Part shown: positions 1 to 64,000 of the stretch, piece after piece
Layout: every line of letters begins with the position of its first letter
Numbering within the stretch: position 1 is the stretch's first letter
Assembly: GCF_038025025.1 (NCBI RefSeq)
Contig: NW_027117343.1
Location: 2,356,001 to 2,420,000 of the forward strand
Direction: 5' to 3'
DNA: 64,000 bases
Origin: Phyllosticta citribraziliensis
Lineage: Eukaryota
Translations under genes and position numbers: made by a program
The notes under the pieces: model-generated
Told to the model about the DNA's origin: nothing
Seen by the model: the letters and a program-made list of their open reading frames with translations, nothing else
Database searches by the model: none

Positions 1-45
1 GGCGTGGCCGCGACGAATCAGCCAAAGCTAACCGCGCCATCCTAG

Positions 46-483
46 GTCTACAACATCTCCATGAGCAACGCCTCCGACGGCGCACGCATCAAAGTGTGGC
101 CCGGCAGCCCCTCAGCGCTCTCGGGCGACCTGCAAGGCGGCGGCGGCAGCGGCGCCGTCAACAACATCACGTACGACACGATGACGGTCAGCAACGTCGA
201 CTACGCCATCGAAATCACGCAGTGCTACGGGCAGAAGAACCTGACGCTGTGCCACGAGTTCCCGGCCAACCTGACCATCTCCAACATTCTGATCAAGAAC
301 TTCACCGGCACCACCAGCGACAAGTATGACCCGCTCGTCGGCACGCTGGTCTGCTCGAGCGAGACGGTTTGCAGTAATATCACTGTGCAGGATATTGATG
401 TCAAGAGCCCGAGTGGCACGAATGAGTTTGAGTGTACGAATATTGACGAGACGAATTTGGCTGTCAATTGTACGTCGGGATAG
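46..483 (+). CDS. Exo-polygalacturonase (GH28), last exon; 5' part lies outside the window
   Basis: Branch point GCTAAC and CCTAG acceptor ending at 45, then [20 protein letters not shown]...[13 protein letters not shown]...ITQCYG. RIK is a GH28 signature and RIKVWPG is typical of fungal exo-PGs. Stop TAG at 481-483. Confidence 0.9.
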
Positions 484-1546
484 GTGTGGGCGAAGTTGAT
501 CCTGTTTGTAGATATGTCAATGGATTCTGGAACGGCAGACGAGTGCATGTAATCAAAAGAACATGTTGACACATTTCTGAAGAGCTGCTCGACTTCCAGG
601 CATGTCTATCCTCAGGCAAGCACTTGGCTTCTTCATAAGCGCATGTGACGACTGGAGGGGCGACGCGTTGCGTGAAACATGTTTGCCAATGGCACGAACG
701 AGACGGTCGAGGGAGTAAGGCAAGGCGTCAAAGAGCCCGGAAGCTTTGCTGGGCAGTTGTAGATGACAATACACGCAAGGAAGTTTCGATGTTGTAGCTG
801 CGGAAAAGTAGTTCCCAACCGGATTCGTGCTCCGAGGCAGGAAATCAGCCAATGCAGCTCGTCAAGAACGACAAGTCATTTCCCTCCGACGTTGAGTGCT
901 TTAGCCCGTCATCGTGAAGCTTTCAGGGCTGTTGACCTAGCCACAGAGGGTAACAAAGAGATGGAGAATCCTGGCACTGCAGCAGCAGCACTCAGGTAGC
1001 ATTCTCTCGCTACCACGGGTGAAGTCAGGGAGCTGCCATTCGCTGCCACTGACCATCGCGGACAGGCTCATGGAGTCACTTTTGACCCATGATGTAAAAT
1101 CGGAACCACTCAGGGACGTCATTCAAGACGAAATCCCATCCTCACCCAGCGGCTTGTGTATGGAATCGATTGGAGTTGGACGCTTCGGGACGAATCGGAC
1201 ATGTCACTGTTTTGGCTCAAAGCACGTTTGAAAGCGATAGAGCGCGAGGAACCCTTGGTTTTGTGTGGAAAAGTCGCCGCTGGATTTCTGAGCTCGTCAA
1301 TCGTCACGGCCGTCTTGGTCGCCGTCCTGAACTAAAGCTTTCCAGCCCCCCATGCAGCCACGCTCCTTTGAGTCCCGAGTCCGTTTTTTGCACCGAAAAA
1401 AAAGAAGAGCATTGCCTGTGCTGCGAGTCAGCCAAACCGCGCGCATTTCTCAATACACAGCCCTCGCCCGCGCGCAAACGCCGGGCGATGCTCGAAAACG
1501 TACCATTCCCCAACAATGTGACCCTTTCTATATCTTTTCCGCGCGT

Positions 1547-1919
1547 TTACCGGCTGGCGCTCCACACGTTCTTGACGAAACCGTCACGCTGCGCCAGGCG
1601 GTTGAGGGAGTCGTCGCTCTCGCCCATGGCGCGGACGAAGCCGCAGAGGGCGTAGGTCTGGTTCTCGCCCGTGTACCTGCCGTTCTCGTCGACCTTGCCG
1701 ATGGAGAGCTGGACCGAGGCGTGGTCCTTGGCCTTGATGATGCGGTTGGTCGCAGAGCACTTGCGGGGGACGTAGCTGTGGCGCGTGTTAGAAACAAAAC
1801 TCTGGGCTCCCTTTTGGTCGTGGGAATGAGGCCTTTCGGGGCGCTGGCTGGCAGCGTCTCTAGAGGCCCGGCGGGGGTTTGGCGTACAGGTCCACGAGCT
1901 CGCCACGTTCGTTCTCCAT
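1547..1919 (-). CDS. RPS21: 40S ribosomal protein S21 (eS21), 2 exons (intron 1776-1887)
   Basis: Spliced product [76 protein letters not shown]...; GTACGC donor and CACAG acceptor join in frame. Confidence 0.97.
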
Positions 1920-2271
1920 TTTTGCGTTTGAGGTGAGGGTCGGGAAGGGTTGGCTGAGGGTGTCGGTCTGGCGGTTGTCGTCGCTGGCGGGCGGGTCGTC
2001 GGTCTGCGAAATTGGCGGAGGTTCGGCGGTGGTGCGCTCGCTAAGCAAAGCCTTAGCGTCGCACGTGACTACCACTGAGACCAGCACTGCACTCGACAAG
2101 ACCATCCAAGTGCCTACTTTGCATTGAGAATGAGAATTTCGAATTGGGGTGCAAAAATAGAAATTTGATACTGTAGGTATCGAGACTTGTACAAAGGCCG
2201 TTACAGTTGTGGTATCCGCAAAAGCAAGCGCCAGACCCTCCATCTACTACTCCTACCAAGACTCCGTCGCC

Positions 2272-2366
2272 AAAGTCGTGGCTCGAATGCTCCCTAGTCC
2301 CGGTCTCTAAGGGGATGTAATGCTCCTTGACTGACCCCTAGTTGACATTGTGTGTGCCACGACTTT
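2272..2366. promoter_or_regulatory. Two inverted copies of AAAGTCGTGGC upstream of RPS21 (candidate RP-gene promoter element)
   Basis: AAAGTCGTGGCT at 2272-2283 and GCCACGACTTT at 2356-2366; the same 12-mer lies upstream of RPS19 at 10844-10855. Confidence 0.4.
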
Positions 2367-2449
2367 TGCGACCATGCATTGTACCAAGGAAACCAAAACC
2401 AAAACCAAAACCAATTCCCGATTCGCCTCTCCCAATTACTCGCTCGCGC

Positions 2450-4636
2450 TTATAGAGTGGGTGTTCTCTTCAAACCCGGATGGTACCTAACGAACAATGC
2501 ATCAACAAAATGCCCGTGCCTGATTCCTGGCGGCCTCTTCTCCGCAAACTCCTGCAACGCGTTTGGCAAGGTCCAGCCCAGCCGCTCCACCAAATAAGAA
2601 ACGATAAAGAATCCAGTGCGATTGAAGCCGTAGTGGCAGTGAACGCCAATGAGCGCAGTGGTGTGTGAGTCGGCCTCGCTAGGGACGCTTGCATTCTCCC
2701 CGCGCAGGCCGTCAATGAGGCCGATGAACTGCCTCACCTCGTCGACAGTGGGTGGGAGCTTGGAGACGGTAGGAAACTTGTAGTAGGCGATGCCACCATT
2801 TTCGAGACCTCGTGGATCATAGACTGGAGATTCGTGGCTAATGTCGACGACTGATCGGATTTTGCCTTGCCAGTCCTTGACAAAGACGTTGGGACAGTGT
2901 CTCGGGTCGACTTCCCTCAACGTTTTCATGGCGCGAAAAACACCAGCGATGGGCTCGGACACGGGGTTCACGGCCTGCCACTTTTTGAGATTCTTGACAT
3001 CCCATTTTCCCTCCGTCGTCAAATGCTGCAATTGCCATCCGAGAGAGAGTCGCTTGTCGATACGCTCAGCCAGAAACGTTTGGACCAAGCCAGAAAGGGT
3101 TCTCGCTGTCGAAGGCGCATAAAGCAAGGCATGCGAAGCTGGGGCGGGGAGGATGATGGTCTTGAGACACTTTTGCTGTTTTGTGGCCACTGATGCGTCG
3201 CCTTCGGTTGTGATGGAGCCATCCAGAGCGCTGAGGGACTCATTGTCGGCCTTGTCAACGAGAGTATCCGACCCGGTGGCAAAGGTTTGCGGTGAGCCCG
3301 CAATGGCGTTCAAGTCGTCCGGTGATGCCAGTTCACTTGCTGGGTCCGGTTTGGAAGTGTCGCCCGCGGAAACGGCAATGTCCTTGCCCAGTGAAGCGGC
3401 AATCTTCTTAATTTCGGTGGCCGGGGTTATGAGGTCGGCCTCTCCAGCCACGAGGAAGACTGGTACCTCGAGGCCGGCCCACAAGTCGAGTCCAGGCAAA
3501 CCATTCAGCTTTTTGGAGTCGAAAGCATGTGTTGGCCTGCGGGGCAACATGCCGTAGGCGTATCTTTTCCAGACCGAGGTCTTGGTCTGCTGGTTGAAGC
3601 GAATTTGGAGCTTCTTAGTCTCTTGTTCGGCACCCGGGCCAGTGTATCGGAGGACGCTGTTGCTGTTGAGCCCACCCCGTCGATCCCAACGACGCCAGAG
3701 GTTGAAGATGGGGTTCGGGATGCTGATGACTCTGTCTAGTCCTTTCAATTCTTGATCATTCCAAGTAGTCTCTGCCATTGGACAAATGGCCACGAGTCCC
3801 TTGACATGTTGGGAGAGTATTCCCGAATGTGGGGATGTGGACGAAGCGAGAGCGCAGGCGAGAGAGCAGCCCATGCTGTGGGCAATGAAGATGACGCCCT
3901 GGCCGGATTCCCTGTCGCGGTGCTGCTCGACGACAACGGCAAGCAATTGAACGAGAGCCTCGGTGGAGTAAGCAGCCCAGTCCTTGGGCGTAAGTTTGGA
4001 CAGTCCGCATCCTGGAAAGTCAATGGCCAGACATGGTCCAATGTTGACGAGGCTGGTGAGCACAGTCTGGAATTGAGCAGCGGAGCCAGCGAGGCCGTGG
4101 ACAAAGACCAAAAGAGGCAGCGGGGCCGGCTTGCTGGGCAACTTGTCACCCTGGGGATGCGGGCGGTAAAAGGTCCTAACCGAGGGATATGTGAATCCCG
4201 TGGCGGGGACGGTATAGGATTTGTACGTCGAATGCTTCTTCAGCAAGCCCGGATCAGTTGCGACGGCATCTGGCAGGCCGATCAACGCATGAACCTATCG
4301 TGACATGAATCTCGCAGACGTACCTTGACCGGCGTCGGCGTCGGCCCTGGGTGGATCGACTAGACGCTTCCCTATGTAAATGGAACCGGGGATAACTCCG
4401 CAGGCGACGGCGAGCTTGACCATGTCCGACGGCGTCAGGGGGTGGGAAAAGTCGAGTCTGAGAAAATGGAAGAGTTTGGAGACGAGAGAGAAAGCGTCTT
4501 CGGGGGTGGAAGACGAGACGGAGGCATTAAGAGAGGCTGAGATGGAGCTCAGCATGGATGCGGAGGCAGAGGGGAGAGACAGCAAGAATGAGATGATGGC
4601 TTGAGAAACGCCATGGTCGCGTTGGGGACCTGCCAT
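2450..4636 (-). CDS. Alpha/beta-hydrolase fused to a cysteine-based dual-specificity/RNA-triphosphatase-like domain, 2 exons (intron 4270-4323)
   Basis: Hydrolase motifs FVHGLAGS, AHSMG (nucleophile), AGEADLITP and ASHALL; C-terminal P-loop HCHYGFNRTGF. A 54-nt GTACGT..CCAG intron joins GQ|DAVATDPG in frame. Start MAGPQRDHG at 4636 is the most likely one. Confidence 0.85.
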
Positions 4637-5661
4637 GACAGGAGAGCCAACGCAGACGGATAATGGAAGCCCTAGATGGCCGCTTTGGTGAGGTGTTGCA
4701 GCAGACCAGGGCAAGGCAACGGGCCAATGAATGCGTCGCGTGCTGGCACGTCTGGTTAGGAACGACTGACACGGGCGGACAGGGGACGCGGGGATTAGAA
4801 GACAAAATCACGAGCAGTGACTGTCCTCCCGTGCAAGTCCAAGCCCAAGCCCAGTGGCGGTAAGCTTCAGGGCCACGGTCGTCGCTGTCGCAAGTCGCAG
4901 CGTTGGAGGCCAGTGGCGATGCAGTGCGCGGCGGCCAGCCGACGAGCCACGGGGCCGGTGGAGGGGCAGCGACGGGCGCGCTGGAGGGCCGAAGGCGAGG
5001 CGAAGGCGATGGTCGAAGGGTTTGTTGGGGTTTTAAGGGTAGCCGTTGGACACGTGGGCGGGAGGCGTATCGGTGATGGGATGGGTTCCGTACCGTGGAG
5101 TTGGTTGGTGTTGTGGAAAAAGCGTCAATGACGTACGGTACGGTACCGACAGACGGCCCGCGGGGAGAAACCTAGGGAAGGCCCCGGCCGGGGTGCTCGG
5201 CGCCAGCTCGACCGGGCGTCAGGGTGTCGATTAAAACCTGAGCCGCCCCGGCTCTCTGAGAACGTCTTCCTTGTCCCTCTGCCACCTTGTGCCTGAACCA
5301 CAGTCGTTCTCCATGTCGTCGCCCAATCACGGCCCGACTGAGGTCATGGCGACTGGGCTGGGCTGGGCTGCATTGCGTCTGCGTATGCCCCGCCAGCCAC
5401 CGTCTCCCTCTGCCATGTTGATTTCCCCGGATCCTGTTTACCCACACAGAGCCCACCATGCGACAATTGACCCCATTCGGATTGCCGATAGATGAGGGGT
5501 ACCACATGTAGTTGCCGGCCCTTCCCCCTCCGCTCTACCCGGCCTGCTTATCTCCCAGTCCTACAATTCAATCCTCTGCCATTGGACGTTATTTCTCTCC
5601 CCTCTGCCCTTCCCCTCTCCCAACCCTTCGTCTCCTCCCCTACCATACCAATTGCGACACC

Positions 5662-7647
5662 ATGGATCCTGCCAATTTGCAGAAGCAGCGTGAGCCCGAG
5701 GAACCGCGCTTCCTCTCGTTCCCCGAATTGCCTGCCGGAACCCTCAAAGATGGCAGACCAATCCTCAACAGGTACTCGACATTCATGACCCGAGGCCATG
5801 ACTTCCCCGGTGCCCAGGCCATGCTCTACGCCGCTGGCGTGCCAGACAAGCACACCATGGAAAATGCCCCCCAGGTTGGCATTGCGTCGGTGTGGTGGGA
5901 AGGAAATCCATGCAAGTGAGTGGTCCAATTGGCCACGTCTGGATGCTCTGCTAAGACTGCTACAGCATGCACTGTAAGCCGACCACGCCCAATTGCTCCG
6001 CCGTGACGTGAGCGAGCAGCACTGACCCCACGTTCAACACAGTGCTCGATTTGGGCAAGGCCGTCAAGACTGCGCTGCAAAAGCATGGCATGCTCGCCTG
6101 GCAATTCAACACCGTGGGCGTTTCTGATGGCATCACCCAAGGCTCCGAGGGTATCTTTTGCATCCCAGCTTATTTGCTCGACTCGTTGGCTGATTGCGAC
6201 AGGAATGCGCTTCTCCCTGCAGACCCGCGAGATAATAGCCGACAGCATCGAGACCGTCACTTGCGCACAGTCGCACGATGCCAACATTTGTATTCCCGGT
6301 TGCGACAAGAACATGCCTGGCTGCGTCATGGCCATGGCGCGACACAACCGCCCTTCTTTGGTCGTCTACGGCGGTACTATCAAGCCCGGATACTCCAAGC
6401 TCCTGCGAAAGCCCATCAACATTTCCAGTTGCTACGAGGCCCACGGTGCAATGATTTACAACAGCTTGCGGGCTGAGCATGACCCTTCATTGAAGCCGGA
6501 GGACATTATGGACGATCTAGAAAAGAGTGCTTGCCCAGGACCCGGTGCATGTGGTGGCATGTATACTGCCAACACCATGGCAACAGCCATTGAAACTCTG
6601 GGTTTGACCGTAACCGGCTCCTCCTCGACTCCAGCCGACACCCCGTCCAAGATGCGAGAATGCGCCAAGGCTGCAGACTGCATCAAGATTTGCATGGAGA
6701 GGAACATTCGTCCGCGCGATTTACTGACAAGGAAAGCCTTTGAGAACGCAATCGTCATGATCATGGCGCTGGGAGGATCGACCAATGGAGTTTTGCATCT
6801 GCTGGCGGTGGCCGGTACGGCCGGCGTGCCCCTGACTCTGGACGATTTCCAACGCATCAGCGATAAGATTCCGTACATTGCCAATCTTGCGCCCAGCGGC
6901 AAGTACAACATGGCCGACCTGTTTGAGATTGGTGGCATTCCGTCGGTGCAGAAGCTGCTCATCGCCGCCGGGCTCCTCGACGGCTCCACCCTGACCGTCA
7001 CGGGCAAGACGCTGGCCGAGAACGTCGAGTCATGGCCCTCCCTGCCCCAGGGGAACGAAATCATTCGTGAGATCAGTAATCCGTACAAGACGAGCGGTCA
7101 TCTCGAGGTTCTTCGCGGCAATCTTGCACCTGGCGGCGCAGTGGCCAAGATCACGGGCAAGGAAGGCACCATATTCACGGGCAAAGCCATGGTCTTTGAC
7201 AAGGAGAACGAGCTCGACGGCGCCCTCTCCAACGGCCGCGTGCCACACGGCGAGAACATCGTCATTGTCGTGCGCTACGAGGGACCGAAAGGCGGTCCTG
7301 GCATGCCCGAGCAGCTCAAAGCCTCGGCCGCGCTGATGGGCGCCAAACTGACCAACGTCGCCTTGATCACTGACGGCCGCTACAGTGGCGCCTCGCATGG
7401 CTTCATCGTCGGCCACATTGTGCCGGAAGCGGCTGTCGGCGGGCCCATCGCCATCGTCCGCACCGGCGACGTCATCACCATCGACGCAGAGAGCAACCGC
7501 CTCGACGTGGCGCTGAGCGACGACGAGATCCAGGCTCGCCTCAAGGAGTGGAGCCCTCCGCGCCGGCCCGTCACGCGTGGTGTCCTTGCCAAGTACGCAC
7601 GTTTGGTCGGCGACGCAAGCCACGGTGCCATGACTGATCTTTTCTGA
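5662..7647 (+). CDS. ILV3: Dihydroxy-acid dehydratase (IlvD/Edd family), 4 exons (introns 5916-5965, 5974-6042, 6151-6202)
   Basis: Spliced motifs WWEGNPCNMHLLDL, GVSDGITQG, PGCDKNMPG, GACGGMYTANTMA, GGSTN, RYEGPKGGPGMPE, TDGRYSG; 8-nt microexon at 5966-5973. Confidence 0.95.
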
Positions 7648-9849
7648 TTTCGGGAAGCAACACTGCAGCGTTCACCCCACAAACAGTTGCCTTTTTGCTT
7701 GAGAGCTTGCGTGCTGGGTTTGCGTATAAACTAATTCCGCGATCTGCTGAGTCTTGCTGCTATATACCACTTTCTGGACCGCCACTGCTGCTACCAGTTT
7801 GTTTGATAGTACTCGGTAGCCATTAGATTGATCAAAATGCTCTTCTTGATCTCCCGCTATCTCCCTGTTGCTCGTCACTACTGTCTGCGTGTCGTGTGTC
7901 GTCGCTCCAGGTGTGCGTGCACGCGTGGCACACGGAACCTTCCTTCCTTCTTTTCCAACTCCTGCAGCCAACCACAGCCGAGAAAAGCGTGGGTGTGTGT
8001 GTCAAATGCACGCAATAATCACGCTCCCGTCCCGCCCGCCGTCTTGCCGTCCGTCGCTCGTTCCGTCTTCTGCGCTTCCTGACTCGCCCGGGCATGTCTT
8101 CGCCACTCAAACATGTCGGAGCATGCGGCCAACGCGTCTTATCGACGAGTTAGCAACGAATGATCAGCGAGGAGGAGAAGTGAGGCATTTCAGATGCTTT
8201 GAACGTGCAGGTATGCTTGCTTTTCGAAACCCCTCCCTTCTCTCGACTTCTACGCCCGTTGCCAAGCGAACAAGCAAGCAGGAGAGACGGCCACGGCAGC
8301 AACATTGCCTCGGCCGGAAGCCTCTCCCTCTTCACCGCAGTTGAAGTCACAGCACATCATTTCCCACCCGATGCCACAAAGCCGCAAGACATATGAAGTC
8401 CTCGACAACCCAACCACATCCATCGGCGCGATGCAACGGCTTACGATCCCAGGCCGGCCCGTCTTGTTTTCCCCAACCCAACGTTCGGAGCATGTACATA
8501 AACAGAAGCCTCGTGCCATGCCACAAAACCCCTTGGAGTTGACTCCACCTCGGCGTTTGGCTGGCTAAATAAACCTACACATACCCCTACACCCTCCAAC
8601 TCATCATCCCCTTCCCGTCTCTCCACTTTGGCGCTCCACCAAACGCCCCTTGATGCCGTTGCATTACGTACCTACATGTCCTACATGCGCACTGCTATAC
8701 GTGTGAAATGAACGGGGAGGAGGAGAGGTAGCCAACTAGACGGGTAAACAGAGCCAGACCCTTGGGTCCTTGGGCGGGGACGGGCTCGTGTTCGCGGGTA
8801 GACCCGATTGGATCGGATGGCGGATGGTGTTCACCACTTACCAGTTTCGATGGTGAGGGGCTTGGTGGGTAGGGGTGGCAGAGGAGAGGGGGGTAACGTG
8901 GGAGCGGGGCGGATGGCTGTATCCTGCATGTTCAAAATCTCGAGGGAGTGCAGGTGCTGTCTTGCTGTGCGAGAGAGAAGTGGGGATGCGGTGTGTTGAG
9001 GCATGGCAGTACAGAGCAGAGATATGTAACCAGGGTTTGAGTACACAAGATTTTTATCAGTGGCGTCTACCGCAAGTGAGGAGCGCTCCTCGTGGCCTGT
9101 TTGCCATCTCCTAGGTTTGGAGCAAGAAATCCAGATGGGAGAAGAGGAATCTCTCGGCATCTCATCAGCACAATGTGGGTGGACCATACTGTGATTGAAG
9201 GCGCGGAGCTAGTTCGTGTTGCAGGCGGTCAAGCCATGTCAGAACGGTTGCGCGGGAGGCAGATCAACGGTTGGAAAGAAGAGTGCCTCGGGCAAGCCGT
9301 TCCATGTGCGCAACCAGAGATGTGACCTGCGCCGGGGAATTGACGTTGTCGAAAGGAATCCAAGGTGACAGGATGTCCAGGGCGTGAGCAGTTTCGTGCT
9401 CCCTGCGTGCAGCGGCTCGTGTAATTTGAAAATACCCTTCTGCCGTCTGTGGCGTTGGTTGCAACGGGTGGGACACCAAGGTGTCGTGCTGAGTTGGCAG
9501 CTTCGGTTTGTTAGTCAGGCTAGCAACAAATCACGTCACTGGGGAAGCCCGCACTGGCGAAGCTTCCAACACAAATGATCCAGGGAACGAAGGGTTGAAA
9601 GTGGCACGGCGCTTCGTCGCCCGAAAGTCGCATTCAGGCTAAGTGGTCTTTTTCTCAGGTGGTTGAAGTGACAGCAGAGCGCTTTGTCAACGCTCGCCTT
9701 TGATTTGATTCCGCAGAACAGACCTATCCAGCCGACCCAGACCCCGCGCGCACAATGACTGCCATTCAGGGTATTATCAAAGACGCCGTACCGAAAGCCA
9801 CCGGGACCCGTAAACTCTTTTTTGATTGCTGCTTTTGGGAGCGAAGCGT

Positions 9850-10608
9850 TTACTCCTCCTCCTCCTCCTCGGCCTCGAGGGTGGTCATGGCAATGCGGTC
9901 CAAGTCACGCTGGCCGGACTGGGTGATGCGGCGGCCTCCCTTGTCCTCGTCCTGCTCGAGGACACCAATCTTCTCGAGCGACTGCATGACCTTGCGGTCG
10001 ACGGAGCCGGAGGCGTCGACGTGGTGGCTGGGGCGCGAGCCGCGGTTCTTCTGGCCACCGTGGACCTGTCGTGCGTGTTAGACTGACCCCCATCTTCATG
10101 ATGATTGTGTTTTCGAATCGTGTCGTACCTTGCGGAGACGGCCGACACCGACGGTCTTGCGGAGGTAGATGTGACGGGCGACGGCAGCGGCGCGGACGTA
10201 GTACCAGTCGATGTTCTGGGGAGGGAGCTCCTTGGCGTGGGACTGCACACTCAATCAGCACAAAACTCTTCACGCACCCCAGTCGCGGGGTGACGAGGGG
10301 ATTCTCGGGGGTCATTACGGTCTTGACAGTGTCAACCCACGCTGTAGATGACAGAAAACACCATGGTCAGCACTTGCTTCAGCCAATGGCGCCCCTCTGT
10401 ATCCCCCGTTCGCACGGGATTCAGGTGGGCGCAAGATTTTGCGGTTTTACGAACCTGGGATGCTGCGGCGCTGTCAGTACACAATTTTTTCGAGATGGGG
10501 ATGCGGCGCGGTAGCGACTTACGGAAGACGACCCTGACGCTTCAAAAAGGCAGCGTAGGCGTCAATGAACTTGCCGGCCTCGACATCGCGAACGGAAACA
10601 CCAGGCAT
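9850..10608 (-). CDS. RPS19: 40S ribosomal protein S19 (eS19), 5 exons
   Basis: Spliced MPGVSVRDVEAGKFIDAYAAFLKRQGRLPIPAWVDTVKTSHAKELPPQNIDWYYVRAAAVARHIYLRKTVGVGRLRKVHGGQKNRGSRPSHHVDASGSVDRKVMQSLEKIG...RDLDRIAMTTLEAEEEEE*; 8-nt microexon at 10455-10462. Confidence 0.96.
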
Positions 10609-10843
10609 TTTTGCGGTTTTTATGGAGTCGTAAAGACGAAAGGGTCGGCGGAGGTCGTTGGGAGCAGATGGCTGTCGTCGCTGGCTGAAGATCTGGGCCG
10701 TCGAGTGTCGTTGGAGTTTTCCTAGTGGATCTGGTCCGAGCGCAAGCGAACGGAGCTTCGGTAATTCCGCTCCGACAATCCGCCGCCGTGGGCCATGCCA
10801 AGACTTCTGTTCCTTTTTGGGCAGTGGTCTGAGGCTGGCAACA

Positions 10844-10855
10844 AAAGTCGTGGCT
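10844..10855. promoter_or_regulatory. AAAGTCGTGGCT element upstream of RPS19
   Basis: Identical 12-mer, in the same orientation relative to the gene, as the copy upstream of RPS21 (2272-2283). Confidence 0.4.
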
Positions 10856-11269
10856 TGCACAATCCAAAGATCCTGCCAGTGGGGGCTCGAATACCCTCAT
10901 TATCTACTCTCAAAGACGCTTGAGACCCCCTGAGCTCTGTTCAAGGCTGGCTTGAACTCTCCCTGGTAGTTGTTTGCTCAGGCGCATGAATGCTCCCTGT
11001 AGTCCAAACAGACCTTCAAGCAGCATGTTTCAATCATTCCATTCATTTCAAAAGCTATGGCTACTTACACATTTCGTCTGCAAAAGCATACCCCTCTTAC
11101 GTTAGCATCATAGCAGCCGTATCAATGACCGAGTGGGGTATACATGCCCCAATAACGCCCAAAATGTGACTCGAAAGCAAATCAAAGATCATTTCTTGTT
11201 TTCCGTGGCCACGTCGAAGTCTTGTTTTTCCAGGCCTCCATTGTCCCCGGTTTTGGACGTGGACGCAAG

Positions 11270-13989
11270 CTAATACCACGAATGAAAGACGCCCGGCGTA
11301 TTCGAAGGGTTGAAAGTTTGCGACATCTGTCCTGGGTCGATATCCATGCCGTATTGGTTGACCAAGTCGTCCCAGCTGGCCCAGTTCATGGGGTCGTCGC
11401 CGAGAGTAGGAGAGGTGGCGGAGCTCGGTGTTTTGTTTTGGTTCGAGGAGTCGGTGCGGGCCAAAGAAGGTTTATGCGAGGGCGGGACCACTGGAGAGTT
11501 GTTGTCGCTTATGAAAGTCCCAAGAGGGTCAAAGGGTGCAGGGTTGGAAACAGGGTCCTTGGTAAGCCATTCGGCTTGGTCCATGTTGACGTCCGTGCCT
11601 TGAGTCTGGAGGTGTAGGTTTGGGCCTGTTTGCGGCATTGTCGAAAGCATGTCGAGTCCACCTTGTTCCTGCTGTTGCCGGTCTTCTTGCTGCTGCCGTA
11701 GCGAGTTCTGCCTGACCAAGTCGGATACTCGTCTACCGCGATCTATTTGATCGAGTGTGGGAGTTCCATTCTGGAGAGCACTCGTGTTTGCGTTTGCCAT
11801 TGGAACGCCATTGTTCCTTGACCGGGCATATTGAGCGAAAAGATCCAGACCGAGCGGGCCTTGAGAAGCGAGGCTTGGGTAGCTGTTTAACTGCGCACGG
11901 AGAATCTCCTCACGCTCCCGCTGGAGCTCAGCCTCCCTGGCTGCGCGAGCTCTGGAGACCAGTTTTCTCAATGGTCGCCAGATGCAACCCTTCTTCTGAT
12001 CAAGGGTGATATCTTGCCATCGCCTGGCAGCTGTTGCTTCGACAGCACGCCACGCCCGATCCACAACCTCGCCCTTGGTCCGCACGCAGAGCTCCGAGAG
12101 AAGAAAGGCGATGGCGTGCCATTGAACATAGGTCCTAAACAGCCACCCCCACTTTTCTGTGCGGGCCTCGGTCTCCAGAAGCAGGGCGTATTCGACATTT
12201 TCTAGAGACGTGACGAACAACTTGTCCCTAGTTTCTTGCGGAAGCGAAGCGCCGCCATCCAGACGCTGGTATGGGTGGTATATCATGAGCCACATCTTGG
12301 ATACAATCAGGCGGGAGACGGTAGCAACAACCCAGTAAAGCGGGACGGTCATGTCGCAATGCTTGAGGTATTTCTCCTCAACCTTGGAGTGTACTTCGGT
12401 AATCCACTGTTCCTTTTGCTCCAGAGAAACATGCGCAAGGAACAGGTTGCATCGATCTGGTCCAGGAGGCACATATTGAATACGGCGATAAACATTGGCG
12501 ACCTCGAACCGGATCAGGCAAAATGTGATTTCTGTGCATCCCTGGCGTTCCTCTGGAAACTCTTCCATTCCTGGATACAGGTCACTGTCGTGGACGTTGA
12601 GAGGAATCTTGGTATCAAACGAAGCCTCCACAATGGTTGGGTCGCAGCCGTGATCTTCGCTTGCTCTCGAGTCCAATACGCAAATCTGCCACCAGAGTCG
12701 ACGACGCATTTCTATGTCAAAAGGTGACAAATGGAAGTGAGTGCCATCCCGGTGGATGCCAAGCGTCTGGGCCATCCGGACTGCAAGCCCGGTCAGGGTC
12801 CAAATTATCCGCGCGTCCTCGTTGCGGCGCAAGCAGATGAGAAATATTATAAAGGCTTGCAATACGACCATCTCATCAGACAGAAGGAAGTTGGCGCGAG
12901 CAAGCGCTTGTTCGATGCCGAAGCGGTAGCGCGTAAGCAGGGTCGATTTTTCCTCGCCAAATTTCTCCTGGACATCCTCGGATGCAGTAGCAGTGACGGT
13001 GGCGTAATAGACGGCAAATAGTAGAGACTCCATCCCCTTTGGTATGCGATCTCGGTTCCTGTTTGCTGCGAGCAGTTTGGGCTCGGTAGTGGGGATGTGG
13101 AAGATCTTGAGCAATGGATCCACGTTCTCTTTGTAGAAGCTCCACATCAACTCAAAGATCTCTGGGGGTGGGTGCATCGGTGCCAGGTCCACGTTTGTCG
13201 ACCTATACCCAAAAATGTAGCTCTGGTGGTCATTTGACGGGGACGAGTCTGGGGATGGGAAATCCTCTTCTTCTTCGGAGGAATGCGACAGGAGGGCTTT
13301 GATGTCTTCCACCTGTTTGACGCCGCGATTAAGCATTCATCCAGCAAAGCTGCACCGCAGACAAGGTTGCATACCTCGTTATCCAAGTTTGCCCAAAAGC
13401 TACTGTTGATGTACCTGCTCTTTCCCTCATCAACCACCAGCCTACCAAACCTCGTCTCGAGCCCAGCGAGGGCCGAGTTTTCCGGTGGAAGAAATCTCCC
13501 TGGTACGGCTCCTCTCGAGCAGAATTCTTGAAATACATTTTCTTCTTCCCGGGGTTCCGGCTCTGGTTCCTGATCCTGCACTTGTTGCGATTCATCCTTC
13601 TCGGCCCCCTGAGTCGGTCCTTCGGTTTCGCTTATCGACGGCACACCACCCAATGTTTTGACGACACCCTCCAGCTTCTTCAGTCTATCCAGCAGCTCCG
13701 CATCTGCAGGCTTGCGCGGCTTCCGCGGGGCGCGTCCGGGAGCTGGGAATATGCAATCGATTCTGGCCTTGGTGCAGTTGGTGCACGGATGCTTCTTGTC
13801 GCATTTGACTTTGCGCCGGCGACAGGTGACGCAAGAGCGAGGGTTCAGGCCGGAGCTGCCACTGGCACCACTGATGCTCCCATTGTGCGTGTGTGAAGGT
13901 GGAGAGGTGGACGAAGGCTTCGAGACTCGGTCGCCGCTGCTGTTGCTATGTGCGCGAAGGATTTGGTCAATGGAAGAGGTGTCGGACAT
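11270..13989 (-). CDS. Zn(II)2Cys6 transcription factor with fungal TF middle-homology domain, 2 exons (intron 13313-13374)
   Basis: RSCVTCRRRKVKCDKKHPCTNCTKARIDCIFP; middle-homology motifs GLAVRMAQTLGIHRDG and EMRRRLWWQICVLD; GTATGC..CAG intron joins LDNE|VEDIK. Confidence 0.93.
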
Positions 13990-15719
13990 GATGGGCGTGA
14001 GTCGAGGGCACGCAAGCGCCGGTAACGGATTCGAGGGCCGTGTCGGAGAGCAGTCGCACGCGTTGGCGGGGTAGTCTACGCGGGGGTAGGCGAATGGAAA
14101 TGGGTGGAGTGAAGAAGATAGCGGCGACTGACATTCAGGTTAATTTGAGGCAAGAGGCAGAATGGAGAGGGCTGATAGGCATCGAAAGATGACGACGTGA
14201 GAGACTAGTAGAGTCATGGGCAAGCTGAGAGGAAGACCCGGTCTACGTAGGCCGCGCAAAGCACAGGTACCGCTCTCCGCAGATAGGAACTTTCCAGACG
14301 GCCAGGGGACAAGACAGGACTGGACTGCACATGACGCCAATGCGAATACGGGGACCTGACTGGGTGCCGTCCGTGGACAATGGTCAGCAGCGGGGGGCTA
14401 CCGTAAGCAGCCAGGGCTCGTTGCAGCCGACTGACTACACCAATCACGGCCACGGGCCATGGCAGCCCGTCGGACACGGACGGACGCAGAGTCCGCGCCT
14501 GCCCCCCCGGCCGTCCGTGTCCCGCGACAACGAACCCGAACCGTCGGCCGAGCCGCCTTGCTTTTTGGCCCACCCCGACGCCTTCATTCATCGCCCCCAG
14601 CCCCCGATTGATTATCTCGCCCTCTGCAGCCTTACCATCTGCATTTGCCGGTTTGTTTCAACCTGTTGTTTCGCTCCGTCGTTTGACCAGCCCCGTAAGG
14701 GCGCCCACCTCGGCCACCCGGGTGGGCCCGCCTGGGCATTTACTTAACCGTGCACATGCCCGCAAAGAGCTAGCTTGTGTGGATGTTGAGGGGATTAATA
14801 AACTCACTCCACGTGCTATTGATATCTCGCGGCTCCCATCACGCTGCACAGGCCTTGTTCTGCTGTGTGGTGTTTTTTCCCATTTTTTTTTTTTTTCCCT
14901 ACCACCTGCTCTGCCGTTGTTAAGCGGCCAAGTCATGCATTCGAGTCGAGACCGCGCTTGCAAACGTCGTCTTCTTGCTTGCGGGGGACTTGTTGGTAAC
15001 ATGCTGACAGCTCCAACTCCATGTGTTGGCCTGAAAAGCCAAACAGACCAAACTGCTGAGTAAGAGACAATGTTGTTGCTGCCCAGGGATCATTTCCTAG
15101 GATGCTGCTTGGCAGAGGCAGCTTGGTCGTTAATTTCAGACAACCTTTCCAACGCGGCGCGTCCCTTGCATTCTGAGGACCGTTTAACCTTGTTTTCTGC
15201 CACAGAACCGAGGCCGGGGTGTGGCAGTCAAGAAGGCTTGTTTGAAAGGGGCAGCAGGACCGAGATCAATGACCACGAGTAAAACCCACAAGGAATTTGC
15301 AATATAGCAGCACGAACGTGATACGTTTCAAACTCTTGGCCATGACAGACGGGAAACGCTTTGGTTACAGCTGTTTGAAAAATTGGGAGCAGTGGTGAAG
15401 TTTGGATGTCATGACTTCACTATCGACACTCGGAATCGACATTGGCGAATGACAGCTCCTAGAATGTAGCCGTGACAGTGGATGAATTCTCTCTGGGTGA
15501 CATGGTCAGAAATGATGACTCTTCTTGACATTGACTATTTCATAAACTACAGGGCATGGCGACGGGTCAAAGGAGTACAAATAAATTGCAGCTTTTGGTG
15601 GTGTGTCATGAATTAAAAATGGGAGATCGGACATGCGATCGACAAAGCGACTGCTAATTTTGTATATATATGTATTACAGTGGTGTACAAAATACGTATA
15701 GGCTGCGTGCACAACGACC

Positions 15720-16169
15720 CTAATCACCCATGTTCAACCCAACAACCGGAACGCACTCCAGGCTGCTTGCGTATCCCTGGAAGCCAGGCAAATTGGTATT
15801 GACGCCGCCATAGACGCTGGTCGACAAGCCACCGCACCTGTTGTTCGAAAAGAGCTTGCACCAGTGATTCGGGCCCGGGTAGAAGCTCTTGACCTTCTTG
15901 TCCCACCCAGAAGTCAAGACGTAGCACCTGTTCGACGGAATGGACGCTGTGACACAAGCCTGACGGTTGCGCGCCTTGCAGACGACCACTTGACGCGAGC
16001 CGCGCTTCTCGAGGATGGGCTGGGCCGCGTAGTCGGGAGATGTGGTGTCGAAGTCGGCAGGGACGACATCGTCGACTGGTCCCGCCAGAGGACTGTTGTC
16101 GAGGGGCGCTGCGGCCACGAGGCCGAGGATGGCGAAGAGCGCTCCGAAAATGAAAGTTGTGAAGTGCAT
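15720..16169 (-). CDS. Small secreted Cys-rich protein (signal peptide, acidic propeptide, Kex2 KR site, 6-Cys mature domain with beta/gamma-crystallin-like pattern); candidate effector or antimicrobial
   Basis: MHFTTFIFGALFAILGLVAAAP signal; ILEKR cleavage site; mature domain ...RCYVLTSGWDKKVKSFYPGPNHWCKLFSNNRCGG...ASSLECV; single exon, 149 aa. Confidence 0.8.
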   Translation of the reverse strand: MHFTTFIFGALFAILGLVAAAPLDNSPLAGPVDDVVPADFDTTSPDYAAQPILEKRGSRQVVVCKARNRQACVTASIPSNRCYVLTSGWDKKVKSFYPGPNHWCKLFSNNRCGGLSTSVYGGVNTNLPGFQGYASSLECVPVVGLNMGD

Positions 16170-16554
16170 TTTTGAAGGAGTGTGGTATCTCTGAAAGAGT
16201 GTGGTGGTGGGTAAACCAACGACTTGGTTGAGAAGGGCTTGCAGGAGACAGCGCTCAGACTGTATTTATGCTTGCACAACCGCTATTCAGGTCCGAGTAC
16301 TTTGAAAGGGAGCCAAAAGATGGGACAAAGAAGAAGGTATGGCTGAATGAGAGACCTTTGTCTAATGGGGCGAGGCATCATGTGGAGCAGCCATGTGCAA
16401 GCCGCTGAGGACAAAGAACAGGCATTGGACTGTTGGAATCGTCTGGACTGCAGTCATTTCCATGAGATCATTGTCGCGATGGCTGATGAAAGACGCTTGT
16501 TTTTGAAATAAAACACCACAGTGGGTGTCGAAAATTGAGACTCCCTGGGTCTGG

Positions 16555-16725
16555 CCGCGGCAATGAATAATTGCTTCCTAAGCGCAATTATAGCAGTGCA
16601 TGAACGCTCCTTACGCATAGCTGTAGCAGCGAATGAATGCTCCTTAAGCGCAGCTGTACCAGCGAATGAATGCTCTTTGAGCGCAGTCATGGTAGCAAAT
16701 GAACGCTCCCTAGATGCACTCATGC
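16555..16725 (-). pseudogene. Degenerate 33-bp tandem repeat (~5 units) encoding a Cys-rich 11-aa unit interrupted by stops; probable RIP-inactivated sequence
   Basis: GCGAATGAATGCTC recurs at 16629 and 16662 (period 33). One minus frame reads ECI*GAFICYHDCAQRAFIRWYSCA*GAFIRCYSYA*GAFMHCYNCA*EAIIHC. Confidence 0.6.
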
Positions 16726-16943
16726 TTAAATGAGCTTTGAGTATATCTCTTAAATTTAGACACCTTAGTAACCCGACTTGATGGTATCTTACAGGCGCCC
16801 GAGACCGCTTCAGCGCAGTCGAGGTATTGCTTTGATCCAGCTCCGTCAACCTTCTATTAAAGACGATTAAAGCGACGAACATCGTTTCTATCCGGGTCGC
16901 GCCGCGGTCAGGTTCCCTCTCCCTCAGGTCAACCGATGCGATT

Positions 16944-17732
16944 TCAGTTCTTGAGTCCGGCGTCCTTGGCGGATTCTACGGGGTGCTCAACGACCTTCTT
17001 GGCCGCCTCGCCCTCCTCCTTGACGGCACCCTTGACCGAGTTTTGCCACGCCAGGATACGGCAAGTCTGGACGAGACCAACGCATCCAAGGAAAAAGTTG
17101 ACCGTGGCGAGGCTAACATTTGTCAGCATATTTTCATCCCGTCTTTGCTCCTTCCCAGGCGTAATCCTGGGCACGGAGTATTGTGGCCACGTACAAGACG
17201 TTCTTGGGCCTGATGATAAGGCACCAGCGAGTCCAAATGATACCAGTGGCTGTCAGGGCCATGTTTTGCGAAAGGGAAAGGCTCTCAGCGGGGCGGAAGA
17301 AGTCGGCGACACCTGCGAGGACGATGCCCCACTGTATTATCCATCAGCTTGATATACTCGATTGTGCTTCTTTCAATTGCAAAGATGTTTGAGTTTTGAT
17401 AGTCGCGACGATATCTTGTTCGGATAAGTCGAAGGAGTGAAAGTCATACCTTCATGACAGGGGCCCTGTCGTCGCATTGATGTCAGCGCCGGTTGAGTCA
17501 ACGGCCCGCTAGCTTTAGGCTAGACGGAGTTTGAAGTGATATTTTCAAGAGGTTCATACCAGAAGTGGACCGTCTTGGGGCCGACCGGGCTGTTCAAGAA
17601 CTTGGAGAAGCCGCTCTGGTTGCTTGCGGTGCCCGCATTGGCGTCGGCGGCGGTTTGGACGCTGCGGCGCGGCGCTTGCCGAAGCAAGTTGCGCGAGAAG
17701 TTGAGGATGCGAGTGGTGGGACGGAAAGACAT
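16944..17732 (-). CDS. MPC2: Mitochondrial pyruvate carrier subunit 2, 4 exons
   Basis: Arg-rich presequence-like N-terminus; spliced NSPVGPKTVHFWAPVMKWGIVLAGVADFFRPAESLSLSQNMALTATGIIWTRWCLIIRPKNVLLATVNFFLGCVG; 16-nt microexon at ~17450-17465. Confidence 0.94.
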
Positions 17733-18007
17733 GTTGACGGGTTGGCTGGAGGAAGAGGGCGGCCGGAAGAAAAGCGACGGTTGAAAGAGTGGAGAGTGAA
17801 GACAGAGACCGCGGCGCCGCTGACAGGTTTCGGTATCCGTTGGTGTTGAGCGCTGAACAAAAGGTGGAGTCCCGATTTCTCCGCCCCTGGCCAATCAAGA
17901 CATGGGTCTTCCCCAGCGGCCGCCGCCCTCCGTTCTGACCCCAGCTTCCGCTCGCCGTCATCCCCAGGTACATCACACCACTTCTCGAACCTCACCCCGT
18001 CGCCGAC

Positions 18008-18478
18008 ATGGCCACCAAGTACGCCTTCAGCAGCGCCGTCAAGGAGCTGCGCTTTGCGTTGTGCCAGTCCTCTGATGCCAGCGCTGCCACACGGTATGAC
18101 GATGCCCTATTTCCCCGAGCTCCCCCACAGTGCTTGGAAATTGCAACGACACGGCGCTGATTGGGTGGATACTCTAGCAAGTTCCTGCTCCGTGCTTATC
18201 CCACCATGAAGAAGCACAACCCGGAAACTCCTATCATGATCAGAGAGGCCTTGAACGTCGACCCCAAGGTCTACGCCAGATACGGTGCGCACGCGCAACT
18301 CCAGCATCGAACGACACATGGGCTGACACGCGGACAACAGAGTTTGGGCGGGAGAAGATGGTTCCATTGAAAGGTGGGCAGCTCTTAGAGGATTCGCAAT
18401 AGGGATGCTGATTGTTGTACAGATCTGGACGATGCGAGCATTGAGAGCAAGGTGACGGACCTCGTAAAATCATCGTAG
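18008..18478 (+). CDS. NADH:ubiquinone oxidoreductase 10.5-kDa subunit (NDUFA2/B8/NI8M), 4 exons
   Basis: Spliced MATKYAFSSAVKELRFALCQSSDASAATRKFLLRAYPTMKKHNPETPIMIREALNVDPKVYARYEFGREKMVPLKDLDDASIESKVTDLVKSS*. Confidence 0.92.
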
Positions 18479-18586
18479 TCGACGCAACCGCACACATCAT
18501 ACACGGAGGAACGCAGACATCTAGACTTTATAAACGTCTCCTTGAAGCCGCCCTCGGCCACTCCCGCTTATCAAGCTACATGTAAA

Positions 18587-19813
18587 CTACAGATTGGCAG
18601 AGATGGTCGTCAAGTTGCCCGCCAAGTCTCCAAAGCGATACTGGGCCCAGCTCATGCTCGTCTCCAACATTGTGAAAAGCTGGGTGCCTACGTCGTCCTC
18701 AGCGGCACCCGCAGCTACATGACAAGGCAAAAGATGGTCGAAGCTCGGATGGGCCTGACGGGCGTCCCCGCGCTCCAGCAGAGCAGACATTTCACGCCGT
18801 CTCTTGCCTGGCTCAGCCGTTGCAGCCTGCTTCAATGCATTGTCAAAGCTTCCGACATAGCTGTTCCGCGTTAGCTTAGTACTGTTCAGCGTCAAAGCGG
18901 GCACCTACGGCAGCGGCCGAGATTCACCTGCGGCAGACCACATATCGCGCAGATTATGAACGGCCATTCCGCTGCAGATAATGAGGACCCCCTCTTCCCG
19001 GAGCTTCGCTACCGCTTGGCCGAGACGGAAATGCTCCTCAGGATCTTCGTTTTTGAAGATGGACACCTGCACCATGGGGACACGCAGGGGGTTCTTTTCA
19101 GGATCGAATGCTTCGAGCAATTAGTATTGCAATGTTTGTGTTTGCAGGAACTTGCCAATTCGAAGAGGCACCCAAGCACCGTGGTCCAGTCCCCTATCCA
19201 CTGGCGTGTAGCCGATTCCCGCCTGTTCCAGCTTTGACATGACATTTTGAGCCAGGTCACGGCTTCCCACGTGCGGGAACTTGAGCTGGTAGTACCAATC
19301 CGGAAAGCCATAGAAGCTATCTTTTCAATCAGTGTTGTCCTCACTAGGGGACCTCAGCATCTTACTCGTAGATGAGATCAGTGATTTCTGCGGTGTTCAC
19401 GAGGACGCCATTCTGACGTCCCTGCCAATGAGCCGAGAATATGACCACTGCCCGAGGCTTGACTTGCTCAGTTATTTCTCTCCCAATTTCTTCTAAGCTC
19501 TGATAAGCAGGACTCTCCGGCTCTTCAACAATGCTGGGCTGCTTCTGTCAGATCATGCATTAACCGGAGCGCAGCAATTTCGACTTACACCACCATGGGA
19601 GAGAAAATAGACAGGAGTGCGAACAGGGCCCGAGGTCTCTGCCCCCATCATGAGGTTGTTTCGACTAGGAGCGGCACTAGAAGTAACTGGCCCTGAATGG
19701 AAAAGGTCCAACGCTGAGTTCAAGAGACTAAGGGAGGGTACGCAAAGCCCAATGATGACAGCGAGTCCTGCGATAAGCAAGACAGACCAGCGGACAATGG
19801 GAATATCATACAT
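18587..19813 (-). CDS. LigB-type extradiol ring-cleavage dioxygenase (4,5-DOPA dioxygenase-like), 5 exons; alternative start at 19651
   Basis: Spliced motifs PVYFLSHGGP, VIFSAHW, LIYDFYGFP, RGLDHGAWVPL, VPMVQVSI, SGMAVHNLRD, AHPSFDHLLP; third intron (19111-19155) has a GC donor. Confidence 0.9.
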
Positions 19814-20203
19814 AGCATATGCAATCATGCAATCATGCAGCAAAAGAAGAGCGAGATTCTAGGAGAAACAAGGAGACTACCTGGACATTTGTAAATACTT
19901 TGTTGCTTGACCTGATGTGCGGAACTAGTCCGCTGCGGGTTCCGCTGTCGGACTCACGCACCGCCACGCCAGCCACAACGGTCAAGTCAAACTGCTTGCG
20001 CTTGGACGCGATTGCCGTCCATGGCGCCTTTGTCGCGACATGTCCAACCGCGCTCCAACACAAACGCTTGCTAGCTCCCAATGTCTCGCGCGCATTAGCC
20101 CAGACCTCTGCGCGACTTCAAAGGCCACCCTGGCCCGTATCTCTTCTTCAACCCGCACGTCTTTCGTTCAGCATACGTCAACGGCAACATTGTCATCTCC
20201 ACC

Positions 20204-22128
20204 ATGGACGATCCAGGTCCTTTTTACGAGCTGCTAGGCAAGCTTGCCTATGCCTTCACCGAGATCCAGCCACTCATTCCTACCTACGCCCATCTCATCG
20301 TTTCCGCCTTGTTCCCCATCTACGCCGGCGCGCACGCCTCGCTATCCAGACCGACCTCCGCAGCAAAGCCGCACAAGCCCAAGAAGAAGGTCACAATTGC
20401 AGTAGAGCAAGAGGAGGAAGACTCAGAGCAAGAAGAGGAAGATGAAATCCAAAAAATGGAAGGACTTTCGCCGGGCGATGCCCTCATCTTCCCGCTGATG
20501 GCCGGCGTCACGCTGACAGGCCTATACTTCCTCATCAAGTGGCTCAAGGATCCAGCTATTTTGAACAAAGTTCTGAACGGATACTTTGCGCTCTTTGGAT
20601 TGCTCAGCGTGAGCCGTTTCCTCACTGACGGCATGGACCTCATTCACGGAATCGTCTTTCCTCGCTCCTATTCAATTGGCAAAACCGTCTACGACGTTCA
20701 CACTCGCGCAAAGGTAGCAAAGCCTCTGGGGTCGCCGAGAGCGAAAGCTATTTCTTCTCCTCTTCCGGGAATTTTTGGCCAGATTCCCCTACCCTCGTCC
20801 GTGGAAGCAGCGCTCTGGAAGATTCGCAACACCCCGAAGGTGAAGCTCACTGCGAAGCTGTTTGTCCGCAATATTGTCTCCGCAAAGGCGCGAATCGGCA
20901 TATTCGGCGTCGCCGGGTTTGTCCTTGGCCTCGCAGCTGTCTTGTACTTCAATTTGGTTGACAAGCCTTGGTTCCTCACGAACCTTATGGGCTTTGCATT
21001 CTCCTACGGCGCACTTCAGATTATGAGTCCTACGACGTTCAGCACCGGAACTCTACTTCTCTCGGCGCTCTTCTTCTACGACATTTACATGGTTTTCTTT
21101 ACGTAAGAACTTTCTCTCACACTGCTGGAAGACTGCTAATGGAGCAAAGGCCGATGATGGTGACAGTTGCCAAATCCCTTGACATTCCCATCAAGCTTCT
21201 CTTTCCCCGTCCAGATGTTCCCTCGAAGGATCCGAACAAGCCACCGATCAAACAACATGCCATGCTAGGCCTTGGTGATGTCGTTCTTCCAGGAATCATG
21301 ATTGGTCTGGCTCTTCGCTTCGACCTGTACATGTTTTACTTGCGAAGACAATTCCGCACTGGGGTTGCTCCTGTCTCCGATTCGCCCACATCAACCACTG
21401 CAGACGGTGCTGAGAATTCGGACAAGGCTACAGAGACCGAGCAAGCCCAAAGGAGCGTGGTCCACAAAGTTCCCTACACTTCAGTCTCAGGCCGATGGGG
21501 AGAGTATCTGTGGTCGGCCACACCATATCACGATTTTACTTTTCCAACTCCCTACTTCAAAGCAACTATGGCTGGCTATGTCGTGGGAATGCTGGCTACG
21601 CTGGCAGCCATGCAGATAGCCAATCACCCTCAGCCGGCTTTGCTCTATCTTGTTCCAGGCGTTTTGATCAGCGCATGGGCAACCGCGCTGTTCAGAGGAG
21701 AGCTGAAGGAAATGTGGGAGTTCAGCGAAGCGGTGGATGACGAAGAAGAAGAGACGCACAACGACACGGCCAAAAAGATTGGCAGTCAGAGTATCCTTTC
21801 CAAGGAGAGAGCCCAGCGCTTTGAGAAGCGCGTGAAGAATGCTATGGAAAAGAACACTGAGGGCGATTCGACAGCAGACGACAAGGGTATTTCTCAGCCG
21901 AAACGCGATCGGAAGTCTGAGAAGGAAGTGCGTGATCGCGAGCTACTCCACTTCTCCGTTGTTGCCCCGTATTCACCCAAGAAGTCAAAGCGTGGAAACC
22001 AGGGCTCTAACAGCGGTGCTGACTCCACAGACAGCGACGAAGCTGGCAAGGATATGAAGAGTTGGAGTACGAGGATTGAAGTGGACGCGGTTGACGGCTC
22101 TCCAGCGAAGCGGAGGAGGGTGAGCTAG
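20204..22128 (+). CDS. Signal peptide peptidase (GxGD intramembrane aspartyl protease, A22B), 2 exons (intron 21103-21149)
   Basis: Catalytic motifs FFYDIYMVF and MLGLGDVVLPG, plus QPALLYLVP; several hydrophobic helices. Confidence 0.94.
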
Positions 22129-23570
22129 AAGGTCCCAGTTGCGGACATTTCCCCTGTGGAGGGAATTTACCAAGTTTCAGACTTCTTCTCAGAATCCAAC
22201 CTTAGCGACGATGGCGACTTCCACAATGACGACTGACAGCATGGAAAGACGGACCGCAGCATTGGGAATGGCGTTGTACGGGTAATGTTAGGAATCAATT
22301 CAATTTTCAAGTCATCGTGGTTCGACCGTCACTCATGACAGCATGCATGGTTCGCGAACGATTTGGGCACTTTGGTTGCAGCCCAGTTTCGGGAGCCTTG
22401 TATATTCGCCACCAATGTCTCTGCTCACGTATTGAAACTCTAGTTCGGAAACGCTGCCGGAGCCCGAGCGAAAACAAGGCCAACACGTGGCAAAGCGCCG
22501 TCTGAATATGCCGACCGGACCAAAACAACAGGCTCAAGGCATCTCCACGGACCAGCATATCTTCAGAACAAAATGCTGACGGCGGCGCGGCGCCACCAAA
22601 CCCGTTGATGATCTTCAACGGCAGGACGTTCCATCGGGTCGGAGAGGTGCAGATCCAAGGGCTGGACCTCCCATCAGCCACGCGCTCGCTTGTTCTACCC
22701 AGCAAACCACAAGCTATCAACTTGACGGGGCGGCGCCGCGCCAACCACGCACCCGGTCAGCCTTGCTCCGCAGCTTGCTAGCGCCCGTCACGGCCGCAAG
22801 ACAAGGGGGTCTAGACCTCTGGTATGCTGTTATTCTGCAGCGCCCACGTCCACGGGGTCGCTTCTCTGCCCTGTGCTGCAGAAAAACTCGTCTTGTGCCA
22901 CCTTGCCGCAGACGAGTCGGCTAGCTCCCTGCTATACCTTGCTTTGCGCACGGCTCCGCAACTGCCTTCTTCCGCGGAATCCAAAGGTCTGGATCAGGAC
23001 TATCTGGCTGTTAACCACGCCTTTGCAAAAGTTTTGATTCGAGCACATTGTTGGAGAATGGGTTATCGCCACCCTGCAGGCCAGGATTGCGATGGTCACG
23101 ATGGCGAGGGCCCTCTTACAACGTTACTCAAGATCAAAAGAATCCGAGTCTCCGCTTTGACAAGACACATACCTATCGACATGGAAATATGAAAAGGGCA
23201 TCAGCTGGAGCCGCGCAAGTAACGCGTGGTCCTCCGACGACGGCGCGGTTGTCACCTCGTGAGTGCCAGGAACCAGACCCGAGTTAACGGAGCAAAAGGG
23301 AGGCTTTTACGCAACGATAAGTGGTCTCGCAAAATCACCCCAGGGACCTCCCAGGTCATATTGACATGTTCAAAAAAAAAGGTAGATATATTCACCTTCT
23401 TATCACGTCTTCTTGTTTCATCTCTCGTTAACCCAAGTCACACTTTTGTTTCATCGACCGGCTTCTGTTCTACACGTCTTCATGCCCAACAGCGTAGGAG
23501 TACTTGTTTGCATTTTCTCGTTGCCGTCTTACTCCAGACTAATGTCCATACCAGAAAACTTGCCCATCAA

Positions 23571-25692
23571 ATGGCTTCCCAAGGAATTGATGGCGAAGCC
23601 AGCTCGAGTAATGTTACCCCTACTAAAGACACTCCTTCGGACGATGAAGTTCTGGATTTCAATGATGAATGGCTCTCCACAATACGGAGTACCATCAGAG
23701 ACATGCACATCATTCTTTCGTCGGGCGGGACCATTAATTATCTTTCGACAAGCTGCAAGCGCTTGTTGGGTTACGATCCAGAACAGCTGATACGACAAAA
23801 GATTACCGACTACATTCACGAAGACGACTTGCCGACATTCGCATCTGAGCTTTTCGAGAGCCAAACGACGGGAAGTACGTTTCGATTTTATTGTCGGATG
23901 CGACGAGCGCAGGCTGAATCCGGCGATGGAGCACCTTCACCAGGAGGAGTCTTGGCCGCCATGCCGGATTACGCAATCTTTGAGATTCAAGGACACTTTG
24001 AATCAATAGAGACAGCGTCCGACAGTGCTGTTAATACGATTATCCAGCCGGACGGAGGCACGGGAGGCTTCTTCAGCGTCATGGCGCGGCCATATCCCCT
24101 GTCACAATCTGCCGAACTCGACCGCTTTCTCGCCCTCAAACTTGAAGAATTGGTGCTCAATTCACACATCACTCAGTTGAGAGCTGAGGAGAGCGTGTTG
24201 CAAGAGACCGCACCAATATCTCCGTCTCAACTTTCTCCAGATGGACAATTCATGGAGAATCTGCCTTTTTTCGTGTCTGGAATGAATCCCCTGATCAACC
24301 CGCAATCGCAACAGGGGCAATCTCTGTCACCTCTGGACCGCCCTCCCGACCCAGCATTCAGCGGTCCAGAGCATCATTCAACGCTACAGTCACCATTCAT
24401 TTCGCCTCCTCCGAATAATCAGCAGCCGCAACCGCTGTCACCACTGGTCAACTCGCCACCTGGTTATCCTCCGCAGCCATCGCCATACCCCTTGCTGCCG
24501 GGTATGCCACCACCACTACTTCGTCATGGCTCTAGCACCGACACTGCTACCCCCTCGGCCTCATTTCCATCGACACCTACGCCCCTCGCCGTCGCCGCCG
24601 CCCCAGTGTGCCATGTAGCTCCCACATCGCGCACGCCGACCGTTGTCAGTGGAGACTTGGGAATCATGTACACGCTCAAATCCGTAAAGCCCAGCCCAGA
24701 GTCCGCACCCATGATGCCCGTAACACCAGTCGGTCTCGGTCCTCCGCCCCCTGCCCACCCCGGTGGCGTGTCTGTCACTGGCGGCAGCTACTTTTCTCCC
24801 GACGCTGCTGTGGCCGCCGCCGCGGCAGCTACCACTGCCGAAATGCCCCCTGCTTCTCTTCTGGACCGTCCAGGACCACCATTCGCCGCTGCAGCGCCTC
24901 CTGGGTCGCAACAGCAGCCTTTCCCGCCGTCTTTTCCTGCCACTGCAGCCAGCGCCGCGCCCCCCGGTTTTCAAGTTCCTCTATTCCCACCCGTGCCCAT
25001 GCAGAGCGGCGTGCCTATGCAAACCGGACCGCCTCCATCGCCGTTTGCTCCCCCTGGCAGCGCCATGGGCGGTCCACCAGGCCCAGGACCGGGCAGCTTC
25101 GTACCTGGACCAGGCGGCATCCCGCTCGATCTTGTCATGCTGCCGCCACACCCACAGCAGCAGCAGCACCTGGGCGTAGCCGTTGGGCCCGAGGCAGTGC
25201 TACCAGGAGGAGCAGCGGCAGGGACGAAAGGCGGCGCCGCTGCGGTTCCCAGGGGACCAAAAGTGGCTGGGAGCGCCGGCTCTCAAGGAAAGGGCTACGT
25301 GTGTGTGGAGTGCGGGACAACACAGGCGCCCGAGTGGCGCCGTGGACCCATGGGACCGAAGACGCTGTGTAATGCGTGTGGCTGTGAGTCTGCTTCTCCT
25401 TCTTCCTACTTTTCTTCCTCGCCCCCTTTCCCGCGTCGCTCTCGCCATGAACCTTTATGTGTGTGATGTGGGGAGAGCTGATCAATGTGCCGCAGTGCGC
25501 TGGTCCAAGGGACCCGATGGCCCCAACAGCCGTAATCGGGCGGCGGCGGCGGCGGCGGCAGCGGCTGCGGCTGCGAGGAAAGACGAGCAGGGTGGCAGCA
25601 GAAGTGCCGCTGCGGCTGCTTCTTCAACGGGCACGGGGAATTTGGGAGCGGCAGGAGATGGTGCGGTGGTTGAGAAACCTGCCGAATGGTAG
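23571..25692 (+). CDS. PAS-domain + GATA zinc-finger transcription factor, White Collar-2-like but divergent, 2 exons (intron 25384-25495)
   Basis: PAS segment [32 protein letters not shown]...[14 protein letters not shown] followed by a coiled-coil-like stretch; spliced [32 protein letters not shown] (CX2CX18CX2C). Confidence 0.88.
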
Positions 25693-28600
25693 AGGTCAGT
25701 AGTGAGTTGGCCGGTGTGGAAATACGTGGTTTTGGACCGTGTGAGTTTACTTTGCTTGCTTGCTTGGATTGGAGTTTGGAGCATTCAGGGGCGGAATATT
25801 GCACTACTTGGAATATACTGCCAGGAGAACTTTGCCAATTTTTCTTTGTCGGCGATGTTTGGAGTTTTCTGGCGTTCAACGAACAGGCAGGCGTACAGGA
25901 AATGGCGTTCTATGCGGGACATGACTGTTTTTGTGGAGAAGTAAAAGGAATAGGGCACCGTAGCGGGTCTCTTTTTCACGCCGTTGACGGTTTAGCGGTA
26001 ATGACCTCTTTATGAATGGAGAAAACAATCGTATTGGAGTGCCCGCCCGCTGCTGTGTCGAACGACCGATGAATGGACCGAGTCGTGGACTGACTGGCCT
26101 GCGCTGGACTGAATGGAAGTGTGCTGTCTCCCGTTTCCTCCAGGTCATTCGACTGCTGCTCTATGTAAGCTCTGTCTACTTTGCCACTCACTGCTCCAAA
26201 AGGAGGTGCATACCTAGAGCCACCTAGCCACACCTCCCCACAGCCTGCTCATCCAACGCACCCAGAGCCCTGGCGCATGTGCAGCGCAGCATACGGCATG
26301 CAGCGCGGCCCCACCCCACAATACCCATATTTCATACCCCGTCAGGAGCGGCACTCCCCCAGCTCGCTGCCGGGGCCCTGTGCCAATCCTTCCTCGCATC
26401 CACCCTCCCGCGCGCTGCGCAGATCAGATCAGCGCGCCCCTCAGCCCCCCCTGGCGCATCATCGCCGTGTCAGCGACGAGTTGCTCGGCGGCCGACAAGC
26501 GGGAGATCTCCCGCCACGGACGTGCCCCCTTTCGCACCCCTTGCGATACGAGCGGACGGCCGTGCCGCGCGCGGACGCAAAGGCAGAGGAACGGGTTGCG
26601 CGGAGCGGGGGATGCGGATCAGCGCTCGTTGCTCCCCGGGCTGGCTTAGCTTGAGTGAACTGACTTTCTTTCTTTGCCCTCCGTTTACCCGTCGCTTCCC
26701 CGTCGTGAGGGAGGGAGGCTCTTGGCTGGCTCTATGCTGATCGGCACGGCGCTGTTGTTTTTCTGCGTGTTATTTTGCTGAGAGGGGGACAGAGGAAGGG
26801 AGATGATAGTGATCCTTGGATGATGTGGACAGTACGAGAAGCAAGTGGACTGAGTGGGAGAGGTAGTCGAACTGCGAAAACTTCAAGGGGGCTTGGGTCA
26901 AGGAGGACGGGAGGGAGTGCACATCGATCGAGATAAACGGTGGTGCCCAAAGACAATCAATCAGCGATCCTTCGCATCCTGAGTGGCTACTAACAGACAA
27001 TAAATCCTCGTGTGTGGACCAGAAAGGGAAATAGGAGTATAAGTCCGCCTGCCCGTCCGTGATAGTAAAAGTTTATCTAGACGTCGCTTCAAAAAATGAC
27101 GGCATGGACGGCACAGCATATATGGGCGCTGTACCCCCCATCCCTCGCCATGTCTGCAAACACAATTTCATCCACTTTACACCATGTGTCCATTTGGGAA
27201 AACGCTGGACGCGCGATGTGCGATCGATTCGACGCTTTCTCTTGCGCCTCTGGCCGACGATATTCTATGACCAGAGTCTCGCAGCCTCGCAGGATTCTTC
27301 CGCCCATTTCTGTTCTCCAACTTCGTCAGACGGACCACCCAGAAGCCGCAGGATTCCTTCCACTTGACCAGAACAATGCAGTGTTCCGTGGAGATATCAG
27401 GAGAGACAAGGGGCGACGTGAGTGGGATGAACCACACTCAAGACACGCGAACGACGACACAGCATCGACGAGACATCTCGACGGAAGGCGACGGATTCGA
27501 CGGCACAACGCTGGGAGCGCGACTCCGTACACGCCGAAGTGTTTGCGATGTAGACATGACCACACGCCCCATGGACGACGTGTGGATGCGCCTGGGACGC
27601 GAGACGCCGCCTCAGGCACGCCTGTGGGCTTTTGGAGAGTAGCCAAGCGCAGAGTGAGAAGCAGACGGCCCGATCAACAGCCTGGAAAGAGGGGCATCCA
27701 ACTCGCCTCGTTACGGAAAGTCGACGGCACAGTGTGGGTGAAAGAACTAATACCTCCTGGCCCGGCGGCTTCGTTTAGGGAGCACTCGTTTACCACCACA
27801 GCTATACTTGGGGGGCATTCATCCGCTACCACGGTCAAACCTAGGAAGCTGTCATTCACTGCTAAAGTCAAAACCAGAGTCTCATTTCTTTCGACACTAC
27901 TGTGACGCGATGAGCCAAACAGACCCTGATGACGTATCTCGATCCAGACCCCTTACCTCCATGTCCTTCGGTTAGATAGTTGGAGTACAAGATTATTCGG
28001 GGCCCAGCAGAAGGGGAGATACCGGCGCACAAGGCGCGCCGCAGCAGCAGCGGCAAGTTCGAGCGAGCGCCACCTCCACCACCGTCTCCACCCACGGAAG
28101 CGAAAGAAGCTTGGGAGCAAGATGAAACAAACAGTCTGGCGACTCAGGAACAAGACGGCGACATATGCACACCGACGTCACCGATACACTCCACCAACGA
28201 CTCTCGCCATACTTGCCACGTCTACTCCCCTCGCGTCCGTTCGTCTTTGCCCCAACCCACCATAGGGAGACGTGGGCAGATGGAGGTCAACGCGACAGCC
28301 GGCCAGACAGCAACCAGACCCCGTGTTCAGGTCCACCATCTCAACGACCAACGTGTCTCCCCACGCCGTTCGGACCCAATCGTCCGTCCGTAGCTCCAAC
28401 ACGCCAACGTGACCAGCAACATCTTGCCGCGCCATACCGTACTGTCGCAGAGCTTCCTACCCTTAGACGCAAAGTTTCGTCACCCCGCCGACGTCACAGT
28501 GAACCACCAGCAGAACGATGAACACGTTCATCCCCGATCGCCCCTCCATCGGTAGCAACCCTATCAGCACCCAAGCAAGAGCCGGCATGAGCGAAAGGGG

Positions 28601-28709
28601 GGGAGGGAAGGGGGCCTGAAAGCCCGCACGCTGTCTCTTGCCCAACGGAGTGGAATGCACGAAGCAAGAGAGAGTTGGAAGAGTAGGGCCCGGCAGAGCC
28701 AAATTTCCC

Positions 28710-28742
28710 GAGTTGAGTCGAGTTGAGTCGAGTTGAGTCGAG
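28710..28742. repeat. (GAGTTGAGTC)3 decamer tandem repeat
   Basis: gagttgagtcgagttgagtcgagttgagtcgag read directly. Confidence 0.85.
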
Positions 28743-31700
28743 ACGAGATGGGATCGCCACTGGGCCAGAATGACACTCCTGCCGACGACGGGCCCGGCCA
28801 ACACGAAGCCTGTAGGGCCAGACGAGACAATATCGGATCAGCAATCGGGCACGAGGCCTCACGCCAGGACAAGGCAGGACGATCGAGAGTCGGGCGGGCT
28901 GGACTGAGCCAGGTGGATGACGGTACTGTGAACGCAACAACGTATAAGGAGCCGTGGTTGAAGAGAAGGGCTGGCGCGCGCAGCGCGTGAGTTTGTGAGC
29001 CATGCTCGAAATGGGAATGCGGCGTGCTGATCACACGCCTGCCGGCCTGAAGTCGCGCCGTTTGAAGAGTTAGTTTTGGGATGGAGCTTGTGGGATTAGA
29101 CGAGGCGAGAACCGTTGTTGTTGTTGTCGTTGGCATCGCTCCTCGGCTGCCTGGTTCGCGCCCGGCAGGGAAAGTGTAGACGCCGTGGACGATCCTCTCC
29201 ATGGATTGTGGGGAAGAAGTGGTGGAGGTGGGTCGTGTGGAATAAGGGTTGCGGATGGTTGTTGACATCTGGCTTATGCCCATATCGTCATTCCGCATAT
29301 GACGTCGACCGGCAGCGGGCTGGCTGAGTTTATTTCGAGATGGGCAACTGCCGCTTCATGGCATTGTCTAGCCGGCATGTACAGTGTGAAGAATTGGCGG
29401 AACTTGGCGGTTGATGTCATGACCACTCGACGCGGCTGTGCAAGTGCATATCATCTCTGGAAAATAGCCCATTGAGAAAAACAGAATGGGGATCAGCTGC
29501 GACTTGGCTGAAGCAATGATGAGGAAAAGATGGGATCAAAAAAGGTTCAAGGACATAAGGTTATGGCGAGGACGAAAATAGGTAAGCATGGCCGCTGATC
29601 ACCTCGTGCTTTGGCTGCCGCCAGGCGTTTATAGGCGAAATGAACAATGCTGACTTGATGCGGGTCAGGTCTGGCCAATCATCGCGGCGTACATGCTCAA
29701 CACCAAGCGCGGTTTCGTGGGCATCCAAGTTGGGACAGAGTTCTGTGGCAAACAATCGATCGAACAGGCCGACATGAAGTTGGCAAAATGCCTGCTAGCA
29801 ATGATCAACATAGGGCTGGAGACTGGCAGAAGGTCCAAACGACACAGATGCGAGGAACGCTGGTTCCGTGCCCTCCCGGAAGCGGGAAGACATGCCGGTC
29901 GTGCGTCCCGTTTGATTGTGCATTTTTGGCGCAACCTTTTTTCTTTGTTTGTGGTGTTGATCTTTGCTAGAGACAGGAGTAGTGGCGGTCATATTTGAGG
30001 ATGATGCCAAAAGCTGGGGTGAATTGTTAGCCGTGTCGAGGCTTCGTGTGTGGCATCTCGATTCTTCATCTGCTGATGAAGAAAATGCGAACCGAAAAAC
30101 TGTCACACCGCCACATTGAATGACCTCACTACCAAGGACGGGCGAAACTATGCTTTGCGACGTTCAGTGAGCCCCAGGCTGAGCCCTGAGCCACACACGC
30201 AACGGAACGCTCCTTAGCAACACCACTGCAAGAGTTATGTAGAGATGCTATGATGTCATGGGTCGACAAGTGATCATCATCCATGCACCGTAAAATCTCG
30301 GTGCGGACACGCTGGGGCACGTCAAATCTTCTCCGGAGTATAACCCTATTCCAACCCCAGGAGATCCCACCCAGGGTTTGAGTGGTGCGGGCCACGGCAA
30401 AGAGAGGGTACGGATTGCCTAAGGGCCCGATGTTCTCAGGTTTTCAGGAGGAAGGAGCGCCGAGTTACGGAACGAGGAGGCGTCGTAGGCCGCGTCCGCG
30501 TCCGCGCATGGTCGTTTGGTGCTATTTGTTTTGGTCGAATAGCAAGGTCCGGGAAGCTCCGTGAGCGAGTCGTGAGTGGGGTCCAAGTTAGTAATGGGGT
30601 ACTGCTAACAAACAAGCCACTTGAAAAAAAACGTGGGATGTTTAGCTCTCGGCGAGGTCACTTCGTCGCATCAATGCCCCGAGGAGTGAATGGGAGCCTC
30701 CTGCTCCTTGCAATTCAATCAAGCAGCATCGGCGTGGCCAGGAGATTGCCGAGCAGCCTGCAGAGCGCCAATCATGGATTGCAGTTTACAAGTTTTACCC
30801 AGACGCGGACGGAATATGGAATCCAGTCGCTCAAAAAGCTTCGAGTGGGCCAGGGGTCTAGGATGGTGTGCCTCAAGCGGGAGGTCACTTTGTTTAATGG
30901 GGGCGTATTGTCGCGACTGCAGATCCCTTGGACGAAGGTCGTGAGGAAATGGAGGTCGGGCGGATGACGTTCTAGTCTCCTGGTCATCCGGAATGACTTC
31001 TTGGGAGGTGGCTCTTGGGATGACGTAGGCTCCCGTCGAAATGGCATGACAGCGGGACAGTTCGCAGCAGAAACTGACACGGTGTGCAGGTGCTGGGTCG
31101 TGGGGGGATGGCAGCTGAGTCGTGTTGGGCGAGGCTTCAAGTAGACGAGTCGTGCAGGCGACGTCATTGGGGAAAATTGTCTCCAATACGTTTCAAGAAC
31201 CAAAGCGACGTGGGATGAAGAGGACAAAGATCTGCCCGGTTCGACACGGGGCCGAGTTGATTTTGTCGGCAGATGAAGCTGTCCGTGACCGCTGTTTGCA
31301 GGGCGTCACAACGTCACATATTCCTGACGGCGTGACGCCGACGTATCTCAGAACGTTGGCCGATAAGCGGGCGAGATAGGTTCAGAGGCACCCGAGCCAA
31401 CGGACGCGCCTCCGGGGAGTGGTGTCGACTCCCACGGGGAGGGAGGCGAGAGCCGGATAGGGAAGAAGAGGTCGGGGCAGCCCTACCGACAGGGCAGAAA
31501 ATGGAACAGAGTGGCAGCCCAAGCCTTTGATTGGCGTCACTTCGCATCGCCTCCACGTGTCGACCATGTAGCCGCGAGCCGGGACATTCGATGGGGGCAA
31601 AACAGCCTAACCATGAGCGCGGAACGCAGGAGGCCGCGATGTTGACACAGAGGGCTCGTAGGCGCGGTCGTTTTTCGGACGGGCCAAAACCGGCCTAGCG

Positions 31701-32782
31701 CCTCATGGAATGCCACGTGCGGAAGAGGGCGACGGGTGCTGTGACATGCTTCTGGAAGAAGCTAAAATCAGCTCACAATTGCTGGCGGGATAATGTTATC
31801 CACGTTGGCACGCCCGGCTGAGGTGGTCCTTTTTCTGATTGCGTACGTCTGACAAACATGGTCGACGACGACGGCGACGGCGACGGCGACGACGAAATGA
31901 TCGGGTCGTCGCTCCGCTTGCCGCCGCGGCTGCTGGTGGCTGGAGAGAGCAGAGGTTTGGCAGGGAGGAGGATGTCGGTCTAGTTTTCCCAATGGAGATG
32001 GAAATGTTTCAGGGACGCCGTGGTTTTGTAGTCGTCGGCCATGGCTGTAGGAGCGCTGTACTGTACTGTACTGTACGTGTAGGTGGGGCATCGTCATCCA
32101 CCTGGGTCACTCACACTGTCTCTCTCTCTCTCTCTCTTTTCCGAGCGGTGAGGAAGCGATTCTGTGGCGATTGCGATTCTCGTCGAGCATTGGTAGGGCC
32201 GACGACAGCGTCTCCAATGCTGGTCCCTGGCAGACAGAGCCTCGACGCGAGGAGGCTCTAGCAGGGCGTTGGTGTGGCGCTTTTGGCGGGAACCTTGGCT
32301 GGTGCGGGCCGCTGTTTTTTGGGGGAGGGCACTCGGGCGCATATCGGGGCACGCGGGTTTCGGTGGTCAGTCGAGACGGGGCGAAGACGTGGATGCCGGT
32401 GGTTGATGAGTACATGGCATGGCGGCGTTGCTGGGTTGTATGTGTATGTGGGCGAATTTTGTCGTCGTCGCCGCTGAGTCGGACAATGGGCTGGCTGCGC
32501 GGCCCCCAATGGTATTAAAGCGACGCCGGCAGCGTCATGACCACCCTCGTTCCTCCCTCAGTCTCCACTGGATCCACTTCAGGTCGTCCTTTCCCCGCCG
32601 CTCCGGTCCGTCCATTGTCTGTCCTGTCCTGTCCAGTCCTGTCCAGTCCATAATTGCTCTGTCCTGTCCGCCCTTCCGCCTGCCTCAGCCCGCACAGAGA
32701 GAGGAGCAAGGCTCCGCGCCCCCACCACCTTCAGTTCGCTTCACTTGACCTCACTCAACCACCATCGCCGTCCACCAACACC

Positions 32783-35466
32783 ATGAAGCGTTCCTTTTCC
32801 CAAATCGACGACCTGTCTGCCGCCGGTGGGGAGAGACAGACTCCCGGCGCCCCGCACGCCTTCCACTCCGCCACCCCCTCGGCCTCCGCCAGCAATGATT
32901 ACACCCCAAAGATATCGAGGAAAATCCGCGCCTGTAAGTTCACCATGTCTTGGCGTCCCCTCCGCTCGGCCATCCGCCCGGTTTTCTGTGTGGATCCAGC
33001 ACGCCCATATCTGCCCCTTCCGTTTGCTGACTGCTCTGCCAGGCAAGGAATGTCAGAGCCGCAAGGTCAAGTGTGACTTGGCCGAGGGCAACAACACCTG
33101 TGCCCGTTGCCGTCGTCTCGGCCTCAAGTGTGTCATCAACAAGAGCCTCCAGACGCTGCTCGACGATGAAAACGAGTGAGTTGCCTGCCCGGGAGTGCTC
33201 GCCTTGGATCCCTACTGACCCACCGCCCAGATGGAAACGGACCATGGACATCAAGTACGAGCAGCTCCAAAACGCCGTATCTGAGCTTCTCAACCAGGCA
33301 AATCTGCCCGCTCTGGAAGCCTGGTCCAACCACGACACCCGTAGCCAGTCGGCCTCTCCCTCCATGTCCAAAGTCCTCCCGCAACAGTCAAATCCAAACA
33401 CCCAACCCGTCTCCGGACCCACCCCTCCTCAGTCCGAGTACTTGTCCCCGCGGGGCAGCAAGGGCACTGGCCTCGAATGCACCCGTGAGAACTCGCCTGT
33501 CCCTGCGTCCAAGGACGAAGCCGAGGATGAGTCGACGCCCTGTGCCGGACCAATGGCTTCCCTCTTTGAGGTGACCAAGCTCAGGAACATCCGCAGCAAC
33601 GTTGCCGATCGCCCAGATGCGTCCCGGAAGAACCCCATGTTCTCCGATCTTATCGCACAGGGCAAGATCAGCGAGGCGCAGGCAGATTCTCTTTTTCGCA
33701 AATTCAACACCTCGTTGAACCACTTCCTCTGGGGCGGAGTGTCTCTCAACCACGAGAGCCTGCAGTCTGTACGCGAGTCATCCTCGCTGTTGCTGACGGC
33801 CATCCTGTCTGTCGCCGCCCTGCACCTCCCCGGAGCCGAAGCTGTGCTGGAGGTTTGCTACAACGAGTTTCTTTCTCTCGTAGCATATTCCATGTTCGGC
33901 CGGGACCAGTCTCTTGACGACATCCGGGGACTCTGCATCGGTGCCTTTTATCTTTCCGAGGTTAGCTGGAAGCTCTCTGGTCACGCCGTGCGCATGGCTA
34001 CCGAGATGCACCTCCACACGGCCTTTTCCAAAGCACTCTCGGGTTCACCCGAAGCCATTGAGCGAGCACGCCTCTGGTACCTCCTCTACGTGTGTGACCA
34101 CCACTTCTCTCTGGCATATAACCGGCCACCGGTCATTCACGAAGACGAGTCGGTCGTGAGCAACGACAAGTTCTTGTCTCTGCCGGGCACCACCATGGCC
34201 GACCTTCGTCTACACTCGCAAGTCGACGTGTTTGCGATCCTGAGTCGTGTGTTTGCCAAATTCGGTCACGACTGTGACCGACCGCTCGCCGAGACTGACA
34301 TGCCTGTCCTTCGGCAATTCGGCGCCGACTTGGACATGTGGTCCAACAAGTGGGAGCCAAAGCTCGGTACGTACCCTTATCCATCTTGCCTTCAGCGCCA
34401 TCATCTAACATGTCTAGACCCCAACCATTATGTCCAGTCGTACCCGGCCAAAGGTTGCGCTCTTCACGCATCCTTTGCCAAGTTGCAGCTCAACTCGTTG
34501 GCTCTCCGTGGCCTTGCGAGACTGCCAGCAGATGACCCGCGTCGCGAGTTCATCAACATGGCCATTGACAACGCGACTACCTGCCTGAGGCTTGTCCTCG
34601 ACGAACCAGACATCAGCAGCTCCATTGTCGGCGTGCCCCTCTACCTCTCCACCACCATTACCTTTTCAACAGTCTTCCTCATGAAGGTGCACTCCAACTG
34701 GAGGTCGGCCAACCTCAACACCAACTTCAGCGTCATTGTCGAGCTTGTCGAGCGCATCATCAAGCTCCTGAGTGGAGCCAAAGCCTCGGAGCACCACGTA
34801 TCGCTTCACACGGCTCGTGGTCTTGCGCACATGCTCAAGAAGTTCAAGGAGCGTGAGGCTCGTGTCATGACGCACCACAACACCCCCGTGCAGCAGCACC
34901 GCAACCCTTCTCTCCAGACCAACATCTCCAACGCCACCAGCGCGACCCTCGCACAGAACCTTTCGCCCACCCAAGCTGGCCCAAACATGCCATGGTCGGA
35001 TCGCTGGCAACAGCAGCAAGGGGGCCCCAATGACGTGCCCATGTCCTCCTGGGCCGGCTCGTCTCTTGACTGGTTCGGCATTGACGACCAGTACCTGCCC
35101 GCTGGTGTCTTTGACGCCGTGCAGTCTTCGCTTCCAGTCGTCGGCTGGCCCATGAACTCGCCGCCCTCGAGCGACTCGTTCACCTCAACCCCTCGCTCCA
35201 TGCCCGTCACCACTGCCGCTGCCGTCACTGGTGCTACGCCCGCCGCCGCCAACACGGCGACCTGGGCCATGTCCGCGGCGCCATACATGAATGGTATGAC
35301 GGCGTGGACTGACGACGCGACGGCTTGCAGCAGCGGCATGGGCACGCCGGTCCAGCAGCACCAAAGGTGCGCCCCGGGAATGGGACCTACCCTCAGCGCC
35401 ACGGGCACGCCAGCCAACACCTGGCTGGCCGACAACCCGAACCAGCCGGCCTGGGTTGAGGACTAA
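32783..35466 (+). CDS. Zn(II)2Cys6 transcription factor with fungal TF domain (introns 32934-33042, ~33176-33230, probably 34367-34417)
   Basis: Spliced SRKIRACKECQSRKVKCDLAEGNNTCARCRRLGLKCV; SGHAVRMATEMHLH and RARLWYLLYVCDHHFSLAYNRP. Confidence 0.9.
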
Positions 35467-36503
35467 GCTTTGAGCCGTCCTCGAAGCAGCTGCTGGCAGG
35501 CATGCTCTTTGCTTCGCAGCATGGCGAGGCTGTGCTGGTCATTGTCCCTTGTTGTTGCGCCATTACTCCATCTATGCTTTACCTCGTTCTCTTCTCCACC
35601 ATATACCACTCTACCTACCCTTGGTTGGTCTTCTCACCATCATCATCATATCATCTTGTTGCACGTATGGGTGTTTGGGTTGCTGTTGTTGTTTGGTCAC
35701 GACTTCACGACACGTCGATACGATGAATGCTGCGAATCCTCTCCCTTTCTTGTCTCTTCCTTTTCCTCTTTCCTTCCAGATCAAAATAAATTTTTTTGGT
35801 CTGACAGACCAATCACGCTGTCGGCATTTTGGCTTACACACATAGCGATTGTTTCGTTGTTGAGCGCATATGTAGCAGGCCACCCACCCTTTTAGGGGCG
35901 CATTGTCATCTTGGGCGTTCTTCCTTTTTTTTCTCTTCTCTCATACTCTTCTTTGTTACGGTCTTGGTGTGGTCGGAATGCTTGGTTGAGCCCTTCTTGT
36001 TCCATTCTTCTCATTATTCACGGCGGTAGCACAAACCTTTTCGTCATTTATGTTTGCTCTTTTACTTTTTCACATTTGCCAAAAAAGTTGTGTTCTCCGT
36101 TTCTGCTTCTTATTCACTTTGCGCATTCTGCATTGCATTGGCTTTGCATCCCACATTGCGCCCGGCTCCGTCTCTGCTTGGTGGTCATTTACAATTCATT
36201 GTTCAGCTAGCTAGGTTGTTTCGTTTGCTAGATACGGTATCTGCCTCACGGCACACACAATCGGGATATGATGATTTTTGCCAGCAAAGCTTCATTGCAA
36301 TAACAAATTGTGTGATTGAACCCTGCGCGCCTGCCTGAGCATGCTTGTCGTAGCTACTAGAGGACCCTGCCTTACCCTGCCTCACCTTGTCTGACACATG
36401 GCGGTTGCGTAGCTTCCGCTTGCACCTTCCTCGCTCTCCACGTGGGCAGGGTAGCGTGCGTCGCGTGGTGGCATGCATGCCATGCTGCCCTACCTGTTCC
36501 AGG

Positions 36504-36532
36504 TACCTACCTACCTACCTACCTACCTACCT
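36504..36532. repeat. (TACC)n tetranucleotide microsatellite
   Basis: tacctacctacctacctacctacctacct read directly. Confidence 0.9.
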
Positions 36533-39500
36533 GCCTGGAGCCGTCGCGCCAATGACAACATCAACGACGATCCATCTCCTCCCTCACTAACTCAGCCCCC
36601 CGCGCACGCACGCGCCTGACCGCCTAACTGCCTAACTGCCTATCAACGCTGGATTTTCTTTTCTTTTTTTCTTTTTTTGCCTTGGGTAGCGAGCATCTCT
36701 TCTCACCGCCTCCCCACACCACACCACACCACCACCATTCTACCCCGTCCAGCGCCGATCGTTTCGTCCATTTTGCTTTTGCCTTCACCGCGTTTGTGTT
36801 CGCGTCGCGTCGCCTACCTTGCTCAGCCAGCTAGCTAGCTAGCTGGATTGCTAACAGCGGGGGCGGGACACGCCCCACGGCGGAGGCGGAAGAGCGGCTG
36901 GCTGGCTGCGCGCGTGCGGGGTGGGGCCCGGGCGGCCACGTGGAGGAGGGAGGGAGGGCGTGAACTGCTGTAGGGATGGATGGGGGAGGGAAGGAAACTC
37001 TGTGTGTAAGAGAAGCGCTAGTTAGGGAAGATGGGTGAAGGGCGCAGCTGTCAGTGGCAGGGCGGGCGGGCGGGATGGGATGGGTGGGCTAGCTACCTTA
37101 CCCAGTAGGTAGCTGGCACGTAGGGATCCAAGGTACGGCGGAGAGCGGCAGATTCGGCAGATGGTGACGGGCAACTGCGAAGGTCGGTGGGAAGAGAAGG
37201 GGGGGGGGGGGGGAAAGTGGTGCGATTGAGGCAAACTACTGCACTTGTCGACTGTTTTGATGAGGGGAGTGTGTGGAGGCCAGGCATGACATGGCATGGT
37301 TAACGGACAGATAGACGCAAGCGGCAGTTCCGTTCGCGCGAGCGAGCGAGCTTCAAGACCAGCACATTCGAGACCGTGTGGTGTTGACGGCACCCGTCTC
37401 GTCGTCGGCTCGGGCTCGCAGTCCAGAACCGGCTGGGTGTCGATACCAGAAGCGTCTTTTCGGTAGTCGACAAACAGCATGCAACATGCGCACTGCGACC
37501 AAACGTAAAACTACCGACCAGGTACCTTTGGACATCACCCGCCGCATGAGCTGTACGAGCGCGCGGGAGGGCGTATACGAGGAAGGACGAATTGACAGCG
37601 GTGCGTCTCGTGTCGTCTTTCCCACCCGCCGCAGCGCTGCTTACCGTTGCGTTCGCCATGTAGAAAGTAATCTTTCAAGGCCTCGCTGCAGACAAAGTAT
37701 AGGTAGACAGAAGGGGAACGGAGGCCGACGTGCCGCATCGCACTCTTCGAGAACGAAAGAAGCCTCACACCGCTCGCTCTGCTTCTTCCATTCATGTTCG
37801 GAGGCACAGGGTCCAGCTAACGATTTAGTTGCGTTGAATTCGATTTGCGCGATTCTGCAACAAGGCATGAAGTTGTTCGGGTGCGGCGTTGTTGCGGCTC
37901 TTCTTGGTGGGTTTGATTGCTCGTAAGGCTTAGTTGGATCCGTCTGCGGAGAGACGATTTGTAAACAGTGCACCACGCGTCTCACTGCTCCAAGGAACAA
38001 AGGGGGGACAGAAACTTTGCTGTCAAACGCGTCCGCAGCTTTTGCTGCTCGCGTAGACCACTCGGCAGATGGACCGGCTCCCGTCCGCCTGTCCGCTTAC
38101 AGGGACATACACTAGACCTCCTTGTTGCAAGCAAGACGCGTGCGGCAGAAATGGAAGCAAGCGGATGGCAGCACGCGCGGACAGGGGCCCATCCTGCCAA
38201 CCTCCATGGCTGCCACGTTCAGCAGCACGACGGGCCGTGGTCGGCGTGATTCGATGCGTTGCCATGCACTGCGAATGCGATACGATGGGTAAAATGCGAT
38301 GAAAGGACAGGAGCCTCTTGTCGAGATCTTTACCCTCACGCGCGCCATTTTTGCTCATATCCCTTCCCGCATATTGATTTGCGCCATCACCCGTCGAGTT
38401 GGTTTGCTTGGGCTCAAAGTCAATGGGGCGGCGGGGGCGCCCCGGTCGTGGTCGCGCACATGGAGACGGGGAGCAAGGATCCTTTCCAGGAGATGGGAAG
38501 CTGGCTGTTCGGCTGAGATTGATACCGATAGTTCGCCTACAGACGCGACACATGGCCGGACCAGGAAGACATTGATCTCGGGGCCAGCGTGGTTTGTGCA
38601 AGTGGGCAGTGCAGCAGCAGGGCCCAGGACAAGCACCATCTCGCAAGGCAATATCAGACCACTTTTTCCCTCTTTTCCAATTTTCACTTTCAGCCCGGTG
38701 CTGCAGGCACGTTTCGACCAACCAGAACCCTGCGTCGCCAGGGTCGTCCCCGTCAGTGGCTCGCAAATGCTCGTGTGGGGGCGTTTGGGCGTCGCATTTG
38801 GCCGCTCTTCCACCTTTTTTGGCTGAGGGCGTCGCGTGGGCGCCACAGCTTGAATGCTAGATTGGGCCGGTTGCTAGCGGCGGGTGTGCGGACGGGAGAC
38901 GAGATGGCAGGGGTCGCGGGAGGAGGGATGTTTGAGGAAGGCTGTAAATGCTGCCACCTTGCGTGGGATGTGCCATGTGAGCAAGATAATCGGTGAGAGT
39001 TGAGTTGGATGGCGCTAAATCGAGGCTGTATTTGAAAATCTGCCTTGCTGATTAGACGATGTTGCTGGAAGTAGTCGTAGATGGCCTTGAACCAACGACA
39101 CGATAACGGGCTCGTGCGCTTTACGACTGTCCGTCTGAGCGAGCTGGTTAAGCTTGTTTCGGGGGGCTGATTCAGGATGCCGCTAGAGTCAATGTCGCAG
39201 CTCGATGCGAAAACACCATGTAGGCCTGGAATATGTCACCCAAGCGAACTCGAGTTGGATTTATTGAATTTTGCAACAATTGGAATGGTATTGACGGAAT
39301 GGGACACGGCGCCAGTCGCCATGTTAGGTCCACGCGAAAGCTCCAGGTGCCGTTCTTGCAATGGGCGGCTTGTTCGATTCAACAAGGAATTGCCATTGTT
39401 GTGTAGAGCTTGGCCATCTTCGCTATATGTGCGCAGGCAACGCAGGTACACGACTGCAAGCAGCAAAGTGTAGACTCGGGCTGCAAAAGCAGCATGGCAG

Positions 39501-41903
39501 AAGAAAGTAAGAAGCAACTGCCGTTTGCGAAGTGTTCAACTGCCGACAGCTCGACCGCTACTCTAGACTGTACGTGTACCGTAGCACTGGTAAAAGCCAC
39601 AAAGAGACCAGAGACAGAATCGCGTTGTGCTACGGGAAGAGCCCAACGGCGGTATTCGGTTTCCACAGTGAAACTTGGAGCTGACCCTTGGAGCGTTTGT
39701 TGCTTGGTGCTCGACCCCTCACTTTCAGTCCCGGGATCCGCCGTGCCCGTCTGCAAAGTTTCGCCCGGTTGGCTCTGGGCGGCAGGCTGTTTTCGGGGCT
39801 GTAGACTTGGGATTTTGTCAACCACCAAGCGTCCGTTCGGACCGGACTACAAATTAGCGGTCGGTGCGGAGCGCCGTCGGTCCACAGTCGTCCGTCGATG
39901 AGCGAGAATACGGCGGCCAACAGTCGCTCGGTCGGGCGTCTCCGACCGAGGGCAAAGATCTGGAGGATCGCCATGCGACGTGCGCAATAATTCAGCCACC
40001 ACGAAGCGGCTCCCAAGTCGCCAGGTCAGATTGGCGAGTTGCGGAGTAGGGAGAGCGGGAGACGGCCACCGTCTCCGGTTTCAGCTCTGCGCCTTCGTTG
40101 GCTGCTCTTTTTTTACACTTTGGCGCGCGTGTTTGCTTGGATCTGGGGTCGGTGTGGGGTGCATGCGAGAACCTGGGGTCAGCACCTTAGCCCAAGCCAG
40201 ACCTTGGCCCTGCAACAGTATAGTCCGCACAGCTCGGCAAGTGGTGTACATGGTGTTGACTAGATGACAGGCGTCGACCACCCGTCGTTGCATTCTGCAG
40301 GGCAGTTTGGGCGCGCTCTTCGGAAAATTGATTGCAGAGTTTCGAAAGCGAAGAAGGATGCAATATAACCTCGCAACGAATTGGCGCGGCTGGGGATGGA
40401 AAAGCTGAGGCGAAGGAGCCTCGCGCGGTGGATTGAGTTGATGTCTCGCATCGAATTGGGGTGGTGTCGTCCGCGTCAAGTCTTGTTGATGCATTTCCAT
40501 TTTGAGAAGAGGTGTAGGCAAAAGGCAAGCTTCCGCGGGGTCCGCTTGGTGTTGCGGGCGGTTCGAGGCAGGTCGAAGCGTAGACGAGCGGGCGGGAGAG
40601 TGGGAATGGCGTTGCAGAAGCTCGCATGGTGTTGAAGCTTCTTCCATGTCATCGATCGGAGGGCCGGAAAACGTGGTCCTGTAGGGATGGTGCAGCAATT
40701 CCATCAGGATAACGTGGTCCGCAAGGGGAATGGCGGATATGGAGAGTCGCGGGTGGTCGACACGAGGTCAAGCTTAGAACCAAGCTTCGCTGCCACGTGT
40801 GACATGGCAGATATGCGGGTCGGGCTGCAAAATTTGGAGGTGCATTTTGGGTTTGACCATTTGTTGTTGTGGTTGTGGTTGTGGTTGTAGTGATGGTGGC
40901 CATGGCATGGGTGGCTGGCCGGGGTGCCGAGGATTGGCCAATTCGAGTCAAGGGCGTGGGGGAGCAGTCCTGAGGCAGGCCGGGACGAGGCACACGGACT
41001 TGATTCTCCATGAGGCACAGCGGATTACCTAGTGATGAGAGCGTGAGTGTCGCGGATGGGGCCGTTTCGTTTTTGTGCCATTTCCCAGAGGATGCCGTGG
41101 TTTGCTGCGTGTCGGCGGCAGAGAGCGACGGCATGTGTAGTGAGTGAGTGCAAGGGCAGCAGGGAGCAGGTTTGCCGGCGCCACACCTGCCTCGACACGG
41201 GTCGGCCGACCTGCCAGGAAAAATCTTGATCCAAAGACTCCAGGCCCGTCTGTCGTTTTTCGTTGCTAGAGAAAAAATCGGAACGGAACGCGAATGGCAG
41301 CGTAGCCTCACGTGCCTCTTTTCCCAGGAAAAAGCTCGGGCGGACGCCGGGTCTTATCTCGTTTGCCCCGGACTGTGAGTACAGCATCAACACCCACCTC
41401 GCTTCTCCAAATCCCCACCTCCAGCTCACGCGCTCCCCCAAAGATCCACCTTTTTTCTCCGTGGGGTGACACACAAAAGACCCACTGCGACGTCCAGACC
41501 CTCTTTGCCCGCCTGCGGATTGGCTGCTACCCCATGGGGCTCTGTCGCGCGGAAACGCTCTCTTGAAAGAGGAACCCGTTCGACGACCACTACTTCATAT
41601 GTACACGACGTCCGCCGCGCACGGCCGGCTGACGGCTGCGTCGCTGCAGTGCTGCCCTGTTTGCGCCAGTCGTTCCCGCTAGCTTCGTCCGCCAGTTTTT
41701 GGCTTAAGATGTCGGACCCGGCTAGAGTCACCATCTGCCAAACCACTCTTCCTTTGCGCCCTGCCCCTCCGCCAATCATCTCTGTCCCTTGACTCTCGGC
41801 GCCACCCCTTTGTTCTGTCACGTTCAATCCTTGATCCAACACCCATCTTGTCAAAAGTTCCAGGGCCTCTGTCAAATTCGCCGACGAGCAAATCATTGCC
41901 AAA

Positions 41904-43656
41904 ATGGGTGAAGGCGCCTCGCCGCGTGGGAGCGGTGCTGCTTCGCCCACCGTTCAGAAGCAATCCATCGAGCACGTCGAGATGGGCGTCGATGGAAACG
42001 ACATTGTCAAGCTTTCTCAAGACGAGGCCGAGCTCGAAGAGGCGCTGAGAAACTATGTGCCCGGTACTTCTGAAGAGAAGAAGCTTGTGCGGAAGATTGA
42101 TCTGCTTCTCATGCCCATCCTGTGGATCATGTGAGTGGCTAGTGCCTTCCAACTCTCAAAGCAATCGACTGATAAAATGGCAGGTACATTCTCAACTACG
42201 TCGATAGGACCAATATTGTAAGTTTTTCAACTCCAAATTTTGCCTAGGCTTCTTCTCACATTCTACAGGGAAATGCCAAAGTCGCCGGCATGGCTGATGA
42301 CCTTTCGCTAAACGATCAGGATTACGCATGGCAGGTTCCCTCTCCCTTGATTTTTATTCCTATTCTAATCCTATAACTCGTTGGTACAGGATCGTGTCCA
42401 TCTTCTTTTTTGGGTATCTCATCTGCGAGGTCCCCTCCAACATGATTCTCGCCCGCTCTCGCCCTTCTATCTTCCTGCCCGGCATCATGTGCGTGTGGGG
42501 CGCGCTTAGTGCCGCCATGGCTTCAGCCAACAGTTACGGTGCGATGTTGGCCTTCAGGTTCGTCGTGGGTTGCATCGAGTCTGGCTTCTTTCCTGGAGTG
42601 CTGTACCTGCTTAGTTGCTGGTACACCTCTGCCGAACTCGGCAAGAGATTTACCATCTTCTACACGGCCTCGACTCTCTCCGGGGCTTTCGGAGGGCTGC
42701 TTGCCGGTGGCATCACGGACGGCCTACACAATGCGCACGGAATTTCTGGCTGGCGATGGCTGTTCATCGTCGAGGGCGTGTGCACGGCAGGCGTCGCACT
42801 AATTGCCATGTTTATCCTCCTCGACTACCCTTCTACATCACCACGTCTTTCGCTCCGCGAACGGCAACTGGCAACTGTCCGCCTGATTGCGGACCAGCGC
42901 GCCAACCAGCCAAACTCTCAACACAGTGCCACAGTCCGCGAACCATTGTCTCACTGGGCCGCCTTTGTTGCTGCGCTATCCGACTACCGCACGGGCTATT
43001 TCCTCATCATGCTCATGCTCAATGTCGGGGCTGGCACCATCTCCTACTTCATTCCCACGCTCACCCTCACGTTGGGCTACGACTCGTCCATGGCCCAATA
43101 CATGACGGTGCCAATTTACATTGTTGCGGCCGTTATCGCCAACTCTGCTGCATTTGCAGCCGACATTACACAGCGGCGGCGCCGTGCCGCCGGCAACAGC
43201 GACGGCATTGGAGGTCGCCGGCCGTACGTTGGGTCGTTTCTGACCCTTGGCTGCGTATCCGCCATCATCTGCGCTGTCGTTAAACACAACGTCGTCAGAT
43301 ACGTCTTCACGTGTTTCGTGGCCGCAGGCATCTGGACGGCGCTGCCGCTCGCGCTTGCCTGGATCAGCGCAACCTTCTCGGTCCCGTCATCGCCAGACGG
43401 TGGGCCACCCAGCCCGGAGAAGCGCGCAATTGTCCTTGCGCTCGTCAATGCTTGTGGCAACTTGAGCAGTGTTTATGGTAGTCGGCTTTGGCCCGATCAG
43501 GACAGTCCAGACTACCTCATGGGATGGTCCGTCACGGCAGCGTTTCTAGGTCTGGCAGCTCTCATGGTCATCGCGAGCCCGGTCGTTTTCCGCCTACCAG
43601 TCAAGGAATTGGTCAAGAGGAGGAGCGATGACGACGTTGAGGCCCGGGCAGACTAA
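41904..43656 (+). CDS. MFS transporter of the anion:cation symporter (Dal5/Tna1-like) family, 4 exons; third intron GC-AG (42331-42389)
   Basis: EEKKLVRKIDLLLMPILWIMYILNYVDRTNIGNAKVAGM..., EVPSNMIL, ESGFFPG...LSCWY, GWRWLFIVEG. Confidence 0.93.
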
Positions 43657-44759
43657 GCGTTGATGCTTTGGGGCTATGTGTTGGGGAACCAGTGAGGAGG
43701 TTAGTAAGGCTTGAGGGACGATTTACGATTACTTTCACGACAAAAGCATGTCTAGATGATAAACAAGAGGCAATAGATGCTTGGATTTTCTTGTCATCAG
43801 TCACTGCGTGGCGCTCCCGTTTCTTCTCTGGTCTCTCGACGCGATCACTTCGACTCCAACCTCCGCCCATTGAGTCTCCGGTGCAGTGACCAAACACCAA
43901 CAGGATATGCTCCTCGTCCCAAGGCCTACAATCTCGCCCACGGTCCTTGTCGCATGTCTAACGCAATTCGCTGCTCGTCCCAAGTTCCAACAACCGGTCC
44001 CATAGTTCTCATCGCGCGTCCTCTCAAGCCCCTGCCAAGAACCCTGACCATCGCCGTCGTCCCAAATTTCACAACAACCACCGTCCAGCGATGCGAATTT
44101 CTCCATCCCGTCAACCCAACAACTACCCCCAGGCCGTCCGCGCGCAGCTATCAACCGGCCCCATCGCGCCAGCTCGTCCCACCCACCTCGCGCGGAACAG
44201 CGCTCTCCCCGTCCTCGCCGCATCTCTTTCTCCCAGGGCCCTCAGCGGCCGGCGACGTCTACCTGGTACCTGGTCTTTTCACGACGAGCGGGGATGGAGG
44301 ATGGCGCGCGAACGGAACGATTCCTGAGGAGCCTGGAACGATGCCACGCGCTACAGGCAAGCTTATCGTGAGTATCCTCCTTCCGCCAAACCAGCTGAGC
44401 GGGTCAGGGCTGCCTGCCCGTCTCCTGCAGAGCCTGTTTGTGTTGGACTTCTCCCGGGCGTGGTGGCTGCGCCTGCGGCTGTGTTGTGGTCGCCTGCCTG
44501 CATTTCGGGAGGACATTGACGTTTTCTTGGGGTGTGTAGAGGAGCGAATGGCCCACACGATCTTTCAGCATTCGACAACTTGACATCGGCCTCAGCTTTC
44601 TCGCGCGACAATGAGCCACGGCGGCCGGGCCCTCACACACAACACCGCATACCCGGATCAAGCCTCAAAAGAGCAAGTAGATGAGGAGAGGAGCCTTTTG
44701 ATCGTGCTACTGCACTACATGTAGACTGCGGCCTTGCAGGTAAGCCGCCGGTGTGTCCT

Positions 44760-45050
44760 CATGTCTTTGCTCCTTTTCCAATGCCCATGTCTCAATCCGT
44801 TCGCCCCGTTTTTTGCTGCCCATGTCCCAATTTGTCCATACCGTTTTTGCTGTCCATGTTTTTGCTCCTTTTCCAATGCCCAACTCTCAATCTGTTCACC
44901 CCGTTTTGCCTGTCCATGTCCATGCCCCTATTTTTTGCACCCAAGCCCCAATCTGTTCGCGCCGTCCGTTTTTTCTGCCCATGTTTTTTGCTCCTTTCCC
45001 AATGACCAAGTCTCGATCTGTTCATCCGTCTTTCCTGCCCTTGTCTGTCT
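44760..45050. repeat. Degenerate pyrimidine-rich minisatellite (~3 imperfect copies of a ~60-nt core)
   Basis: Core CATGT(T/C)TTTGCTCCTTT(T/C)CCAATG(C/A)CCA..TCTC(A/G)ATC(C/T)GTTC..CCCGT recurs near 44760, 44855 and 44980, with sub-repeats between. Confidence 0.75.
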
Positions 45051-45323
45051 TCTTGTTTTTTCCACCAAAGCTCCATTTCCGTCATGATTCCGTTGCCCAT
45101 GTACCTGTCCTCCTTTTTTTTCTTTTTTGAGTAGCACCACCCAAGCTCCATCCTTCCGTCCCAAGTTTTGCCGATCCGTGGTTTTCCCAAGATCCTGTCG
45201 TTCGTCGCTGTTTTACCGGTCTGTGGCCTTGTCCCAAGCTCCTTCTTGAGTGTTTTTGTACCGTTGTCCAAGAAGCCCTTCCGACGTGTTGATTGACACC
45301 AGCCGTGTCGTCTGTCAGCACGC

Positions 45324-46407
45324 TCACCACGCTCCCGTGACCGTGGTGGAAGTGGGATTGTTTTCAAAGCCCGCAGAGTCAAAGTCCGCTACGGTAAAGC
45401 CCGCAGGGCCAAAGCCCGCATTGTCGGTTTCCTCACTCGAGACGCTCTCTGGCTTTGGATTGTGACAGATCATCTTGCAGGTGCCATCGTAGTACTTGCA
45501 GCGACGGCCAAAGCTATCACCCTTCTTGCCGCGAAAGTCGAGAGCCTTTTTGGCGAGCAAAATCAAGTACGCCGTGGTGTCATCCATGCTGTCGGTGGAA
45601 ATTCCCTCAAACCAGTCACCATCGGCTCGACGGGCCCAAAGGTCCTCGTAAAGGCGCATGAGGCCTGAAGACTCGGGCAATCTCTTCGGCAGGACGCTGA
45701 CCCACTTCTTCGGAAACTCCGAGAACATGTTGATGAGCTGCAAGACTTCATCGATGATGGCATTTTTGAATTTTGCGTCCAGAAGGTGGTCTCCGAGGAT
45801 GTAAGACTCGAGAAGAATGTCGAAGATGCCGGCAGAAGGATCGGCGGAAGTGCAAGCGAAAGAAGATTGAGATTCGGAGTCGGACATTGCCGCCTCAATC
45901 ACCTGGGGCTCCTCCATCGCTTCCATTGGAGTGTCGTAACGGGAGTTGATGATACACTTGTTGAGCAGGAGCCATTTCTGGTACACAGAAAAGACCTCCG
46001 GGTCCTCATCAGGCAGTCCAACAGTCCTCTCCTTGGACTCTTTCCAGTTGCCACCCAGAGCCTTCTCAAAGAACTCCGAGGTCGAGCGCAGCAAAATTTC
46101 ATGGACGAGGAAGACTTTGTGATTGTCTCCGCTGCCGACGGACACCTCAATCATCTTGCCATCATCAACACTTTGAACAAATGTTAGCCCGTGTGTCATG
46201 CCATTGATTGAGGAAAGCTGAAACTTACGCGCGACCAAAAACCTCTTGGTGCTCTCGGTCGAAGCGATGGTACTTTTCATCCTTTTGGCATTGGCATTCG
46301 CAACTCCAACCGCAAATGCAAATGCAACCGCCTTCTCCGCAGATAATAGGTTCATATTTCGAGCAGGTAGGGTGGTAGCAACAACAATAATTGTCGTCGT
46401 TGGCCAT
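45324..46407 (-). CDS. BTB/POZ-domain protein with Cys-rich N-terminal exon, 2 exons (intron 46171-46228)
   Basis: BTB motifs IEVSVGSG...FLVHEILLRSTSEFFEKALGGNWKES...LPDEDPEVFSVYQKWL and YILGDHLLDAKFKNAIID. A 58-nt GTAAGT..GCTAAC..AAAG intron joins exon 1 MANDDNYCCCY...EVFGRA|VDDGK. Confidence 0.85.
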
Positions 46408-46947
46408 CTTGCAACGGAGGATCAATTCTGAGAAGGTGGGTCAGTGCTCTGTTGAGCGTGAAACTTGCGAGGAGCAGCACACTCACGTTCCTCGTCGACA
46501 AGTGTTGCGAATGGTCGATGATCTGTGACGTCCGAGCGTGTTGCGGCGACGTGGAAGATGGACGCCGGTCTGTGGGTGTTGAAGAAGGTAGACGGCGCTA
46601 GGGAGAGAGGGCAGCGTTGAAGGGTGGTGATGTCAAGGAAGAGGGTGGCGCTGAAGGATGGTGGTGTCAAAGAAGAGGGCGGCGCTTTATATTCAGGCTG
46701 CGGCGGCCACCACCGCCAGAGGAGGTACCGCCAGCTCATGGATTACCGCCCGATTTTCGCTTACCATGTGCTTCCTAATTTGGCCTAGGTGCAGTTCTCT
46801 TCACAATGATGCATTTTCTCTCAAATCACACGCCGCATCTTGAGCAGCCGCGCTTAGGGTCCTCCATAGGCCCATCCTCGCGCCGTCGACAGAGCACAAC
46901 ACCTCTCACTTTCAACCTTTACACTCAACCTTCTGGAAACTACAAGC

Positions 46948-48124
46948 ATGTCGACAGACGCGACTACGGCGGATGATGCCGCCTTGAGCGAGGAGAATAC
47001 ACAGAGATTCTTGGAGACATTCAACTCTTGGAAAGCCGGTGTGGCCAGGCCCGGAGCGAGTGGCTCTGAGAGCCAAAAGTTTGACCCCCACACAACTCTC
47101 TCCAAGGTTTTACTGAGTACTGTCCTAGGGCCGAGGCTGTCAAGTGCCCCTATGATTCGTTCCTCACCGCCCATGAGCACAATGTCCTCAACACCTCGTC
47201 TACGTAAGTTCTATCTCTATGGGCTTTGGGGGAAATGATGCTTTCTGGTCTATTATTGCGGCGAACGACAGCTCCCTAGCTCCGTGCGCAGCAGTGAATG
47301 AAAGCTCGCTGGTGCGACCGCAGCGCCAAAATACAAAATTGCTGACTCGAAAAAGCATCGACCAGAAAGTTATTCGTGTGACTGTCGGCAGCGATGACAA
47401 CAAGCATACGTTCTATGTCCACGAGCCATTGCTCGAGATGCACTCGCCGGTCTTCAAGTCTTGCCTCAGCCGCAACTGGTCTGAAGGTATCAAGGGCGAA
47501 ATCGACCTGCCCGAGGATGACCCCAAGGTTTTCTTGATGTTCGTCAGGTTCGTCTACGCGGGCCAGATACTCATCATCGCGGATGATACGCTGCTTTGGC
47601 GCCAGACAACGGATGGTGGATTCCATCGTCGCGACGTCGCGGGTGACATCCTCATCCACAGCTACATCTTCGCCGACAAGTACCTGGCCAGTACCTTCAA
47701 GAACGCCTGCATCCAAGGCCTCATCGACAGGTTCATGATGGGCCCCGCCTACTTCCACGCCATCCGCCAGAATGCAGAGCTGGTGTACGACAAGCTCTTG
47801 CCCTCGTCGGCACTGCGTCGTCTCTACGTGGACATCTGGGCCTGGGCGAGCACTGAGGAGTGGCACGACGACCTGGGCAACGATTATCATGACATTCACA
47901 CGGCCCCTTACGAGTTCTGGCAGGACATCGCCAAGGCCATGACCCGCACCAAGGACCGTCTCGTCAAAATCCCCCGCGATCATATCATCGTCATGCACTA
48001 CCCTTGGGTTCACGACAAGATGCGCTACTTTGAGCGCGAACGTGCCCCAGAGCCTGACGTTCCACGTCCGTTTGACGTTGACTTCGCCGCGCTCTCGCTT
48101 CAGCCAGAGCCCAGCGACGACTAA
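46948..48124 (+). CDS. BTB/POZ-domain protein; 5' exon structure uncertain, BTB core from ~47360
   Basis: IRVTVGSDDNKHTFYVHEPLLEMHSPVFKSCLSRNWSEG...LPEDDPKVFLMFVRFVYAG and YIFADKYLASTFKNACI; strong donor GTAAGT at 47204; ATG at 46948 is tentative. Confidence 0.8.
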
Positions 48125-48769
48125 GCTTGCACGGCGTACACCAAGAGATGTGAGAGTTCTGCCCAGAGCTTGTCCGCCGTTCGATGCGGCCTCGAACAAA
48201 ACGAAGCTCGACGCCCTTTCTCTCTCGTTCTGCTTCCTCGTTCTACTTCTTTCGCAGCTGTAGAAGCGTTCCTTCTTGCACGCGCGTGTGCCTTGCAAAG
48301 TCCTTGAGTAGGTACCCGGTTACAGGATCAAGGATAATGCGCCATAGGTTTCGAAGAAGAAGCTGGGCAAAGACAGAGATTGTAGATCAATTGAAGAATC
48401 AATCACCCCACTGAGTACCCATGGCACAGACAAGGGACAATCTTAAATGTACTGTTCGATTGCCCGTGTGTTTTGAAGCCACCTCAATGCTTCGCCAGCG
48501 CCACATGGCCCTGCGTCGTCGCCCTTCGACTCCTTGCCCATACCAAGTCTTGTTTCTGAACATCATCTTGTACTTGTCGATATCTTACACCTCTGACTGC
48601 CAAATGTGTGTAGTCGTAATTCACATTCGACAAAGCCGACGCTTGAAAAAGTCGTGATCTATTGGACTCGGTGCGAGGTGGGTGGCGCGGCGACCTTTCT
48701 TCCTCCCACCGTGTTCAACCACTCCATTTCCACCAACAACCTTCAAATCCGGCGACCATCTACACCGTC

Positions 48770-49136
48770 ATGTACATCTCACCTTCCAAGATGAATTCGT
48801 TGGAGGCAAAATACTGATCAGGAAAATAGGAACAAGAACTTCAAGGGCATTCCCGTACCCGCGGATATTTGCCCCCCGCCGATTTATGGGGCTGTCATCA
48901 ATTACGACCCGTTGCCTGACCTCAGTGCTTATCCCGACCAATCCAAATATCCTTGGAAGGTCACCCGTTCTGCCGTCACTCAGCAGACGTCTGTGGCGGA
49001 GCAGCAGCAGCAATAGCAACAACAGGAGGTGAAGGCGACGGGAGGGAAGAGGAAGAGGGAGGAGGAGGAGGAGAAGGATGACGACGACATGGACGTGGAT
49101 GAGGAGGAGGATGTGGCTTCCGTCCCTAAGAAGTGA
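48770..49136 (+). CDS. Small spliced orphan gene or pseudogene with internal TAG (49014-49016) in a poly-Q run; basic plus acidic C-terminal extension
   Basis: AT|GTACAT..TACTGAT..ATAG|G intron (48772-48829) rebuilds the ATG; reads MNKNFKGIPVPADICPPPIYGAVINYDPLPDLSAYPDQSKYPWKVTRSAVTQQTSVAEQQQQ*QQQEVKATGGKRKREEEEKDDDDMDVDEEEDVASVPKK*. Confidence 0.5.
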
Positions 49137-49447
49137 ACACTCTCAGACCTCTACGGATCGATTGAAGCTGACGAGCAGTCAAGGAAGACAATGAAGCCAT
49201 CTCCGTCGGCCTCCCAGGCAATTTCCTGCCGTTAGGCGCGCCTGTCTGGCAACCAAAGCTCTGGTGTGAGTTTTCTACTCCAACTCGCCCTGCCTCTGTT
49301 CTTCCTGGTTGGCGGCACTGACAAATGCTCAAGCCGTGCGTCCGGAAAGGTTCTTGAGTATTCGAGCAGTCCGAATGAATCAATGAAAACGGGTTTCGAG
49401 ATTCGAGGAAGGAGAAATAATACTACATACATGCACATGCTGTTTGC

Positions 49448-52400
49448 CTACTCAAGCCCAGGAAAGCCATTCACCGGCACAGCCTCCAACAGCCGCCTCA
49501 ACATGGCCAGCACCTCGCCATCTCTCCCCGCCACACCAACAGCCTTCACAATCAAGGGATACAACACCTTCAAATGCTGCTTCTCCAACGCCTTTTTGCG
49601 CCCGTCACCAGCACCCAACCTCTCTATGCCATTAAATGCGCCCTCCTCCGCGACCAACTCTCTCAACTCCTTGGCGAAAAACAGCAACTCGCTTCGTTGG
49701 CTATCCGGCAGCGGCAGCCGACCTCGTAGCGGCTGATCGGCGACGTAGCCCTTGAATACCAAGCCCGCGCGCAGGAGCAAGAAGGGCGCCGCCGCTTGGG
49801 AGAGCGCGACGCGTTCGGGCGAGCCGTCCGACTTGGAGACGAGGGATAGGAGCTCGCGCAGACAGACATATGACATGCGCATGCGCGGTGTGGGCGCGGG
49901 ATCGAATGTGCGGCCGTGTCGGGGACGGTATAGGTCAACGAGTGGGTCCGCGCCGGATTCTAGCTTTGAGCGAGGGGGGAGATCGGAAATGGAGGGGGAG
50001 TGGATAAGAGACGTGGTGAAAAGAGACAACGCATAGGCGTTGCGTGTGGTTGATGGGATGTACTCAGCGCCTAGGCGCGGGATGATGATGTTTCTGAGCG
50101 CAGTGAGCGACTTCATGTCGAACCCTTCGTCGTCCAAGATGGGAGTGTTGGCTGTAGCGGCCGTGAGGTCGGCGCGAGCGATGCCATCGGCAATTGCGGC
50201 GGTCTCTACCCATATCGGAACGAGGTGTTCCGGCGAAATCGAAAGGCGTTCGGCATTGGCGAGGGCAGGGCCAAGGATGTTGAGCGCCGTTGTGGTAGCC
50301 TTTTGCCAGATTGGTGGTGCCTTTCCCTGAGTCTTGAAAGCATACTTCAAGCGAATAGGAGTAGAGAGGCTTTGAAGAGAAGAAAGAAGCGCGCCTTGAG
50401 TGAACAGCTCAGCTTTTCCAATGTGCTGGTCCACCACAGTTTGAATCTTCTCCATGGACGCTTTTGACAGAGCGACAAAGGTGTTTCCGCCAGAGTTTTC
50501 GGGGGTTTCGAATGGAAAGGCGATAAGGTCGGCAAAGCATTTGACCACGACAGTTGAGGCACCGTCAAAGTCGGTCTTGATCATCTGAATACTCTGGAGG
50601 ACCTGCTTCTGCAACGCCGTCAACAGGTCTTTGTCTGACGAGTATGACGTGCTCTCCTCTTCCGCCACACAGCGACGAAGATTCGACGCTGCTTTTGACA
50701 AATCTTCTACGCCGAGTTTGTTACCAAAAAGACGGTAGACCTCTTTAAAGCAATGTACGTAGGCCAAGAATGCGTCGACATTTTCAGGGTCCGAAGGATT
50801 GATCGAACGGCCGACGGGGAAATCTTCCAGCCAAATGTGGCTTGCTTGGCTAATGGCAGCTTCTCCGACCTGGTTGGCAGAGTCAAGCTTGCCCAGCAGA
50901 CCAGCTACCGCGCCGTATGTCACGGCGTTCACGGCCTGTGATCCACAGGTCAAGTAGGTCCTGAAATGCTCAAACATGGTGCCCCAGAGCTGCGAAAATT
51001 CGGGGGCTTGGAGAATGTTTTCCTGGTAGTTTGAGAACAATTTGACCAGGCCGTTTAGGATGATCCGTGTCGTTTCAACCCACCCCTTTAGTTCCTCAAT
51101 GTCTGGGGTTGGCGAGGCAGACTGAAGGTCCTTCTGGTCTTTGATGTTTGAGTGTAACAGGTGGAAGAGGATGGCACGAAGACAAAGGTTCCATGATGCT
51201 GGAGTAAGCTGGTCTCCATAGTTGTCGAATATGCGCAAGAGAGTGTGGAGCGTGCCGTTTCTGACCTCTGCTCGACGATCTTGAGCCACCGACGCGATTC
51301 GGAGAAGTAGATGCAGCCACATGGCGGGGAGGGAGTGCACTTTGACATCTTCACGAATGTGAGTGCCAGGATCTTCGACAGAAACGGACTTTGTAGCAAG
51401 CTCCTCCATCTTTCCCGCATCGGCGCGACCACGAAGGTAGTCGGAGACATTCCAAAAGAACGTGATTGTCTATCACTGTCAGCCTTGGTTCACCACAAAA
51501 TTGACCGCGCATACCGTGAGTGACATGTTCAAGTCCTCCTTCTGGTCGCAGAATAGGTACAAGAGATCGAGAAGCATTAGAATGGGGTCATCCGGAATCG
51601 AGGTAAGGAAGTCTCCACAAATTAGTTGAACAGATCCGAAGGCAAGCCGCCCAATCCTCGTGGAGATCATTCCAGATGCAGTCTTGCTGGCAGCTTCGGA
51701 CATCGACGCGTCAGATTGGTCCTTGTTCTTCTCTGTCGCTGCACCAGTAAAGACGCTTCTTGCCAGCAGGAAAACCAGGCTCCACCCCACGACGAGGGAG
51801 TCGCCAAACTGTTCGAGCAGTGCTTTGAGAGCGTCCAGGACAACGACATGTACTTCAACGTCAGTCTCGTCAAGTTCATCCTCAGGGCCACTGGCACCAT
51901 CATAAAGAGCTCCAACCACTTGATGTAGAGCGTTCAGAATACGCTCGTGGATTTCGTTCTTCAACTCTTCATCTTCATTCTTGGCTTCTTTTGCGACATC
52001 TTGCACCAGTCGACTAAGCACATCAATAGCCAGCAAGCGAATCGAGCTGCTCACTGATCCTCTTGTTGCGACGGAGATCAGTGTGTTGATGAACACTGTC
52101 CATCCACTAACATCGGGATCAAAACTGATTAGACGGTTGGCATTGAGCGTTCCCAAGTCACCGATCTTGTGTAGTGGAAAGACGTAATCCTGTACATGAA
52201 GTTCGGATCTGATGTTGAGGCCAAAGCTGCTCTCCCGTCTTTCGGTAGTTGGTGTGGAAGCTCCTTGAGCCGTTGATTGCGCTCGCGGTTTACCCTCGAG
52301 CAGAGCGCACAATGCACTGAGTACCTGGACGAAAGAGTCGTTGGGAAAATCGACGGTGCTTTCGAACAGTCTTGAGGCAGCGGCTTGTACAGCAGCCACT

Positions 52401-54830
52401 TCAGAACCCATACTTTGAGCCAGTGCCCCGCCGTCGTGTCTGTTGCCTCTCCGGTCGCGACCAGTGCTACCAGTATTGACAGCAGCCATGATGATGTCAG
52501 CTTGCTGCAACGTCTCAAAAATGATGGACCATGCTGATTCGAGGGTCGGGCCAAGAGCAATAGCAAGGTTTAGAAGCGCTCTGAGGCAGAGAAGATTTCG
52601 AGTGCTGAGAGTTGGATACCCGGCCTCAGACGATGAAGCTCGGTTCTTTTCTGACCCCTGACTCACCAGGCTGTCTACACTCAGCAAGCCTTTGTTGTTG
52701 TTGAAGACGGTGGGCGTCTCATTTCCAGAGCCGGAAGGTTTTGGGGTTGAGACTGTGGCAGTGAATATAGTCGGAGGGACAGCAGCTTTGCCCAGGGTAG
52801 TGAGAAATGCATCCCGGGGCGTGGAAAGTCGCAGCAACCCTGCTATCTGCGTGAATTTTTGAATAGATCGAACAAGGTCGTGGTAGTAGTCGGCATCCAA
52901 CGCAGCGTTCAGAAATGTCGAGCAAGTTGCAAGCACTGCTGGCCAACAATCGTTGATGGCCTCGGCACTCATTTTGATGGCGTCTTCGGCCGGGTTGTGC
53001 TTCAACTCCAAAGGATTGACTGGCACCGTTCTTCGGCGGAAAGATTGCGATCGAGCGACCCGACTCCTGGGCTTTTCTTCTTCGGGCGTCTGTGGTTCTG
53101 CTTGTTCTTGAGAGTTGGGGCCCTTTTTCGACTTCTTTTTGCCATCTTTGTGAACTGTCAAAGGCAAAATGAATTTGGCAAGGCTCTCGGAAAAGTTGTT
53201 GATGCAGCCCAAAACAAGACTGTAGATGTATGTCTCTGGCAACGACGGAGGCTCGAGCTTATCTAGGTGATCCATGCATGGAATCCTGAGCGTGCTCCAC
53301 TGTGTACTGATTCCTGGCACACTTGCCATGGTTGGGGCGCCACCAATGATTCCTGCCACGGCACCAGCTTCCAAAGCAGCTTGCGCCGCTGGAGCATCGT
53401 TCTCCGGGGCCCCAACTGGAGCGGTAGACTGCTGGCCCAAACCAATGACGGATGGCTTTTCCGTCGAAAGTCGGACAAAGATGGCCAGGTTGTCGCGAAT
53501 CACCGGCTTGCTGTCTTCTCTGGCATCATAGTGGGAGTAAATCTGCAAAATGAGATTTGGATCCGAATAAAGGTTTCGGAAAATCTCCATGCACATGGCG
53601 CGTTTCCAAGGGGTTGCAGCATCAGGATCAAGCATATGATTCAATAGGCCTAGAGCCATGCCGCATTCTGAAGACAAGATGGTGATGTGTTGTCTGAGCA
53701 GCAGATTGAAGACACGCATGATCCGCAGGGTAATGGGAAATGTCAGCCGCTCCGATATGGCCTTGATTACCAGTGGCATCAGATGGACACGAAGCACATT
53801 TCCTTGCTCAGGATGAGTCAAGAAGAGGTTGCCATGATTACTGAGTACGGCCTCGATCAGTTCAAGGCCTGAAGCTTGCGAAATCGGGGAGAACCGAATG
53901 GATTGAGGTCTGTTGCCTTCAGTCAAAAGGCAAATATCACGAAAGACCTGTCCTCAAATAAGCACATGCGTGGAGTCCGATGGTGATTGGATTTACCTTG
54001 TAGGCATCGTGGGCCGCGGGACGCACGACAACGGGCCCAGCCTCGCTCGGCACCTCTGCCACGGTTGGAATTTCGAGTTGCTTTGCTTTATTCCATGTCA
54101 GATTCATATATTCCGGCCGTGACATAGTACTCCTTACCATCTTCCGTGACCACTTTTTCAAATGTGGAGATGACGAGTTGCTGTAGCGTGGCAGCAGCAG
54201 TACCGCTGACAGCGGGATTCTTTGCGGTTTGCAGTGAAGAACAGACTTGGAGCACACTCGAAAGCAGTTCACCTCTGATTTCATTGGAGTAATTCTGGAG
54301 CAAGGAGGGTAATGCCTGGAGAATTTTCAATTGAGTATCCAAACCTGTAGGGCGTCAGGAGCGGTTGGAATTTGGGTTATTGACGGGCGTTGGAAATTAC
54401 TCAGTTGGCTGGAGTCTTTAAAACCGTCAAGGACCTCACTCAGCCTGCTGCGTGGGACAGCGCTCATGACAATGAGTCGCTGAAGGCAGACGACAGCGGC
54501 CCCGGCGAACCTAGCATTTTGGGTGGTGCATGCTTTGACGAAGGGGTCGATAAATTGTGGCCGGCGGACCAAGTCTCTTTCAGCATCAGTCAAGCACTAG
54601 GGAGCCATTGGCGCTCTGGCATGTACCAACCGGCAGCTAGCTGAACTTCAGACGTAGAAGGCAGAGCCTTGAGTTCCTGGAGCGATTTGTCGGCGGCCTG
54701 GAAGCTCGGTCAGCCATGCGCCAGGGTGTTGAAAGCGGCCAAGCAAACGGACATTTCGTAGCTCGGGATTCTTGCGCTTCGAATCCTGGATGAGATTGGT
54801 CAGCTCGGAGCTGAGAATCTGCGCTGTCAT
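49448..54830 (-). CDS. MON2: Mon2/Ysl2 endosomal/Golgi trafficking protein, ~7 exons
   Basis: MTAQILSSELTNLIQDSKRKNPELRN; QLKILQALPSLLQNY; AAATLQQLV; WKRAMCMEIFR; CWPAVLA; PRDAFLTTLGK; RNLLCLRALL; DRRAEVRNGTLHTL; YVADQPLRGRLPLP. Successive ORFs are linked by canonical introns. Confidence 0.92.
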
Positions 54831-55213
54831 GCTCGTAAATAGGCTGTTGGCGGCATCAGGTAGGCCAAAACGAGGGTTGAAGTTGGGATGGCGATGCTTG
54901 CGTGGCTTCTGTTCAGTTAAGGCAAGGCACGTGAGGGCGGTGGTGCCAAGAAAGACCCCTGTCCCTGTCCAGTCGCCGGGCTGGTCTGATTGTCCACCTC
55001 ACCGCCCGCTTGCCTACCTGTTGCTACACAACACTGCACGCCATCCGTTTGCTCCAACGATCTCCCTCTCCACCTCCTCCCCAACCTTTCTTCGCTCGCC
55101 GAGCCCCACGAGCTGCGAACTCCCTCTGCAGCTTTGCCCGACCTCCGCCGCGCCCGATCACCCAAAACCTCACTTACGTCATCCTCAAAAGCGTCCGTCT
55201 ACCCCGCTGAATC

Positions 55214-55790
55214 ATGGGTGCCAAAGTGCCACGGAATTTCCGTCTGCTGGAGGAGCTCGAGAAGGGCGAAAAGGGCCTTGGAGCTGAAGCTTGCTCGTAC
55301 GGCCTGGAGAACGGCGACGACCTTCTCATGTCCAACTGGAACGGCACAATTCTTGGTCCCCCTCACGTACGTCGCCATTTCTCCCGCCTTCTCCACCAGC
55401 CGCTGACAACAACTCTGCAGAGCGTCCACGAGAACCGCATATACAGCGTCAAGATCCACTGCGGCGAGCAATATCCTGATGCGCCTCCTGAGGTCACATT
55501 CGTCTCCAAGATCAACCTGCCTTGTGTGAACCAGAGCAATGGAAAGGTATTACATTGGAAGCACACGACAAGCTTAGACAAGACTAAGGCGTGTACAGGT
55601 CGACCCGACGAAGCTGCCCTGCCTTGCGCAGTGGAAGCGGGACTTTACCATGGAGACCATCCTGATTGAATTGAGGAGGTAGGTCATCTTCGTGCTCAAT
55701 TTCCGAAGCAGGGCTCACCAATTTAGATTCATGGCTCTTCCTCAGCACAAGAAGCTTCCTCAGCCTCCCGAAGGCTCGTCTTACTCCTGA
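55214..55790 (+). CDS. MMS2: Ubiquitin-conjugating enzyme variant Mms2/UEV1, 4 exons
   Basis: AKVPRNFRLLEELEKGEKG...WNGTILGPPHSVHENRIYS...KINLPCVN...METILIELRRFMALPQHKKLPQPPEGSSYS*. Confidence 0.96.
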
Positions 55791-56357
55791 AGTGGTCATG
55801 ACCACCCCCATACGTGCACCACTCCTCCAGCGACGACCCGGCCTGTGGGTAAAACCTTCCAACACCAGCGTGTTTCGGCTTTGAAGCCAGATTCGATCTT
55901 CACTTGGGATATACTTTTTGGGCGGGACCTCTGTCACAAATTCGACACCACATCTCTTTGCTCTGCATAGCTGCGGAGTTAGACGAGCAATTCTATTTGC
56001 AGCGATCCAAATTACTTGAGTTCAGCCTCAATTAGTAGCCGATGTCATTGACATGCCCAAGACAGCATAGAGATACTCAATAGTCTCGATTTCGAATAAT
56101 TCAAAGCCCAGTGATATGTGCATTCAGGTTCTCAATATTCTTCTGGTGTCTCCTGGTCCTGCGATCCAATTTCGACAGCAAAATCAGTCAAGGGTAAGGT
56201 CTGAAAAACCGAGTGACGACATTGGCACGTGCTCCCGCGCCGGCCCAGGAACATGGACCAAACGCCTGCACGACTCGCCTATCTTGAAATCCAAACCTCA
56301 CCTCGCCTCCGCTCGGCACGGCTTCTCGTTCCGCGCTCACTGATGGCCGACTCATGA

Positions 56358-57375
56358 ATGCCGCGATTTCTCGTACCTAGGAACACGGGCACCCACCGGG
56401 TAGCTGGTACTCTTGTCCTCTTCTTCGCGCCCACTTCTTGTTAACCCGGACTCCAGCCATTGCACTGTACCGCGCGCTGCTCGCATCATGCTCATCTGTC
56501 CCAGTAGCCGCTGAGGAGCGAGAGTCTTTGCGCAATGTAGTACGCAACAAGTTTCGACGCAATCAGCTAGTCCATAGCTCGCGTCTGTTGGCGTTGGCTT
56601 TCAATTCCGGCTACAACGTACGTTGCCCTTCTAAATACCCTCTGTCTATTTTGTCTGACACTTTGTACGCCAGACGCTCGACATGTTCGACCAATCCGTC
56701 AAGGGCGACACCACTTCCACCACGCACATCTGCGAGCTTCTCGAGCAGACTCCTCTGCACCTCAAGCGGCCACCTCGAATACGAAAGCCCCCCAAGCAAC
56801 CTGAAGGGCGCATCCCCACCGCATGCCCCCCGCCGGAGCAACAGCTACTCAACACTAGGCCCTACATGAACGTGCCCGGCAAGCGCAAGATTCCGATATT
56901 GCGTGTGAACAACGGCGTCCCCTTCCTCATGTATGGCAAACCGCAACCAGAGAGCCTAGGCCGCATCCTGCGATATCAAGTTCTCAAAGGCCAAGATCGA
57001 CAGAATTGGCTGGGGGTGATCGAGAACGACATGATGCCGCAAGCGAGTCAGGAGGATTTTTGGGACGACCTGCTTGAAGCAGCATTTGGGATCGGCGACA
57101 GCAACAGTCCAGACGCACACATGGGCCAGGCTGAGGTGGATGAGGAAGACAGTAGGTGGGTGACAGAAGTGGCTGATTTCCGATCTCTTTTGAACGCCGA
57201 GTGGAAAGGATCAAAGTCAGCCAGGTCCAGGACTGCACGATTGATGCAGGGTATTGTCGATCGCGAGGTGGTGCTGGCGGAGAAGGAAAAGAAGAAGCGC
57301 GAGTCGCTAAAGCGGTTGCAGCAAGACTTGAAAGCGAGGCGTTATATCAATCTCATCGAAGAGGACCAGTTTTGA
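56358..57375 (+). CDS. Mitochondrial LYR-motif (complex 1 LYR family) protein, 3 exons
   Basis: Spliced MPRFLVPRNTGTHRVAAIALYRALL...LRNVVRNKFRRNQ...; canonical introns at ~56407-56456 and ~56618-56673. Confidence 0.75.
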
Positions 57376-57575
57376 CCAAAAGCTAAATTTCAGACAAGTC
57401 CAAGCAGCGTCGACGTGAGAAAGCCTGCATGATATCAGGCTGCTTTTTCAGCTTCTTGAAATTTCAAGCAATTGTGAGCTATTGCTGCATCTATGTATTG
57501 CGCTCCGTCAACAGCGGTCTCATATCCCAAGTTCCGTTTCGAGTTTGCCAGCGCTTCAGTTCCTCGCGTCTCTCT

Positions 57576-58444
57576 CTAAGCCCCAATTTTTACGCCCTTC
57601 ACGCCCTCCACGATATCTTCGTCCTCCTCATCCTCGCCCTTACCAGCCAAGCCCCTCTCCCAGAGCTGCCTTCCCGTCAACTTCTTATCGCCAGATCCTG
57701 AGATACCTGAGGCACCACCACCACCCCTGCGCTTCTTCGCATCCTCTATCATCTTCTCCTCAGCCTCCTTCCTCTCCTTCTCCGCCATCTCCTTGTAGAA
57801 CTCCTCTCTCCACGCCAGAAAGCGCTCGCGCGTGACGCGCTCACCCATGAACTTTGCATTCTCGGCCTCCTCAGCCTTGCGCGCCTCGGCATCGCGGGCT
57901 TCAGTGGCGGCGTTCCGGCGATCTATGATGATTTGCTCGGCAGCCTCTTTGAGCGCCGACACGAGTGTGAAGATCATGGCCATGCCGAGGTTCTCCTCGA
58001 CCGTGGGCTCCAGCGCGGACAGCAGCGCGGGCTTGTCTTCAGCGAGGTCGAGGTGTGGGTGCTTGGGCGTGTTGGGCGCGGGGAGGATGTCGAGGTCGGG
58101 TCCGACATCTGGGTAGTCTTCGGGGTATGAGACGCGGAGGAGGAAGGTCGCTGTTGTATTCAAGCAGTGCGCGGATTAGTTTCGAGTGGCTAGAAGAGCG
58201 CAGGTGTGGTAGGGTCATTGTGTACGCGGTGGTGTTTCATCGCCGGACTCATTCTCCAGGTCCAGAGTTATCGACACCCGGTATTCGGTTTCTGAGATGT
58301 CTGCACAGTACATGGTCAGTCTCTGAGGTAACTTTTGCGCGGATGTTTCCTAGGGAAAAAAGTGAGAGGGAGCGCACCGGTGATCTCATCTGGAAAGATT
58401 GATTCGAGGACCTCTCGCTCCTCCTTTTGATCTTCTCTCCCCAT
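57576..58444 (-). CDS. GIR2: RWD-domain protein (Gir2/RWDD1-like), 3 exons
   Basis: MGREDQKEEREVLESIFPDEITDISETEYRVSI...YPEDYPDVGP (YPxxxP), EENLGMAMIFTLVS, GERVTRERFLAWRE, KLTGRQLWERG. Confidence 0.88.
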
Positions 58445-58728
58445 TTTGACGGTTTCTTGGGCGGTTTGGTTGTATGATCTAAATTGACGTCGCGACAGCA
58501 GCAGCGGGGCGGAACCTGTCCCGCGCGTTTGGTCACCGCCCGGCGGCAAGTGGTCCTTGCGCCGCATCTTGGCCGACATTTTTTGACGTGAGCTTTCGCA
58601 AGCTCATCTTCCATCATCGCAGGCCGGTGACTTTGACCTTTGCTCTCCGCAAATCACTGGATCGCGTCTGAGCTCAATTACGCACGCGCTACCTTGCAAT
58701 CCCTCATATTCTATTACCGCCGTCCGGA

Positions 58729-59923
58729 ATGGCGAAAACGAAACCTCACGGCAAGAAATCCACCAAGTCCAAGAAGAGCGCAAAGAACGGCAGCAGCAAG
58801 ATGTCGCCTGAGCAAATGCTCGCCGAGGCCACGACCCTCCTACACACGTCGCAACCCGAGGAAGCTCTCGTCAAAGCTCGACGCGCCCTGGCCCAGCTCC
58901 AGCCCGACACAGACAGCCCGCCGAATGCTGCGGCTCTTCCCGCCATCAGTTTGCTGGGCGAGATCAACGTTGAGCTAGGCGATGCAGAAACTGCGAGAGA
59001 TTATTTCCTGGTTGCCGCTGCGTTGGATGAAGATGGATCAGTCCCCGAGAGCCAAGGAGGAGGAGCAGAAAAGTTCTTGTGGCTGGCGCAGCTGTGCGAC
59101 GAGGGTGGAGCTGAGAGTGTAGCCTGGTTTGAAAAGGGTGTCGAGGTGCTGAGAAGAGAAATCGGCGAGTGGGAGTCCAGGCCCAACAGCGAAGAGAAGA
59201 CGTTGGCACTGGATGAGAAGAAGAGAAAGCTGGCGAACGCACTGTGTGGTGTGGTCGAAGTCTACATGACGGACCTTTCGTAAGTTTCACAGCATCTGCA
59301 ACACATTCACAGGACTGACAAGTCACAGGTGGGAAGAAGATGCCGAGCAACGTTGCGAAGCGCTGATTACGGAAGCGCTCCTGATCCACCCCAACTGTCC
59401 CGAATCACTGCAAACTTTGGCTTCCGTCCGGATATCGCAACTACGTCATGAGGAAGCACGGACGGCGCTCAACATGAGCATGGACCTTTGGAAAGATCTC
59501 AAGCCCGAGGACCCCAAAGTACCAGACTTTCCCGTACGAATCAGTTTGGCCAGGCTACTGATGGAGGCCGAGATGGAAGACGAGGCAATCGAGGTCCTGG
59601 AGCGGCTTGTGCTTGAAGACGACTCTAGTGTCGAGGCGTGGTACCTCGGCGGCTGGTGTCTGCACTTGATGGCACAGAAGAAAAAGGACTCCGAAGACGA
59701 AGAAACAATCAAGGGGCTGCTCAAGACGAGTAGAGACTGGCTCACCAACAGCCTCAGGCTATACCAAATGCTGGAATACGAAGATGAGCGCTTGCAGGAT
59801 CATGCAACGGAGCTTGTGGAGGAGCTTAACAAGATTCTGGGTCCCCCCGTCGAGGGAGAGGAGGATGTCGAAGAATGGGAGGATGATGAAAGTGTCGAGG
59901 ATGAGGACATGGAGGGTACCTGA
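58729..59923 (+). CDS. ACL4: TPR protein, assembly chaperone of ribosomal protein L4, 2 exons (intron 59280-59328)
   Basis: AEKFLWLAQL, LANALCGVVEVYMTDLSWEEDAEQRCE, LQTLASVRISQ, VEAWYLGGW; acidic tail. Confidence 0.85.
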
Positions 59924-61937
59924 AATGGCACAGCCTAGTTCTGGCCCAACGAGCAAATTTTGGGCATCGCTTTGGCCGGAAAGTCAGCTCAAGTGCTGAG
60001 AGATTCTCCGGATGGACCGCGACACGTAGAGGGAAGAGGCGTAGACGACTGGAAACGAAGTTCCACAGGATTTCTCTAGCCATCTGATGCATTCGTGCGG
60101 ATGCCCAAAACCAAGCCATTGCGTCAAGGTCCTGCGGCGCATACTTCCGGGCAATGCGGCGTGGAGACAACGAAGCGGCAGCTGGACGTTTCTCGCCTAT
60201 TTTCTTTCCGAAGGCTGACACTTGATCCTTCAGAGGGACATCATTTGCTTTGGCTACCTAAGATGAGAACACGTCACGAGATGGTCAAGAGCTACCTTCT
60301 CAGTCTGAAGATGAGATACAGGTCTTGACAGGGTGCATCGCTTTGAATACTCCCTCGATGACGAATCGTACAATCAAAGGAAATACCCATCCTGTTTGAA
60401 ATTATCCTAGGACTATTCTCTTGTGTTGAATTTCTTTACAGTCAATCATCGTGCGTTTAGAGATTCGGTCCAAGGACTCCGTTCCAACAAGACCCGAGTT
60501 CACAAGTTGGTAGCTGACCACCTTTGAGATTGGCGAGGCCAGTAACCCTGATCAGTCATCGCTCATCTTTACCGAACAATCCCAGTCTAGGGTGACAGCT
60601 AAAATCGACATCATCTCATTCCTCAGCAGATGCATAGGAGTCTGCAGCACAGCGGGATTTCGTCAATGCTGGCCGTTCTACGCCGCTAGCTCGCATCTTG
60701 CAATCAACCCAAGCTGCAGGGAAACGCATACAAAACGCCATCGGAATACCGAACCGTTCGCATTGGATCTGACGTATGGTCAAGCATGCGTCCTTTTGAG
60801 TTCTAGGCCATTGGGTGGCTTGCGGAAGCGTTTCCGGGGAAAAGAAAGTTTTAGGTTGGCTGACAGCAACAATGCTTCGCAACAAGATAACATCGAGAGT
60901 GGACTACCTTCGACCAAAGAGGTCCAGAAGGTGGCAGGATGATCGACACGATGACTACTTTTCGCGACGACATGCGCCATCGCCAGCCACCTTTGAGGAA
61001 CTGAGTTCAATAAGGCATCCAAACAAAATCCTCGAGCTCTGTCTCCAATTGGTCCAAAAGAGCGTTCAGGCGCCAATAGAATTGAAGACTGTCTGCTGGC
61101 TTTGTCTAGATCTTGGCTCTGGAGATATCTCTCGATATTCGAGGTATGAAGGAACAGATCCACAGACTCAACATGAAACCTTGTGTGCCAGGAAGCTGGG
61201 CCGTCGACTGCGGCGTATGACAAGCTGCTATATTGAGGATTCAGGTACCATGTCAGAGACCACAAACTTCATTTGAGCCATAGCTGGGTACAGCAAGGCA
61301 AACGATGGATCAGCACATCGGGCACCGCGAGCCAACGCTCTACCCCCGAGACGTCAACGCGCAGAAAGCCAGACGAGAGAGTGGAAAAGTGGCAGCACTT
61401 GTTGCCGCATGCGCACCGCGGCAGCCCAGGCAAGCAAGCCAGCGGTAAGCAGCGGCTCTCCAAACTGGCTGGTGCTGCCAGTGTTGGCTGGCAGCACTGG
61501 GTGGTGGTGGAGGTGGTGCGCGCGGCAAGCGACGTGGGCAGCGACATACATAGCGCAGAGCTCGCTGTCCCCCAACTTGTCAACAAGAGGAGAAGTTGAG
61601 GCCAATGGGCAGCAGGCAGATGGGCATGATTGGCGGGCCCCGGACACTCAACTGCAGCTGCACGCCACCCCAAACCTTGCACCTGTCACACACCCGGACG
61701 GAGGAGCGCGGCGGTCGTGCTCGAGCGCTCGAAAACTCGCTCGCGTTTTCGCGCACTCGCGGGGGCGCGGAGGGAGAGCAAATGGGCGGCGGCGTTGCAG
61801 CAGGTATTAGGACTATCGATGGCCCCCCCTCCTTCTGGGTCTCCCCCCAGTTTACTATATCTACATACGACTATGCAGCGTCGCTGACGGCCGGTCCGTC
61901 TGGTACTTGCTGTACTCGCTCTATTGCTCGATTCAGC

Positions 61938-62524
61938 ATGGCAGTCGAAATTCCCCCCGCATTGATTGTGAGTCAAGTCTGGTTCTTCTGGAAGCATGGA
62001 TGCATTGCTTCCTTGGTCACCTGCCTTTGACTGACCATTGCACAGAAACATGCCATCTTGGAGGCCATACTCAACCTCAACCTCGACGTCAAAGATGAGA
62101 GCGGACATTCCTTCTTCGACTTCTTCTCCTCGCTTTTGGTACGCGGTCTCTCAGTCTTAAACACCATATCTCCCTCTCTCATCATTTGGTCCATCGTCCT
62201 ACCCTACCTGACATTCAGTAGTACCAGTGCACAGAGGCCTCAGCGACGACTGCTGCAAGTTCGGCAGAGGAGCTTGCCATCGAGCTGTGGAACCGCTTCC
62301 CCGGACGGCACAAGTCGTCCTCGCCCTGGACGCATCCTCCTCTTCTGAATTTTACTTTGCTGGCGCTGTACCGCAGAGGGGCCGCTTGGTATGGCTGGTA
62401 CAAGCCTATCGAGGAGGCCGCAATGAGTAAATGGCTCGCCCACGTAGGGCATAGCATGCCGTTGTGCGTGGGTTCTTGTCGGATTTGCGAGGCATATTCG
62501 CGGATCCATGGAGGTGTCGTGTGA
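61938..62524 (+). CDS. Hypothetical spliced gene (exons 61938-61967, 62046-62138, 62222-62524), possibly the start of a longer decayed gene
   Basis: Two introns with canonical donors (GTGAGT, GTACGC), CTGAC branch points and YAG acceptors join phase-0 exons: MAVEIPPALI|KHAILEAILNLNLDVKDESGHSFFDFFSSLL|YQCTEASATTAASSAEELAIELWNRFPGRHK...; no family recognised. Confidence 0.5.
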
Positions 62525-64000
62525 ATTTGGAGCGAGTCAAGAGAGGAAAAGGCAGAACTTTAGCAATGCGGATTCTGGCTTGGGTTAAGTTCGTCAGAAA
62601 AGGATTTCGCGCTAGTCCACGACTTTGAACACTGGACAGTTGGCCCTTCCAAGTCGTGTTGTTTGTATTGGGAATTTGTTCGATCGTGGCTGGTTCTGTA
62701 CTCGACAAGAAGCACGGCATACCTGAATCGCAACAACATTTTCGCGTCTGTTTCGAAAGCAAGGGAGCTGGGGGACAATTTGGAACTGTTTTCGCAGCTC
62801 TTTCGGAAAAGTGGCATACTTTTCTTCTTGACCAGTCGACATGCTGCAGCAACGTTTGATACTTACGAAAGGTGGCCCTGTCAATCGATGAGTCATCTGG
62901 ACCTTGTTCGAACTGGAAGAGCAAGAGTATCAAGAAGTTGCTGGAACAGTGCGTAGTCGTGCGATCCAAGGAGGTGGTGGCTCAAGGACGTTCTCCGGAA
63001 CAACTGCGTTATTCCCGATTTCATTTTCCAATGCTCAAACAAAATATTCGGCTTCGGTTTCGGAAGCGAATGATGGTTTGGGGGGTCTGAGAGCTGTGAA
63101 GGGGTTGCCCTGGGTCTGGTGCCTGGGTCTTTGCGTCCAAATCCTACCTCTGCTCCGTGGCAAGTACATAGCGTCAGACGACACGACCCAATTGCAGCAG
63201 ATAGCCATGGCCTGGACGATCTGGAAAGCTTGGACACCCGAAAAGTGACATGATAGTGATTCCAAAGGATCAGATCAAGCCTCAAACGAGCCATCTCAGC
63301 GGTACACATGCCCAAGTTGCTCTCTAGTGCAGGGTAACCACATCTGACCCAAGAGCCAGGTTGCCAGAAGCGTGAGCCAGCGTGGCAGATTGGGGTGGCA
63401 CAGTTGCGTCTGGGGGCGGAGGACCATATCGTGATAAACTTCCTATTGGTTCAAAGAGACACGGGACAACAGTTGGAGTGCGTTTGCGGCGTCTGCGGCG
63501 TCTGTTGGCGTCATCCATGGCCAATCGAAGGCGCCACAAAAGTCCCACAGCGGTAGATGGTTTCGGGGAGTCGGGGGTTTTTTGAGCATCATCAACGCCT
63601 GCTGTGGTGCTGCAACAGTCGGTTTTTGTGCAGCCGTCAAGTCGAGTCGAAGATGTTTGGCTCGCTGGCGGTGGAACGGGAGACGTCCATCTCTAAGTGG
63701 AGACACAATGGCGCGTGTGATTCGATGCAACAACTGCCTGAACCAGAGCAAGCTACAGTAGAGCAGATGGTGATGGTCGAAGACGAGTTGGTGGTTTGGC
63801 GACATAGATGAGCTAGTCACGTGGAGACTTTTCGGGTGGGACGCGGTCCGTGCGCGCTAGCGGCTTACCTAGCGCGACCGCTTAATTTCTTCCTTTTCTA
63901 CCGCTCAACTTTCGAGTCTCTGCACTTTCTCTTCATCCTCTCCATCGCAAACCCCCAGGGCCTCTTCCGCCACTTCGCGCATCTTTGCCGACGGAGAGGC

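Follow-up and report, generated by a model that had tools for sequence, protein, structure and literature searches.

An overlooked cysteine-rich first coding exon in a BTB gene of Phyllosticta citribraziliensis

The locus described here raises the question of whether a BTB protein of Phyllosticta citribraziliensis begins with a cysteine-rich tail that is missing from the models deposited for its genome and, if so, what such a tail may do. A sequence-only reading of the 64,000-nt stretch of DNA that was analysed (the window, to which all positions refer; the gene is read on its minus strand) had proposed that a 343-residue open reading frame runs through a short intron, and that splicing joins a hidden exon in another frame to the BTB domain. 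The 343-residue frame is indeed present (45324-46355) and open across the intron. Direct reading of the strand also bore out the 58-nt intron with its strong GTAAGT donor and a GCTAAC placed 12 nt before the AG (46228-46171), and the exons on its two sides (46229/46170) join in frame. The gene is composed of the following parts.

46686..46691, minus strand: TATAAA, 284 nt upstream of the start codon (direct read)
46428..46486, minus strand: 59-nt intron in the 5' leader, GTGAGT...CACTGAC...CAG (X1 contig joint)
46229..46407, minus strand: coding part of exon 1, 179 nt, i.e. 59 codons and two nucleotides of a split Ala codon (direct read)
46171..46228, minus strand: phase-2 intron of 58 nt with GTAAGT donor, GCTAAC and AG (direct read)
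45324..46170, minus strand: exon 2, 281 codons and the stop codon TGA (45324-45326)

The start codon ATG (46407-46405, minus strand) has A at -3 and G at +4. Exon 1 ends in 'GC' at 46229 and the first base of exon 2 is T at 46170, so that the split codon is GCT (Ala) and the junction is translated as FGRA followed by VDDG. The spliced coding sequence of 1026 nt encodes 341 residues with a single terminal stop. When the 58-nt intron is retained, the reading frame terminates immediately (GCG TAA), and such an mRNA would encode a 60-residue peptide with 11 Cys. The TATA-like element had been placed about 280 bp upstream and lies 284 nt 5' of ATG 46407. Because it is downstream of the last upstream ATG (46739), the predicted leader is AUG-free, and ATG 46407 is the first AUG of this 330-nt leader, in strong context. 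A longer protein starting from ATG 46739 was judged unlikely, although this codon is in frame with ATG 46407 (273 nt) once the leader intron is removed: the TATAAA lies downstream of it, the stretch between the two codons holds a 34-nt tandem repeat, and a close relative, X3, has a 34-nt indel in this stretch, a length not divisible by three.

Two contig sets, X1 and X2, were guessed to be RNA, with no run on record as RNA, and only their exact ends and the leader-intron joint were used. The ends of X1 contigs coincide exactly with 46170, 46229 and 46427, and one of them (record 2) covers exactly 46229-46427. Another joins 46427 to 46487 (CT..AC on the plus strand, equal to GT..AG on the minus strand) at a depth of 14.8, compared with 21.8 for the unspliced contig. 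Cover is absent over 46171-46228 in X1 and over 46090-46397 in X2, and these uncovered parts were not counted as evidence. No contig in these data bridges 46229 to 46170 and no run is recorded as RNA, thus the 58-nt splice was not directly seen.

The deposited models that are 100% identical to the window are P0154 (318 residues, the read-through in the other frame) and P0003 (200 residues, starting inside exon 2), and both are without the Cys-rich exon. However, models in the Cys frame exist in four other Phyllosticta species: P. citricarpa (P0004, P0159), P. citriasiana (P0006), P. citrichinensis (P0007, P0155) and P. capitalensis (P0160, P0163 and shorter ones). In all four they read ...KYHRFD.EHQ..G.A and then continue into the BTB, with the A preceding [LVI]-D-[DN]-G/E-K; exon 2 itself is 59% identical to P. 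citricarpa P0004. Next to the gene, a divergently transcribed paralogue offers a further comparison.

46948..48124, plus strand: BTB paralogue similar to P0073, three coding exons (tblastn 100%, 96% and 91% over three pieces)

This adjacent paralogue (P0073; Pfam BTB 28.9 bits) has a 151-nt phase-2 GTAAGT intron at the site homologous to the 58-nt intron. Could the deposited read-through model nevertheless be right, with the 58 nt kept, translation starting from ATG 46355 or 46280, and the Cys frame an accidental upstream overlapping ORF? The frame open across the intron would allow it, the contigs bring no 46229-46170 joint, and the same choice was made both in this genome (P0154) and in four of six P. 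citricarpa accessions (P0158; 4 accessions, 6 contigs). Yet, upstream of the nucleotides that they share, the window and P. citricarpa encode dissimilar N-termini in the read-through frame, whereas all models seen for P. citriasiana, P. citrichinensis and P. capitalensis have the Cys frame and the intron. The paralogue intron of the same site and phase, the earlier and better placed ATG 46407, and the X1 contigs that end at both splice sites also speak against it, and we regard it as extremely improbable. The frame conserved in four other species, the paralogue intron, the first AUG and the RNA-like contig borders indicate that the hidden exon is a real first coding exon, missed by both deposited models of this genome. 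The locus is a BTB gene with an overlooked Cys-rich first coding exon.

What this exon encodes is laid out below.

46288..46386, minus strand: Cys cluster, residues 8-40, with 11 Cys (nine TGC, two TGT)
46312..46327, minus strand: hexanucleotide repeat, ATTTGC on the coding strand, 2.7 copies (TRF period 6, 100% matches), encoding C-I-C-I-C
46246..46284, minus strand: conserved K-D-x-K-Y-H-R-F-D-x-E-H-Q, residues 42-54 (alignments), leading into the helix before the first BTB strand

As had been counted, 11 Cys fall within 33 residues (8-40), with CCC and two CxCxC; part of the stretch reads P-I-I-C-G-E-G-G-C-I-C-I-C-G-W-S-C, and TGC-SAA triplet pairs underlie C-E-C-Q-C-Q. In a six-frame scan of the window exon 1 was the maximum (11 Cys per 33 residues), followed by other stop-free frames with 10 per 33 near 11613 (plus strand) and 9 near 40814 and 44833 (both plus strand), and Cys richness by itself is not decisive evidence that the exon is real. 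The description 'metallothionein-like' held for the composition (11 Cys in 59 residues, 18.6%, with CCC and two CxCxC) but not for the family, as exon 1 matched no Pfam family at E<=1, metallothioneins included, and holds seven aromatic residues and three His. A PDB sequence search with exon 1 gave chance-level matches (best E 0.36, an LDL-receptor-type repeat), and the tail had no ESM Atlas neighbours above 0.78. A word-index protein search found no candidate among longer or similar-length proteins, which is weak evidence since three shared 5-residue words were required. In the AF2 model of the P. citricarpa orthologue P0004, pLDDT was below 50 for nearly all of residues 1-52 (block means 42-50) and rose to a mean of 74 for residues 51-60 and 92 for residues 61-70. 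A confident helix (55-66) in the same model crosses the exon junction, indicating that exon 1 contributes to the folded unit.

N-termini that are rich in Cys and joined to this BTB recur in four other Phyllosticta species. Statistical support for conserved Cys positions among homologues was not obtained: the five species have 11, 7, 6, 4 and 4 Cys, and the Cys-rich part aligned with that of the closest orthologue no better than shuffled sequence did. Shuffled sequences aligned as well as the real ones in 1513/5000 cases for P. citricarpa, 1847/2000 for P. citrichinensis and 1708/2000 for P. capitalensis; by eye, the patterns C-x7-C-G-x3-C-x-C and C-x-C-x-K-D are common to the window and P. citricarpa. 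What does recur is a CxC (CxxC in P. citrichinensis) directly preceding the conserved [KN]-D...H-R segment in all five species. The tails of P. citricarpa and P. citriasiana are near-identical with one Cys changed to Phe, and the orthologous tails are polar or charged around Cys, e.g. C-R-C-K-A-E-S-G-C-R-C-E-K-D. The close relative X3 diverges from the window over 46311-46397, where residues 4-32 are encoded, while its adjoining intron and flanks differ at 3/159 positions.

The distribution of the tail was narrow. In the searches run, the 341-residue protein was restricted to the genus Phyllosticta among relatives at E<=1e-30. At least four Cys in an N-terminal stretch of at most 60 residues were carried only by Phyllosticta P0004, P0006 and P0007 among the 103 of 151 family hits that were scored, namely those whose BTB anchor motif the script found. 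The sequence-only reading had also not recognised the architecture as described in fungi. A full-text literature search (listings and abstract starts) yielded no paper on a fungal Cys-cluster BTB protein or on the motif; spliced models with the Cys-rich start already have public entries, named 'hypothetical protein', in P. citricarpa, P. citriasiana and P. citrichinensis.

Exon 2 was examined for its fold.

45732..46169, minus strand: BTB fold, exon-2 residues 1-146 (AF2 and structure search), with a low-confidence acidic/Ser-rich insert at about residues 80-110
45492..45731, minus strand: helical extension after the BTB (3-box/BACK-like), exon-2 residues 147-226 (structure alignments)

The Pfam BTB profile (PF00651) scored 19.0 bits with exon 2 and 19.3 bits with the 343-residue ORF, below its gathering cut-off of 20.5. 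The AF2 model of exon 2 had a mean pLDDT of 80.9, with 96-97 over residues 11-70, and its best structural match was the BTB of BTBD6 (Z 11.7, rmsd 2.9, 104/109 aligned), so the Cys exon is joined to a genuine BTB fold, in which a sheet of three strands packs on a cluster of helices, as had been supposed. In the wide structure search, all of the top 40 rows (Z at least 8.3) were BTB-fold chains (BTB/POZ, Skp1, Elongin C). Foldseek with P0004 returned KBTBD4, KBTBD2, SPOP, A55, KLHL11, NPR1 and KEAP1 at E 5e-5 to 1e-3. The numbers of residues aligned with exon 2 were 166 for SPOP, 161 for KBTBD2, 159 for the BTB-BACK of A55, 158 for KLHL11 and 131 for the BTB and 3-box of KEAP1. Alignments with KBTBD2, A55, SPOP and KLHL11 extend to model residue 211-218, indicating 3-box/BACK-like helices directly after the BTB. 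For a separate substrate-recognition domain (Kelch, MATH, zinc fingers), Pfam found nothing beyond the weak BTB; outside the BTB the protein has only the 59-residue Cys-rich tail and a C-terminal tail modelled at low confidence.

Two copies of P0004 residues 50-300 were predicted to form a homodimer with an ipSAE of 0.62, against a best of 0.00 among three controls; runs agreed in at least 90% of contacts, with partner pLDDT of at least 79. The predicted interface covers P0004 residues 193-291, i.e. the C-terminal helices, equivalent to the helical extension of exon 2, and not the classical BTB face. The mark used for dimers was reached by 21/30 solved same-chain pairs and 0/23 single chains in microbes, and by 17/29 pairs and 0/30 single chains in eukaryotes; since eukaryotic pairs without an older solved relative reached it in only 1/7 cases, the pass may reflect memory of solved complexes. 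The homodimer is supported by the model but not shown.

Exon 2 belongs to a large family, with 2345 relatives at E<=1e-3 and near-invariant columns G, H, S, F, A, W, E, L, F, Y and D. A C-terminal C-x-[YFHW]-H-x-H-x(1-10)-C is carried by 73/151 family hits, and the window protein has a different sequence at this site.

45465..45503, minus strand: C-terminal R-C-K-Y-Y-D-G-T-C-K-M-I-C at the site of the family Cys/His motif, where the family profile aligns only to the C-x-Y start

The Phyllosticta clade and the short fungal BTB family are homologous over the BTB and helical parts; the clade differs in that both His have been lost (R-C-K-Y-Y-D-G) and a Cys-rich tail at the N-terminus has been acquired instead. 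P0004 residues 286-291, in the region of the C-terminal motif, fall within the predicted dimer interface. An origin of the N-terminal module from the C-terminal C-x-Y-H-x-H-C knuckle of the family (as after tandem BTB duplication) was considered and dropped, because a profile built from 76 segments gave negative bit scores on exon 1.

Several known systems resemble the window protein in part. KEAP1 has the BTB fold followed by 3-box-like helices (5nlb_A, Z 10.4, 131 aligned) and is likewise a Cys-bearing BTB protein. However, its sensor Cys occur singly, in the BTB and the intervening region, and not as an N-terminal cluster; the identity is about 10-13%, and the window protein has no substrate domain, Kelch or other. 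Structural alignments were longest (155-166 residues, Z 9.3-11.4) with the BTB-BACK Cul3 adaptors SPOP, KLHL11, KBTBD2 and vaccinia A55, from which the window protein differs in the absence of MATH or Kelch and in its Pfam BTB score below the cut-off. SPOP self-associates via its C-terminal BACK region, a likeness to the C-terminal association predicted for P0004. Fungal copper metallothioneins (Neurospora type) and Ace1/Mac1-type regulators are CxC-cluster copper proteins, and the tail resembles them in its CxC runs separated by three residues and its 11 Cys in 33. Classical metallothioneins are small free-standing proteins with few or no aromatic residues, whereas the window tail is fused to a folded protein of 281 residues, contains seven aromatics and three His, gave no Pfam match at E<=1, and varies in Cys number among orthologues. 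BACH1 and BACH2, BTB proteins regulated through heme-binding motifs that contain Cys, share the BTB fold (Bach2 POZ 3ohu_A, Z 8.3), and the principle they have in common with the proposed tail is a Cys-based ligand site outside the BTB (PMC13748093). They belong to the bZIP transcription factors and carry Cys-Pro motifs, and the window protein has neither.

Starting from the demonstrated gene structure, frame conservation, BTB fold and restricted distribution, we tentatively favour, at somewhat less than even confidence, a real, lineage-specific and fast-evolving Cys/His-rich tail that probably binds metal and is carried on a BTB scaffold. The protein has three parts: a tail of about 45 residues rich in Cys and His, the K-Y-H-R-F-D-x-E-H-Q segment leading into the pre-BTB helix, and the BTB with its 3-box/BACK-like helices. 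The tail would be disordered alone and may fold around Zn2+ or Cu+ via thiolates. About four Cys (CxC or CxxC pairs beside the conserved His-containing segment) would have been kept genus-wide as a core, and the cluster may have expanded to 11 Cys in P. citribraziliensis, at least in part by slippage of TGC-containing hexanucleotide repeats. Such a tail could be a constitutive appendage through which a dimeric BTB scaffold binds partners or is stabilised, and the putative scaffold may plug into Cul3. A dedicated sensor role is less likely than a constitutive appendage.

The strongest competitor, unlikely but to be taken seriously, is a neutral, fast-evolving low-complexity tail, in which the exon is translated, its Cys are a by-product of unstable TGC-hexamer repeats with no metal or redox role, and only the K-Y-H-R-F-D-x-E-H-Q lead-in matters. 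It accounts for the hexamer repeat under C-I-C-I-C and the TGC-SAA pairs under C-E-C-Q-C-Q, for the fall of the Cys count from 11 to 4 across species and the non-significant shuffle test, and for the Cys-to-Phe change between the sister species P. citricarpa and P. citriasiana. The divergence of X3 at the cluster beside an intron with flanks differing at 3/159 positions, the pLDDT below 50, and the 9-10 Cys per 33 reached by non-coding frames of the window fit it as well. Neutrality explains less readily why the Cys cluster beside the conserved segment is kept in all five species despite near-complete change of the surrounding residues, and why no other short-N-terminus family member has one (103/151 hits scored). 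The earlier idea of a metallothionein-like metal or redox sensor, which when loaded or oxidised would turn a Cul3 adaptor on or off much as in Keap1, appears quite improbable. It draws on the BTB and 3-box/BACK-like fold, for which the best long matches were to Cul3 adaptors including KEAP1, on the CxC-rich cluster with 18.6% Cys, and on the lack of any other candidate ligand- or substrate-binding domain in Pfam searches. However, the composition is aromatic-rich with no metallothionein family match, Cys positions and number that are not fixed would be odd for a tuned sensor, and the neighbours (BTB paralogue, MFS transporter, Mon2) include no adjoining metal-homeostasis gene.

Two further readings concern the tail as a membrane tether and the intron as a switch. 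In cysteine-string protein, S-acylated Cys runs act as a membrane tether, and by analogy the Cys runs with Ile/Trp here might be S-acylated and anchor the BTB protein to a membrane. Hydrophobic residues are indeed mixed with Cys near the N-terminus, in the P-I-I-C...W-S-C stretch given above, but the orthologous tails are polar or charged around Cys and there is no transmembrane or lipid-binding feature, making the anchor very improbable. To the possibility that one gene gives two products via the 58-nt intron we assign a very low probability indeed: the spliced form would supply a Cul3-type BTB adaptor with a tail that responds to metal or redox state, and the retained form a free, metallothionein-sized peptide of 60 residues. 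Under that two-product reading the cluster, with the divergence of X3 over residues 4-32 beside a nearly identical intron, is hypervariable between close relatives, which would suggest that metal capacity is tuned within the genus through diversifying change or through repeats.

For this genome the gene models deposited at the locus are wrong, and those of a sister species disagree from strain to strain; catalogues built on such models miss the Cys-rich tail. Filamentous fungi have very many short BTB proteins (2345 relatives at E<=1e-3 here). A clade that has swapped a C-terminal Cys/His motif for an expandable N-terminal Cys cluster gives a handle on the function of the termini. If it is true that the tail binds metal and controls Cul3-dependent turnover, the Phyllosticta protein would provide fungi with a counterpart of KEAP1 and similar Cys-based BTB switches.

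Our analysis showed that the minus strand carries a gene with two coding exons, in which a short Cys-rich exon is joined to a BTB domain across an intron of 58 nt. The features of the gene and its surroundings are as follows.

Features of the Cys-rich BTB gene and its neighbourhood
46691-46686, minus strand: TATAAA, 284 nt upstream of ATG 46407
46606-46686, between the divergent BTB genes: tandem repeat, 34 nt, 2.4 copies, 85% matches
46428-46486, minus strand: leader intron, 59 nt, GTGAGT...CACTGAC...CAG, from one X1 contig
46407, minus strand: start codon ATG, A at -3 and G at +4
46407-46229, minus strand: coding exon 1, 179 nt, final letters GC
46228-46171, minus strand: intron, 58 nt, GTAAGT donor, GCTAAC 12 nt before the terminal AG, then T
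45326-45324, minus strand: stop codon TGA, terminating the long exon-2 ORF
46948-48124, plus strand: divergent BTB paralogue (P0073), three coding exons, Pfam BTB 28.9 bits
about 47079-47126 and 47205-47355, plus strand: paralogue introns, the second of 151 nt, GTAAGT, phase 2
42328-43653, plus strand: MFS transporter, 111 bits
49451-53779, minus strand: Mon2-like protein in two ORFs, Sec7-like HUS and HDS, Mon2_C

Since exon 1 ends in GC and T comes after the intron, the split codon is Ala, from which the frame runs V-D-D-G-K-M-I-E-V into the long ORF. The exons, joined by script from their coordinates, gave 1026 nt (341 codons and a single terminal stop) with F-G-R-A-V-D-D-G at the junction. 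Residues 8-40 of exon 1 contain 11 Cys (9 TGC, 2 TGT), including CCC, CxCxC and CxCxC, and a 343-aa ORF in the other frame stays open through the intron. The sequence-only reading was thus correct in all it had stated of the exon, intron signals, in-frame junction, Cys motifs, 343-aa ORF and TATAAA.

In a six-frame scan, exon 1 was the Cys-richest 33-residue stretch of the window (11 Cys). Other stop-free frames with 8-10 Cys per 33 residues lie at about 11613 (+), 40814 (+), 44833 (+) and 49081 (-), with sequence such as C-C-C-R-S-S-C-C-C-R. Cys composition by itself does not settle that an exon is present; the case comes from four independent lines, namely homologues, the adjacent paralogue, translation logic and contigs of X1, a run guessed to be RNA. 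Together they bear out the proposal of a hidden exon joined to BTB. Same-frame Cys-containing N-termini were found in P. citricarpa (P0004, P0159), P. citriasiana (P0006), P. citrichinensis (P0007, P0155) and P. capitalensis (P0160, P0163), so that the linkage of a Cys-rich N-terminus to BTB recurs in four other Phyllosticta species. In P. citricarpa and P. citriasiana the N-terminus ends in C-x-C-x-K-D-x-K-Y-H-R-F-D-x-E-H-Q-x-x-x-G-x-A, followed directly by [LVI]-D-[DN]-x-K. The paralogue's 151-nt phase-2 intron sits directly before I-D-Q-K-V-I, the counterpart of V-D-D-G-K-M-I, and its N-terminus reads C-P-Y...H-E-H where the studied gene has the conserved C...Y-H...E-H segment. Judging by consecutive accession numbers, the BTB pair is adjacent in P. 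citrichinensis too. No ATG is present on the minus strand between 46739 and 46407, so ATG 46407 precedes the read-through ATGs at 46355 and 46280.

One X1 contig exactly spans 46229-46427 and the following one starts exactly at 46170; no contig bridging 46171-46228 was found in X1, and missing cover of an interval carries no weight as evidence. The 58-nt splice is strongly inferred. An X1 contig (depth 14.8) connects 46427 directly to 46487, with GT..AG borders for the minus strand, indicating spliced minus-strand RNA entering exon 1. The leader intron was also covered by an unspliced X1 contig (depth 21.8), and solely in unspliced form in X2, a second run guessed to be RNA. Once the leader intron is spliced out, ATG 46739 and ATG 46407 share a frame (273 nt, stop-free), which would add 91 Pro/Ser/Trp-rich residues. 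This start was judged unlikely: TATAAA lies downstream of it, and X3, a run of a close relative with contigs 90-99% identical to the window, skips 34 nt at 46637-46672, one repeat copy fewer and not a multiple of three. The 46739-46407 stretch is thus probably non-coding. On the 3' side of the gene, 44800-45200 is a repetitive A/G-rich stretch in which the unit 'aaaacgg...gggca' recurs on the minus strand; X3 contigs there step back by 119-123 nt and leave out 140 nt, pointing to a different repeat number.

The public annotation of this genome lacks exon 1. Two database proteins match the window at 100% identity: P0154 (318 aa), which uses the other frame, begins M-K-S-T-I-A-S and continues across the intron, and P0003 (200 aa) starts within exon 2. 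The P. citricarpa models are mixed: four accessions give the read-through P0158, and the spliced forms P0004 and P0159 have a single accession each. A read-through gene model, as in P0154 and P0158, is nevertheless very improbable given the four lines for the exon.

Exon 2 scored just under the Pfam BTB cut-off (19 vs 20.5 bits), though its predicted fold bears out the BTB assignment. The AF2 model (140 sequences) had a mean pLDDT of 80.9, reaching 96-97 for residues 11-70. In a structure search of 48,161 chains, independent of Foldseek, the best 40 rows (Z at least 8.3) were all BTB-fold chains (BTB/POZ, Skp1, Elongin C), led by BTBD6 (Z 11.7, rmsd 2.9, 104 aligned) and BCL6 (Z 11.5). Alignments extended furthest with BTB-3-box/BACK adaptors (SPOP 166, KBTBD2 161, A55 159, KLHL11 158 and KEAP1 131 residues), and Foldseek with full-length P0004 agreed with the BTB-fold matches. 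In the P0004 model a helix (55-66, pLDDT 74-92) crosses the exon junction, so exon 1 would contribute to the folded unit.

Two copies of P0004 residues 50-300 gave an ipSAE of 0.62 vs 0.00 for the best of three controls, with at least 90% of contacts common to the runs and a partner pLDDT of at least 79, which supports homodimer binding at the level of prediction. Among solved microbial proteins, 21 of 30 one-chain pairs and 0 of 23 single chains reached the pairing mark; in eukaryotes 17 of 29 pairs did so, yet only 1 of the 7 that had no older solved relative. The predicted interface (residues 193-291; window about 45470-45750, minus strand) differs from the classical BTB dimer face and involves C-terminal helices and an R-C-K-Y-Y-D-G motif.

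An exhaustive HMMER search with P0004 gave 2345 matches at E<=1e-3, of which only four reached E<=1e-30: P0003 of the window itself and three proteins from other species of Phyllosticta. The matches of the exon-2 protein search included no non-Phyllosticta protein. The protein body belongs, as an unremarkable member, to a very large family of fungal BTB proteins, and our searches showed the protein itself to be limited to Phyllosticta among the relatives found. The Cys-rich short N-terminus was likewise confined to Phyllosticta among the 103 of 151 family matches in which a script found the BTB anchor motif. Near the C-terminus, 73 of the 151 carry C-x-[YFHW]-H-x-H-x(1-10)-C, likely a small Cys/His metal site, which is present twice in the tandem two-BTB proteins P0030, P0090 and P0097. 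At this site (45465-45503, minus strand) the Phyllosticta clade has R-C-K-Y-Y-D-G, both His being absent. A literature search on BTB, fungal and the YHEH motif found no paper. The profile of this C-terminal motif does not recognise exon 1, so the tail is not that motif copied to a new place.

The Cys cluster proved variable. N-termini of five species contain 11, 7, 6, 4 and 4 Cys, and P. citriasiana has Phe in place of one. Visual comparison shows C-x7-C-G-x3-C-x-C and C-x-C-x-K-D in both the window and P. citricarpa; the P. capitalensis tail contains C-x-C-x6-C-x-C-x-N-D, and that of P. citrichinensis C-x-C-x2-C-x2-C. Tail alignments were no better than composition alone gives: the observed score was reached by 1513 of 5000 shuffles for P. 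citricarpa, and by 1847 and 1708 of 2000 for two more distant species. An X3 contig crosses the 58-nt intron, differing at 3 of 159 letters, then diverges at 46311-46397 (87 nt, codons of residues 4-32). Our arithmetic on the record length suggests about 90 unaligned letters; whether deletion or replacement, the difference is divisible by three. So is a 30-nt gap of X3 in the G-F-rich C-terminal tail near 45382 (minus strand), also in frame. C-I-C-I-C is encoded by a perfect hexanucleotide repeat and C-E-C-Q-C-Q by TGC-SAA pairs, so that CxC units can be gained or lost by slippage. A neutral tail shaped by such repeats is a possible, if doubtful, account.

We favour a tail appended to a dimeric BTB scaffold, which in turn may serve Cul3. 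Its thiolates, around a putative small conserved core, may bind metal, and the tail would otherwise be disordered (nearly all of P0004 residues 1-52 had pLDDT <50). The metal or redox switch of the sequence-only reading is unlikely; none of the nine neighbouring ORFs scanned was seen to be a metal-homeostasis gene, and the architecture resembles KEAP1 and BACH in principle only. An S-acylated cysteine string, another putative use of the same Cys, is more improbable still. Of the label 'metallothionein-like' only the Cys composition stood: the tail had no Pfam family at E<=1 and failed the low-aromatic rule. It matched nothing better than chance in the PDB and nothing above 0.78 in the Atlas. 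As far as search listings show, no such protein has been described in the literature. In practical terms, what the analysis yields is a corrected model of the gene.
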